DNA from: Nannocystis pusilla
GTDB lineage: Bacteria; Myxococcota_A; Polyangia; Nannocystales; Nannocystaceae
Assembly: GCF_049337375.1 (NCBI RefSeq)
Contig: NZ_JBMPIV010000001.1
Strand: one strand, 5' to 3'
DNA: 64,000 nucleotides
Shown piece after piece: positions 1 through 64,000 of the stretch. The notes below the pieces were generated by a model. It was not told the DNA's origin. It did not search any database and saw only the letters and a list, made by a program, of their open reading frames with translations. Every line of letters begins with the position of its first letter. Positions within the stretch are counted from its first letter, which is position 1. The position numbers were made by a program, and so were the translations under genes.

Positions 1-69
1 CTGAACCCCGACGAGGCCAAGCCGGTCGAGCCCACCAAGCCCGACCCGGCCGACAGCGGCGGGATCTGA
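1..69 (+). CDS. 3' end of an upstream gene (partial, C-terminal 22 codons, Pro/Asp-rich tail) ending at TGA 67-69
   Basis: Open frame 1 from the window edge to the stop (…PVEPTKPDPADSGGI*). It lies immediately upstream of the PAAR gene. Confidence 0.35.
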   Translation: MNPDEAKPVEPTKPDPADSGGI

Positions 70-84
70 CCCGAAGGACACGTC

Positions 85-711
85 ATGCCGCCCGCAGCCC
101 GCATCACTGACATGCACGTGTGCCCGGTGCCGACCCACGTCGGCGGCCCGGTGGTCGTCGGCGAGACCTCGGTGCTCATCGGCATGATGCCGGCCGCGCG
201 CGAGGGCGACAAGCTCGTGTGCGCGACCGGCCCCGACAGCGTCGCTCGCGGCGAGCCGTCGGTCATCATCGGCAACAAGCCGGCCGCGCGCCTCGGCGAC
301 CCGACCACCCACGGCGGCACGATCGTCGTCGGCTGCCCGACGGTGATCATCGGCTCGTCGGCCCAGGTCGAGGCGCTGCGCACCGACAAGCCGTTCTGCG
401 AGGAGTGCGAGAAGAAGCGCAACACCACGCTGATCCTCGACCACCGCTACCACGACGACGAGCCGGTGCAGGAGGCCGAGTACGAGGTCGAGCTGCGCGA
501 CGGCACGATCCTCAAGGGCAAGCTCGACGCCAACGGCCAGGCCCGCATCGAGGGCGTGCCGCCCGAGCGGGCCCGCGTCCGCTACGGCCCCGACGTGCGC
601 ACGTGGGAGCGCAAGGACCAGACGCCGAACCCGACCTTCAAGGAAGAGTTCTCCGACAGCGACGCCGACGCGCTCGTCGACGCCGTCACCGGCCAGGGAC
701 AGCAGCGATGA
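85..711 (+). CDS. PAAR-domain protein (T6SS spike-tip type) with a C-terminal extension of about 110 aa
   Basis: There are three PAAR-like motifs (PAARITD, MPAAREGD, KPAARLGD) in a Gly/Val-rich beta-rich N-terminus, the classic PAAR repeat architecture. Codon usage is GC3-rich. The stop codon overlaps the next start (ATGA). Confidence 0.85.
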   Translation: MPPAARITDMHVCPVPTHVGGPVVVGETSVLIGMMPAAREGDKLVCATGPDSVARGEPSVIIGNKPAARLGDPTTHGGTIVVGCPTVIIGSSAQVEALRTDKPFCEECEKKRNTTLILDHRYHDDEPVQEAEYEVELRDGTILKGKLDANGQARIEGVPPERARVRYGPDVRTWERKDQTPNPTFKEEFSDSDADALVDAVTGQGQQR

Positions 712-2111
712 GCGGCGGCGAGTACATGCGCGCCATCACCGACGTCGGTGAGTGGATCTGGGGCCTCGTCCGCGGCGGGTTCAACGAGCAGCAGTCGATC
801 AGCCAGATCATCGTCGACGCCATCATCGGCATGATCCCCGTGGTCGGCGACGTCACCGCGGTGCGCGACCTGCTGGCGGTGGTCATCCGCCTCGCCGACC
901 ACCCCGAGCGGCGCCAGGAGACCATGCAGTGGGTCGAGCTGGCGATCTGCCTGTTCGCGCTGATCCCGGTGGCGGGCGGCGCGATCAAGGGCGTCGGCCG
1001 GCTGCTCGCGCGGGTCGGTCGCAACGCCGCCGATGCGGCGCCGGTGCTGCGCGAGGCGATCGAGCTGCTCAACCGGCTCGGCAACGGCAACGCGGTCCGC
1101 TTCATCCGCGAGCTCGACCTGTCGCGCTACACCGCCGAGCTGCAGCGCCACTTCCGTCAGCTGGTCGGGCGCGTCACCACCACGGTCGACGCGATCCTGC
1201 GCCGCGGCCGGTGGGTGCTGCCCAGCAGCATGATGGATCGCCTGCGCCAGCTGCGAGCGGCGATGCAGGAGCTGCTGGCGCTCGGCGACCGCATGATCCC
1301 GCAGGCGGTGCGCGACCTGAACGGGTGGCTGCACACGGTCCAGCGCCACATCTACGCCGGGTCGTACCACGAGATCCCGTCGAGCCTGCGCGCCGAGACG
1401 CGGGAGCTCGAGCGCGGCCTGTTGCGCGAGCGCCGGCTGCCGAGTCAGGCCGATCTGCCGTTCCCGCCGTCGACGATCGCCAACTACCGCCACCGCGTGC
1501 CGTGGCCCGACCTGCGCCAGGGCGGCTTCCACAACCCGTCGCACAACCCGTACCGCAACATCCGCACCTTCAGCGGCAACCTGCAGGCGGTCGCGCTGCG
1601 GCACCCGCGGAAGATCTACCGCGTGGTCGAGAACGCCGACGGCCGCGCCGGCGCCTTCTGGTCGCTCGAGAAGCCGGCGAGCGGCCGCGCGTGGCGCGAG
1701 GACTACGCGGTGCTCGAGTCGTGGAACAGCGACGGCCACTACATCGAGTTCGAGATCCCGCCGAACATGACGCTGTACGTGTGGCAGGGCAAGGTGGCCA
1801 GCCAGGTCGAGACCGACGCGGCGAAGGCGACCTACGGGCAGGTGCTGAACGGCGGCGCGCAGCAGCTGCTGATCGACCTGCGCCACCCGAGCAACGCGTG
1901 GGCGATGAGCCACGTCGAGGCGCTGCCGCTGCACCCGACCGGCTGGCGCGATCACATGGGCGTGAACGTGCCGAACGAGCAGACCCGTGCCATCCTGCTC
2001 GGGCACGCCGAGCGCGCCGAGCGGGTCGGCGAATTCACGGCGGTCACGCGCGTCACGGGCGCGGCGGTCCGCGGCTCGCAGGCCGAGGAGAGGCGGCAGA
2101 GGCAGCAGTGA
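708..2111 (+). CDS. Putative secreted effector/toxin (467 aa) with two N-terminal hydrophobic helices and an uncharacterised C-terminal domain
   Basis: It starts at the ATG of ATGA overlapping the PAAR stop and is in-frame with the tail of ORF 120..2111. The N-terminus (WIWGLV…IIVDAIIGMIPVVGDVTAV…LAICLFALIPVAGGAI) looks like a TM/pre-toxin region. The remainder has protein-like composition and no obvious family. Confidence 0.7.
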   Translation: MSGGEYMRAITDVGEWIWGLVRGGFNEQQSISQIIVDAIIGMIPVVGDVTAVRDLLAVVIRLADHPERRQETMQWVELAICLFALIPVAGGAIKGVGRLLARVGRNAADAAPVLREAIELLNRLGNGNAVRFIRELDLSRYTAELQRHFRQLVGRVTTTVDAILRRGRWVLPSSMMDRLRQLRAAMQELLALGDRMIPQAVRDLNGWLHTVQRHIYAGSYHEIPSSLRAETRELERGLLRERRLPSQADLPFPPSTIANYRHRVPWPDLRQGGFHNPSHNPYRNIRTFSGNLQAVALRHPRKIYRVVENADGRAGAFWSLEKPASGRAWREDYAVLESWNSDGHYIEFEIPPNMTLYVWQGKVASQVETDAAKATYGQVLNGGAQQLLIDLRHPSNAWAMSHVEALPLHPTGWRDHMGVNVPNEQTRAILLGHAERAERVGEFTAVTRVTGAAVRGSQAEERRQRQQ

Positions 2112-2992
2112 CGGAGCTCCAGACCATCGTCCGGCCGTTCTCGCCGGCCGAGCTCGCTATCGACGCCACCACCCTCGCGCAGGTGTTCTATCGCCTGCGC
2201 CGATACTCGTCGCTGACCTACGTCAAGCGCTGCACGCTGCTCGTGCAGAAGTTCAGCGCCGGCTTCGACGCGTGGGCCCGCAAGTCGGGGCCCGATCACA
2301 CCCAATTCGCCCGCAAGGCGCTGCAGACGGTGTATCCGCCGCTGGCGGCGCTCGAGCAGGTGCCGGGCCTTTTGCTCGGCAACCAGAAGACGCGGGCCTA
2401 CGACGCGCTGATCCAGGCCGGCTTCCTCGCCGAGCTGCTCGGCCACCGCTTCGACGGCGGCATGCGCTGGGAGAAGTTCGGCTACAACTACGGCGAGCGG
2501 CCGAGCGTGGGCCTGTTCGCGTGGGCCGAGAAGGCGGTGGTGATGGCGGCGCAGATGCAGCGCACCGCCGAGGCCAGGTGGTCGCACACCCTCATGGCCC
2601 TGCAGCGCCCGGCGCCGCCGCACGCCCACCTCCAGCCGATGCCGCCGGCCGACGGCGTCGTCGTCGACCCGGACGAGGTCGTGCCGGTCACCGGGGTGTG
2701 GGTGCCGCTCGACGTGCCGAACGGCTGCCCGAACTACCTGGTCGAGGGCGTGCCGGCGCCGAAGCTGACGGTCGAGACCCAGCGCGTCGACTCCGAGGGC
2801 TACCCCGGCGACCCCGAGAACCCGCCGATCGCCGCGCGCACCGACTACGTCTACGGCGAGGTGCCGACCCGCTGGCAGCTGGCGTGGGACGACATCCGCT
2901 ACCGCGCCGGCGTCGAGATCGACGAGCCCGAGTTCCTCGACGAGGAGACCGAACTCCCGGCCTGGCCGCCGGCCCATCCGCCTTCGCCATGA
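2108..2992 (+). CDS. Hypothetical protein (294 aa), a candidate cognate immunity protein
   Basis: Its GTG start overlaps the stop of the previous gene (GTGA). Composition is balanced and non-repetitive and there is no signal peptide. The position immediately downstream of the putative toxin supports the call. Confidence 0.6.
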   Translation: MTELQTIVRPFSPAELAIDATTLAQVFYRLRRYSSLTYVKRCTLLVQKFSAGFDAWARKSGPDHTQFARKALQTVYPPLAALEQVPGLLLGNQKTRAYDALIQAGFLAELLGHRFDGGMRWEKFGYNYGERPSVGLFAWAEKAVVMAAQMQRTAEARWSHTLMALQRPAPPHAHLQPMPPADGVVVDPDEVVPVTGVWVPLDVPNGCPNYLVEGVPAPKLTVETQRVDSEGYPGDPENPPIAARTDYVYGEVPTRWQLAWDDIRYRAGVEIDEPEFLDEETELPAWPPAHPPSP

Positions 2993-3888
2993 GCGCGAGC
3001 CCTGCCACGAGCCCCCCACCCGACGGACCGCCCAGCCTCGAGGGACCCGCGCCGCGACTGGTCGTCGAGGTGCTGTGGGGGCCGGAGCAGGGCAAGAAGG
3101 CGGTGATCGCCGCGGGCGGGGCGATCACGGTCGGGTCGGGCGCGGCGGCCGGCCTGTGCCTGGCCCACGACGAGGCGCTGGCGCCGATCCACCTGCAGAT
3201 CGAGTGGGACGGGCGGGTCGCCGCGGTGCAGGCGCTGGTGAACGAACGGACATGTCTCGACGGACAGCCGATGCGCGAGGGCAGGAGCGGCCACGGCGGC
3301 TGGGTGCGCGCCGGCGCGTCCGACCTGGCGCTGGCGATCGAGCGCCACACGCGGCCCGATCCGCCGCCGACGCCGGAGAGGGTGGCCGCGGCCGCGCCGG
3401 CGATCGCGGCCTTGCGAGCGCTGCCCGGCCGGCTGTTCGCGGTCGCCGACGCGTCGCGCGACGAGCGGGTGCGCGTGCTCCTGCGCGAGTCGCCGGCCCG
3501 CTACCGCTCGCTGTTCGACGGCTGGCAGGGCGACGCGATCGCCGAGTCTGCGCCGTACCTGGTCGAGCTCGGGCCGCCGCACCCGGAGCTGCTCGACGAT
3601 CTGGTGGTCGAGGGCTGGCACACCGACGACGCCCGACGCGACGGCGACGGCGGCTGGGCGATCTTCCTGTCGGTGCCCGACGGCCGCGAGTTCGAGGCGG
3701 TGCGCCGCCACCTGCGCAAGTTCCTCATGGTCGAGCTCGATCGCGAGAAGGTCTACTTCCGCTTCTACGACCCGCGGGTGCTGCGGGCGTTCGTGCCGAC
3801 CTGCACCGCCGCCGAGCGGCGCGAGTTCCTCGGCGACATGGGGTGGCACATCACCTGTCCCGAAGGACTGCTGAGCTTCCGCGCCTGA
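2989..3888 (+). CDS. FHA-like N-terminal domain fused to a DUF4123-like (T6SS effector adaptor/chaperone-type) C-terminal domain
   Basis: Its ATG overlaps the previous stop (ATGA). The N-terminus (ITVGSG…LCLAHDEALAPIHLQIEWDG…LVNERTCLDGQPM) follows the FHA pattern. The C-terminus has LFAVADASRDE … GW … FYDPRVLRAF motifs that are reminiscent of DUF4123. Confidence 0.6.
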   Translation: MSASPATSPPPDGPPSLEGPAPRLVVEVLWGPEQGKKAVIAAGGAITVGSGAAAGLCLAHDEALAPIHLQIEWDGRVAAVQALVNERTCLDGQPMREGRSGHGGWVRAGASDLALAIERHTRPDPPPTPERVAAAAPAIAALRALPGRLFAVADASRDERVRVLLRESPARYRSLFDGWQGDAIAESAPYLVELGPPHPELLDDLVVEGWHTDDARRDGDGGWAIFLSVPDGREFEAVRRHLRKFLMVELDREKVYFRFYDPRVLRAFVPTCTAAERREFLGDMGWHITCPEGLLSFRA

Positions 3889-3960
3889 GCGGCCCGCGCG
3901 AGGCAGTCCTGGGGAGCTGCTGAGCTTCCGCGCCCGAGCGGCGCGCTCGGCAGTCCCGCG
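3841..3960 (+). repeat. Direct duplication of about 25 bp (CTGCTGAGCTTCCGCGCCNGAGCGGC) spanning the stop codon of the preceding gene
   Basis: Two adjacent copies are visible in the sequence. The first contains the last codons (…LLSFRA*) of the 2989..3888 gene. Confidence 0.6.
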
Positions 3961-4365
3961 GCTGAGCGGCGCGCGAAGTTTCGGTCCACGCGCGGAGGAC
4001 GACCGCATCCGCCGGGTCGGGCCCACTTTCGTGGCCCGCGAGGGCCCGGCCCGCGGACGCCGGACTCGACCGGTCGGCGGCGCAACTTCACGCCGCGGGG
4101 CTTCCGACTCGCGGGTCCGCCGTCCGACTGCGTGCGAGCGTGACCCGCCGCGCACCTGCCGGAGTGACGCGCGGCCGGGCCCCGGCGGCCGCGTTTGCGC
4201 CGGGCCGAGCCACCCGGCCGGAGGCCCCGGGCTGCGCTCGCGCGACCCGGCGCTACGCTTGCCGCTGCGTGCCCGACCCGCGGCCGACAGCCGAGCGCGT
4301 GTTCTCCTCCCGCCGGAGCCCCCCTTCGCGGGCCGGGCGCGGCCCCGCGGCGCTCGCACCGACGT

Positions 4366-4665
4366 GGCGCTCGGGACAGGTCGAGGGACGAAGCGGGCCG
4401 GCGGAGCGCGGGCCGACGCGGGCCTGTGCGAAGGGACAGGTCGAGGGACGAAGCGGGCCGGCGGAGCGCGGGCCGGGGCGGGCCTGTGCGAAGGGGCAGG
4501 TCGAGGGACGAAGCGGGCCGGCGGAGCGCGGGCCGGGGCGGGCGACGCGGGCCTGTGCGAAGGGACAGGTCGAGGGATGAAGCGGGCCGGCGCGGCGCGG
4601 GCCGGGGCAGGTGGGGCGGGCCTGTGCGAAGGGACAGGTCGAGGAGGCCGACGCAACCGCGACAG
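4366..4665. repeat. Tandem repeat with a 62-69-bp unit, about 4.5 copies (GGGACAGGTCGAGGGACGAAGCGGGCCGGCGGAGCGCGGGCCG…GGCCTGTGCGAA)
   Basis: Near-identical units start at about 4366, 4432, 4494, 4561 and 4630. They lie in a non-coding spacer of roughly 0.9 kb between the DUF4123-like gene and the histidine kinase. Confidence 0.8.
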
Positions 4666-4791
4666 GAGTGATCTGTCCGGAGAGACATCTGTTCGCCGGC
4701 CGGTCCGCGGGCCCACGCCCGACTCGGCGAGCGACATGACCGATCGGACAGGCCTTCATCCGACCGCGGTCGCGCGGGAGGAGGCCGGGCC

Positions 4792-5772
4792 ATGAAGCTG
4801 CGGACGCGGGTGGCGGCGGCGCTGTTCGTGGTCGCGGCGCCGGTCCTGATCGGCGTGAGCGCGCTGCCGGAGCCGCTGCTCGGACGCACCGGCGCGCTGG
4901 CGCTCGGCTTCGGCCTCGGGCTCTCGGCGGCGCTCGCGGTCGCCTGGCCGCTGCTCGGACGGATCCGCCAGCTCGCCGCGGCCGCCCGCGACGCCGCCGA
5001 GAGCGGCCATCGCCGCGAGATCGAGGTCGGCGGCGACGACGAGGTGGCCGAGCTGGCCCACAGCTTCAACGCGGCCGGCCGGGCCGTGCGCGACCATCTG
5101 GCCCGCGGCGAGCGGCGCAACGCGGCCCTGCGCGACGTCGTCGTCGACGCCACCCACGACGTCATGCTGCCGCTGACGGCCCTGCACGGCCACCTCGGCG
5201 ACCTCGGCCCGGGCGCGGCGATCGCCGAGGTCCACCACATCGCCGGGCTGCTGCGCAACCTCGCGGCCGCGGCCGCGCTGGCGACCGAGGTCGCGCCGGC
5301 GCGGGCGGCGATCGACCTCAACGCGGTCCTGCTGCGCGTGGTGGTCCGCGCGACCGCGCCGGCGCGCAAGGCGGGGGTCGAGCTGGTGTCGGCGGTGCCC
5401 GAGGCGACGGTGTGGATCGACGGCGACGCCTTGCTCGTCGAGCAGGCGATCGTCAACGTGATCGACAACGCGGTCGCCTACAACTACCGCGGCGGCCACG
5501 TGGCCGCGGTGCTGGTCCGCCGCGGCCACGACGGCTTCGCCCTGCGCGTCGAGGACGACGGCCCCGGGGTGAGGCCCGACGAGCTGCCGCGCCTGACCGA
5601 ACGCTACTTCCGCGGCGCCCACGGCCAGCAGGTCCGACCCGGCGGGCGCGGGCTCGGCCTCCACGTCGTCGCCCGCGTGGCCGAGGCCCACGGCTTCTCG
5701 CTCGAGCTGGCCCGCGGCCCCTACGGCGGGCTGTGCGTCGAGCTGCGCGGCCGCCGGCGCGCGACCCGGTGA
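4792..5772 (+). CDS. Sensor histidine kinase (TM, HAMP-like, HisKA, HATPase_c)
   Basis: There is an N-terminal TM segment and an H-box region (HDVMLPLTALHGHL). The N, G1 and G2 boxes are present (DNAVAYN, EDDGPGV, GLGL). No response regulator is adjacent. Confidence 0.85.
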   Translation: MKLRTRVAAALFVVAAPVLIGVSALPEPLLGRTGALALGFGLGLSAALAVAWPLLGRIRQLAAAARDAAESGHRREIEVGGDDEVAELAHSFNAAGRAVRDHLARGERRNAALRDVVVDATHDVMLPLTALHGHLGDLGPGAAIAEVHHIAGLLRNLAAAAALATEVAPARAAIDLNAVLLRVVVRATAPARKAGVELVSAVPEATVWIDGDALLVEQAIVNVIDNAVAYNYRGGHVAAVLVRRGHDGFALRVEDDGPGVRPDELPRLTERYFRGAHGQQVRPGGRGLGLHVVARVAEAHGFSLELARGPYGGLCVELRGRRRATR

Positions 5773-5856
5773 GCGGGAGGACATGTCCGCGGCGGCATGT
5801 TCGGAAGGGCATGTCTGCATGGGCATGTCCGGAAAGACATGCCCCTGCAGCCAGCC

Positions 5857-6594
5857 TCAGCGGTTGTCGAGCGCGGTCCGGCGGAAGGACGCGCACCCGC
5901 CGGCCGACGGGGCGCCCGGCGTGGCGAAGCACGGGATGCCCGCGTCCGGCCCGTCGACGAGGACGTTGCAGCGCCAGCTCCAGCCGTCGCCGACGGCGAC
6001 GTCGTCGGGGAAGTTCGAGACGAGCCGGAACGTCGCGCGCTGGGCCGGCGGCAAGGTCGTGACCTCGCGCTCGTCGCGGTCCTCGGGGTCGAGGATGACG
6101 TTGCCGCCCGCGGGCGCGAAGCCGACGAGGCTGACGTCGTGGAGCGCCAGCGGCACCTCGCAGCCGTTGTGCAGCTCCACGACGGCCCGCGGCGGGGCGC
6201 CGCGGATCGCCCGCAGCTCGACGCCGAGGCAGTTCACGACCCGGTGGCGCTCCTCCTCCGCGAACTGGCGCTCCACCTCGCCCCGCCGCGCCTCGGCGGC
6301 GCGGTCGTCGAGCACGACCGCGACGATGTAGCCGCCCGCCAGCAGCACGTGCATGACGACGGGCCCCCAGGTGCGCCGGCCGACCCACAGCATGAAGAAG
6401 GTCGTCAACAGCGCGTAGGCGACGAGGATCTCGAGCGTGAAGACGGCGGCGAGGCCGAGGAGAACGGATTCACCGCGCGGCAGGCCGAGCAGGACCTCGC
6501 CGAACACGTAGAGGTAGAGGATGACCAGCGCCACGAGGGCCAGGCCGTGGAGCTGCCAGGCGCGACGCGTGTCGCGGCGGTCGGGCGCGGTCAC
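5857..6594 (-). CDS. Membrane-anchored hypothetical protein (2-3 TM helices plus a soluble domain)
   Basis: Hydrophobic helices (LALVALVILYLYVF, LLGLAAVFTLEILVAYALL) are followed by a domain of normal composition. The GTG start overlaps the stop of the upstream lipoprotein gene (GTGA). Confidence 0.65.
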   Translation of the reverse strand: MTAPDRRDTRRAWQLHGLALVALVILYLYVFGEVLLGLPRGESVLLGLAAVFTLEILVAYALLTTFFMLWVGRRTWGPVVMHVLLAGGYIVAVVLDDRAAEARRGEVERQFAEEERHRVVNCLGVELRAIRGAPPRAVVELHNGCEVPLALHDVSLVGFAPAGGNVILDPEDRDEREVTTLPPAQRATFRLVSNFPDDVAVGDGWSWRCNVLVDGPDAGIPCFATPGAPSAGGCASFRRTALDNR

Positions 6595-7235
6595 TGCGGC
6601 GGCGGGGCGGCCGCCAGCGCGTTGCGGAACTCGGGGGTCTGGGCCAGCTTGACCGAGCCGTCGAGGGTGGCGTCGCCGAAGGCCTGCAGGAAGTTGCTCT
6701 CCTCCTGGCTGCGGCCCCAGCGGCTGCTCTTGCCGGCGATCGGGCCCTGCCACAGCGTCGTGCTGTTGCGGTCGATGAGCCAGCCCTGGGCCATCAGCGC
6801 GGCCTGGTAGGTGTTGCCCTCGACGATCCAGAACTGGTCGAGCTGCAGCTGCAGGGTGTGCGTCGCGGCCTGCGGATCGGCGGTGACCGGGAAGCCGAGC
6901 GCGGCGAGCTCCTTGGCGAACACGTTGCGCACGTACTCGGTCGGGACCTGGCCGCCGGCGGCGTTGTAGACCGGCAGGTCGGGGTTGGCGTCCTCGCTGA
7001 CCCCGAGCAGATGCGGATCGGTCACCTGCCGCTTGTCGACGATCTGGGCGATGAAGATGAGGGTGCCCGGGGGGACCGCCGCGAGCCCCGCGACCTTCGA
7101 CGGGTCGGCCTTCTCGCTCGGCGAATAGACCAGCGGGAAGGAGATGATGTCGGGGGACGAGGCGCAGGCGCCTGCGGTCAGCGCGGCGGAGAGGAGGCCG
7201 CAGGCGAGGAGCGAGGAGCGAGCGCGGTGCTGCAT
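6591..7235 (-). CDS. Lipoprotein, hypothetical
   Basis: It has a signal peptide with a lipobox (LTAGAC) and well-balanced composition. It is in an operon with the gene below. Confidence 0.8.
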   Translation of the reverse strand: MQHRARSSLLACGLLSAALTAGACASSPDIISFPLVYSPSEKADPSKVAGLAAVPPGTLIFIAQIVDKRQVTDPHLLGVSEDANPDLPVYNAAGGQVPTEYVRNVFAKELAALGFPVTADPQAATHTLQLQLDQFWIVEGNTYQAALMAQGWLIDRNSTTLWQGPIAGKSSRWGRSQEESNFLQAFGDATLDGSVKLAQTPEFRNALAAAPPPQ

Positions 7236-7435
7236 GGCGGCGTCACAGTAGCACCCCGCGCCGGGCCCGGCGACGCAGCCCGCCGCAGCCGCAGGCAGTG
7301 CAAACGGTGACGCCGATCACCGCGCGCCGCGGCGGGCGCGCAGGCGAACGCAACTGCGGTTAACAACGTTCAAAAGCCCGCCAGGGGCCGATCGCGGCCG
7401 GCTGCGTGCTGCAGACAAGCAGAGCGTGCAGGGGT

Positions 7436-9070
7436 ATGGTCGCGGTGGTGCTCGTCAACCTCGACGCGATCGACTGGAAGTCCCTGCGCCACGCCTACGG
7501 AGAGGCGAGCGACGTGCCGAAGCTGATCCGCGCGCTCGTCAGCGATCACCCCGGCAAGCGGGAGGGCGCGCTCGACGCGTTGTTCTCGACGATCTGGCAC
7601 CAGGGCACGGTGTACTCGGCGAGCCCCGCCGCGGTGCCGTTCCTGGTCGAGCTGCTCGACGCCGACCAGCAGGAGGATCTGCCGGCGATCCTCGAGCTGC
7701 TGGCGCACCTCGCCACCGGCACGCCCGACGAGGACGCCGAGGCGCCGCCCAACGCCGCCACCGCCGCGCGCGAGGCCGTGTCGCGGGGGATCTCCGTCTA
7801 CGCGCGCCGCCTCGGCCACCCCGAGCCGGCGGTCCGCGTGGCCGCGGCGTACTTGCTCGGGCTGTTCGCGGTCGAGGCGGCCCGCGCCCCGCTCGCCGCG
7901 GCCGTCGAGGACGACTCCGAGCCGGCGGTCCGCGCCGTGGCAGCGTTCGCGCTCGGCTGCATCGCCGACCCGGCCCGCGCCGACGCGCTGCGCGAGCGGC
8001 TGGTCGACATCAGCGAGCACCCCGCGGTGCGCCTCTACGCCGGCCTCGGCCTGTCGCGCGGCGGCGCCCCCGTGGAAGGCCCGCAGTTCGCCGCGCTCGC
8101 CGAGTTGGTCGAGGACGTCGATCTGTTCGGCCAGCTCGACGAGCTCCACGACAACGCCGCGCGCATGAGCTACGGCCCGCTCGCCGACGGCCTCCTGCGC
8201 CTGCCCGCGGCGGCGCGCCTGCGCCTGGCCCCCGCGCTCGGGCGCGCCCTCGAGGCGGTCCGCGGCCGCGACGCGCTCGGCCTGGCCACCGCCCTGCTCG
8301 GGCTCACCTTCGCCGACGCGAGCGTGCCCGCGGGGGCCGGCGCGGAGGTCCTCGGCGAGGTCCAGCGCCAGGCGCTGGCGAGCCTCGTGCGCGCGCCGGC
8401 GGCCTGGCGCTACGCCAACATCGGCACCGCGCTGGCCGACATCGGCCTCGCGCCGGAGCTGACCGAGCGCGCCCCGCTGGCCGAGTGGCTCGGCGTCGAC
8501 GCCGGCGAGCTGGCCGAGGACGACGAGGACGACGACGGCGACGAGGCCGGCGAGGGCGACGAGGACGACGAGGACGCCGGCGTCGACGTCGAGGCGCCCG
8601 AGCCCGACCTCGGCGAGCTCGACCGGATCGGCCGCTTCGTCGCCTGTCTCGACGGCCAGGACTGGCGCGAGGCCCGGCAGTGGTTCGCCTTCTATCAGCA
8701 GATGCGCGGAGTCGCCCGCGTCGAGCCGCCGGCGATCGGCCGCTACTTCGGCGCCCACGCCAACCTCGAGGCCGGCTACTGGCTGTACGACCGCGAGCTG
8801 TCGCGCTCCCTCGGCACCTGCGTCCCGCTCGAGCACATCCGCCTGGCCGTCGGGCGCAAGGACTCCGACGATCAGGTGGCCCTGCGGATCCGCGTCGACG
8901 ACGGCTGCCTCGACGCCGTCCTCGCCGCGATCGTCCGCCACCAGGACCGCGTCACCCCGACCGACTTCACCGCCCTGGCGATCGACCTCATCGGCGCCGC
9001 CCCCGAGGTGTTGCTGGAGACCGGCCGAGCCCAGCGCGCCCGCCTCGGTCGCGCTGCCGGCAGCGCCTGA
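7436..9070 (+). CDS. HEAT/PBS-lyase-repeat protein with an acidic Asp/Glu-rich segment
   Basis: It contains repeated HEAT-like helices (…VRVAAAYLLG…, …VRAVAAFALG…, …VRLYAGLGL…). The start is ambiguous between GTG 7406 and ATG 7436. Confidence 0.75.
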   Translation: MVAVVLVNLDAIDWKSLRHAYGEASDVPKLIRALVSDHPGKREGALDALFSTIWHQGTVYSASPAAVPFLVELLDADQQEDLPAILELLAHLATGTPDEDAEAPPNAATAAREAVSRGISVYARRLGHPEPAVRVAAAYLLGLFAVEAARAPLAAAVEDDSEPAVRAVAAFALGCIADPARADALRERLVDISEHPAVRLYAGLGLSRGGAPVEGPQFAALAELVEDVDLFGQLDELHDNAARMSYGPLADGLLRLPAAARLRLAPALGRALEAVRGRDALGLATALLGLTFADASVPAGAGAEVLGEVQRQALASLVRAPAAWRYANIGTALADIGLAPELTERAPLAEWLGVDAGELAEDDEDDDGDEAGEGDEDDEDAGVDVEAPEPDLGELDRIGRFVACLDGQDWREARQWFAFYQQMRGVARVEPPAIGRYFGAHANLEAGYWLYDRELSRSLGTCVPLEHIRLAVGRKDSDDQVALRIRVDDGCLDAVLAAIVRHQDRVTPTDFTALAIDLIGAAPEVLLETGRAQRARLGRAAGSA

Positions 9071-10065
9071 CGGGCAGGGCCGCCGCGTCGGGCCGTCCAT
9101 CCTATTGAAGAGCAGGAGACGGGCTGTCGCCGGGGGCCCCGCGGCGGTCCGCGTCTTGGATGGGTGGCGGGGCCGTCGGGCCCGCGTGGCTGTCACTTTT
9201 GGCGACGCGAACGACGGATGGGCGGCGTCGCGTGGGCCCGTCGGGTCGGGCGGCCGTCTCCTCCTTTTATGGTCAAAGAGGGCAGAAGGTCTGCGTTGCC
9301 GTGGCTTGGGGCCCGTCGGGTCCGTATGGCCGTCTCCTACTTTTATGGTGGGAGAGGGGGACTGGCCGGTCGACCTCGCATGGCCGTGGACTACGGGCAG
9401 AGGGAGACGGCGCCCGGCGGGACCATGCCAGTCGGTCGGGCCCGGTGGCTGCGAACCGCTGGATCGATGGAGCCGGCTCGCCGCGCCGCGTCACCGACGG
9501 GATCGCTGAATTGCCGCTCCTTTCGCTCGTCTCACGCCCTTCCGCGAGCGCCGGGGGCCTGCGAGGGTGGACCACTGCGAGGGGTTCTTCCGGGGGTGCC
9601 GCCCCGCATGTCTCCGGGGACATATGGTGACAGTCGCGGCGGGGCGGCAATCCTCGGATGTCTCTCGGAACATGTGTCCCTTTCGCCGCGAAATATTTTC
9701 CTGCACCTCGCGGGCCAGCCGCCGGCAAACGGGGCGCCGCGGCGCTCTCACGGGTCCGGCGCTCCGGCCGCCGGGCCCCGCGAGCGCGGACGGGGTACGG
9801 CGAATCATCGCATGTCTCGAGAGACATCCCAACGCCGAGGCCGGCGGCTGCGGCGGTCCGCGCGCGGCGAGCTCGGCGGTCCGCTGCATTCGCATGACTC
9901 GAAGGACATCGCCATAGAAGTGTTCCTGCGTTCGAGTCGCAGGTGCGGGTGTGCGGCGGCCTGGTCCAAAGACCTTGCACCTCCGCAAGCCCGACCGCGG
10001 CTGCAGAGTGTGCACGGCGCGGCGCACTATCGCCGGCGACGGGTCGCGCATAGAGTCCGGCTCCC

Positions 10066-12339
10066 ATGCGTAGGATTGTTCTGCCTCTCCCCCTCTCGGT
10101 CGCCCTCGCGACCCTCGCCGCTTGCGGCGACGATGCGACCGTCGACACCACCGCGTCGACCTCCGAGACCTCGACCACCGACGACTCCACCAGCACGAGC
10201 CCGGGTCCGACCAGCGACACGCCGACCACCGGCGTGCCGACCACGACCGACGCGACGACGTCGACGAGCACGACCGACGCGACCAGCACGACGACCGACG
10301 ACACGACGACCACCACGTCGACGACGGACGACACGACGACGACGACGACGACGACGACGACCGACACGACCGACACGACCGACACGACCGCCACGACCGA
10401 CACGACCACCGCCGCCGACAACTGCGGCGACGGCGTGATCGAGGACCCCGAGGTGTGTGACGGCGCCGCGCTGGCCGATCAGGACTGCGTCAGCCAGGGC
10501 TTCGACAGCGGCACCCTCGCGTGCGCGGCCGACTGCAGCGCGTTCGACATCAGCGGGTGCGTCCTGGCCTCGTGCGGCAACGGCTCGATCGAGGGCGAAG
10601 AGGCGTGCGACGGCGACGACCTGGCGGGGCAAGACTGCGTGTCGCAGGGCTTCGAGAGCGGCACCCTGACGTGCATGGAGAACACCTGCGTGTTCGAGCT
10701 GGGCGGGTGCTTCACCTGCGGCGACGGCAACATCTCGGGCACCGAGGTGTGCGACGGCACCGAGTTCGGCGGTGAGGACTGCGTCAGCCAGGGCTTCGAG
10801 ACCGGTCAGATCGCGTGCGCGGCCGACTGCAGCGCGCTCGACACCAGCGACTGCAGCACCTGCGGCGACAACGCCCTGAGCGGCGCCGAGGAGTGCGACG
10901 GCGCCCTGCTCGGCGGCGCCACCTGTCAGACGAAGGGCGCCGACTACGGCACCCTCAAGTGCTCGGCCGACTGCGGCTTCGACCTCTCGGCGTGCATCAC
11001 CGCCGTCTCCGAGATGGAGCCGAACGACGACGGCATGGTCGCCACCAGCACCAACGACTTCAGCGCCGCCAACGCCAACGGCCCGTTCACCGGCGACACG
11101 CTGATCAAGGCGAAGATCACCCCGGTCGGCGACGACGACGTGTTCGCCGTGCAGAACACCGGCAACGGCTACGCCACGCTGCGGCTCGAGACCTTCAGCA
11201 TCGAGGGCCCGGGCACCTGCACCACCATCGACACGGTGATCGACATCCGCACCGCCGCCAACGTGCTCCTCGTCACCGACGATCAGAGCGGCATCAACAA
11301 CTGCTCGCTCATCACCAACTACCCGCTGGCGCCGGGCGAGACCGTCTACGTGCGGGTGTACGACTACCTCGACAACACCGTCATCGACAACTACCTGCTC
11401 GACATCCAGCTCGACCCGGTCATTTGCGGCGATGGGGCGCTCGGCCCCGGCGAGCAGTGCGACGACGGCAACGGGGCCAACGGCGACGGCTGCAGCGACG
11501 CTTGCAAAATCGAGGGCGCGACCGCCGAGATCGAGCCCAACAACACCAACGCGCAGGCCGACGGGACCGGGATCGTGTCGACCGGCAACTCGCTGTTCGC
11601 CGGCGCGATCACGCCGGTCGCCGACGTCGACCGCTACCGCCTCGACCTCGCCGCCGCGAGCTTCCTGCGCCTCGAGAGCTTCACCGCGCTGAACGACTGC
11701 GCCGGCATCAACACGGTGCTGCGGCTGTTCGACAGCAACAACGTCTCGATCATCGCCGACACCGCCAACTCGGGCATCAGCAACTGCTCGGCGCTGGTGT
11801 TCCCGGTGCCCGCCGGCACCAGCTACATCCACCTCGAGGAGAACGGCAACAACGCCGTCATCAACAGCTACTTCCTCCAGGCCGCGGTGCTGTCCGACGC
11901 GGGCGTCGAGACCGAGCCGAACGAGACCCTCGCGGCCGCCAACGTCAACCTGCAGAACGGCTCCGACCTGCTGGTGTTCGGCGACCACGCGGTCAACACC
12001 GACTCCGACTACTACCGCATCGACGTCCCGGTGGCCGGCAGCTCGCTGCGCCTCGAGATCATCGAGGGCGACCGCACCGTCGAGACGTGCGAGAGCAACG
12101 GCGTCGACTCGCGCCTGACCCTGTACACCGCGGGCGGCGTCGAGATCGCCAACGACGACGACGACGGCCGCGGCTTCTGCTCGATGATCGACGGCACCGG
12201 CAACACGCCGCTGGACGCCGGCGCGCACAACCTGGCCGCCGGGACCTACTACGTCCAGGTGCGCGCGTCGACGTTCTCGCAGAACGGCGCCGCCGGCCAG
12301 TTCATCTACCGGCTGGCCGCCACCGTGCGCAAGCCGTGA
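10066..12339 (+). CDS. Secreted lipoprotein with a Thr-rich linker, 5-6 Myxococcus cysteine-rich repeats, and three pre-peptidase C-terminal (PPC)-like domains
   Basis: It has a signal peptide and lipobox (LAACG) followed by a poly-Thr/Asp tract. There are repeated CGDGxIExxEECDG…DC modules. EPNDT / EPNNT / EPNET…A motifs start beta-rich PPC-like domains. Confidence 0.85.
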   Translation: MRRIVLPLPLSVALATLAACGDDATVDTTASTSETSTTDDSTSTSPGPTSDTPTTGVPTTTDATTSTSTTDATSTTTDDTTTTTSTTDDTTTTTTTTTTDTTDTTDTTATTDTTTAADNCGDGVIEDPEVCDGAALADQDCVSQGFDSGTLACAADCSAFDISGCVLASCGNGSIEGEEACDGDDLAGQDCVSQGFESGTLTCMENTCVFELGGCFTCGDGNISGTEVCDGTEFGGEDCVSQGFETGQIACAADCSALDTSDCSTCGDNALSGAEECDGALLGGATCQTKGADYGTLKCSADCGFDLSACITAVSEMEPNDDGMVATSTNDFSAANANGPFTGDTLIKAKITPVGDDDVFAVQNTGNGYATLRLETFSIEGPGTCTTIDTVIDIRTAANVLLVTDDQSGINNCSLITNYPLAPGETVYVRVYDYLDNTVIDNYLLDIQLDPVICGDGALGPGEQCDDGNGANGDGCSDACKIEGATAEIEPNNTNAQADGTGIVSTGNSLFAGAITPVADVDRYRLDLAAASFLRLESFTALNDCAGINTVLRLFDSNNVSIIADTANSGISNCSALVFPVPAGTSYIHLEENGNNAVINSYFLQAAVLSDAGVETEPNETLAAANVNLQNGSDLLVFGDHAVNTDSDYYRIDVPVAGSSLRLEIIEGDRTVETCESNGVDSRLTLYTAGGVEIANDDDDGRGFCSMIDGTGNTPLDAGAHNLAAGTYYVQVRASTFSQNGAAGQFIYRLAATVRKP

Positions 12340-12463
12340 CGCCGGGCGCCCGCTCCGGGCGCGTCGCTCTCACGAACGAACGGCCATGTCCTGCGGGACA
12401 TGGCCGTTCGGCCATTGTCGAACGGACATGTCGCCGCAGACACGGCCGCCGCGCCGGCCCGGC

Positions 12464-12796
12464 CTACGGGATCTTGCGCAGCCGGACGTCGCCGGCGGGC
12501 CCGGCGATGTCGGTGAAGATGCCGGACAGGCTGGTCGGGCTCTCGACCTTGCCGACGTAGAGCGCGTGGTAGCCGGTCTTCTCGTTGACCTGGCGGATCG
12601 AGAACAGGGTCCCGCGCGGCGACGAGTACAGCGTGCCCTGGAAGTGGCTCGGGTCGTCGCCGGGGAACACGTAGCGGCCGACGAAGTGCTCGGGGTCGAG
12701 CTGGATGATGATCAGCTCGTACGGCACTGTCGTGGGCGCGAGCTGCCCGTTGAGGGTCCGATCGAAGCTGAATTCCCAACGTCCGCTGAGGTCCAT
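12464..12796 (-). CDS. Small hypothetical protein (110 aa)
   Basis: Composition is balanced and aromatic-rich (MDLSGRWEFSFDRTLNGQ…). It is not antisense to another good ORF. Confidence 0.6.
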   Translation of the reverse strand: MDLSGRWEFSFDRTLNGQLAPTTVPYELIIIQLDPEHFVGRYVFPGDDPSHFQGTLYSSPRGTLFSIRQVNEKTGYHALYVGKVESPTSLSGIFTDIAGPAGDVRLRKIP

Positions 12797-12893
12797 AGGG
12801 GCTCCCGAGGCCCGACCGTAGGCGCCCGCACGGCGCCAGTCAATGGCCCCCGCGCGCGCGTTCGCCAGCGCGCGCGGCGGGGCGGCCGCGGCA

Positions 12894-14204
12894 CTAGTTG
12901 TCCTCGTCCGGCTGGACGCTCTCGCGGTAGCTGACGAGCGGCTTGTCGTCGTCGAGCAGGGTCTCGATGAAGTCGCCGAGGTCGACGCCCTGCTCCTCGA
13001 TCTCCGTGTCGAGGTACGAGATGATCGACACGCAGTGGCTGTCGTTGAGGCCGCGCCAGTAGGGCAGGTAGTACGCCATGTTCGGGTGCGGGTCGTACAG
13101 CGCGGTCATGAGGTCGGTGTCCTCGGCCCAGTACTCGAGGATCTTCTCCTTCGTCATGTCCGGGTAGAAGCGCTCGTACGAGTAGCGCGAGTAGTTGAAG
13201 TCGCGCTGGAAGAACACGGTGCTGAGGCGGTCGTCGGGGTAGAGCGCGGCGAGGTGGGTGTTGAGCACGCCGAAGTCGTCGTCGATCTCGTAGCCGGGCG
13301 GCAGCTCGCTGAACACCGAGTCCACGTTCCACGAGGAGCGGATCTTCTCGTGCAGCTTGGAGGACCAGCCGCCGCTCGGGAAGATCGGGCCCGAGTCGTC
13401 CATCAGGTAGCCGCGCTGGGCGTCGATGCGCGAGCGGAAGAAGTGATAGTTGATGAGCGAGCCGGCCCCGCCCGCGCTGCAGCCGGTGACGAACAGCCGG
13501 TCGGTGCCCGGGAACTGGGTCGCCATCCAGTCGGTCGCCGCGATCACGTTGTTGTGACCGTTGTGGTGGAACTCGAGGTCGGGCTCGACGCCCTCGGGGT
13601 CCTGGTAGACGATCACGTTGTTGCCCGTGTGCACGTCGCCGGTGCAGTAGGGCATGAACACCAGGTTCCAGTCCTTGGTGAGGCCCTCGACGTCGCGGCG
13701 CATCAGCGGCGACAGGTTCTTCGTCAGCGGGTCGTAGAGGAGGTCGTCGGGGACGCCGTCGGGGTGGGCGGCGCCGAGGTCGGCCTTGCCGGAGCAGGTG
13801 TCGAAGTCCCAACAGGCGCCGCCCGGCTCGAGCATCACCAGCAGGTCCTTGGCGCCTTCGTGCCAGTTGACGAAGATCTTGTACTGGCTGCCGTTGCCGC
13901 ACACCGCTCCCTCGAGCGGGACCGTGATCCACTGGTCGTAGGCGGGCGGCTCGATCGGCCCGCCCGTGGTGGTGTCGGTGGTGGTCGTGTCGGAAGAGGT
14001 GGTGGTCGGCGCGTCCGTGGTGCCGTCGGTGGTGGTCCCGCTGGTCGGCTCGGCGGTCGTCCCGGTCGGACTCGTCGACGTGTCCGTGTCCGGGATCACC
14101 GCGGTCCCGCTCCCCGTGGTGCCGTCGTCGCCGCAGCCCGTAAACAGCGCCAAAACACCCACGAGCGCGAGCCCGTGTCGCGTCATCCTTTGCTCGAACT
14201 TCAT
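12894..14204 (-). CDS. Pectin acetylesterase/Notum-like (PAE family) carbohydrate esterase lipoprotein
   Basis: It has a lipobox (LFTGC) and a Thr-rich linker. The GCSAGG nucleophile motif is present, followed by a conserved PAE-like core (…LVMLEPGGACWD…YCTGDVH…). The start is ambiguous (14243, 14204 or 14186). Confidence 0.75.
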   Translation of the reverse strand: MKFEQRMTRHGLALVGVLALFTGCGDDGTTGSGTAVIPDTDTSTSPTGTTAEPTSGTTTDGTTDAPTTTSSDTTTTDTTTGGPIEPPAYDQWITVPLEGAVCGNGSQYKIFVNWHEGAKDLLVMLEPGGACWDFDTCSGKADLGAAHPDGVPDDLLYDPLTKNLSPLMRRDVEGLTKDWNLVFMPYCTGDVHTGNNVIVYQDPEGVEPDLEFHHNGHNNVIAATDWMATQFPGTDRLFVTGCSAGGAGSLINYHFFRSRIDAQRGYLMDDSGPIFPSGGWSSKLHEKIRSSWNVDSVFSELPPGYEIDDDFGVLNTHLAALYPDDRLSTVFFQRDFNYSRYSYERFYPDMTKEKILEYWAEDTDLMTALYDPHPNMAYYLPYWRGLNDSHCVSIISYLDTEIEEQGVDLGDFIETLLDDDKPLVSYRESVQPDEDN

Positions 14205-14383
14205 GCCACCGCTCCTCAGGCCGTCCACGGTAGCAAAACTCACCTGCCGTTCGCGAGACCACGGAAACGCTGTGTTTCGTGCGTTTCCACGGCGAGTAGA
14301 AACCCCTCGCGCGATACCGCCCGATCACACCCACAGGGGCCCACCGCTTGGTCAGGCCTCGCTCGTAGTGCCATGGTAGGGCG

Positions 14384-15880
14384 ATGAGGCCCCCAGCGTA
14401 CATCTCAGCCGCCTTCGTCGCCCTCTCGTTCGCCACCCCGGCCGCAGCCGACGAGCCGCCCGATGTCCTCGGCTTCCCGGTCGAGCCGACCGAGATCTAC
14501 GGCGGCGTGGACACGGTGGCGTGCGGCTGGCCGACGACCGTGTCGATGCTCGGCCAGTGCACCGGAACGCTGGTTCACCCCGAAGTGGTCATCTTCGCGG
14601 CCCACTGCGGGTCAGGCTACGACGCCGTCATCCTCGGCGAGTCGATCAACGGGCCGAAGCGCCAGGTGCCCACGGAATTCTGCCAAACCTTCCCGGGGGG
14701 CGGCCCGGGGAACGGCCAGGATTTCGCGTTTTGCAAGCTCTCGCAGCCGCAGCTCGACATCCCCATCGTGCCCATCCTGATGGGTTGCGAGACCGACATC
14801 CTGCAGCCCGGCCAGCAGGTGACGATCGTCGGCTTCGGCAACGCCGACACCGGGCCGTACGGGGTCAAGCGCGAGGTCGTCACCACGATCAACAACATCA
14901 CCGGCAACAACGAGGTCGACATCGGCGGCAACGGCAAGGACAGCTGCCAGGGCGACTCCGGCGGGCCGGTGTTCGTGCAGATCGCCGACGGCTCGTGGCG
15001 CGTGTTCGGCATCACCTCGTACGGCGGCGCGTGCGGGACCGGCGGCATGTACTCGCAGATGCACCGCGGCATCGACTGGTTCGAGCAGCAGAGCGGCGTC
15101 GACCTGACGCCGTGCCACAACGCCGACGGCACGTGGAACCCGACGCCGGCGTGCAAGGGCTTCCCGCTCAACCCGGGCGTGGGCAACGGCGACTGGGGCA
15201 CCGGCTGCGGCGGCGGTGAGGTCGGCGGCCAGAGCGTGACCTGCGGCTCGGCGGCCTGCGACGAGGCGGCCGACAAGGAGGGCCCGACGGTCAGCGTGCT
15301 GTCGCCGGCCGACGAGACGGTGCTGATGTCGCCCGACATGGCCGAGAACGTGTCGACGGCGATCAGCGTCGGCGCGACCGACAACGCCGGCGGCTGCGGG
15401 GTGAAGGAGGTCCGCCTCCTCATCAACGGCAACGACATCGGCGGCGTCGACATCGCGGAGCCGTACGAGTTCGCCAACGTGTCGTTCCCGACCGGCTGCT
15501 GGGAGGTCGGGGCCAAGGCGATCGACTGGGTCGGCAACGAGGGCCAGGCCGAGCCGATCACGCTGTGCATCAATCAGGAGCCGCCGCCACCGCCGCCGCC
15601 GCCGCCGCCGGACACCACCGACGGCGACAGCGAGTCGGGCGGCGACAGCGACTCCGGCGAGTCGACCGACGGCGCGCCCACGACCGGCACCGACCCGACC
15701 CAGGGCAACAACAGCGGCGGCGGGCCGGTCACGACGGCCGGCTCGGCGACGGCCGGCGACACCTCGGGCCTCGGCGAGTCGGACGGCTGCGCGTGCGCGG
15801 CCGACAGCTCGGGCGCGCCCAAGGGCGCGGGGCTGATGCTGCTCGGGCTGGCGCTGCTCGGCCGCCGGCGCCGGCGCTGA
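14384..15880 (+). CDS. Secreted trypsin-like (S1) serine protease with an Ig-like domain, a poly-Pro linker and a MYXO-CTERM sorting tail
   Basis: The catalytic motifs TAAHC, (D) and GDSGGP are present. The C-terminus (GCACAADSSGAPKGAGLMLLGLALLGRRRRR) is the MYXO-CTERM signature. Confidence 0.9.
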   Translation: MRPPAYISAAFVALSFATPAAADEPPDVLGFPVEPTEIYGGVDTVACGWPTTVSMLGQCTGTLVHPEVVIFAAHCGSGYDAVILGESINGPKRQVPTEFCQTFPGGGPGNGQDFAFCKLSQPQLDIPIVPILMGCETDILQPGQQVTIVGFGNADTGPYGVKREVVTTINNITGNNEVDIGGNGKDSCQGDSGGPVFVQIADGSWRVFGITSYGGACGTGGMYSQMHRGIDWFEQQSGVDLTPCHNADGTWNPTPACKGFPLNPGVGNGDWGTGCGGGEVGGQSVTCGSAACDEAADKEGPTVSVLSPADETVLMSPDMAENVSTAISVGATDNAGGCGVKEVRLLINGNDIGGVDIAEPYEFANVSFPTGCWEVGAKAIDWVGNEGQAEPITLCINQEPPPPPPPPPPDTTDGDSESGGDSDSGESTDGAPTTGTDPTQGNNSGGGPVTTAGSATAGDTSGLGESDGCACAADSSGAPKGAGLMLLGLALLGRRRRR

Positions 15881-16133
15881 GCGGGAGCGAGGAGGGCCCG
15901 GAGCGCCGCTCCGGGCCGCGCGAGGCCGGGGCGCGGGGCTGCGAAGGATGCCCGGGTTCGGCGGCCGCTTCGCCGAGCTTCATGCGGCGTGGACGTCGAG
16001 GGCGGCGAGGCTTCACGGGTCGCGTGCTCGGATCGACAGGCGCCGGAGGGTCCGAGGTGTCTGCACGGGCATGTCCGATGGATCGTGTCGTATCATTCAT
16101 GTCTTTACGGACATGCTTTTAAAGGCATGTCCC

Positions 16134-16849
16134 TCAGAACCGGCCGGCGAGCGACAGGCCGACGAAGCGGGGGGTCACGCTCGGCTCGATCCGCAGCTCG
16201 CTCAGGCGCGAGACCCGGACGGCGCGGGCGTACGAGACGCCGTAGGCGAGCAGGCCGGCGCCGGCGACGGTGAGCGACTGGCCGGCGGCGGTCAGCACCA
16301 GCCAGGCGCTCCAGCGGTCGCGGACGCAGCTTTCCGTCAGCTGGCCCTCCTGGCGGCAGCTCTCGGCCCCGAACCTGTCACGCCACAGGGCCACCCGCGA
16401 GCCGACGTACATCGCCAGGCCGAGGGCGAGCAGACCGGCGCCGCCGCCGAGGTAGGCCGGGGCGATCTTCTCGCGGCGCTCGTGCCGGGCCCGGTTCCAC
16501 GCCGTGAAGCGGCCGCGCACGGTCCCGCCGCCGGCCGCCAGCCCGATCGCGGCGAAGTTGAACAGCGGGGCCACGGTCGAGAAGCCGAGGTAGCGCAGCG
16601 ACTCGTCGACGCAGCCGGTGACCGTGACCTGCAGCTCGGGGAAGACGAACTGCTGGCCGCCGCAGCCGCGGCGGAGGATGCCGATCCGCCACACGTGCGC
16701 GGCGAGCCCGAGGCCGCCCGCGACGCCGGCGCTGACCAGGAGGCCGAGGCCCGACAGGGGCATCGCCGGCGGCAGCTCGCGCGCGGGCGCGGGCCCGACC
16801 GGCCGGACGAGCGTGAGCGACACGAACAGGGCGAGCGCGGGCGACATCG
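16134..16849 (-). CDS. Hypothetical secreted/outer-membrane-like protein (C-terminal …LAGRF)
   Basis: It has a signal peptide (MSPALALFVSLTLV). The chain is Gly/Ala-rich and beta-like, with an aromatic C-terminal residue. Only the C-terminal 238 aa of the 309-aa ORF look genuine. Confidence 0.55.
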
Positions 16850-17100
16850 CCGCAAGGTGAGGGCGATCGCGGATCGACGCCAGCGCGCGCGGCGGTCCGC
16901 GAGGCCGCCGGAGTCGTCGGTGTGCGCGGCGTCGCAGCGAGCAGGTGCGCGGCGCGAGCGGGCGACCGGACGGAGGATGTCTCGAAGGACAGGTCGATGA
17001 GGCGTCGCCCGGGTGGGTGCGGCCGCGACCCGGCTGGCGAAGAGGACATGTCGTCACGGACATGCGACCAGCGGTCCGCGCTGCCGAACGGCGGCGCGGC

Positions 17101-18198
17101 TCAGATCTCCGGCGACTCGCAGGTCTCCTTCGGCGTGAGCGTGACGAAGGCGAGCAGGCCGTCCTCGCCGGCGATCAGCGCGCCGGAGGTGTTGCCGCGG
17201 GAGACCACGCGAGCGCCGGCGCCGACCGGCGTGGGCTCGGCGAGCATGGAGGATTCGGGCCACCCGCCGAGCGTGCCGTCGTCGTACAGGGCGACGAGGA
17301 TGCTGTTGACGCGGCCGAGGCCGAGGACCGGGATCGCAGGGTCTTCCGGGTAGAAGGAGACCTCCTTGGCGGCCTGATGCAGGACCTTGCCGGTGGCGGT
17401 GACGATGGCGGCCTCGTCGTAGACCTCGGCGATCCGCACGAGGTCGTCGGTCGTGCCGGTGTCGACGGCGGCCCAGGTGACGCCGGCGTCGACGCTGTGG
17501 ACCGCCAGGCCGCCGTCGCCGACGGCGACCAGCGGGCTGCCGGTGACGGCGCGGAACGAGCCGGTGGCGGCGGGATCGAGGGCGACCGGCTGCCAGGTCG
17601 CGCCGGCGTCGGCGGAGCGCACGATCACGCCGTCGCCGACGGCGACCCCGTGCAGCGAGAGCTCGCCGTCGACGATGAAGTTGAAGAACACGACGTCGCG
17701 CAGCGCGGCCTCGGTGCCGAGATCGATGGGGACCCAGGTGTCGCCCCCGTCGACGCTGCGGTGGGCGACGCCGCCGTCGCCGACCACCATCCATCGGTCG
17801 AGATCGATCTGCTCGACCCGCTTCAGGGCCGGATCTGCGGGCAGCGCGAGCGGGTGGAACACGCCGCCGTCGTCGGGGCGGAACAGTCGACCGTCGGCGG
17901 TCAGGGCGAGCGCGGTCTTGGGGCCGAGCGCGGCGACCGAGACGAACTCGACCGCCTCGTCCGCCTTCAGCGGGGTGACGTCGAGGAGGTAGACGAAGTC
18001 CTCGCAGCCGGGGGTGCCCTCGGTGACCGTGGGCGACTCCTCGGTCGGGTCGGGCAGGCCGGTGGTCGGCGAAGAGGTCGAGGACGACGAGGATGAGGAG
18101 GTCGAGCTCGACGAGGCGCCGTCGGTGTCGGCGTCGGGTTTGGAGCACGCGAGGGCCAGCGTCGGCAGCACGAGCAGGAGCGGGCGAAGCGAAGTCAT
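17101..18198 (-). CDS. BNR/Ycf48-like beta-propeller lipoprotein
   Basis: It has a lipobox (LALACS) and a poly-Ser linker. There are repeated SxDxGxTW motifs (SVDGGDTW, SADAGATW, SVDAGVTW). Confidence 0.8.
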   Translation of the reverse strand: MTSLRPLLLVLPTLALACSKPDADTDGASSSSTSSSSSSSTSSPTTGLPDPTEESPTVTEGTPGCEDFVYLLDVTPLKADEAVEFVSVAALGPKTALALTADGRLFRPDDGGVFHPLALPADPALKRVEQIDLDRWMVVGDGGVAHRSVDGGDTWVPIDLGTEAALRDVVFFNFIVDGELSLHGVAVGDGVIVRSADAGATWQPVALDPAATGSFRAVTGSPLVAVGDGGLAVHSVDAGVTWAAVDTGTTDDLVRIAEVYDEAAIVTATGKVLHQAAKEVSFYPEDPAIPVLGLGRVNSILVALYDDGTLGGWPESSMLAEPTPVGAGARVVSRGNTSGALIAGEDGLLAFVTLTPKETCESPEI

Positions 18199-18655
18199 GG
18201 CAGTCCCTTCAATTGGTCGAGAGCTGCCGGAGCTGTCAATCGCCGGCGACGCATCACGCGGGGCGCTGTGGTGATCGCCCGCGGTGGCGGTTGCCCCCGC
18301 GGCGCCTGCCAGACGCGGCGCGCGGCTGACGGGCCTCCGGCGTGGGTCGACGGCGCCCCAGCCGGGCTCGAATGGAGGCAGCGCCGCGTCTCCGTTCGCG
18401 CGCCGACCTGCATGGCAATGACTGGACTCCGCGCTCGCAGCGAATGTCCATGTGGACATGTTCGATGGGTCATATCAGCGCCGGCTCGCCGGTGCGCGCC
18501 GAGCTCTGCGGATGGGCGCGGCGCCGGCGTTCGCAGGAATGCGGACCGTCGGCGCGCGGATCGACGCGGCCCCGCGCTCGCATCCGCCCGGCAGCGCCCG
18601 GGCCCGCGCGACCGTGCGCGTTCCCTCGGCCCGGCAAACGGCGGACAATGAAGCG

Positions 18656-19942
18656 GTGACGGCTCCCGATTCGCAGGACCGCGCGCGCGACGGGTTCTAT
18701 CGCCTGCTCGCGGCGGCGATGACGTACGGGTGGGCGCGGCTGATGGCGTTCCTGGCCTGGCTGGCGCTGCTGGTGTCGACCTACGCGTCGCTCGACGGGG
18801 TGATCGGCGAGGGCACCGTGGCGCCGCTCGGGCTCGTCACGCTGAAGACCGTGCCGCTGCTGCTGGCGGTGCTCGTCGCGCTGCCGAACGTGATGCTGCA
18901 CATCGTCGCGCGCATGATCCTGTTCCGCTTCTCGCGGCGGAACTTCAACCTGCTGTGCCGCGACGCGCCGGCCGAGGTGGCGCTGCCGGACGAGGTCAAG
19001 GCGCGCTGCCAGGCGACGTGGGCCTACGAGCGCGGGCGGGCGCAAATGCGCTACGAGTCGGGGCTGCTGCCGCAGGTCGGCGTGTTCGGCCTGCTGGCGT
19101 CGGCGATGCTGGCGTTCTGCATCCTCGGGATCCACCTCCCGCCGTCGCAGCTGTTCCCCAACCTCGGCGGCGAGCTGCCGACCTGGCACATCTGGGTCGC
19201 GTGGACGGTGCTGAGCACCGCGACGACGTCGTTCATGCTGTCGGTCGGCCGGATCCTGGTGCGGATCGCCGGCTACGACGCGACCACCCGCACCTTCGCC
19301 GACGCGGCCCGCTCGTTCGGCCTGTGCGTGGTCAGCGGCGGGCTGCTCGCCTGCCTCACCGTGTCGAGCACCGATCCGAAGACCGCGCAGGCCAGCATCG
19401 CCATGGGCATCGCCGTCGGGCTGCTCGGCGACCGGGCCTTCATCGCGGTGTCGAACCGCGCGGCCGCGCTGCTCGGCACCGAGGTCGAGGCCGTCGAGCC
19501 GGGCATCGGCCTGCGCGTGATCGAGGGCGTCGGCGCGGAGGACAGCCAGCGCCTGCAGGAGGAGAACGTGACGTCGGTCCACGCGCTGGCGTTCGTGCCG
19601 GCGCCGCGGCTGTTCTTCAACTCGTCGCTCAACCTGCAGCGGATCTGCGACTGGCAGGACCAGGCGCTGCTGTTCGTGTACGTCGGCGAGAGCCGGGCCA
19701 AGGCGCTGCGCGAGCAGTTCCAGATCCGCGGGGCCATCGACGCCCAGCGGCTCGGCCGCGGCTTCGAGGACATGCCGGCCGAGGTGCAGCAGCAGCTGGT
19801 GGTGAGCCTCAACTTCCCGAGCCCGACGCACGCGCGGCAGCTGTTCGCGCGCCTGGCCGTCGACCCGCGCATCGACGAGCTGCGGGCCTATCGCGCCGCC
19901 GAGCTGACGTTGGAGCCGCTGCTCGACGACCGGCGGGCCTGA
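18656..19942 (+). CDS. Polytopic membrane protein, hypothetical
   Basis: It has six or more hydrophobic helices followed by a soluble C-terminal domain. I chose the in-frame GTG at 18656. The upstream part of the ORF is Arg/Ala-rich and looks like an artefact. Confidence 0.65.
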   Translation: MTAPDSQDRARDGFYRLLAAAMTYGWARLMAFLAWLALLVSTYASLDGVIGEGTVAPLGLVTLKTVPLLLAVLVALPNVMLHIVARMILFRFSRRNFNLLCRDAPAEVALPDEVKARCQATWAYERGRAQMRYESGLLPQVGVFGLLASAMLAFCILGIHLPPSQLFPNLGGELPTWHIWVAWTVLSTATTSFMLSVGRILVRIAGYDATTRTFADAARSFGLCVVSGGLLACLTVSSTDPKTAQASIAMGIAVGLLGDRAFIAVSNRAAALLGTEVEAVEPGIGLRVIEGVGAEDSQRLQEENVTSVHALAFVPAPRLFFNSSLNLQRICDWQDQALLFVYVGESRAKALREQFQIRGAIDAQRLGRGFEDMPAEVQQQLVVSLNFPSPTHARQLFARLAVDPRIDELRAYRAAELTLEPLLDDRRA

Positions 19943-41082: not shown

Positions 41083-41505
41083 CCGACTCCACTCTCCATT
41101 GCGAGCGCCGCGGCGCCGAGGGCGCCGGACGAGTGAGTGTCTCTTGGGACAGGCGCGTTCGACCTCGGCGGAACACGACGCCAACAGGCCGCGCTCGTCC
41201 GACGCCGGGCCACGCCGGCCGCGGTGGTGTTTGAGCCACAACTTAACACGCAACCGAGGATCATCGCAAGGATAAATCGTCATTGTCGACGCGTCATCGT
41301 ATTGGCGAACCGAGGTTCGCAGTACGTCGATTCGTCGATTACGGCGTCGTAATGACTTCAGCGTCGACGCGCGAATCATGCGCGTGTTCTTTGGGACATG
41401 TCACGAGGGGCAGTACGGTTGCCGCGGCCGCGGGACCGCGGTATACCGGCGGCCTGTGCGGGGCGGGGCCGATGCGGCCGCGCCTCGACGGAGGGAGAAC
41501 GAAGC

Positions 41506-43131
41506 ATGTGTGGAATCCTCGCGGTCTTCGGGGCCGTCGACGACGCGCTCCTCTCGCAGGCGGTGGCCGCGAGCGAGCGCCTCAGCCACCGCGGCCCGGA
41601 CGGCCACGGCGTGCATTATCTGCGGGGCAGGGGCGCGCTGATCCACCGACGGCTGGCGATCATGGATCCGGCGTCGGGGCGGCAGCCGCTGTTCGGCCGC
41701 GACGGCGGCGCGCTCGTGCACAACGGCGAGATTTACAACCACGCGGCGCTGCGGGCCGGGCTGCAGGCGGCGGGGCGGGTGTTCCGCAGCGGGTCCGACA
41801 GCGAGGTGCTGGTCCACCTCTACGAGGCCCGCGGCGACGCGTTCGTCGCCGAGCTCGACGGCGTGTTCGCGCTCGCGGCCATGCGCGACGACGACTGGGT
41901 GGTGGCGCGCGACCCGATCGGGGTAAAGCCGCTCTACTACGGCCGCGACCTCGCCGGCAACCTGTGGTTCTCCTCCGAGCTCAAGGTGCTGGTCGACCGC
42001 TGCGCGTGGTTCAAGGTGTTCCCGCCCGGGCACATCTACACCGGCCGGGGCGGGCTGCGCCGCTGGTATGAAAGGACATGGCTCGAAGGACAGGAGGATT
42101 TCCGCCGCGACGCCGCCGGGCTGCGCGAGCGCTTCGAGGCCGCGGTCGACAAGCGGCTGATGAGCGACGTGCCGCTCGGCGTGCTGCTGTCGGGCGGGCT
42201 CGACTCGAGCCTGGTGGCGGCGCTGGCGGCCCGCCTGGCGCGGCGGCGCGACCCGGGCGCCACGCTGCAGTCGTTCGCGATCGGCGTCGACGGCGACTCG
42301 CCCGACCTGCGGGCGGCGCGAGAGGTCGCGGCGTTCATCGGCACCGAGCACCACGAGGTCCGGCTCGACCTCGACGACGGCGTCGAGGCGCTGCGCGCCA
42401 TCATCTGGCACACCGAGTCGTACGACATCCCGACGGTGCGCGCGAGCGTGCCGATGTACCGCCTGAGCCGCTACATCCGCGACCAGGGGGTCAAGGTCGT
42501 GCTCTCGGGCGAGGGCTCCGACGAGGTGTTCGGCGGCTACCTCTACTTCTACTTCGCCGAGGGCGAGGACGCGTTCCAGCGCGAGACGGTCGAACGGGTC
42601 AAGAACCTCCACTTCAGCGACGTCCTGCGCGCCGACAAGAGCACGATGGCGCACGGGGTCGAGGCGCGGGTGCCGTTCCTCGACCTCGCGTTCCTCGATC
42701 TGGCGATGACGATCGACCCGGCGCTCAAGCGCCCGCTGGCGCCCGGCGCCGGCCGCGAGGGGCGGATGGAGAAGGCGCTGCTGCGCGCGGCGTTCGCCGA
42801 TCCGGCCGATCCGCTGCTGCCGCCGGCGGTGCTGTGGCGGCAGAAGGAGCAGTTCTCCGACGGCGTCGGCTACGGATGGGTCGAGCGGCTCAAGGCCCAC
42901 GCGGAGGCGACCGTGTCCGACCTGGAGATGGCCGAGGCCGGCGAGCGCTTCCCGCACGAGACGCCGACCACCAAGGAGGGCTACCTGTACCGCGCGCTGT
43001 TCTCGACGCTGTTCCCCGGCGACCACGCGGCCCGCTGTGTGCGACGATGGGTGCCGCGCTGGCAGGCCGACGCCGACAGCTCGGGGCGCGCCAACCCGCT
43101 CCACGCCAGCGCTGTCCGAAAGGCCAGGTGA
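41506..43131 (+). CDS. asnB: Asparagine synthase (glutamine-hydrolysing)
   Basis: It has the N-terminal MCGI nucleophile and the SGGLDSS PP-loop. Full AsnB architecture is present. A GGAGGGAG RBS lies upstream. Confidence 0.9.
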   Translation: MCGILAVFGAVDDALLSQAVAASERLSHRGPDGHGVHYLRGRGALIHRRLAIMDPASGRQPLFGRDGGALVHNGEIYNHAALRAGLQAAGRVFRSGSDSEVLVHLYEARGDAFVAELDGVFALAAMRDDDWVVARDPIGVKPLYYGRDLAGNLWFSSELKVLVDRCAWFKVFPPGHIYTGRGGLRRWYERTWLEGQEDFRRDAAGLRERFEAAVDKRLMSDVPLGVLLSGGLDSSLVAALAARLARRRDPGATLQSFAIGVDGDSPDLRAAREVAAFIGTEHHEVRLDLDDGVEALRAIIWHTESYDIPTVRASVPMYRLSRYIRDQGVKVVLSGEGSDEVFGGYLYFYFAEGEDAFQRETVERVKNLHFSDVLRADKSTMAHGVEARVPFLDLAFLDLAMTIDPALKRPLAPGAGREGRMEKALLRAAFADPADPLLPPAVLWRQKEQFSDGVGYGWVERLKAHAEATVSDLEMAEAGERFPHETPTTKEGYLYRALFSTLFPGDHAARCVRRWVPRWQADADSSGRANPLHASAVRKAR

Positions 43132-43134
43132 ATC

Positions 43135-44406
43135 GTGCAAGGACGTCCCAGCCTCAACCTCCAGGTCCGCGGCCTCTCGCCGTCGGCCACCGTGTCGATC
43201 AACGAGCGCAGCAACGACCTGATGGCCGCCGGCCGCGAGGTGTTCAAGCTCGGCCTCGGCCAGTCGCCGTTCCCCGTGCCCGAGAGCGTGATCGAGGCGC
43301 TGCGGGCCCACGCGGCGCGCAAGGAGTACATGCCGGTGCGCGGGCTGCCGGCCCTGCGCGACGCGGTCGCCGCCTATCACCAGCGCAGCGTCGGCGGCGA
43401 GCGCGAGTACAGCGGCGAACACGTGCTGGTCGGTCCGGGCAGCAAGGAGCTGATGTTCATCACCCAGCTGGCGTTCTACGGCGACCTCGTGCTGCCGTCG
43501 CCGGCGTGGGTGTCGTACTCGCCGCAGGCGCGGATCATCGGCCGACAGGTGGTGTGGCTGCCGACGCGCGCGGAGGACGGGTGGAAGCTGCGGCCCGCCG
43601 ACATCGACGCGCTGTGCCGCCGCGACCCGGGGCGCCCGCGGGTGCTCATCCTCAACTACCCGTCGAACCCGACCGGCCAGACCTACGAGGCCGACGAGCT
43701 GGCGGCGCTGGCCGAGGTCCTGCGCGCCCACGAGGTCCTGGTGGTGTCCGACGAGATCTACGGCGAGCTCCACCACGACGGGGCGCACACGTCGATCGCC
43801 CGCTTCTACCCCGAGGGCACGATCATCAGCTCGGGCCTCAGCAAGTGGTGCGGGGCCGGCGGCTGGCGGCTCGGCACGTTCCTGTTCCCGCGCGAGCTCG
43901 AGTGGCTGCAGCGGGCGATGATCGCGGTCGCCAGCGAGACGTACACGTCGACCAGCGCGCCGATCCAGTGCGCCGCGGTGACCGCGTTCGCGTTCGGGCG
44001 CGACATCGCCGCCTACGTGGCCCACGAGCAGGCGATCCTGAAGGCGCTCGGCGCGTGGTGTCACCAGCACTTGAGCGCCGGCGGCATCGCCTGCGCGGCG
44101 CCCCGCGGCGGGTTCTACCTGTTCCCCGAGTTCCACGGCCGCGCGGAGGCGCTGCGGCGGCGCGGGATCACGAGCGGCGAGGCGCTGTGCGAGCGCCTGC
44201 TCGAAGAGACAGGTGTTGCCATTCTCCCGGGCAGCGACTTCGGCCGGCCCGCGGGGGACCTCACCGCGCGGCTCGCCTACGTCGACTTCGACGGCGCCGC
44301 GGCGCTCGCGGCCCACACCGGCCAGGCGATCGACGAGGCGTGGCTGCGGCGGTACATGCCGCGCGTGCTGACGGCGATCGAGCGCATCGTCGCGTTCGTC
44401 GCCTGA
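43135..44406 (+). CDS. PLP-dependent aminotransferase (class I/II fold)
   Basis: It has motifs (…LILNYPSNPTGQ…, …SGLSKWCGAGGWRLG…) consistent with an AAT-like fold including the PLP-binding Lys. Its GTG start is 4 bp after the asnB stop. Confidence 0.8.
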   Translation: MQGRPSLNLQVRGLSPSATVSINERSNDLMAAGREVFKLGLGQSPFPVPESVIEALRAHAARKEYMPVRGLPALRDAVAAYHQRSVGGEREYSGEHVLVGPGSKELMFITQLAFYGDLVLPSPAWVSYSPQARIIGRQVVWLPTRAEDGWKLRPADIDALCRRDPGRPRVLILNYPSNPTGQTYEADELAALAEVLRAHEVLVVSDEIYGELHHDGAHTSIARFYPEGTIISSGLSKWCGAGGWRLGTFLFPRELEWLQRAMIAVASETYTSTSAPIQCAAVTAFAFGRDIAAYVAHEQAILKALGAWCHQHLSAGGIACAAPRGGFYLFPEFHGRAEALRRRGITSGEALCERLLEETGVAILPGSDFGRPAGDLTARLAYVDFDGAAALAAHTGQAIDEAWLRRYMPRVLTAIERIVAFVA

Positions 44407-44878
44407 GGCGGCGAAGCTCGCCCCGTGGCACCCCGCTGAGGCAGGTGCGGGTAGCCGCGACGACGAGGGCGACGCGGCCCGCCGGTGAGCGCCGGCGGGG
44501 GCGCCGAGCACGAGCGTGGTGACGCGGCCGGCGAGGAGCGAGCCGGACAGGTCGTCACGAGCGAGCGCACGCCCGCAGCGGCGGCGGCACTCGAGTCATC
44601 GCTTTTGCGAGCGGCCCCGACGTTGCGCACCGAGCCTATCGTCGGACTTGCGAGCGAGGGACCACGCGGCCCGCCAGGCCGGAGCAGCGCATTTGGAAAG
44701 ACCGCGAGGTCGCGGCGGACCCGCCCGCGGCGACGGCCTCGGCCGCGGCGGCGGCAGGCTCGACCGGCCGATCGACGATTCTCGCCGGTCCAGGTGCGAT
44801 GATTCGCGGGTCCGGTCGATTCGTTGCAGCACCAAAGGATCGCGCTACGCTCCGGTCGGTCTTGCGGAGGAGAAAACC

Positions 44879-45139
44879 ATGGAGTTCATCTGGACATTGA
44901 TCGTGGGCCTGATCGCGGGCGCGCTCGCCAAGCTGGTCATGCCGGGTAAGGATGCAGGCGGTATCGTCGCCACCATGCTCCTCGGCATCGCCGGCTCGTT
45001 CGTCGCCGCCTTCCTCGGGCGCGCGCTCGGCTGGTACTCGCACGTCGACGGCGGCCCGGGCATCATCGCCTCGATCGTCGGCGCGCTGATCCTGCTCGGC
45101 ATCTACCGCCTCGCCGTCGGCCGCGGCATCCGCAGCTGA
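44879..45139 (+). CDS. GlsB/YeaQ/YmgE-family small membrane protein
   Basis: MEFIWTLIVGLIAGALAKLVMPGKD…GGIVATMLLGIAGSFVAAFLG is the family signature. There is an RBS GGAGGAG upstream. Confidence 0.85.
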   Translation: MEFIWTLIVGLIAGALAKLVMPGKDAGGIVATMLLGIAGSFVAAFLGRALGWYSHVDGGPGIIASIVGALILLGIYRLAVGRGIRS

Positions 45140-45199
45140 CTCCCGGGCCTGCAGCGCGCAGGCCGCTGAGTTCGCCGCCGGCGGGCGGACGCCCGGCTC

Positions 45200-47011
45200 T
45201 CATCGTGTGAGTAGTTCGTCGAGGGCCAGCATCCACTCGCCGGCGGGCGTCACCACCCACGCGCCCGCGGTCAGGCGGGCGCGCACGGCCGCCGCGGCTT
45301 CGACCGGCAGGGCGTCGACGATCGCCATCGGGGCGAGCTGAGCGTATGGGACATCGTCGGCCAACCGACGACAGCCCTCTGGCCAGGCGGCCAGGGCGAC
45401 CCGTCGACCCTGCCGGTCGAGGACCGGCTGCAGGCCCGGCACGTCGGCCGCGAGCAGCGCGTCGAGGGCGATGTCGTCCCAGGCGGGCGCCGCCTCGACG
45501 ACGACGCCGTGGCCGGGCAGGCCTGAATCATCGGACATGACCCCAGGTTCCTGTCCCATGGGCTCTGTGCTCATGGACAGGTCCCGAAGGTCAGCCACAC
45601 GCCGGCGCATGCGCGCGAGCAGGGCGGTCGCGTCCGGGCGGCGCGCGGGGTCGGGGTCGAGCGCGTCCTCGACCGCTGCGCGGGCCTCGGGCGCGCTGCC
45701 GCCGAGGTTGCCGGCGACGAGCGCGACCAGCAGGGCGGCGGCGCCGTAGACGTCGCTGGCGGCGGTGGGGGCCCCGCCGGCGCGGACCTCGGGGGCGGTG
45801 ATCGTGAGCAGCTCCTCGAGCGCGCCGGTGCGGGTGGCGATGAGCCCGGCGATCGCGTCGGCGCCGAACGGGCCGAGCAGCGGGCGCCCTGCGGCGTCGC
45901 ACACGAGCTGGGCCGGCAGCAGCGAGCCGTGGACGAGGCCGCGCGCGTGGGCGGCGGCCAGGCCCTCGAGCAAAAAGGCGATCAGGGCGCGGGCCCGCGG
46001 CAGCGGCATGCCGGGCGGACGGATCAGCGCCCGCAGGTTGTTGCCGGCCTCCCAGGGCAGGATCAGGATGCCGGCGCGGGCGTCGAACTGGACGATGCCG
46101 CGGATCGCCGGGTGCTCGAGCGCGGCGGCGGCGAGGGCCCGGCGGTGGAACGCCTCGAGCGCGTCCTGGACCGCGGGGTCGCCGGCGCCGCTCTCCTGCA
46201 GCTCGGCGAGGAGGAGGTGGATCTCGACCTCGGCGAGGGTGACGCGGTCGATGCCCTCGTAGGCCGCGCCGGAGAAGCTGGCCGGCAGCGAGGCGCGGAC
46301 GAGGAAGCGCGCCGGCACCGGGGCGCCCTCGGGGGCCTCGCCGCGGCCTTGCAGGACGATCTGGGCCGCGAGGTCGTGGCCCAGGGCCCCGAGGCCGCGG
46401 GCCAGGAGGCGGCTCAGCGCGGCGCGGTCGGCCCCGCCGGCGCGGATGGCCGCCTGGGCCCGCCGCACCGCGGCCTCGGCGTCGCCGAGCTCCCACGACA
46501 GCTCGGCCGCGAGCTGCAAGGTCGGGCCGTGGCGCTCGGGCAGCGGCTCCAGCAGCGCCAGGGCCTCGCGCACGCGGTCGGCCTCGGCCAGCACGCGGGC
46601 GGCCCCGAGTCTGTCGCCGGCGCGCACGAGGGCGCGGGCGCGGGCCTCGGGGTCGTGGTCGCCGAGCGCCAGGATCCGGGCCGCGTCGGCATGCCGACCC
46701 TTGCGCTGCAGCAGGGCGGCGGCCTGCTGGCGGGTGTCGGCGTCGGCGGCGGTGAACACCGCGATGATGCGGTCGACGACGTCGGGCCGGCCGAGCTCGA
46801 TCGCCGCGCGCAGGGCGTCGAGCGGGCGGCCGGCGCGGGCGTAATGCTCGCAGGCGCCGGCGAACTCCCAGATCTGCTCGAGCACCCAGCCGGCCGCGGC
46901 GTGCCGGCCCGCCAGCGCGAGCGCGTGGGCGAGGGCCTCGTGCCGACCCTGGGCGAGCATGCGCTGCTCGTCGTCGGTCAGCGGCTCGGGCGGGGCCGGG
47001 ACGGCCGCCAA
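45200..47011 (-). CDS. TPR-repeat protein with a degenerate kinase-like (pseudokinase) domain
   Basis: It has N-terminal TPR-like helices and a kinase-like region (LAAAHARGLVHGSLLPAQLV…GPFG). It may be two genes (see findings). Its start is 1 nt after the lipase stop. Confidence 0.6.
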   Translation of the reverse strand: MAAVPAPPEPLTDDEQRMLAQGRHEALAHALALAGRHAAAGWVLEQIWEFAGACEHYARAGRPLDALRAAIELGRPDVVDRIIAVFTAADADTRQQAAALLQRKGRHADAARILALGDHDPEARARALVRAGDRLGAARVLAEADRVREALALLEPLPERHGPTLQLAAELSWELGDAEAAVRRAQAAIRAGGADRAALSRLLARGLGALGHDLAAQIVLQGRGEAPEGAPVPARFLVRASLPASFSGAAYEGIDRVTLAEVEIHLLLAELQESGAGDPAVQDALEAFHRRALAAAALEHPAIRGIVQFDARAGILILPWEAGNNLRALIRPPGMPLPRARALIAFLLEGLAAAHARGLVHGSLLPAQLVCDAAGRPLLGPFGADAIAGLIATRTGALEELLTITAPEVRAGGAPTAASDVYGAAALLVALVAGNLGGSAPEARAAVEDALDPDPARRPDATALLARMRRRVADLRDLSMSTEPMGQEPGVMSDDSGLPGHGVVVEAAPAWDDIALDALLAADVPGLQPVLDRQGRRVALAAWPEGCRRLADDVPYAQLAPMAIVDALPVEAAAAVRARLTAGAWVVTPAGEWMLALDELLTR

Positions 47012-47012
47012 C

Positions 47013-48461
47013 TCAGTGCTCCTCCGCGAACAGGTCGCGCGCGAGCTCGCGGTAGAACTCGAGGTGGTCGAACTTGACGTCGGTGACGCCGAGCAGCTGC
47101 CCGACCTCGTCGATGTGGTCGGCGATCATCTCGCCGCGGTAGTCGCCCCACTGGGCGCTCTCGACGGTGACGAGGCCGTCGTTGTCGCCGCGCGCGAGCT
47201 GCAGCACCGTGTAGCCGAGGCTGATCAGCGGGTCGACCAGGTCCTGGCAGTGATTGCCGGGGATGAGGAAGCCGGCGGCGTCGCAGGTGCGGCCGGTGTA
47301 GCTGATGTACTTCACGCGCGGGTCGTCGGGGTTCGAGGGGTTGAACTCGTCCTGCATGTAGTGCTCGCTGAGCGAGTAGAACGAGGCCTCGGCGTCGGAC
47401 TTCTGCTGGGCCGAGACGGCGCCGACGAAGTTGAGGAGGAAGCCGAGCGCGGCCTCGACCCCGCCCGGCGCGAGGCCGAGGGCGAGGTCGGTGATGTACG
47501 TGCCGCGGTGCGGGCTGGCGATCGTGACCACCGCGGAGACGCGGTCGCCGTAGCCGTGGCTGGCGACCACGGCCCGCGAGTCGATGCCGCCCTGGCTGTG
47601 GCCGAGCAGGTCGAGCTTGCGCGCGCGCTGGGCCACGAGGAACTCGTCGAGCTGCTCGGCGAGCTGTCCGCTGCGCACGGTGGTGCTGTTGTACGGGTCG
47701 AGGACGGCGACCTCGACCGGGAAGCCGAGCGACTCGAGCTCGGCGGTGACGCCGTAGAAGTAGGTGATCGGGCCTATCGCCTCGAAGCCGGTCCAGCCGT
47801 GGACGAGGACGATCGGGAAGCGGGTGGTCTCGCGCCCGCAGCCGATCGAGCACACGAACTCGAGGTTGTAGTCGCTCGCGGCGTCGGGGCTGTCCGATCG
47901 GACATGCACCGCGAACTCGCCCGAGCGCGGGACGGCGAAGATGGCCTCGGCCGGGGCCTCGCCGCTGACCAGCGGGGGCGCCAGCGCGGCCTGCCACACC
48001 AGCGCGCCCGGCTCGTCGGGGTAGGCGACGGTGGCCCGCAGCGGGCCGGCGCCGTCGGTGCGGGTGAGGCGGATCTGCCACGAGCTCTCGTCGGGGAAGG
48101 CGACGTACCAGCGGTGCTCGCTGCAGGCCGGCAAGGTCTCGCCCTTCACGTCCTCGCCGACGCCGAGGTAGTCGCGCTCGATCAGCGCCAATTGATTCGG
48201 GTCGCAGGCGGGCTCGCCGGTGGTGGTGGTGGTGCCGGTGGTCTGGCCGTGGCCGCCGCTGCCGTCGTCGCCCGTGCCCGTGCCGGTGGTGGTCGGCGGG
48301 GCGTCGGGCGGGCCGTCCGTGGCGTCGCTGTCGGGGACGTCGGAGTCTGTCCCTTCGGTCATCCCCGCGCCGGCGCCGGGGCCCTGGGCGTCGCCGCAGG
48401 CGAGGGTCACGAGCGAGACCGCGAGCGCGGCGGTGAGCGCGGGCGAGCGTAGGGACGACAC
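47013..48461 (-). CDS. Secreted lipase (alpha/beta hydrolase; GHSQGG nucleophile elbow) lipoprotein
   Basis: It has a lipobox (LTLACG) and a Thr/Gly linker. Motifs HGW and GHSQGG are present, typical of bacterial triacylglycerol lipases. Confidence 0.85.
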   Translation of the reverse strand: MSSLRSPALTAALAVSLVTLACGDAQGPGAGAGMTEGTDSDVPDSDATDGPPDAPPTTTGTGTGDDGSGGHGQTTGTTTTTGEPACDPNQLALIERDYLGVGEDVKGETLPACSEHRWYVAFPDESSWQIRLTRTDGAGPLRATVAYPDEPGALVWQAALAPPLVSGEAPAEAIFAVPRSGEFAVHVRSDSPDAASDYNLEFVCSIGCGRETTRFPIVLVHGWTGFEAIGPITYFYGVTAELESLGFPVEVAVLDPYNSTTVRSGQLAEQLDEFLVAQRARKLDLLGHSQGGIDSRAVVASHGYGDRVSAVVTIASPHRGTYITDLALGLAPGGVEAALGFLLNFVGAVSAQQKSDAEASFYSLSEHYMQDEFNPSNPDDPRVKYISYTGRTCDAAGFLIPGNHCQDLVDPLISLGYTVLQLARGDNDGLVTVESAQWGDYRGEMIADHIDEVGQLLGVTDVKFDHLEFYRELARDLFAEEH

Positions 48462-48601
48462 GCGTCGACTGTAGCAGCGAGGGCGCGGGCTCCGGGAGTG
48501 CGCGCCGCCGCAATGTGCGCTGGCGCCGGCCCGGGCGCCCGCCCTTGCGGGGGTTGCTGCGGGGCTTTGCCCGGGGCGGCGCCTGGGCTATAGCCGGGCC
48601 C

Positions 48602-49318
48602 ATGACCGCGACGAGCCGCTCCAAGCTGTTCTCCGGCGCCGCGGAGGCGCTGTTCGACGTGCGCGACGGGGCCCAGGTGGCCGTGGGTGGGTTCGGCCTG
48701 TGCGGCAACCCGGAGGCGTGCATCCAGGCGCTGGCGGCCTCGGGGGCGAAGGACCTCGTGATCGTGTCGAACAACTGCGGCAACCAGGGCCAGGGCCTGG
48801 CGGTGCTGCTGCAACGAAGGCTGGTGGCGCGGGTGATCTGCAGCTTCGTCGGCGGCAACCCGGATCTGGAGCAGCAGATGCTCTCCGGCCAGGTCCAGGT
48901 CGAGCTCAACCCGCAAGGCACCCTGGCCGAACGCCTGCGCGCCGGCGGGTCGGGCATCCCGGCGTTCTTCACGCCGACCGGGGCCGGCACGGTGGTGTCC
49001 GAGGGCAAGGAGGTCCGGGAGTTCGCCGGTCGCCCGTGCGTGCTCGAGACGGCGCTCCAGCCCGACTTCGCCATCGTCCGTGCCGAGGTCGGCGACCCGC
49101 TCGGCAACCTCCGCTTCTATCGCACGGCCCGCAACTTCAACCCGCTGGCGGCGATGGCGGCGCGGGTCACGATCGCCGAGGTCGACCGCCTCGTCGAGGT
49201 CGGCGAGCTCGACCCGGACGATGTCCACCTGCCCGGAATCTTCGTTCAGCGGGTGATCCACGTGCCCGAGCACAAGAACGTGATCGAGTACCGCACGACC
49301 CGCCCCCGCGCCGGTTGA
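48602..49318 (+). CDS. scoA: 3-oxoacid CoA-transferase subunit A (ScoA/AtoD-like)
   Basis: It is strongly similar to ScoA (AVGGFGLCGNPE, VSNNCG, QGTLAERLRAGG, NPLAAMAA). No subunit B gene is adjacent. Confidence 0.85.
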   Translation: MTATSRSKLFSGAAEALFDVRDGAQVAVGGFGLCGNPEACIQALAASGAKDLVIVSNNCGNQGQGLAVLLQRRLVARVICSFVGGNPDLEQQMLSGQVQVELNPQGTLAERLRAGGSGIPAFFTPTGAGTVVSEGKEVREFAGRPCVLETALQPDFAIVRAEVGDPLGNLRFYRTARNFNPLAAMAARVTIAEVDRLVEVGELDPDDVHLPGIFVQRVIHVPEHKNVIEYRTTRPRAG

Positions 49319-49462
49319 TCCGGCGGCCGCGGCGCTGGCCCCAGGCCCGCAGCAGGCCCCGCAGGCCCGCTCGGCGGGGCGTCCGCGCGCCTTCGCCGGT
49401 TTTTGTCAATTTTGCGAGATCGCGGCTAGCCTCACCGGGCCGGAAGGATAGGCGAGGGTCAC

Positions 49463-50056
49463 ATGACGGAGGACATGCTCGAAGACATCGAGGTCGAATC
49501 GACCATCCCGCGCGCCCTGGTGATCCTGGCCGAAGGGGCAGAGGAAGCCGAGGCCGTGATCGTGGTCGACATCCTCCGCCGCGGCGGGATCGACGTGGTG
49601 TTCGCGGGGCTCAACGGCGACAGCCCGGTCCTGTGCGGCCGCAAGATGAAGCTCATCCCCGACATCGCGCTGTCGGCGGTGACAGGCCACTTCCAGGCGA
49701 TCGTGCTGCCGGGCGGGGCCGAAGGGGCCCGCCGCCTCGGCAGCTCGGAGGCGGTCGGCGAGCGCCTCCGCCACGCAGTCACCGACGGCCTGGTCGTCGG
49801 GGCCATCTGCGCGGCCCCGCTGGCCCTCTTGGCCCACCAGGTGTTCGCCGGCAAGGCGATGACCTGCCACCCCAGCGTGGCCTCACGGATCGCGATGTAC
49901 GGCAAGCTGGTCCAAAAGCCAGTCGTCGAGGACGGCCAGCTGGTCACGAGCCAGGGCCTCGGCACGGCGATCATGTTCGGGCTGACGCTGGTCCGCAGGA
50001 TCATGGGCGACGTCCGCGCAGCCGACGTCGAGCGCGGCCTCACGCTGCCCCGCTGA
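49463..50056 (+). CDS. DJ-1/PfpI (ThiJ/YajL) family protein
   Basis: LAEGAEEAEAV…AICAAPLAL places the conserved Cys in the nucleophile elbow. It is about 197 aa long. Confidence 0.85.
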   Translation: MTEDMLEDIEVESTIPRALVILAEGAEEAEAVIVVDILRRGGIDVVFAGLNGDSPVLCGRKMKLIPDIALSAVTGHFQAIVLPGGAEGARRLGSSEAVGERLRHAVTDGLVVGAICAAPLALLAHQVFAGKAMTCHPSVASRIAMYGKLVQKPVVEDGQLVTSQGLGTAIMFGLTLVRRIMGDVRAADVERGLTLPR

Positions 50057-50101
50057 GGTCCGCGGACGGCGCGCCGCGGAGGGCCGTCGGCGCTCCGGCA
50101 G

Positions 50102-50689
50102 TCACGCGGTCGCGCCGATCGTGCGGGCGAGCGCGGGCGAGAGCGGGTAGGGCTTCTCGGGCGGCAGGAGGGCCTTGGCCCGCGCTTCGTGGCCGCTCTT
50201 GAGGTGGCCGTGGATCTTGCGCACGAGCGGGGTGAGGTCGGTGATGTCGACGGTCCACGCGTCGGCGAAGCGATCGATGACGTGGCGCGAGAGGCCGACC
50301 TGGATGCTGCCCTGCTGCAGGTCGGCGCCGCGGAGCGAGCGCTCGGGGTCCCACTGGATGTGGACGGCGGCGGCGGCGAACCGCTCGCGCCACTCATCGG
50401 GGTCGCTATGAAGGCGTGGATCGTGGCTGGTGAGCACGCCGGCGGCGAGCGCCTCCTCCCAGCCGGCGCGGGAGATCCGTACGGCCAGGACGTGCTCCTG
50501 GCCGGATTTCTGCGCCCAGTTGCTGCGCTCCATCAGCCACAGGAACGAGGGCTTGATCCACGTCATGCGCGTCCGCGAAAACGGCGGCACGAAGCGCTTG
50601 GCGGCCAGCGCGGGTCGGGCGATCGCGGGGCCGTACGCCTGATAGACGACGATCGTGCGGGCGTCGAAGTCGGCGCGGATCTGGTTCAT
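50102..50689 (-). CDS. DUF4291-family protein
   Basis: RMTWIKPSFLWLMERSNWAQK…VHIQWDPER fits the DUF4291 pattern. The start is taken at MNQIRADF. Confidence 0.7.
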   Translation of the reverse strand: MNQIRADFDARTIVVYQAYGPAIARPALAAKRFVPPFSRTRMTWIKPSFLWLMERSNWAQKSGQEHVLAVRISRAGWEEALAAGVLTSHDPRLHSDPDEWRERFAAAAVHIQWDPERSLRGADLQQGSIQVGLSRHVIDRFADAWTVDITDLTPLVRKIHGHLKSGHEARAKALLPPEKPYPLSPALARTIGATA

Positions 50690-50744
50690 GGCGGCCGGCG
50701 AGGGTCGCACGCCGGGCCGGCCGCTGCCACCGGGGCGGGCGCGC

Positions 50745-51383
50745 TCAGGCGGCGGGCGGGCCCGGGACGTCGGGGGCGTAGTGCGCGAGCGAGGCCTGCA
50801 GCAGGCCGGCGATCTCGTCGGCGGTGGCGGTGCCCGAGGCGGCCGCGGCGGCGGCCCAGGCGTGCGCGGACTGGCGCGAGAACTCCTGGACCTCGCGCGA
50901 GTTGGCGGCGGCCGCCGGGTCTTCGACGAGGTGGCCGCGCAGGTACTGATCGAGGCCGAGCAGGCCGCCGTCCCAGCCGGGGCCGACGAACAGCGAGCCG
51001 GCGCCGCTGCCCGCGAGCTCGATCGGGACGTTGTGCTCGACCTCGAGGTTCGTGGTGTCGTTGTCGCCCGGGGCCAGCCGCACCTCGACGACGCTGGTCT
51101 CGCCGCCCCAGGTCAGCTTCAAGAGGCGCGGGGGATCGCAGCGGAGGATGTCGCCGCCGGCGTTGCCCTTGAGCTGGAACTTGCCGCCCTCGCGCAGGTC
51201 GCCGCTGAGCTGCGAAAACCACCGCTTGACCCGATCGGGGTCGGTGATGGCCTCCCACACGTCGGCCGGGGTGCTGTCGTAGGTGCGGCGCAGCAGCACC
51301 GAGATGCCCTGGCCGCCGGCGGCGGTGGGCCGGCGGGCGACGTCGCGGTGAATGGCGTTGATCTGGTGGACGATGTCGATCAT
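50745..51383 (-). CDS. SRPBCC (AHSA1/polyketide-cyclase-like) domain protein
   Basis: WEAITDPDRVKRWF…GGKFQL…LKLTW are AHSA1/SRPBCC motifs. It has a 4-bp overlap with the upstream ArsR gene. Confidence 0.8.
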   Translation of the reverse strand: MIDIVHQINAIHRDVARRPTAAGGQGISVLLRRTYDSTPADVWEAITDPDRVKRWFSQLSGDLREGGKFQLKGNAGGDILRCDPPRLLKLTWGGETSVVEVRLAPGDNDTTNLEVEHNVPIELAGSGAGSLFVGPGWDGGLLGLDQYLRGHLVEDPAAAANSREVQEFSRQSAHAWAAAAAASGTATADEIAGLLQASLAHYAPDVPGPPAA

Positions 51384-51751
51384 GTGTCTTCGCTCTCCGT
51401 GGCTCGGGCCTTGAGTCGTCGTTCACGTTTGCCGCGCGCGATCTCGGTGGCCAGCGCGTCCAGGCGCTGCTCCCAATAATGGCGGAATGGCGCGAGCCAA
51501 TCGTCGACCTCCTGCAGCCGCTCGGGGGTGACTGCATAGAGGCGACGGGTGCCCTCGGGCCGCACCGTGGCGAATCCGTGGTCCCGCAGGACCCGCAGGT
51601 GCTGGGATACCGCCGGTTGAGAGATTCCGAATTGGTCCTGGATCACCTTGGTGATGGCGCCCGAGGATTGCTCGCCGTCGGCCAGCAACTCGAGGATCCG
51701 GCGCCGCACCGGGTCGCCCAGGATGTCGAACGCGTGCACTGCGCTGCTCAT
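51380..51751 (-). CDS. ArsR/SmtB-family transcriptional regulator
   Basis: The HTH is LADGEQSSGAITKVIQDQFGISQPAVSQHLRVL. The winged-helix size is typical. The ATG at 51751 follows a TTG-ATA. Confidence 0.85.
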   Translation of the reverse strand: MSSAVHAFDILGDPVRRRILELLADGEQSSGAITKVIQDQFGISQPAVSQHLRVLRDHGFATVRPEGTRRLYAVTPERLQEVDDWLAPFRHYWEQRLDALATEIARGKRERRLKARATESEDT

Positions 51752-51758
51752 TATCAAT

Positions 51759-51778
51759 TTTTACTTATATAAGTCAAC
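51759..51778. promoter_or_regulatory. AT-rich palindromic operator (TTtACTTATATAAGTcAA, with a 12-bp perfect core ACTTATATAAGT) 8-27 bp upstream of the ArsR-family gene start
   Basis: It is a near-perfect inverted repeat inside an AT-rich island of about 45 bp in a 70% GC context. The position and symmetry are typical of ArsR/SmtB autoregulatory operators. Confidence 0.6.
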
Positions 51779-52215
51779 ATTAAAATTAATTCGGGCCTCT
51801 GGGCGAGAATTGGCGGCTGAATCGGCAGTGTGCGAAAACGATCGAGCGCGAGATCGCGCCCGGATCCGGGCGGCGATGGAGGCTCGCGGCTCCCAGGGAG
51901 GCGAGAGGGGGTCGCTCGGCTGACGCGTGACGGGCAGTCGTCGGCGACTGGGGCGCCCGGCGAATGCTCGGTGCTCGCGCACGCCCATCGCCGACAGAAC
52001 GGAGCGTCGGCCGGACGGAGAATGACGCTGCATTCGCCGATCTCGGTGTCGCTACATTCATGGCGACGAGCTCGGCAGCCGCGGAGCGACGCCTCCGAAT
52101 CAGCGCACCACCGAGGCGGGCGCGTCGCGTGAATGCGCGGCTCGTCCGGCCGAACCCACGCGCTGCGATTCGGGCGAGGCCGGCCGCGCGGGCGCGCGAC
52201 CGGCGAGGGACAAGG

Positions 52216-54321
52216 TCACTTCGCGGGCGCAGCGCGGCGGGCGAACTCGAGGTCGAGGCGGACGCGGCCGCCGACGACGTCGGCGGCGAGGCGGAAGCCG
52301 CGGCCGGTGAGCCACGACTGCAAGAAGCCGGCGTCGCGCGGGCCGTCGTCGAAGCTGCCGATCAGGCGCCACAGGTCGGGCAGCTCGCCGTAGAACGCGG
52401 GGTTCGTCTCCTTGTCGCGCTCGACGTCGGCGAGCAGCCACTTGAGGCGGTCCTGGCCGTCGGCGGCGGCGATCCAGCCGAACTCGACGTCCTTGTCGCC
52501 GAGGCGCACGGTGCCGGGGTCGGTGACGAGGTAGACCTGCACCGGGGCCTCGGCCTCGGACAGCCCGGCCGCCTCCACCTTGCCGTCGACGCCGGTCACG
52601 GTGACCGGGGAGAAGCGCATCGACGACAGGCCGACGAGCGAGCGGAACAACGCGAGGTCCTGGCCCTGCACGCGCGAGTAGGCGACGTAGTCGGTCTGCA
52701 CGCCGCGATCGCCGATCTGCAGGCTGCGCAGGCTGCCGCCGAAGCCCTCGACCCGGCCGAGGATGTCGAGCACGGTGCGGATGATGCCGGCCTCCATGCC
52801 CTTCTGCTCGCGACCCCAGCGCTCGATCATGCCGAGCGCGCTCGGCCAGGTCTCGAGCATGAGGACGGCCGGGCCGAAGTCGCCGGCGTTCTCGATCGCC
52901 TCGCTGAAGGCCCGCTCGTCGCGGCCGTAGAGGCCGATCGCCAGCTCGCCGAGGCCGGCCAGCGGCGGCAGGCCGGAGCTGCGCCAGCACGCGAGGGCGC
53001 CGTCGCACAGGCCGGCGAGGCTGGGCACGCCGACGCCGGCGGCGGCGCGCGAGAATGTCTTTTCGGCCAGGTCGGCGGCGGCGGGGTCGACTGGCTCCCA
53101 GGACATGGTCATCTGGACAGTCTCGGGATCGACCGCGGCCTCGAGGCGCACGCCGGAGAACAGCCGCCTCGTCTCGCGCAGCTGCTCGAGCGCGGCCCGC
53201 TGCCCGAGCGCGCGCGAGACTTTCTCCGCCCGCTGCCCGGGCTCGTACCAGCGCAGGTCGCGGACGGTGTCGGCGATCTCGTAGACCTCGGACACCGCGG
53301 GCAGGGCGGCGGCGTCGGCGTAGGCCGCGAAGTCGCCGCGCAGGGTCGCGAGCACCGGCAGCTCGGCGGGGCCGGCCGCGAGGCCGTTGGTGACGGTGGT
53401 GACGCGATCGGGGTCCCACGCCGCGCCGGTGCCGGCGGGGAAGAAGAACAGGTCGAGGACGACCGCGGCGGCCTCCTTGCGCGCGACCAGCAGGGCGCCG
53501 GCGTCGCCGAAGCAGAACTCGCTCGGGCCGATCTGGCCGCACAGGGTCGCGATCTCCGGCGGCCGCTCCTTGCGGACCATCCGCGTCAGCAGGGCCGGCA
53601 GGGCGGCGGGGTCCTTGGCGGGCAGGTGGACGCGGTTGTGGAACGCGAGGCTACCTGCCCCTCGGGCCATGGCCTCCTGGTCAGGTGACGGGGCGTCGGG
53701 CGGCGGCGGCTTCCACGGCTCGGGGATCGGCGTGACCGGCTGGACCGGCGCCGAGTCCAAATACGGCTGCGGCGGGCTCGGCGGGGCCGGCGGCGCGGGC
53801 GGCGGCCGCACGGGGCGCGGGGACGGCCAGGGGGCGACGTCCGCCGGCGTGGTCGCGGCCGCGGGGAACGGGTTCGGCAGGTCCGGCGCGCTGCCGATCC
53901 GCTGCAGGGCCTCGCGCACGCCGGGCATGGTGACGGCGATCGGCCGCGCGATCGTGACGGTGACGTGGGCGTCGGGGTCGAGGCCGAGGCGGGCGGCGAC
54001 GTCGTCGACGCGCGGGTCGAAGCCGAGGTCGACGCCGGCGCGGGAGACCTCGCGCGCGGTGTCCGGATCCAGCGGCAGCGACTGCAGGTACTTCTGGATC
54101 GCACCTGGCTTCAAGGCCATGTAGACGAAACCGCCGGCGAGGTACCCCGGGCCCTGGCCGACGGTCGCGCGCTCGAGCGGCGGCATGCGGGCGTGGATCG
54201 CCCGCAGCGCGGGATCGGTGGGGTCGTCGGGGGCCCCGGCGCCGCCGCGGCCGCAGGCGAGGGCGAGGACGGCGGCGAGACCGAGGCCGAGGCGAGGACG
54301 CGCGAGGGCGTGAGGCATCAC
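52216..54321 (-). CDS. Large hypothetical lipoprotein (701 aa) with a Pro-rich linker
   Basis: It has a signal peptide and lipobox (LALACG). Composition is good throughout. A PPPAPPAPPSPP linker is present. There is no recognisable domain. Confidence 0.7.
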   Translation of the reverse strand: MMPHALARPRLGLGLAAVLALACGRGGAGAPDDPTDPALRAIHARMPPLERATVGQGPGYLAGGFVYMALKPGAIQKYLQSLPLDPDTAREVSRAGVDLGFDPRVDDVAARLGLDPDAHVTVTIARPIAVTMPGVREALQRIGSAPDLPNPFPAAATTPADVAPWPSPRPVRPPPAPPAPPSPPQPYLDSAPVQPVTPIPEPWKPPPPDAPSPDQEAMARGAGSLAFHNRVHLPAKDPAALPALLTRMVRKERPPEIATLCGQIGPSEFCFGDAGALLVARKEAAAVVLDLFFFPAGTGAAWDPDRVTTVTNGLAAGPAELPVLATLRGDFAAYADAAALPAVSEVYEIADTVRDLRWYEPGQRAEKVSRALGQRAALEQLRETRRLFSGVRLEAAVDPETVQMTMSWEPVDPAAADLAEKTFSRAAAGVGVPSLAGLCDGALACWRSSGLPPLAGLGELAIGLYGRDERAFSEAIENAGDFGPAVLMLETWPSALGMIERWGREQKGMEAGIIRTVLDILGRVEGFGGSLRSLQIGDRGVQTDYVAYSRVQGQDLALFRSLVGLSSMRFSPVTVTGVDGKVEAAGLSEAEAPVQVYLVTDPGTVRLGDKDVEFGWIAAADGQDRLKWLLADVERDKETNPAFYGELPDLWRLIGSFDDGPRDAGFLQSWLTGRGFRLAADVVGGRVRLDLEFARRAAPAK

Positions 54322-54488
54322 CCGAGGATACGCCGAGCGCCCGGCGGCAAACAGCCCTCGCCTTGGGACCGTCGATTCGTCGCACCCGCGGCGACGAGCG
54401 AGCGAGCCGCGAGCGCTCGAAAACGGTCGCGGCCGCGCCGTCCAGGCGACGATGCGGACGGAGCGGCCGGGTCACGCGAGCGCGCGAG

Positions 54489-55067
54489 CTATTTGGCGCA
54501 CCAGATCTCGTACTCGACGAGCATGCCCGGGATCGCCAGGGCGTCGACGATCCGCAGGGTTCCGGCCGCCGGCTTGATGTTCACGGGGGCGAAGTAGTCG
54601 GCGAACAGGCCGAGGATCGCGTTGAACTCGCCGTCGGTGACGTCGGTCGTCATCGTGAACTCGATGCGGATGATGTCCTTGCGGTCGTAGCCGGCGTCGT
54701 CGAGGTATTCGTCGAAGTGGTCCAGGATGTACTGCGTCTGCCCGACGGCGTCGCCGGGGAACATGATCTGACCGTTCGAATCGTGCGCGCCGTGGCCGGC
54801 GATGAGGAACAGCTCGTCGATGTTCCGCAGCTTGAGGCCCCAATTGAAGATAGCCCCGAAGTCGGGCGCCTCCGGGTTCGGCACCGCGATCTTCTTGAAG
54901 TGGCCGTTATTGTTATTGTTATTACCGTTGCCGTTGCCGTTGCCTTGGCCCCAGCCGTTGCCGTTGCCGTTACCGTGACCCCAGCCGTTACCCGATACTA
55001 CTTGAGGCGCCGCGATCGACATCGAGAGCGCGAGGAGAATCGTCGAAATGAATACTGGCCGCTGCAT
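54489..55067 (-). CDS. RidA/YjgF-like (Rid family) secreted protein with an N-terminal Gly-Asn repeat
   Basis: It has a signal peptide (MQRPVFISTILLALSMSIAAPQ) and a (GNGN)n/Asn-run low-complexity region. The C-terminus (…IEFTMTTDV…) is Rid-like. GC is locally low. Confidence 0.65.
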   Translation of the reverse strand: MQRPVFISTILLALSMSIAAPQVVSGNGWGHGNGNGNGWGQGNGNGNGNNNNNNGHFKKIAVPNPEAPDFGAIFNWGLKLRNIDELFLIAGHGAHDSNGQIMFPGDAVGQTQYILDHFDEYLDDAGYDRKDIIRIEFTMTTDVTDGEFNAILGLFADYFAPVNIKPAAGTLRIVDALAIPGMLVEYEIWCAK

Positions 55068-55581
55068 CCCACACCTCCAACCAGGACACGTTACGGCGCC
55101 GGTGATACTCGTGTCAATCGCCGTCGATGCGCATGCATCAACTTTGGGGCAGCGCCGCGTACCTTGCTTCACTTCACCCACGGCGGCTGACAGGTGGTTT
55201 CGGGCGCAGGCCGGGGTTCATGGCGCAATTCGTCGGCGCGCCGAGGATTCACCTATGATCATTGTTTCGCGGGGCGGCAGATGTCGGCCCGCGCGGCTCA
55301 CTCTCGGGCCGGGCCTGTCCACAGCCGCGTGCGACGAATCGCGGGCGAGGGCGCGCCCTACAATGTATATAGTGCGAGTCGCCGTCGGCGAATCCGGGGG
55401 CGCGCAAATGTCAATTGGGGACGTCGCACCGCGTGGGTCGTGACGCCCCTCGTCGATGGCAGTCGACCCCGCGCGCGGTCACCTGTCCGGCGCCCTCGGC
55501 CGTGGCGGAAGAGACATGTTTCAGCGCTTTCGCGCGGCCCGGACGACCCCGGACGCGGCCGTCCGGATATGCTCGCCGGCG

Positions 55582-55869
55582 ATGTACTTCGTGCTCCGCT
55601 ACGAACTCGTCGACGATTACCTCGAACGCCGTACGCCGCTGCGGCCCGAACACCTGGCGCTGGCCCGTGCGGCCGTCGAGCGCGGCGAGCTGCGGCTCGG
55701 CGGCGCGCTTGCCGAGCCGGCCGACGAAGCCATGCTGGTGTTCCGCGGGCCCGACCCGTCCGCCGCGGAGGCGTTCGCCCACGCCGATCCTTACGTCCGG
55801 GAAGGGCTGGTCCGCCGCTGGACCGTGAGGCCCTGGACGGTCGTGATCGGGGCCGACTTCGCGGGCTGA
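55582..55869 (+). CDS. YciI-like protein (95 aa)
   Basis: MYFVLRYELVDDYLERR…HLALARAAVERGELRLGGA…EAFAHADPYV is the YCII-related domain signature. Confidence 0.8.
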   Translation: MYFVLRYELVDDYLERRTPLRPEHLALARAAVERGELRLGGALAEPADEAMLVFRGPDPSAAEAFAHADPYVREGLVRRWTVRPWTVVIGADFAG

Positions 55870-56567
55870 AGACCGGCGAGCGCGGCGAGGCCAGGACGCT
55901 GCGATTTTGGCCGCCCGGCGGCGGCCCGAGCTGCTCTGCTCGGTCGCCAGGGGCGATGCGGGGCATGCGTCGCGGCGCTCCGGCTCGTGGTGGCGGCGCT
56001 GGGGCTCGCTCCCGGACGACGCTGCGGCCCTGCAGACGCCGTCGTGAGGACGGGCCTCACGAAGACGCCTGGTCGATCGGACAGGCCCTCGAACGAGGCG
56101 GCGGTCGGCGCACGTCGAGGTGAGCGCCGACTCGGCCCCGCGGCGACCGAAGACGGATGGCTGGGCGCGGCGCTTCGAGGCGGGCGTCGCCTCGGTCCGC
56201 GGCGCACGGAGACGCGAAAGCTGGGCGGTGCGTCGAGGCGGACCTCGTCGCAGTCCGCGGCGCCCGGCAACGCGAGGACCGTGCGGCGCCTCGAGGTCGT
56301 ACCGGCCCGTAGCGATGCGTCCGGTACTTCGACCTGAAGCCAGTGAGCTCTCCCTGTCCCAGGTCATGACGGGTCGAGGCAGACGTCGCCGCGATCCGCA
56401 GTGAGGCGCGGAGCGGGGGCCGCACGCGACATGACCCAAGGGACAGCCTCTCGCGCACACACCCGGGGGCTGCGCGTTCTTGCAGGGGCGACGGTCGAGC
56501 CGAGCCCCCGGGGAAAGTCGATCGGCGCTTGACAAGCATGCTTTCCATCGTGGAAAGAGTACGCGTC

Positions 56568-57677
56568 ATGTCCGAAAGCGAGCCGAACCGGGTGCGCGCG
56601 GTGCGAGAGGCCCGTGGTCTGTCGCAGAGCGAGCTCGCGGCGGCGGCCAGCCTGTCGCGGCAGAGCGTGGGGGCGATCGAGGCCGGGCGGGCGACCCCCG
56701 CGGTCGACGTGGCGCTGCGGCTGGCGCGGGCGCTGGATTGTCGGGTCGAGGAGCTGTTCGCGCTGGCGGACGCGGAGCTGCGCGTCGAAGCCGAGCCGGT
56801 CGGGCCGGTGCAGGCCGGTCGGGTCGCGCTGGCCCACCTCGGCGGGCGCTGGGTGACGTATCCGCTGGCGGGCGAGGCGATGCGGCTGGCGGCCGACGCG
56901 ATCGTGGCGGAGGCGCCGAAGCGACGCGGGCGGGTCCAGGTCGAGCTGGTGCGGCCGCGGGCCGAGGCGCAGGACAACCTGATCGTCATGGGCTGCGCGG
57001 CGGCGCTGGGAGTGCTGGCCGATCGCCTGAGCGGGCGCGCGGGGGCGGGGCGGGTGATGTGGCTGCCGCGCTCGAGCACGCAGGCGCTGGCGGCGTTGGC
57101 GGCCGAGCACACGCACGTGGCGGGGGTGCACCTGATCGACGGGCGCACCGGCGAGGCCAACGTGCCCGACGTCCGCAAGCACGCGGCCGCGGCGATCGTG
57201 CTGATCACTCTGGCGCGGTGGGAGGCGGGGCTGCTGCTGGCGCCCGGCAATCCGCGGAAGATCCGCGGCGCGGCCGACCTCGGGCGCCGGGGATTGCGGC
57301 TGGTCGCGCGCGAGACCGGCTCGGGCTCGCGGCGGCTGCTCGAGCGCGAGCTCCTGCGCGCGGGCCTGTCGGCGGCGCTGGCCGGGGCGGCGCCGGTGCG
57401 GGCGAGCGGTCACCTCGAGGTGGCGCAGGCGATCGCCAGCGGGGCGGGCGAGGTCGGCGTGGCCACGCGCGACGCCGCGATCGCGTTCGGCCTCGAGTTC
57501 GTGCCGCTGGCCGAGGAGCGCTACGACCTGGCGATCCCGCGGGCCCTGCTGGCCGACCCGCGGCTGGAACGATTCCTCGACGCGATGACCTCGGCGGCGT
57601 TCCGCCGCGAGCTGTCGTCGCTCGGCTACGACGTGCGCGGCTGCGGCGACCGCGTGGCGGAGCTCGACGCCGCCTGA
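56568..57677 (+). CDS. XRE-family HTH transcriptional regulator with a C-terminal periplasmic-binding-protein-like (ModA/PBP-type) domain
   Basis: The HTH is LSQSELAAAASLSRQSVGAIEAGRATPAVDVALRLARAL. A PBP-like alpha/beta domain follows (…IVMGCAAAL…GEVGVATRDAA…). Confidence 0.8.
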   Translation: MSESEPNRVRAVREARGLSQSELAAAASLSRQSVGAIEAGRATPAVDVALRLARALDCRVEELFALADAELRVEAEPVGPVQAGRVALAHLGGRWVTYPLAGEAMRLAADAIVAEAPKRRGRVQVELVRPRAEAQDNLIVMGCAAALGVLADRLSGRAGAGRVMWLPRSSTQALAALAAEHTHVAGVHLIDGRTGEANVPDVRKHAAAAIVLITLARWEAGLLLAPGNPRKIRGAADLGRRGLRLVARETGSGSRRLLERELLRAGLSAALAGAAPVRASGHLEVAQAIASGAGEVGVATRDAAIAFGLEFVPLAEERYDLAIPRALLADPRLERFLDAMTSAAFRRELSSLGYDVRGCGDRVAELDAA

Positions 57678-57692
57678 CCTTTGGAGCAGATC

Positions 57693-58682
57693 ATGAAGAC
57701 ACGCGTGTGGACGATGACTGCGGCGCTGGCGGCCTGTGTGCCGCAGGCCGCGACGACCGCGACCGAGAGCGAGGCGGGCACGGACGCGAGCGGGACCGCG
57801 AGCGAGGCGACCGCCGACGCGCCGACGACGGCGGACGCGACGACCGGGGCGCCGGCGCAGTGCGGGACGTTCCCGCCGTACCGCATCGACGTGCAGGCCG
57901 AGCCCAACGGGCTCTACTGGCGCGTCGACGAGCAGCGGCTGTACATCGCCGACGACGACAACAACCGCGTGCTGGTGCGCGACGAGGACGGGGCGACGGA
58001 GGTGTTCGCGGAGATCCCGAACCCCTCCGGCGATCCCGGCTCCGACGGCCTCGGCGACCTCGACTTCGCCGCCGACGGCACGCTCTACCTGCCGCGCTTC
58101 GGCTTCGGGATGCCCGGGCTGGGGGCGATCTTCCGCGTCGGGCCCGAGGGCAAGGCAGAGGCGCTCGCGGGCGTCGACGACGAGTGGCGCCGCGTCGGCC
58201 TCGACTACGACGACGCGCACGGGCTGCTCTACGTGGCCACCTACTCGCGCGACGCCGACGACGTGTACACCGGCTGGATCGCCAGCGTCGACCCGGTCGC
58301 CGGCGTCGAGACGATGATCGTCGGCGGCCTCAGCAAGCCGGTCGGGATCGCGGTGCTCGGCGACACCCTGTTCGTCGGCGACCAGTCACAGCGGCAACTG
58401 TTCAAACTCGACCTGAAGGCCGCGGCGCCGGCGTTGACGCTGGTGTCGGACGAGTTCGAGTCGCTCGACCTGATGGAGACGACACCCGACGGGGCCCTGC
58501 TGGTGCTGTCGTACGACACCGCCAACAGCACCGGCCGCGTCTATCGCGTGACCGGGGACGGGACGATCTCGACGGTCGCGGAGGGCGACTGGGAGCCGCG
58601 TGGGATCGCCTTCGACGGGGTCAGCCGGATCTTCGTGTCCGCCCGCGACACCCAGCAGATCGTGGTCGTGCCCGCCTGTTGA
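57693..58682 (+). CDS. SMP-30/gluconolactonase/NHL-type beta-propeller lipoprotein
   Basis: It has a lipobox (LAACV) and an Ala/Thr linker. There are repeated …LYIADDDNNRV…, …LYVATYS…, …LFVGDQSQRQL… blades. Confidence 0.75.
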   Translation: MKTRVWTMTAALAACVPQAATTATESEAGTDASGTASEATADAPTTADATTGAPAQCGTFPPYRIDVQAEPNGLYWRVDEQRLYIADDDNNRVLVRDEDGATEVFAEIPNPSGDPGSDGLGDLDFAADGTLYLPRFGFGMPGLGAIFRVGPEGKAEALAGVDDEWRRVGLDYDDAHGLLYVATYSRDADDVYTGWIASVDPVAGVETMIVGGLSKPVGIAVLGDTLFVGDQSQRQLFKLDLKAAAPALTLVSDEFESLDLMETTPDGALLVLSYDTANSTGRVYRVTGDGTISTVAEGDWEPRGIAFDGVSRIFVSARDTQQIVVVPAC

Positions 58683-58688
58683 GCGCCC

Positions 58689-60110
58689 GTGGACGCGACG
58701 ACCTTCATCCTCGCCGCGGCGCTGGGGGCCGCGCCGGCCGACGAGATCACCAGCGTCCCGGTGCCCGAGGCCCGCGAGGCGGCGCCGCAGGTGCCGGCGG
58801 CGGCCGACGGCGGCAGTGTCCCGGAGGACATGTCTGGAGCGACAGGTCCTCGGGGACCTGTCATCGAGACCACCTCGGCCGCCGTGCAGGGGACGGGCGA
58901 ACCTGGCGGCGCCGTCCCGGCGGGTCCCGTCCCGGCGGGTCCTGTCGCGCCGACGGGCGCCCCCGCTCGGGATGCCTCGAAGGACATGCCCCCGGGGACA
59001 GCCAGGCCGCCGCTGCGCGAGCGGCTGCAGTTCTTCCCGTACGGGTGGATCCGCACCGACGCGACCTGGTACTCGGCGCCGCGCGAGGGCTACAGCAACA
59101 TCAGCCTGGCGGGGGCGCGGATCGGCGGCGGGGTCCAGATCGGGCCGGTCACCGCGTTCGTGACGATCGAGGCGGCGCAGGCCAAGGGGCCGCAGCTGTT
59201 CGACGCGTTCATCGCCTGGGCCGCGGCGCCGCGGCTGCGGCTGCGGGCCGGCCAGTTCAAGGCGCCGTTCGGCCTGCGCTTCAACGCGCCCGACCTGGTC
59301 GACGAGCTGCCGCGCGCGCCGCTGTCGATGCTGGCGGCCACGCCTGGGCGACAGGTCGGGCTCGAGGTGGCCTACGACTTCTGGCGCTGGGCCGAGGTCA
59401 CCGCCGCGGTGTTCTCCGGCATCGGCCAGAACCGCGAGGCCAACAACACCAAGATCGCGCTCGCCGGCAAGGTGCAGCTCAGCCCGCTGGCGTTCCTGCG
59501 GCGCGGCCCGCAGCTCCTGCTGGTGGCGTCGGTGTTCGCCTATCACAAGACCAACGGCTTCACGCCGACGGTGACCACCGCGTTCGCCTTCGACTTCTTC
59601 CACGGCCTGCCGAGCACGGGCGCGTCGCGCCGCTTCACGGCCGGCGGCGGGCTGTTCTGGCGCTTCCTCTCGGCCCGCGGCGAGTTCTTCTACACCTACG
59701 ACTCGCGCGAGCGCGACACCGACGGCGACCCGTTCACGCCCGGCGACCCGCTGCCCCAGCTGATCGGCGCCGGCGGCTACGCCCAGGTCGGCGCGGTGGT
59801 GACGGGCCAGGACAAGGACCCGGCGACGCTGCTGCCGCGGCTGGCGAGCCGCCGCGTGCGCGACAGCGCGGTCGAGCTGTCGGCCCGCTTCGAGCGCTTC
59901 CGCGTCGGCGCCCGCGACGTGGTCGGCAACGGCATCACCGCGACGTCGGCCGGCGTGAACTGGGTGCTGCTGCAGCACCTGCGCGTGTTCGCGGCGGTGA
60001 ACTGGCAGCGGCTGGAGACCGCGATCCCCGAGATCCCCCGCGCCACCTCGTGGGGCGTGACCGGCGGTATCGCCGGCTTCTTCCTCGGCCGCGCCGGGCG
60101 CGGCGATTGA
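58689..60110 (+). CDS. Porin-like outer membrane protein (phosphate-selective porin O/P-like)
   Basis: It is beta-strand-rich with alternating hydrophobic residues and an aromatic-rich C-terminus. The start is uncertain (GTG 58689 versus ATG 58986), and the N-terminal region contains GGACATGT-type palindromes. Confidence 0.6.
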   Translation: MDATTFILAAALGAAPADEITSVPVPEAREAAPQVPAAADGGSVPEDMSGATGPRGPVIETTSAAVQGTGEPGGAVPAGPVPAGPVAPTGAPARDASKDMPPGTARPPLRERLQFFPYGWIRTDATWYSAPREGYSNISLAGARIGGGVQIGPVTAFVTIEAAQAKGPQLFDAFIAWAAAPRLRLRAGQFKAPFGLRFNAPDLVDELPRAPLSMLAATPGRQVGLEVAYDFWRWAEVTAAVFSGIGQNREANNTKIALAGKVQLSPLAFLRRGPQLLLVASVFAYHKTNGFTPTVTTAFAFDFFHGLPSTGASRRFTAGGGLFWRFLSARGEFFYTYDSRERDTDGDPFTPGDPLPQLIGAGGYAQVGAVVTGQDKDPATLLPRLASRRVRDSAVELSARFERFRVGARDVVGNGITATSAGVNWVLLQHLRVFAAVNWQRLETAIPEIPRATSWGVTGGIAGFFLGRAGRGD

Positions 60111-60588
60111 CGTGTCCGAAGGGACATGTTCATGAGGTCAGGATTGAGCGCCGCGGGCGAATTCGGCGGCGTCGCGCGGGCGTCACGGCGGGGCGGTTGG
60201 TTCGAGATCGACCTGTCCGTGAGGCCATGTCGATCCTCTCTCGGAGCTCGGGGCGACATGGTCTTCAAAGCATGTCCGGAAGTACATGCGTGAGGCAATT
60301 GTCGCACCACGGACCCTGAGATCGGGCCGCGCTCCGCGGGCCTCCGCCTGCATGCGCGGCGTCCGTGCGGCCCCGATGCGGGGATGTCCGGGAGGACAGG
60401 TTGTGCCGCGGTTGCGAAGACGCGCGAGGACGCCCGAGCGGGCGCTGAAGGGCGCTTCGGGCGGCCCGCGGGCGCGCGCACCTGCGTTCGCCGAACAGCC
60501 CGCGGGACTCGCCCAGGCGCGCTCCCGGGCCTTTCGGGGCGGCCGGCGCGGCGTGTTACGCGGCCGACATGGTGTACCCTGCCGGGCC

Positions 60589-64000: not shown

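Follow-up and report, generated by a model that had tools for sequence, protein, structure and literature searches.

What is encoded by a gene that directly follows a PAAR gene in Nannocystis pusilla, and whose C-terminal half resembles no toxin in its sequence? The window analysed is a stretch of 64,000 nucleotides (contig NZ_JBMPIV010000001.1), in which this gene occupies positions 708..2111 on the + strand and encodes a protein of 467 aa. The locus is probably a T6SS cargo effector-immunity module, carried on an orphan vgrG island of the Nannocystis genome, with a toxin part that is predicted to be an NAD(P)+ glycohydrolase.

The effector gene and its operon

The GC content of the genome reaches 72%, and long ORFs are present in all frames. 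ORF length alone is, therefore, no proof of the gene. Nevertheless, 708-2111 is a genuine gene. Its translation contains no internal stops and includes the three peptides quoted in an earlier, sequence-only reading of this DNA (GMIPVVGDVTAV, WNSDGHYIEFEIPPNMTLYVWQGKV, and ILLGHAERAERVGEF), and its GC content by codon position is 0.71/0.46/0.97. Hundreds of homologues are found, with full-length matches ranging from 97% to 26% identity (E 0 to 1e-65). The ATG at 708 shares bases with the stop codon of the upstream PAAR gene (ATGA), and the stop codon at 2109-2111 overlaps the GTG start of the next gene.

The gene order is vgrG, PAAR (with a connector), effector, Imm71/72 immunity, and DUF4123 adaptor, with 4-base overlaps between genes. 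The window edge cuts the vgrG spike gene, of which the 3' end is found at 1..69 (+), where VgrG ends in N. pusilla Na p29 and N. punicea. With N. pusilla Na p29 the window shares 97.3% identity, and in both sister genomes a VgrG of 705-733 aa (Phage_GPD, Phage_base_V, Gp5_trimer_C) directly precedes the PAAR gene. The PAAR protein itself (208 aa, 85..711, +) matches PF05488 (E 2.5e-22), as well as solved PAAR proteins over aa 1-99 (E 4e-23 and 5e-12), which places the PAAR cone at aa 1-~99 (85-381, +). The earlier reading, in which the toxin gene follows a gene for a PAAR protein, is supported.

At the other end of the operon, a protein of 299 aa (2989..3888, +) is a T6SS adaptor of the DUF4123 (Tap/Tec) type (PF13503, E 1.1e-24), with a weak match to the NCBIfam Tla1 chaperone. 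Its N-terminal ~100 aa are FHA-like (Yop-YscD_cpl/FHA-like, E 3e-5, below the gathering threshold). As a single-sequence search found DUF4123 near only 8 of 80 related loci, the adaptor is not a general requirement.

With spike genes and an adaptor adjoining the effector gene, and an immunity gene directly downstream, the locus has the arrangement of a T6SS cargo effector-immunity pair. Similar contexts are found in other genomes. The Enterobacter homologue is part of the main T6SS cluster, where it is flanked by VgrG and a protein combining Imm71 and Imm72 (Imm72 E 1e-33; Imm71 above the gathering threshold), an E. coli homologue sits between VgrG and PAAR/TssM, and homologues adjoin vgrG in many Burkholderia-group genomes. 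Fusions to Hcp (P0083) and to VgrG-PAAR (P0212) also occur in the family.

The two domains of the effector

The full-length AlphaFold2 (AF2) model comprises a helical part (aa 1-219), a disordered stretch (aa 220-240), an alpha+beta domain (aa ~265-425), and a last segment of ~40 aa modelled with low confidence. The N-terminal domain (aa 8-218, 729..1361, +) is all-helical, with pLDDT values mostly between 80 and 97. It contains two strongly hydrophobic helices, at aa 34-60 (807-887, +) and aa 78-96 (939-995, +), each with a KD19 peak of about 2.05. Four charged residues of this domain are invariant (D37, R53, D54, and K94), and the hydrophobic helices carry such charges. DUF4112 (PF13430) matches the domain below its gathering threshold (20.0 vs 23.3 bits, E 8e-4), and similarly weak matches are obtained for 23 of 24 homologues (best E 7.6e-5), which amounts to a remote resemblance only. 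The hydrophobic helices and the sub-threshold DUF4112 match agree with the membrane-insertion-like N-terminus described earlier, and transmembrane insertion is suggested by hydropathy. The invariant charges within the helices, and the low score of the DUF4112 match, count against it. The WHIX secretion domain was considered for this region and rejected, as the WHxxxH motif is missing, the domain is of another size, and the toxins borne by WHIX target the periplasm.

Sequence searches provide little for the C-terminal part, in line with the earlier statement that it holds no recognisable motif. Pfam gives no match on the toxin domain in 24 homologues (E<=10) or in 10 other architectures, and the sub-threshold DUF4112 match is the only one returned by Pfam and NCBIfam for the whole effector. 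Comparison of the C-domain with PDB sequences, using the single sequence and two profiles, yields only noise (e.g., adseverin or NDUFS1). No match to PF14021 (TNT) or Ntox46, and no detectable similarity to their solved members, appears in the Pfam and PDB sequence searches. A confident match to a housekeeping family, which the sequence-only reading had named as the result that would speak against a toxin, did not arise either.

The predicted structure is more informative. The sequence-only reading had suggested an AlphaFold model combined with a fold search, and had taken roughly the C-terminal 300 aa as the toxin domain. The model confines this domain to aa ~265-425 (1500..1982, +). Modelled on its own, it reaches a pLDDT of 94, and TNT-like NAD(P)+ glycohydrolase toxins are its only structural matches. 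The domain-only model was required for this result, since Foldseek on the full-length model returned Tse6 weakly, amid helical-bundle noise. The modelled domain has 7 strands, with one helix between b3 and b4 and another before b7. This order of elements fits the palm domain of these enzymes, in which helices flank a twisted antiparallel sheet of seven strands (PMC10539506).

TNT-type NADases require an aromatic residue, Arg, and a Gln that is strictly conserved (PMC10539506, PMC6398120). The corresponding active-site residues are F330/Q387 in Tne2, W344/Q413 in Tse6, and F727/R757/R780/Q822 in TNT. In the domain studied here, R305, W318, R330, Q366, G382, and Q386 are invariant, and F288 nearly so. 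Across 34 diverse domains, R305, R330, Q366, and Q386 are the sole invariant polar residues, together with W318, and no acidic residue is invariant. The spacing of R305, R330, and Q366 (25 and 36 residues) resembles that of R757, R780, and Q822 in TNT (23 and 42), judged by sequence positions. As there is no sequence or profile link to Tne1-5 or TNT, the homology rests on predicted structure, and it is from this model that the toxin domain is predicted to be an NAD(P)+-destroying enzyme. NAD(P)+ glycohydrolysis is an established T6SS toxin activity (Tne1-Tne5). The proposed novelty of the toxin domain is not supported as regards fold or activity, since the predicted structure falls inside a known group (Tne1/Tse6, Tne2, Tne3, Tne4/TNT, and AfNADase).

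Neither is the family itself likely to be new. Ntox48, catalogued by Zhang et al. in 2012 with Imm71/Imm72 partners (Biol Direct 7:18, PMC3482391; type sequence gi 251789613 of Dickeya zeae), is described by the conserved residues R, [RK], Q, Q, and was predicted to be an RNase of the BECR fold (barnase/EndoU/colicin E5-D/RelE). R305, R330, Q366, and Q386, invariant in the broad alignment, reproduce this signature. The fused Imm71-Imm72 partner with its WxDxRY motif, the T6SS linkage, and the spread over Acidobacteria and beta- and gamma-proteobacteria are also shared. Judged by signature and partners, the family is most probably Ntox48. The two differ in predicted fold, as the TNT-like model obtained here contradicts the 2012 RNase prediction, and re-reading this catalogue entry as an NADase is suggested.

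Proteins with the toxin domain form 744 clusters, every one of them labelled hypothetical; Enterobacter, E. coli, and Burkholderia are among the sources. For these genes, the predicted NADase activity constitutes a directly testable function. A profile of short, polymorphic-type toxin domains matched unnamed proteins only, and a homologue search with the C-domain alone returned one fragment, owing to the limit of the word prefilter. No paper on this toxin family was found in the literature on Ntox48, Imm71/72, DUF4112, or the combination of NADase and DUF4123.

The immunity protein and alternative readings

The downstream protein of 294 aa, to which the sequence-only reading had pointed as a possible rescuer, is indeed present at 2108..2992 (+), and it matches Imm72 above the Pfam threshold (E 4.5e-9; 36.7 bits vs 25). 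A match to Imm71 (E 2e-4) remains below the threshold. The protein combines an Imm71-like helical half (aa 24-128) with an Imm72 beta half (aa 182-274), in which WDDIRY (aa ~263-268) represents the WxDxRY motif. An Imm71/72-family gene lies directly downstream in at least 62 of 80 related loci, including those of Holophaga, Burkholderia, and Enterobacter. More distant carriers of the toxin domain are followed by genes for 179-aa proteins that belong to no Pfam family; Ntox48 partners also include Imm60/62/66. The immunity protein contains no signal peptide or TM segment (KD19 maximum 1.04), which argues for a cytoplasmic toxin target.

This cytoplasmic partner bears on which of the two domains kills. 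Depolarisation or pore formation by the helical N-domain, as for Tse4, Ssp6, or Tme, with the C-domain as an accessory or a second 'blade', would make sense of the two strongly hydrophobic helices and the long amphipathic ones, of an N-domain conserved as much as the C-domain, and of an immunity protein that itself has two domains (Imm71, Imm72). It is, however, quite improbable: proteins that protect against membrane toxins normally sit in the membrane themselves, while the protein found here is soluble and devoid of TM segments, and the full-length model shows no significant match to a pore former (probability <0.4). In addition, the C-domain by itself is found again at the C-terminal end of unrelated carriers (a VgrG-PAAR fusion and others), as is typical of a toxin cassette.

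If the C-domain is the toxin, its chemistry has to be considered. A BECR-fold RNase, as predicted for Ntox48 in 2012, would be expected from everything that ties the family to this entry (Imm71/72 partner, R, [RK], Q, Q residues, and phyletic pattern), yet the domain was modelled with the TNT-like NADase fold and not that of a BECR RNase, which leaves this reading very improbable. The ART superfamily also includes transferases and cyclases, which counts against the NADase reading, and an ART-like fold could cyclise NAD or, like Tre1, Tre23, and RhsP2, modify a protein or an RNA with ADP-ribose. Set against plain NAD(P)+ hydrolysis, to which the structural matches point, such a transfer or cyclisation is considered unlikely.

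Proposed delivery and relation to known NAD(P)+ glycohydrolase effectors

Beyond its cone, the PAAR protein carries a connector domain of ~88 aa (aa ~113-200, about 421-684, +) that is conserved across related loci, and for which only weak, CarboxypepD_reg-like matches to known families are obtained. In 77 of 80 loci, 20-170 nt separate the end of the connector from the effector N-domain. The carrier varies: the connector is found on VgrG (31 loci), on PAAR (5), on the effector's own ORF (12), or on small ORFs (13), and has also been seen on Hcp. It offers a simple sequence marker of which spike protein carries such an effector, and could perhaps be used to load engineered cargo.

In the proposed mechanism, the N-domain of the effector would dock on the connector that ends the PAAR protein, as the position of the connector across loci suggests. 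Effector loading would be aided by the DUF4123 adaptor, and the PAAR cone would cap the spike formed by VgrG. Once the effector has been fired into a neighbouring cell, its hydrophobic N-domain may enter the inner membrane and help the toxin domain to reach the cytoplasm, in the way suggested for Tse6. NAD+ and NADP+ would then be cleaved by the toxin domain into nicotinamide and ADP-ribose(-phosphate), so that growth stops. Catalysis would rely on Q366 or Q386 as the invariant Gln, on W318 or F288 as the aromatic residue, and on the arginines R305 and R330. The producer would be protected by its cytoplasmic Imm71/72 protein, which would bind the toxin and block its cleft.

A wider proposal can be put forward tentatively. 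The family (Ntox48, re-read from RNase to NADase) might add a sixth family, distinct in sequence, to the NAD(P)+ glycohydrolases of the T6SS, with a delivery mode of its own, relying on a mobile connector (on VgrG, PAAR, Hcp, or the effector) and on a DUF4112-like N-domain that docks on it and inserts in the target membrane to self-translocate the toxin, independently of prePAAR, Eag, or Rhs.

Among known effectors, Tne2 of Pseudomonas protegens (PDB 6B12) shares 16-19% identity with the toxin domain in structural alignment, with no sequence or profile link. Tne2 bears a PAAR domain on its own polypeptide, whereas the effector described here has none: the gene before it encodes a PAAR protein or, in other genomes, a VgrG. 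Immunity in the family described here is provided by a fused Imm71/Imm72 protein of ~300-380 aa.

Tse6 combines PAAR and TM domains in one polypeptide, depends on EF-Tu and on an Eag chaperone (DUF1795), and has a toxin domain of the Pfam family Ntox46. Compared with Tse6/Tne1 of P. aeruginosa (PDB 4ZV0/4ZV4), the effector contains neither a PAAR nor an Ntox46 match, PAAR is a separate protein, no DUF1795 occurs among the four operon proteins, and the adaptor encoded nearby is of the DUF4123 type, so that the locus falls outside the prePAAR/Eag-dependent class of TMD effectors. According to Hagan et al. (PMC10539506), no relationship exists among the immunity proteins of Tse6, Tne2, TNT, and Rhs1. 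An FIX-Ntox15/NADase effector of Stenotrophomonas was examined as a counterpart and rejected, as it is a different protein.

The remaining group comprises TNT (the C-terminus of M. tuberculosis CpnT), fungal NADases, and Tne3/Tne4 (C-terminal domains of Serratia Rhs1), from which the toxin domain is distinguished by its lack of a match to PF14021. IYR(V/I) and WRxxxAV stand in place of the DRxG and QRxL motifs of TNT. The carriers differ too: toxins of the Rhs1/TNT group are borne by an Rhs cage or an outer-membrane channel, whereas the effector of the Nannocystis locus is a free cargo protein.

The effector gene and its island

The effector gene (708-2111, + strand) runs for 467 codons without interruption, and the three peptides quoted in the sequence-only reading were all found in its translation, confirming that observation. 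As long ORFs are present in every frame at a GC content of 72%, independent signs of coding were sought. GC content is 0.71, 0.46, and 0.97 at the first, second, and third codon positions, and homologues are full-length, with identities from 97% to ~35% (E-values 0 to 1e-65) and of 26% in E. coli. The ATG overlaps the upstream gene's stop (ATGA), and the effector stop overlaps the next gene's GTG. Over this region the window shares 97.3% identity with Nannocystis pusilla Na p29.

The operon is encoded on the + strand, and adjacent genes overlap by 4 bases. In order, it comprises the 3'-terminal 69 nt of vgrG (in N. punicea and N. pusilla, this is where a VgrG of 705-733 aa terminates), a 208-aa PAAR protein (85-711; PF05488, E 2.5e-22; solved PAAR proteins match aa 1-99), the effector, a 294-aa immunity protein (2108-2992; Imm72 E 4.5e-9, above the Pfam threshold; Imm71 sub-threshold), and a 299-aa DUF4123 adaptor (2989-3888; DUF4123 E 1e-24). 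T6SS cargo effector islands are typically laid out in this way. The effector is a T6SS toxin paired with an immunity protein behind a PAAR protein; such a pair had been proposed from the sequence, and the T6SS gene context and Imm72 match bear it out. Gene context rules out a housekeeping function. The Imm72 motif WxDxRY occurs as WDDIRY in the immunity protein, which is cytoplasmic; neither a signal peptide nor a hydrophobic segment was found in it.

The N-terminal ~100 aa of the adaptor (2989-3300) are FHA-like (Yop-YscD_cpl, E 3e-5, below threshold). The intergenic region 3' of its gene contains tandem repeats (4373-4644; period 60/69 nt, 2.4-3.7 copies, 81% GC), and alignment of the window with N. 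pusilla Na p29 is interrupted within this array, at 4444/4562, which points to a difference in repeat copy number.

Effector anatomy and the connector domain

In a full-length AlphaFold2 model (98 homologues, mean pLDDT 82), the effector comprises helices only at aa 3-219 (the N-domain), a disordered linker (aa 220-240), an alpha+beta domain (aa ~245-425, pLDDT ~95), and a low-confidence tail of ~40 aa. The C-terminal ~300 aa, earlier read as one toxin, thus divide into two modules in this model, and the toxin domain proper covers ~160 aa. The tail (aa ~426-467, window 2030-2111) nevertheless contains the nearly invariant L431 and E435, and a terminal helix is predicted there. Two N-domain helices, aa 34-60 and 78-96, are strongly hydrophobic (19-residue Kyte-Doolittle means ~2.05), and this region gives sub-threshold DUF4112 matches in 23 of 24 homologues.

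The PAAR protein carries a C-terminal extension of ~110 aa, containing a conserved domain of ~88 aa (aa ~113-200, window ~421-684), here called the connector, for which Pfam gives at most weak CarboxypepD_reg-like (transthyretin-like, TTR) matches. Among 80 genome loci with the closest N-domain relatives, a homologous segment ends 20-170 nt 5' of the N-domain in 77. It is located on the extreme VgrG C-terminus (31 loci), on the PAAR protein, in Nannocystis only (5), within the effector ORF in Fibrobacterota, including an Hcp-connector-effector fusion (12), on small upstream ORFs (13), or on upstream ORFs truncated at a contig end (16); further carriers of this toxin domain have it too. From this fusion and fission among genes, we argue that the connector binds the N-domain, and so would set which spike component carries the effector. 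DUF4123 was detectable, by single-sequence search, near eight of the 80 loci (five Nannocystis, two Polyangiaceae with the connector on a small ORF, one other), hinting that the adaptor may be needed where VgrG itself lacks the connector.

Distribution of the family

Searching 1.84 billion representative proteins with a toxin-domain HMM yielded 744 clusters with a cutoff of E<=1e-3, of which 391 reached E<=1e-10; most have the same N-domain. The toxin-domain core is also C-terminal in other architectures, such as a 1141-aa VgrG-PAAR fusion encoded beside tssC, or proteins of 550-900 aa with unrelated 179-aa proteins encoded downstream, and therefore behaves as a polymorphic toxin cassette. Within the 80 loci, 78 have the toxin domain, the remaining two being truncated, and at least 62 have an Imm71/72-like gene directly downstream. 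All named members are annotated 'hypothetical protein', and our literature search found no publication on the family; the nearest is a mention (PMC10100999) of a P. chlororaphis 'Tse6', uncharacterised and containing two DUF4112 domains.

In E. coli (loci L011 5279-8873 and L012 4410-6982), strain DETEC-P881 has an intact 487-aa homologue (26% identity) behind VgrG, with a different 355-aa gene downstream. An IS21 element splits the effector in strain GPEC1186, and another 358 complete E. coli genomes, out of 5426, retain the downstream gene alone, apparently as an orphan immunity gene. Immunity gene arrays also occur: downstream of several homologues lie two or three Imm72-type genes in tandem (L004 10298-13374; L006 9787-12449; L043).

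Fold, activity, and relation to known toxins

The toxin domain was not recognised by sequence searches of Pfam, NCBIfam, or the PDB (the latter with a single sequence and two profiles), in line with the earlier failure to recognise it. Two programs, one of them Foldseek, were used to match a domain-only model (aa 236-430, pLDDT 94, pTM 0.88) to solved structures. Tne2 (6B12) scored 12.9 in the first program (107/119 residues at 2.5 Å) and 2.7e-5 in the second, followed by Rhs1-CT (Tne3; 9.3 and 2.2e-3), Tse6 (Tne1; 8.9 and 8.2e-4), and the Aspergillus NADase (7.7 and 1.1e-2); the Fusarium NADase (7.3) and TNT (4.3) were outside the second program's top hits. In Foldseek, NADases fill the top seven hits (probability 0.89-1.00), before a drop to 0.01. 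In the model, secondary-structure elements are ordered as in the NADase 'palm domain' (PMC10539506), a seven-stranded fold with one helix between strands 3 and 4 and another ahead of strand 7.

Across 34 diverse copies, R305, W318, R330, A334, Q366, G382, and Q386 are invariant, F288, W329, V335, W359, and G361 nearly so, and no acidic residue is invariant. TNT-type NADases rely on a strictly conserved glutamine, an essential aromatic residue, and arginines: F330 and Q387 in Tne2, W344 and Q413 in Tse6, F727, R757, R780, and Q822 in TNT, and F1386, R1418, and Q1452 in Rhs1-CT (PMC10539506, PMC6398120). The R305-R330-Q366 spacing (25 and 36 residues) resembles that of R757-R780-Q822 in TNT (23 and 42), and these residues may be equivalent. 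The toxin had been presented as novel: its fold and likely activity are of a known kind, and the new element is a sequence-distinct, uncharacterised family, widespread and, on the model, NADase-like. The mobile connector domain is likewise new.

An ADP-ribosyltransferase or cyclase on the same fold is unlikely. A glycohydrolase is favoured over a transferase in that the domain lacks a catalytic glutamate and its model scores much higher to NADases than to transferases. Less likely still is a membrane-damaging N-domain acting as the main toxin. A BECR RNase, the fold predicted for the Ntox48 toxins (Zhang et al. 2012, PMC3482391), is very improbable, since neither fold search returned BECR proteins, and the 2012 prediction is therefore not supported.

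A glycohydrolase can be set beside the established gene context, domain structure, fold match, conserved residues, and connector linkage in one putative mechanism. The N-domain would dock on the PAAR connector with the help of DUF4123, and the effector would be delivered on the VgrG-PAAR tip; by analogy with Tse6, the hydrophobic helices may insert in the membrane, passing the toxin into the target cytoplasm, where it would hydrolyse NAD(P)+ unless Imm71/72 blocked its cleft.

Imm71 and Imm72 are usually fused, and adjoin toxins of one family, Ntox48, with conserved R, [RK], Q, and Q, in Acidobacteria and beta- and gamma-proteobacteria (PMC3482391). The toxin domain shares this signature (R, R, Q, Q), its family precedes Imm71/72 proteins (in Enterobacter, Imm72 E 1e-33, with Imm71 above threshold), and it occurs in Holophaga (Acidobacteria), many Burkholderiales, and Enterobacterales. 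As signature, partner, and phyletic spread agree, we think that the toxin domain is most probably Ntox48, which is thus probably to be re-assigned from predicted RNase to NADase-like.
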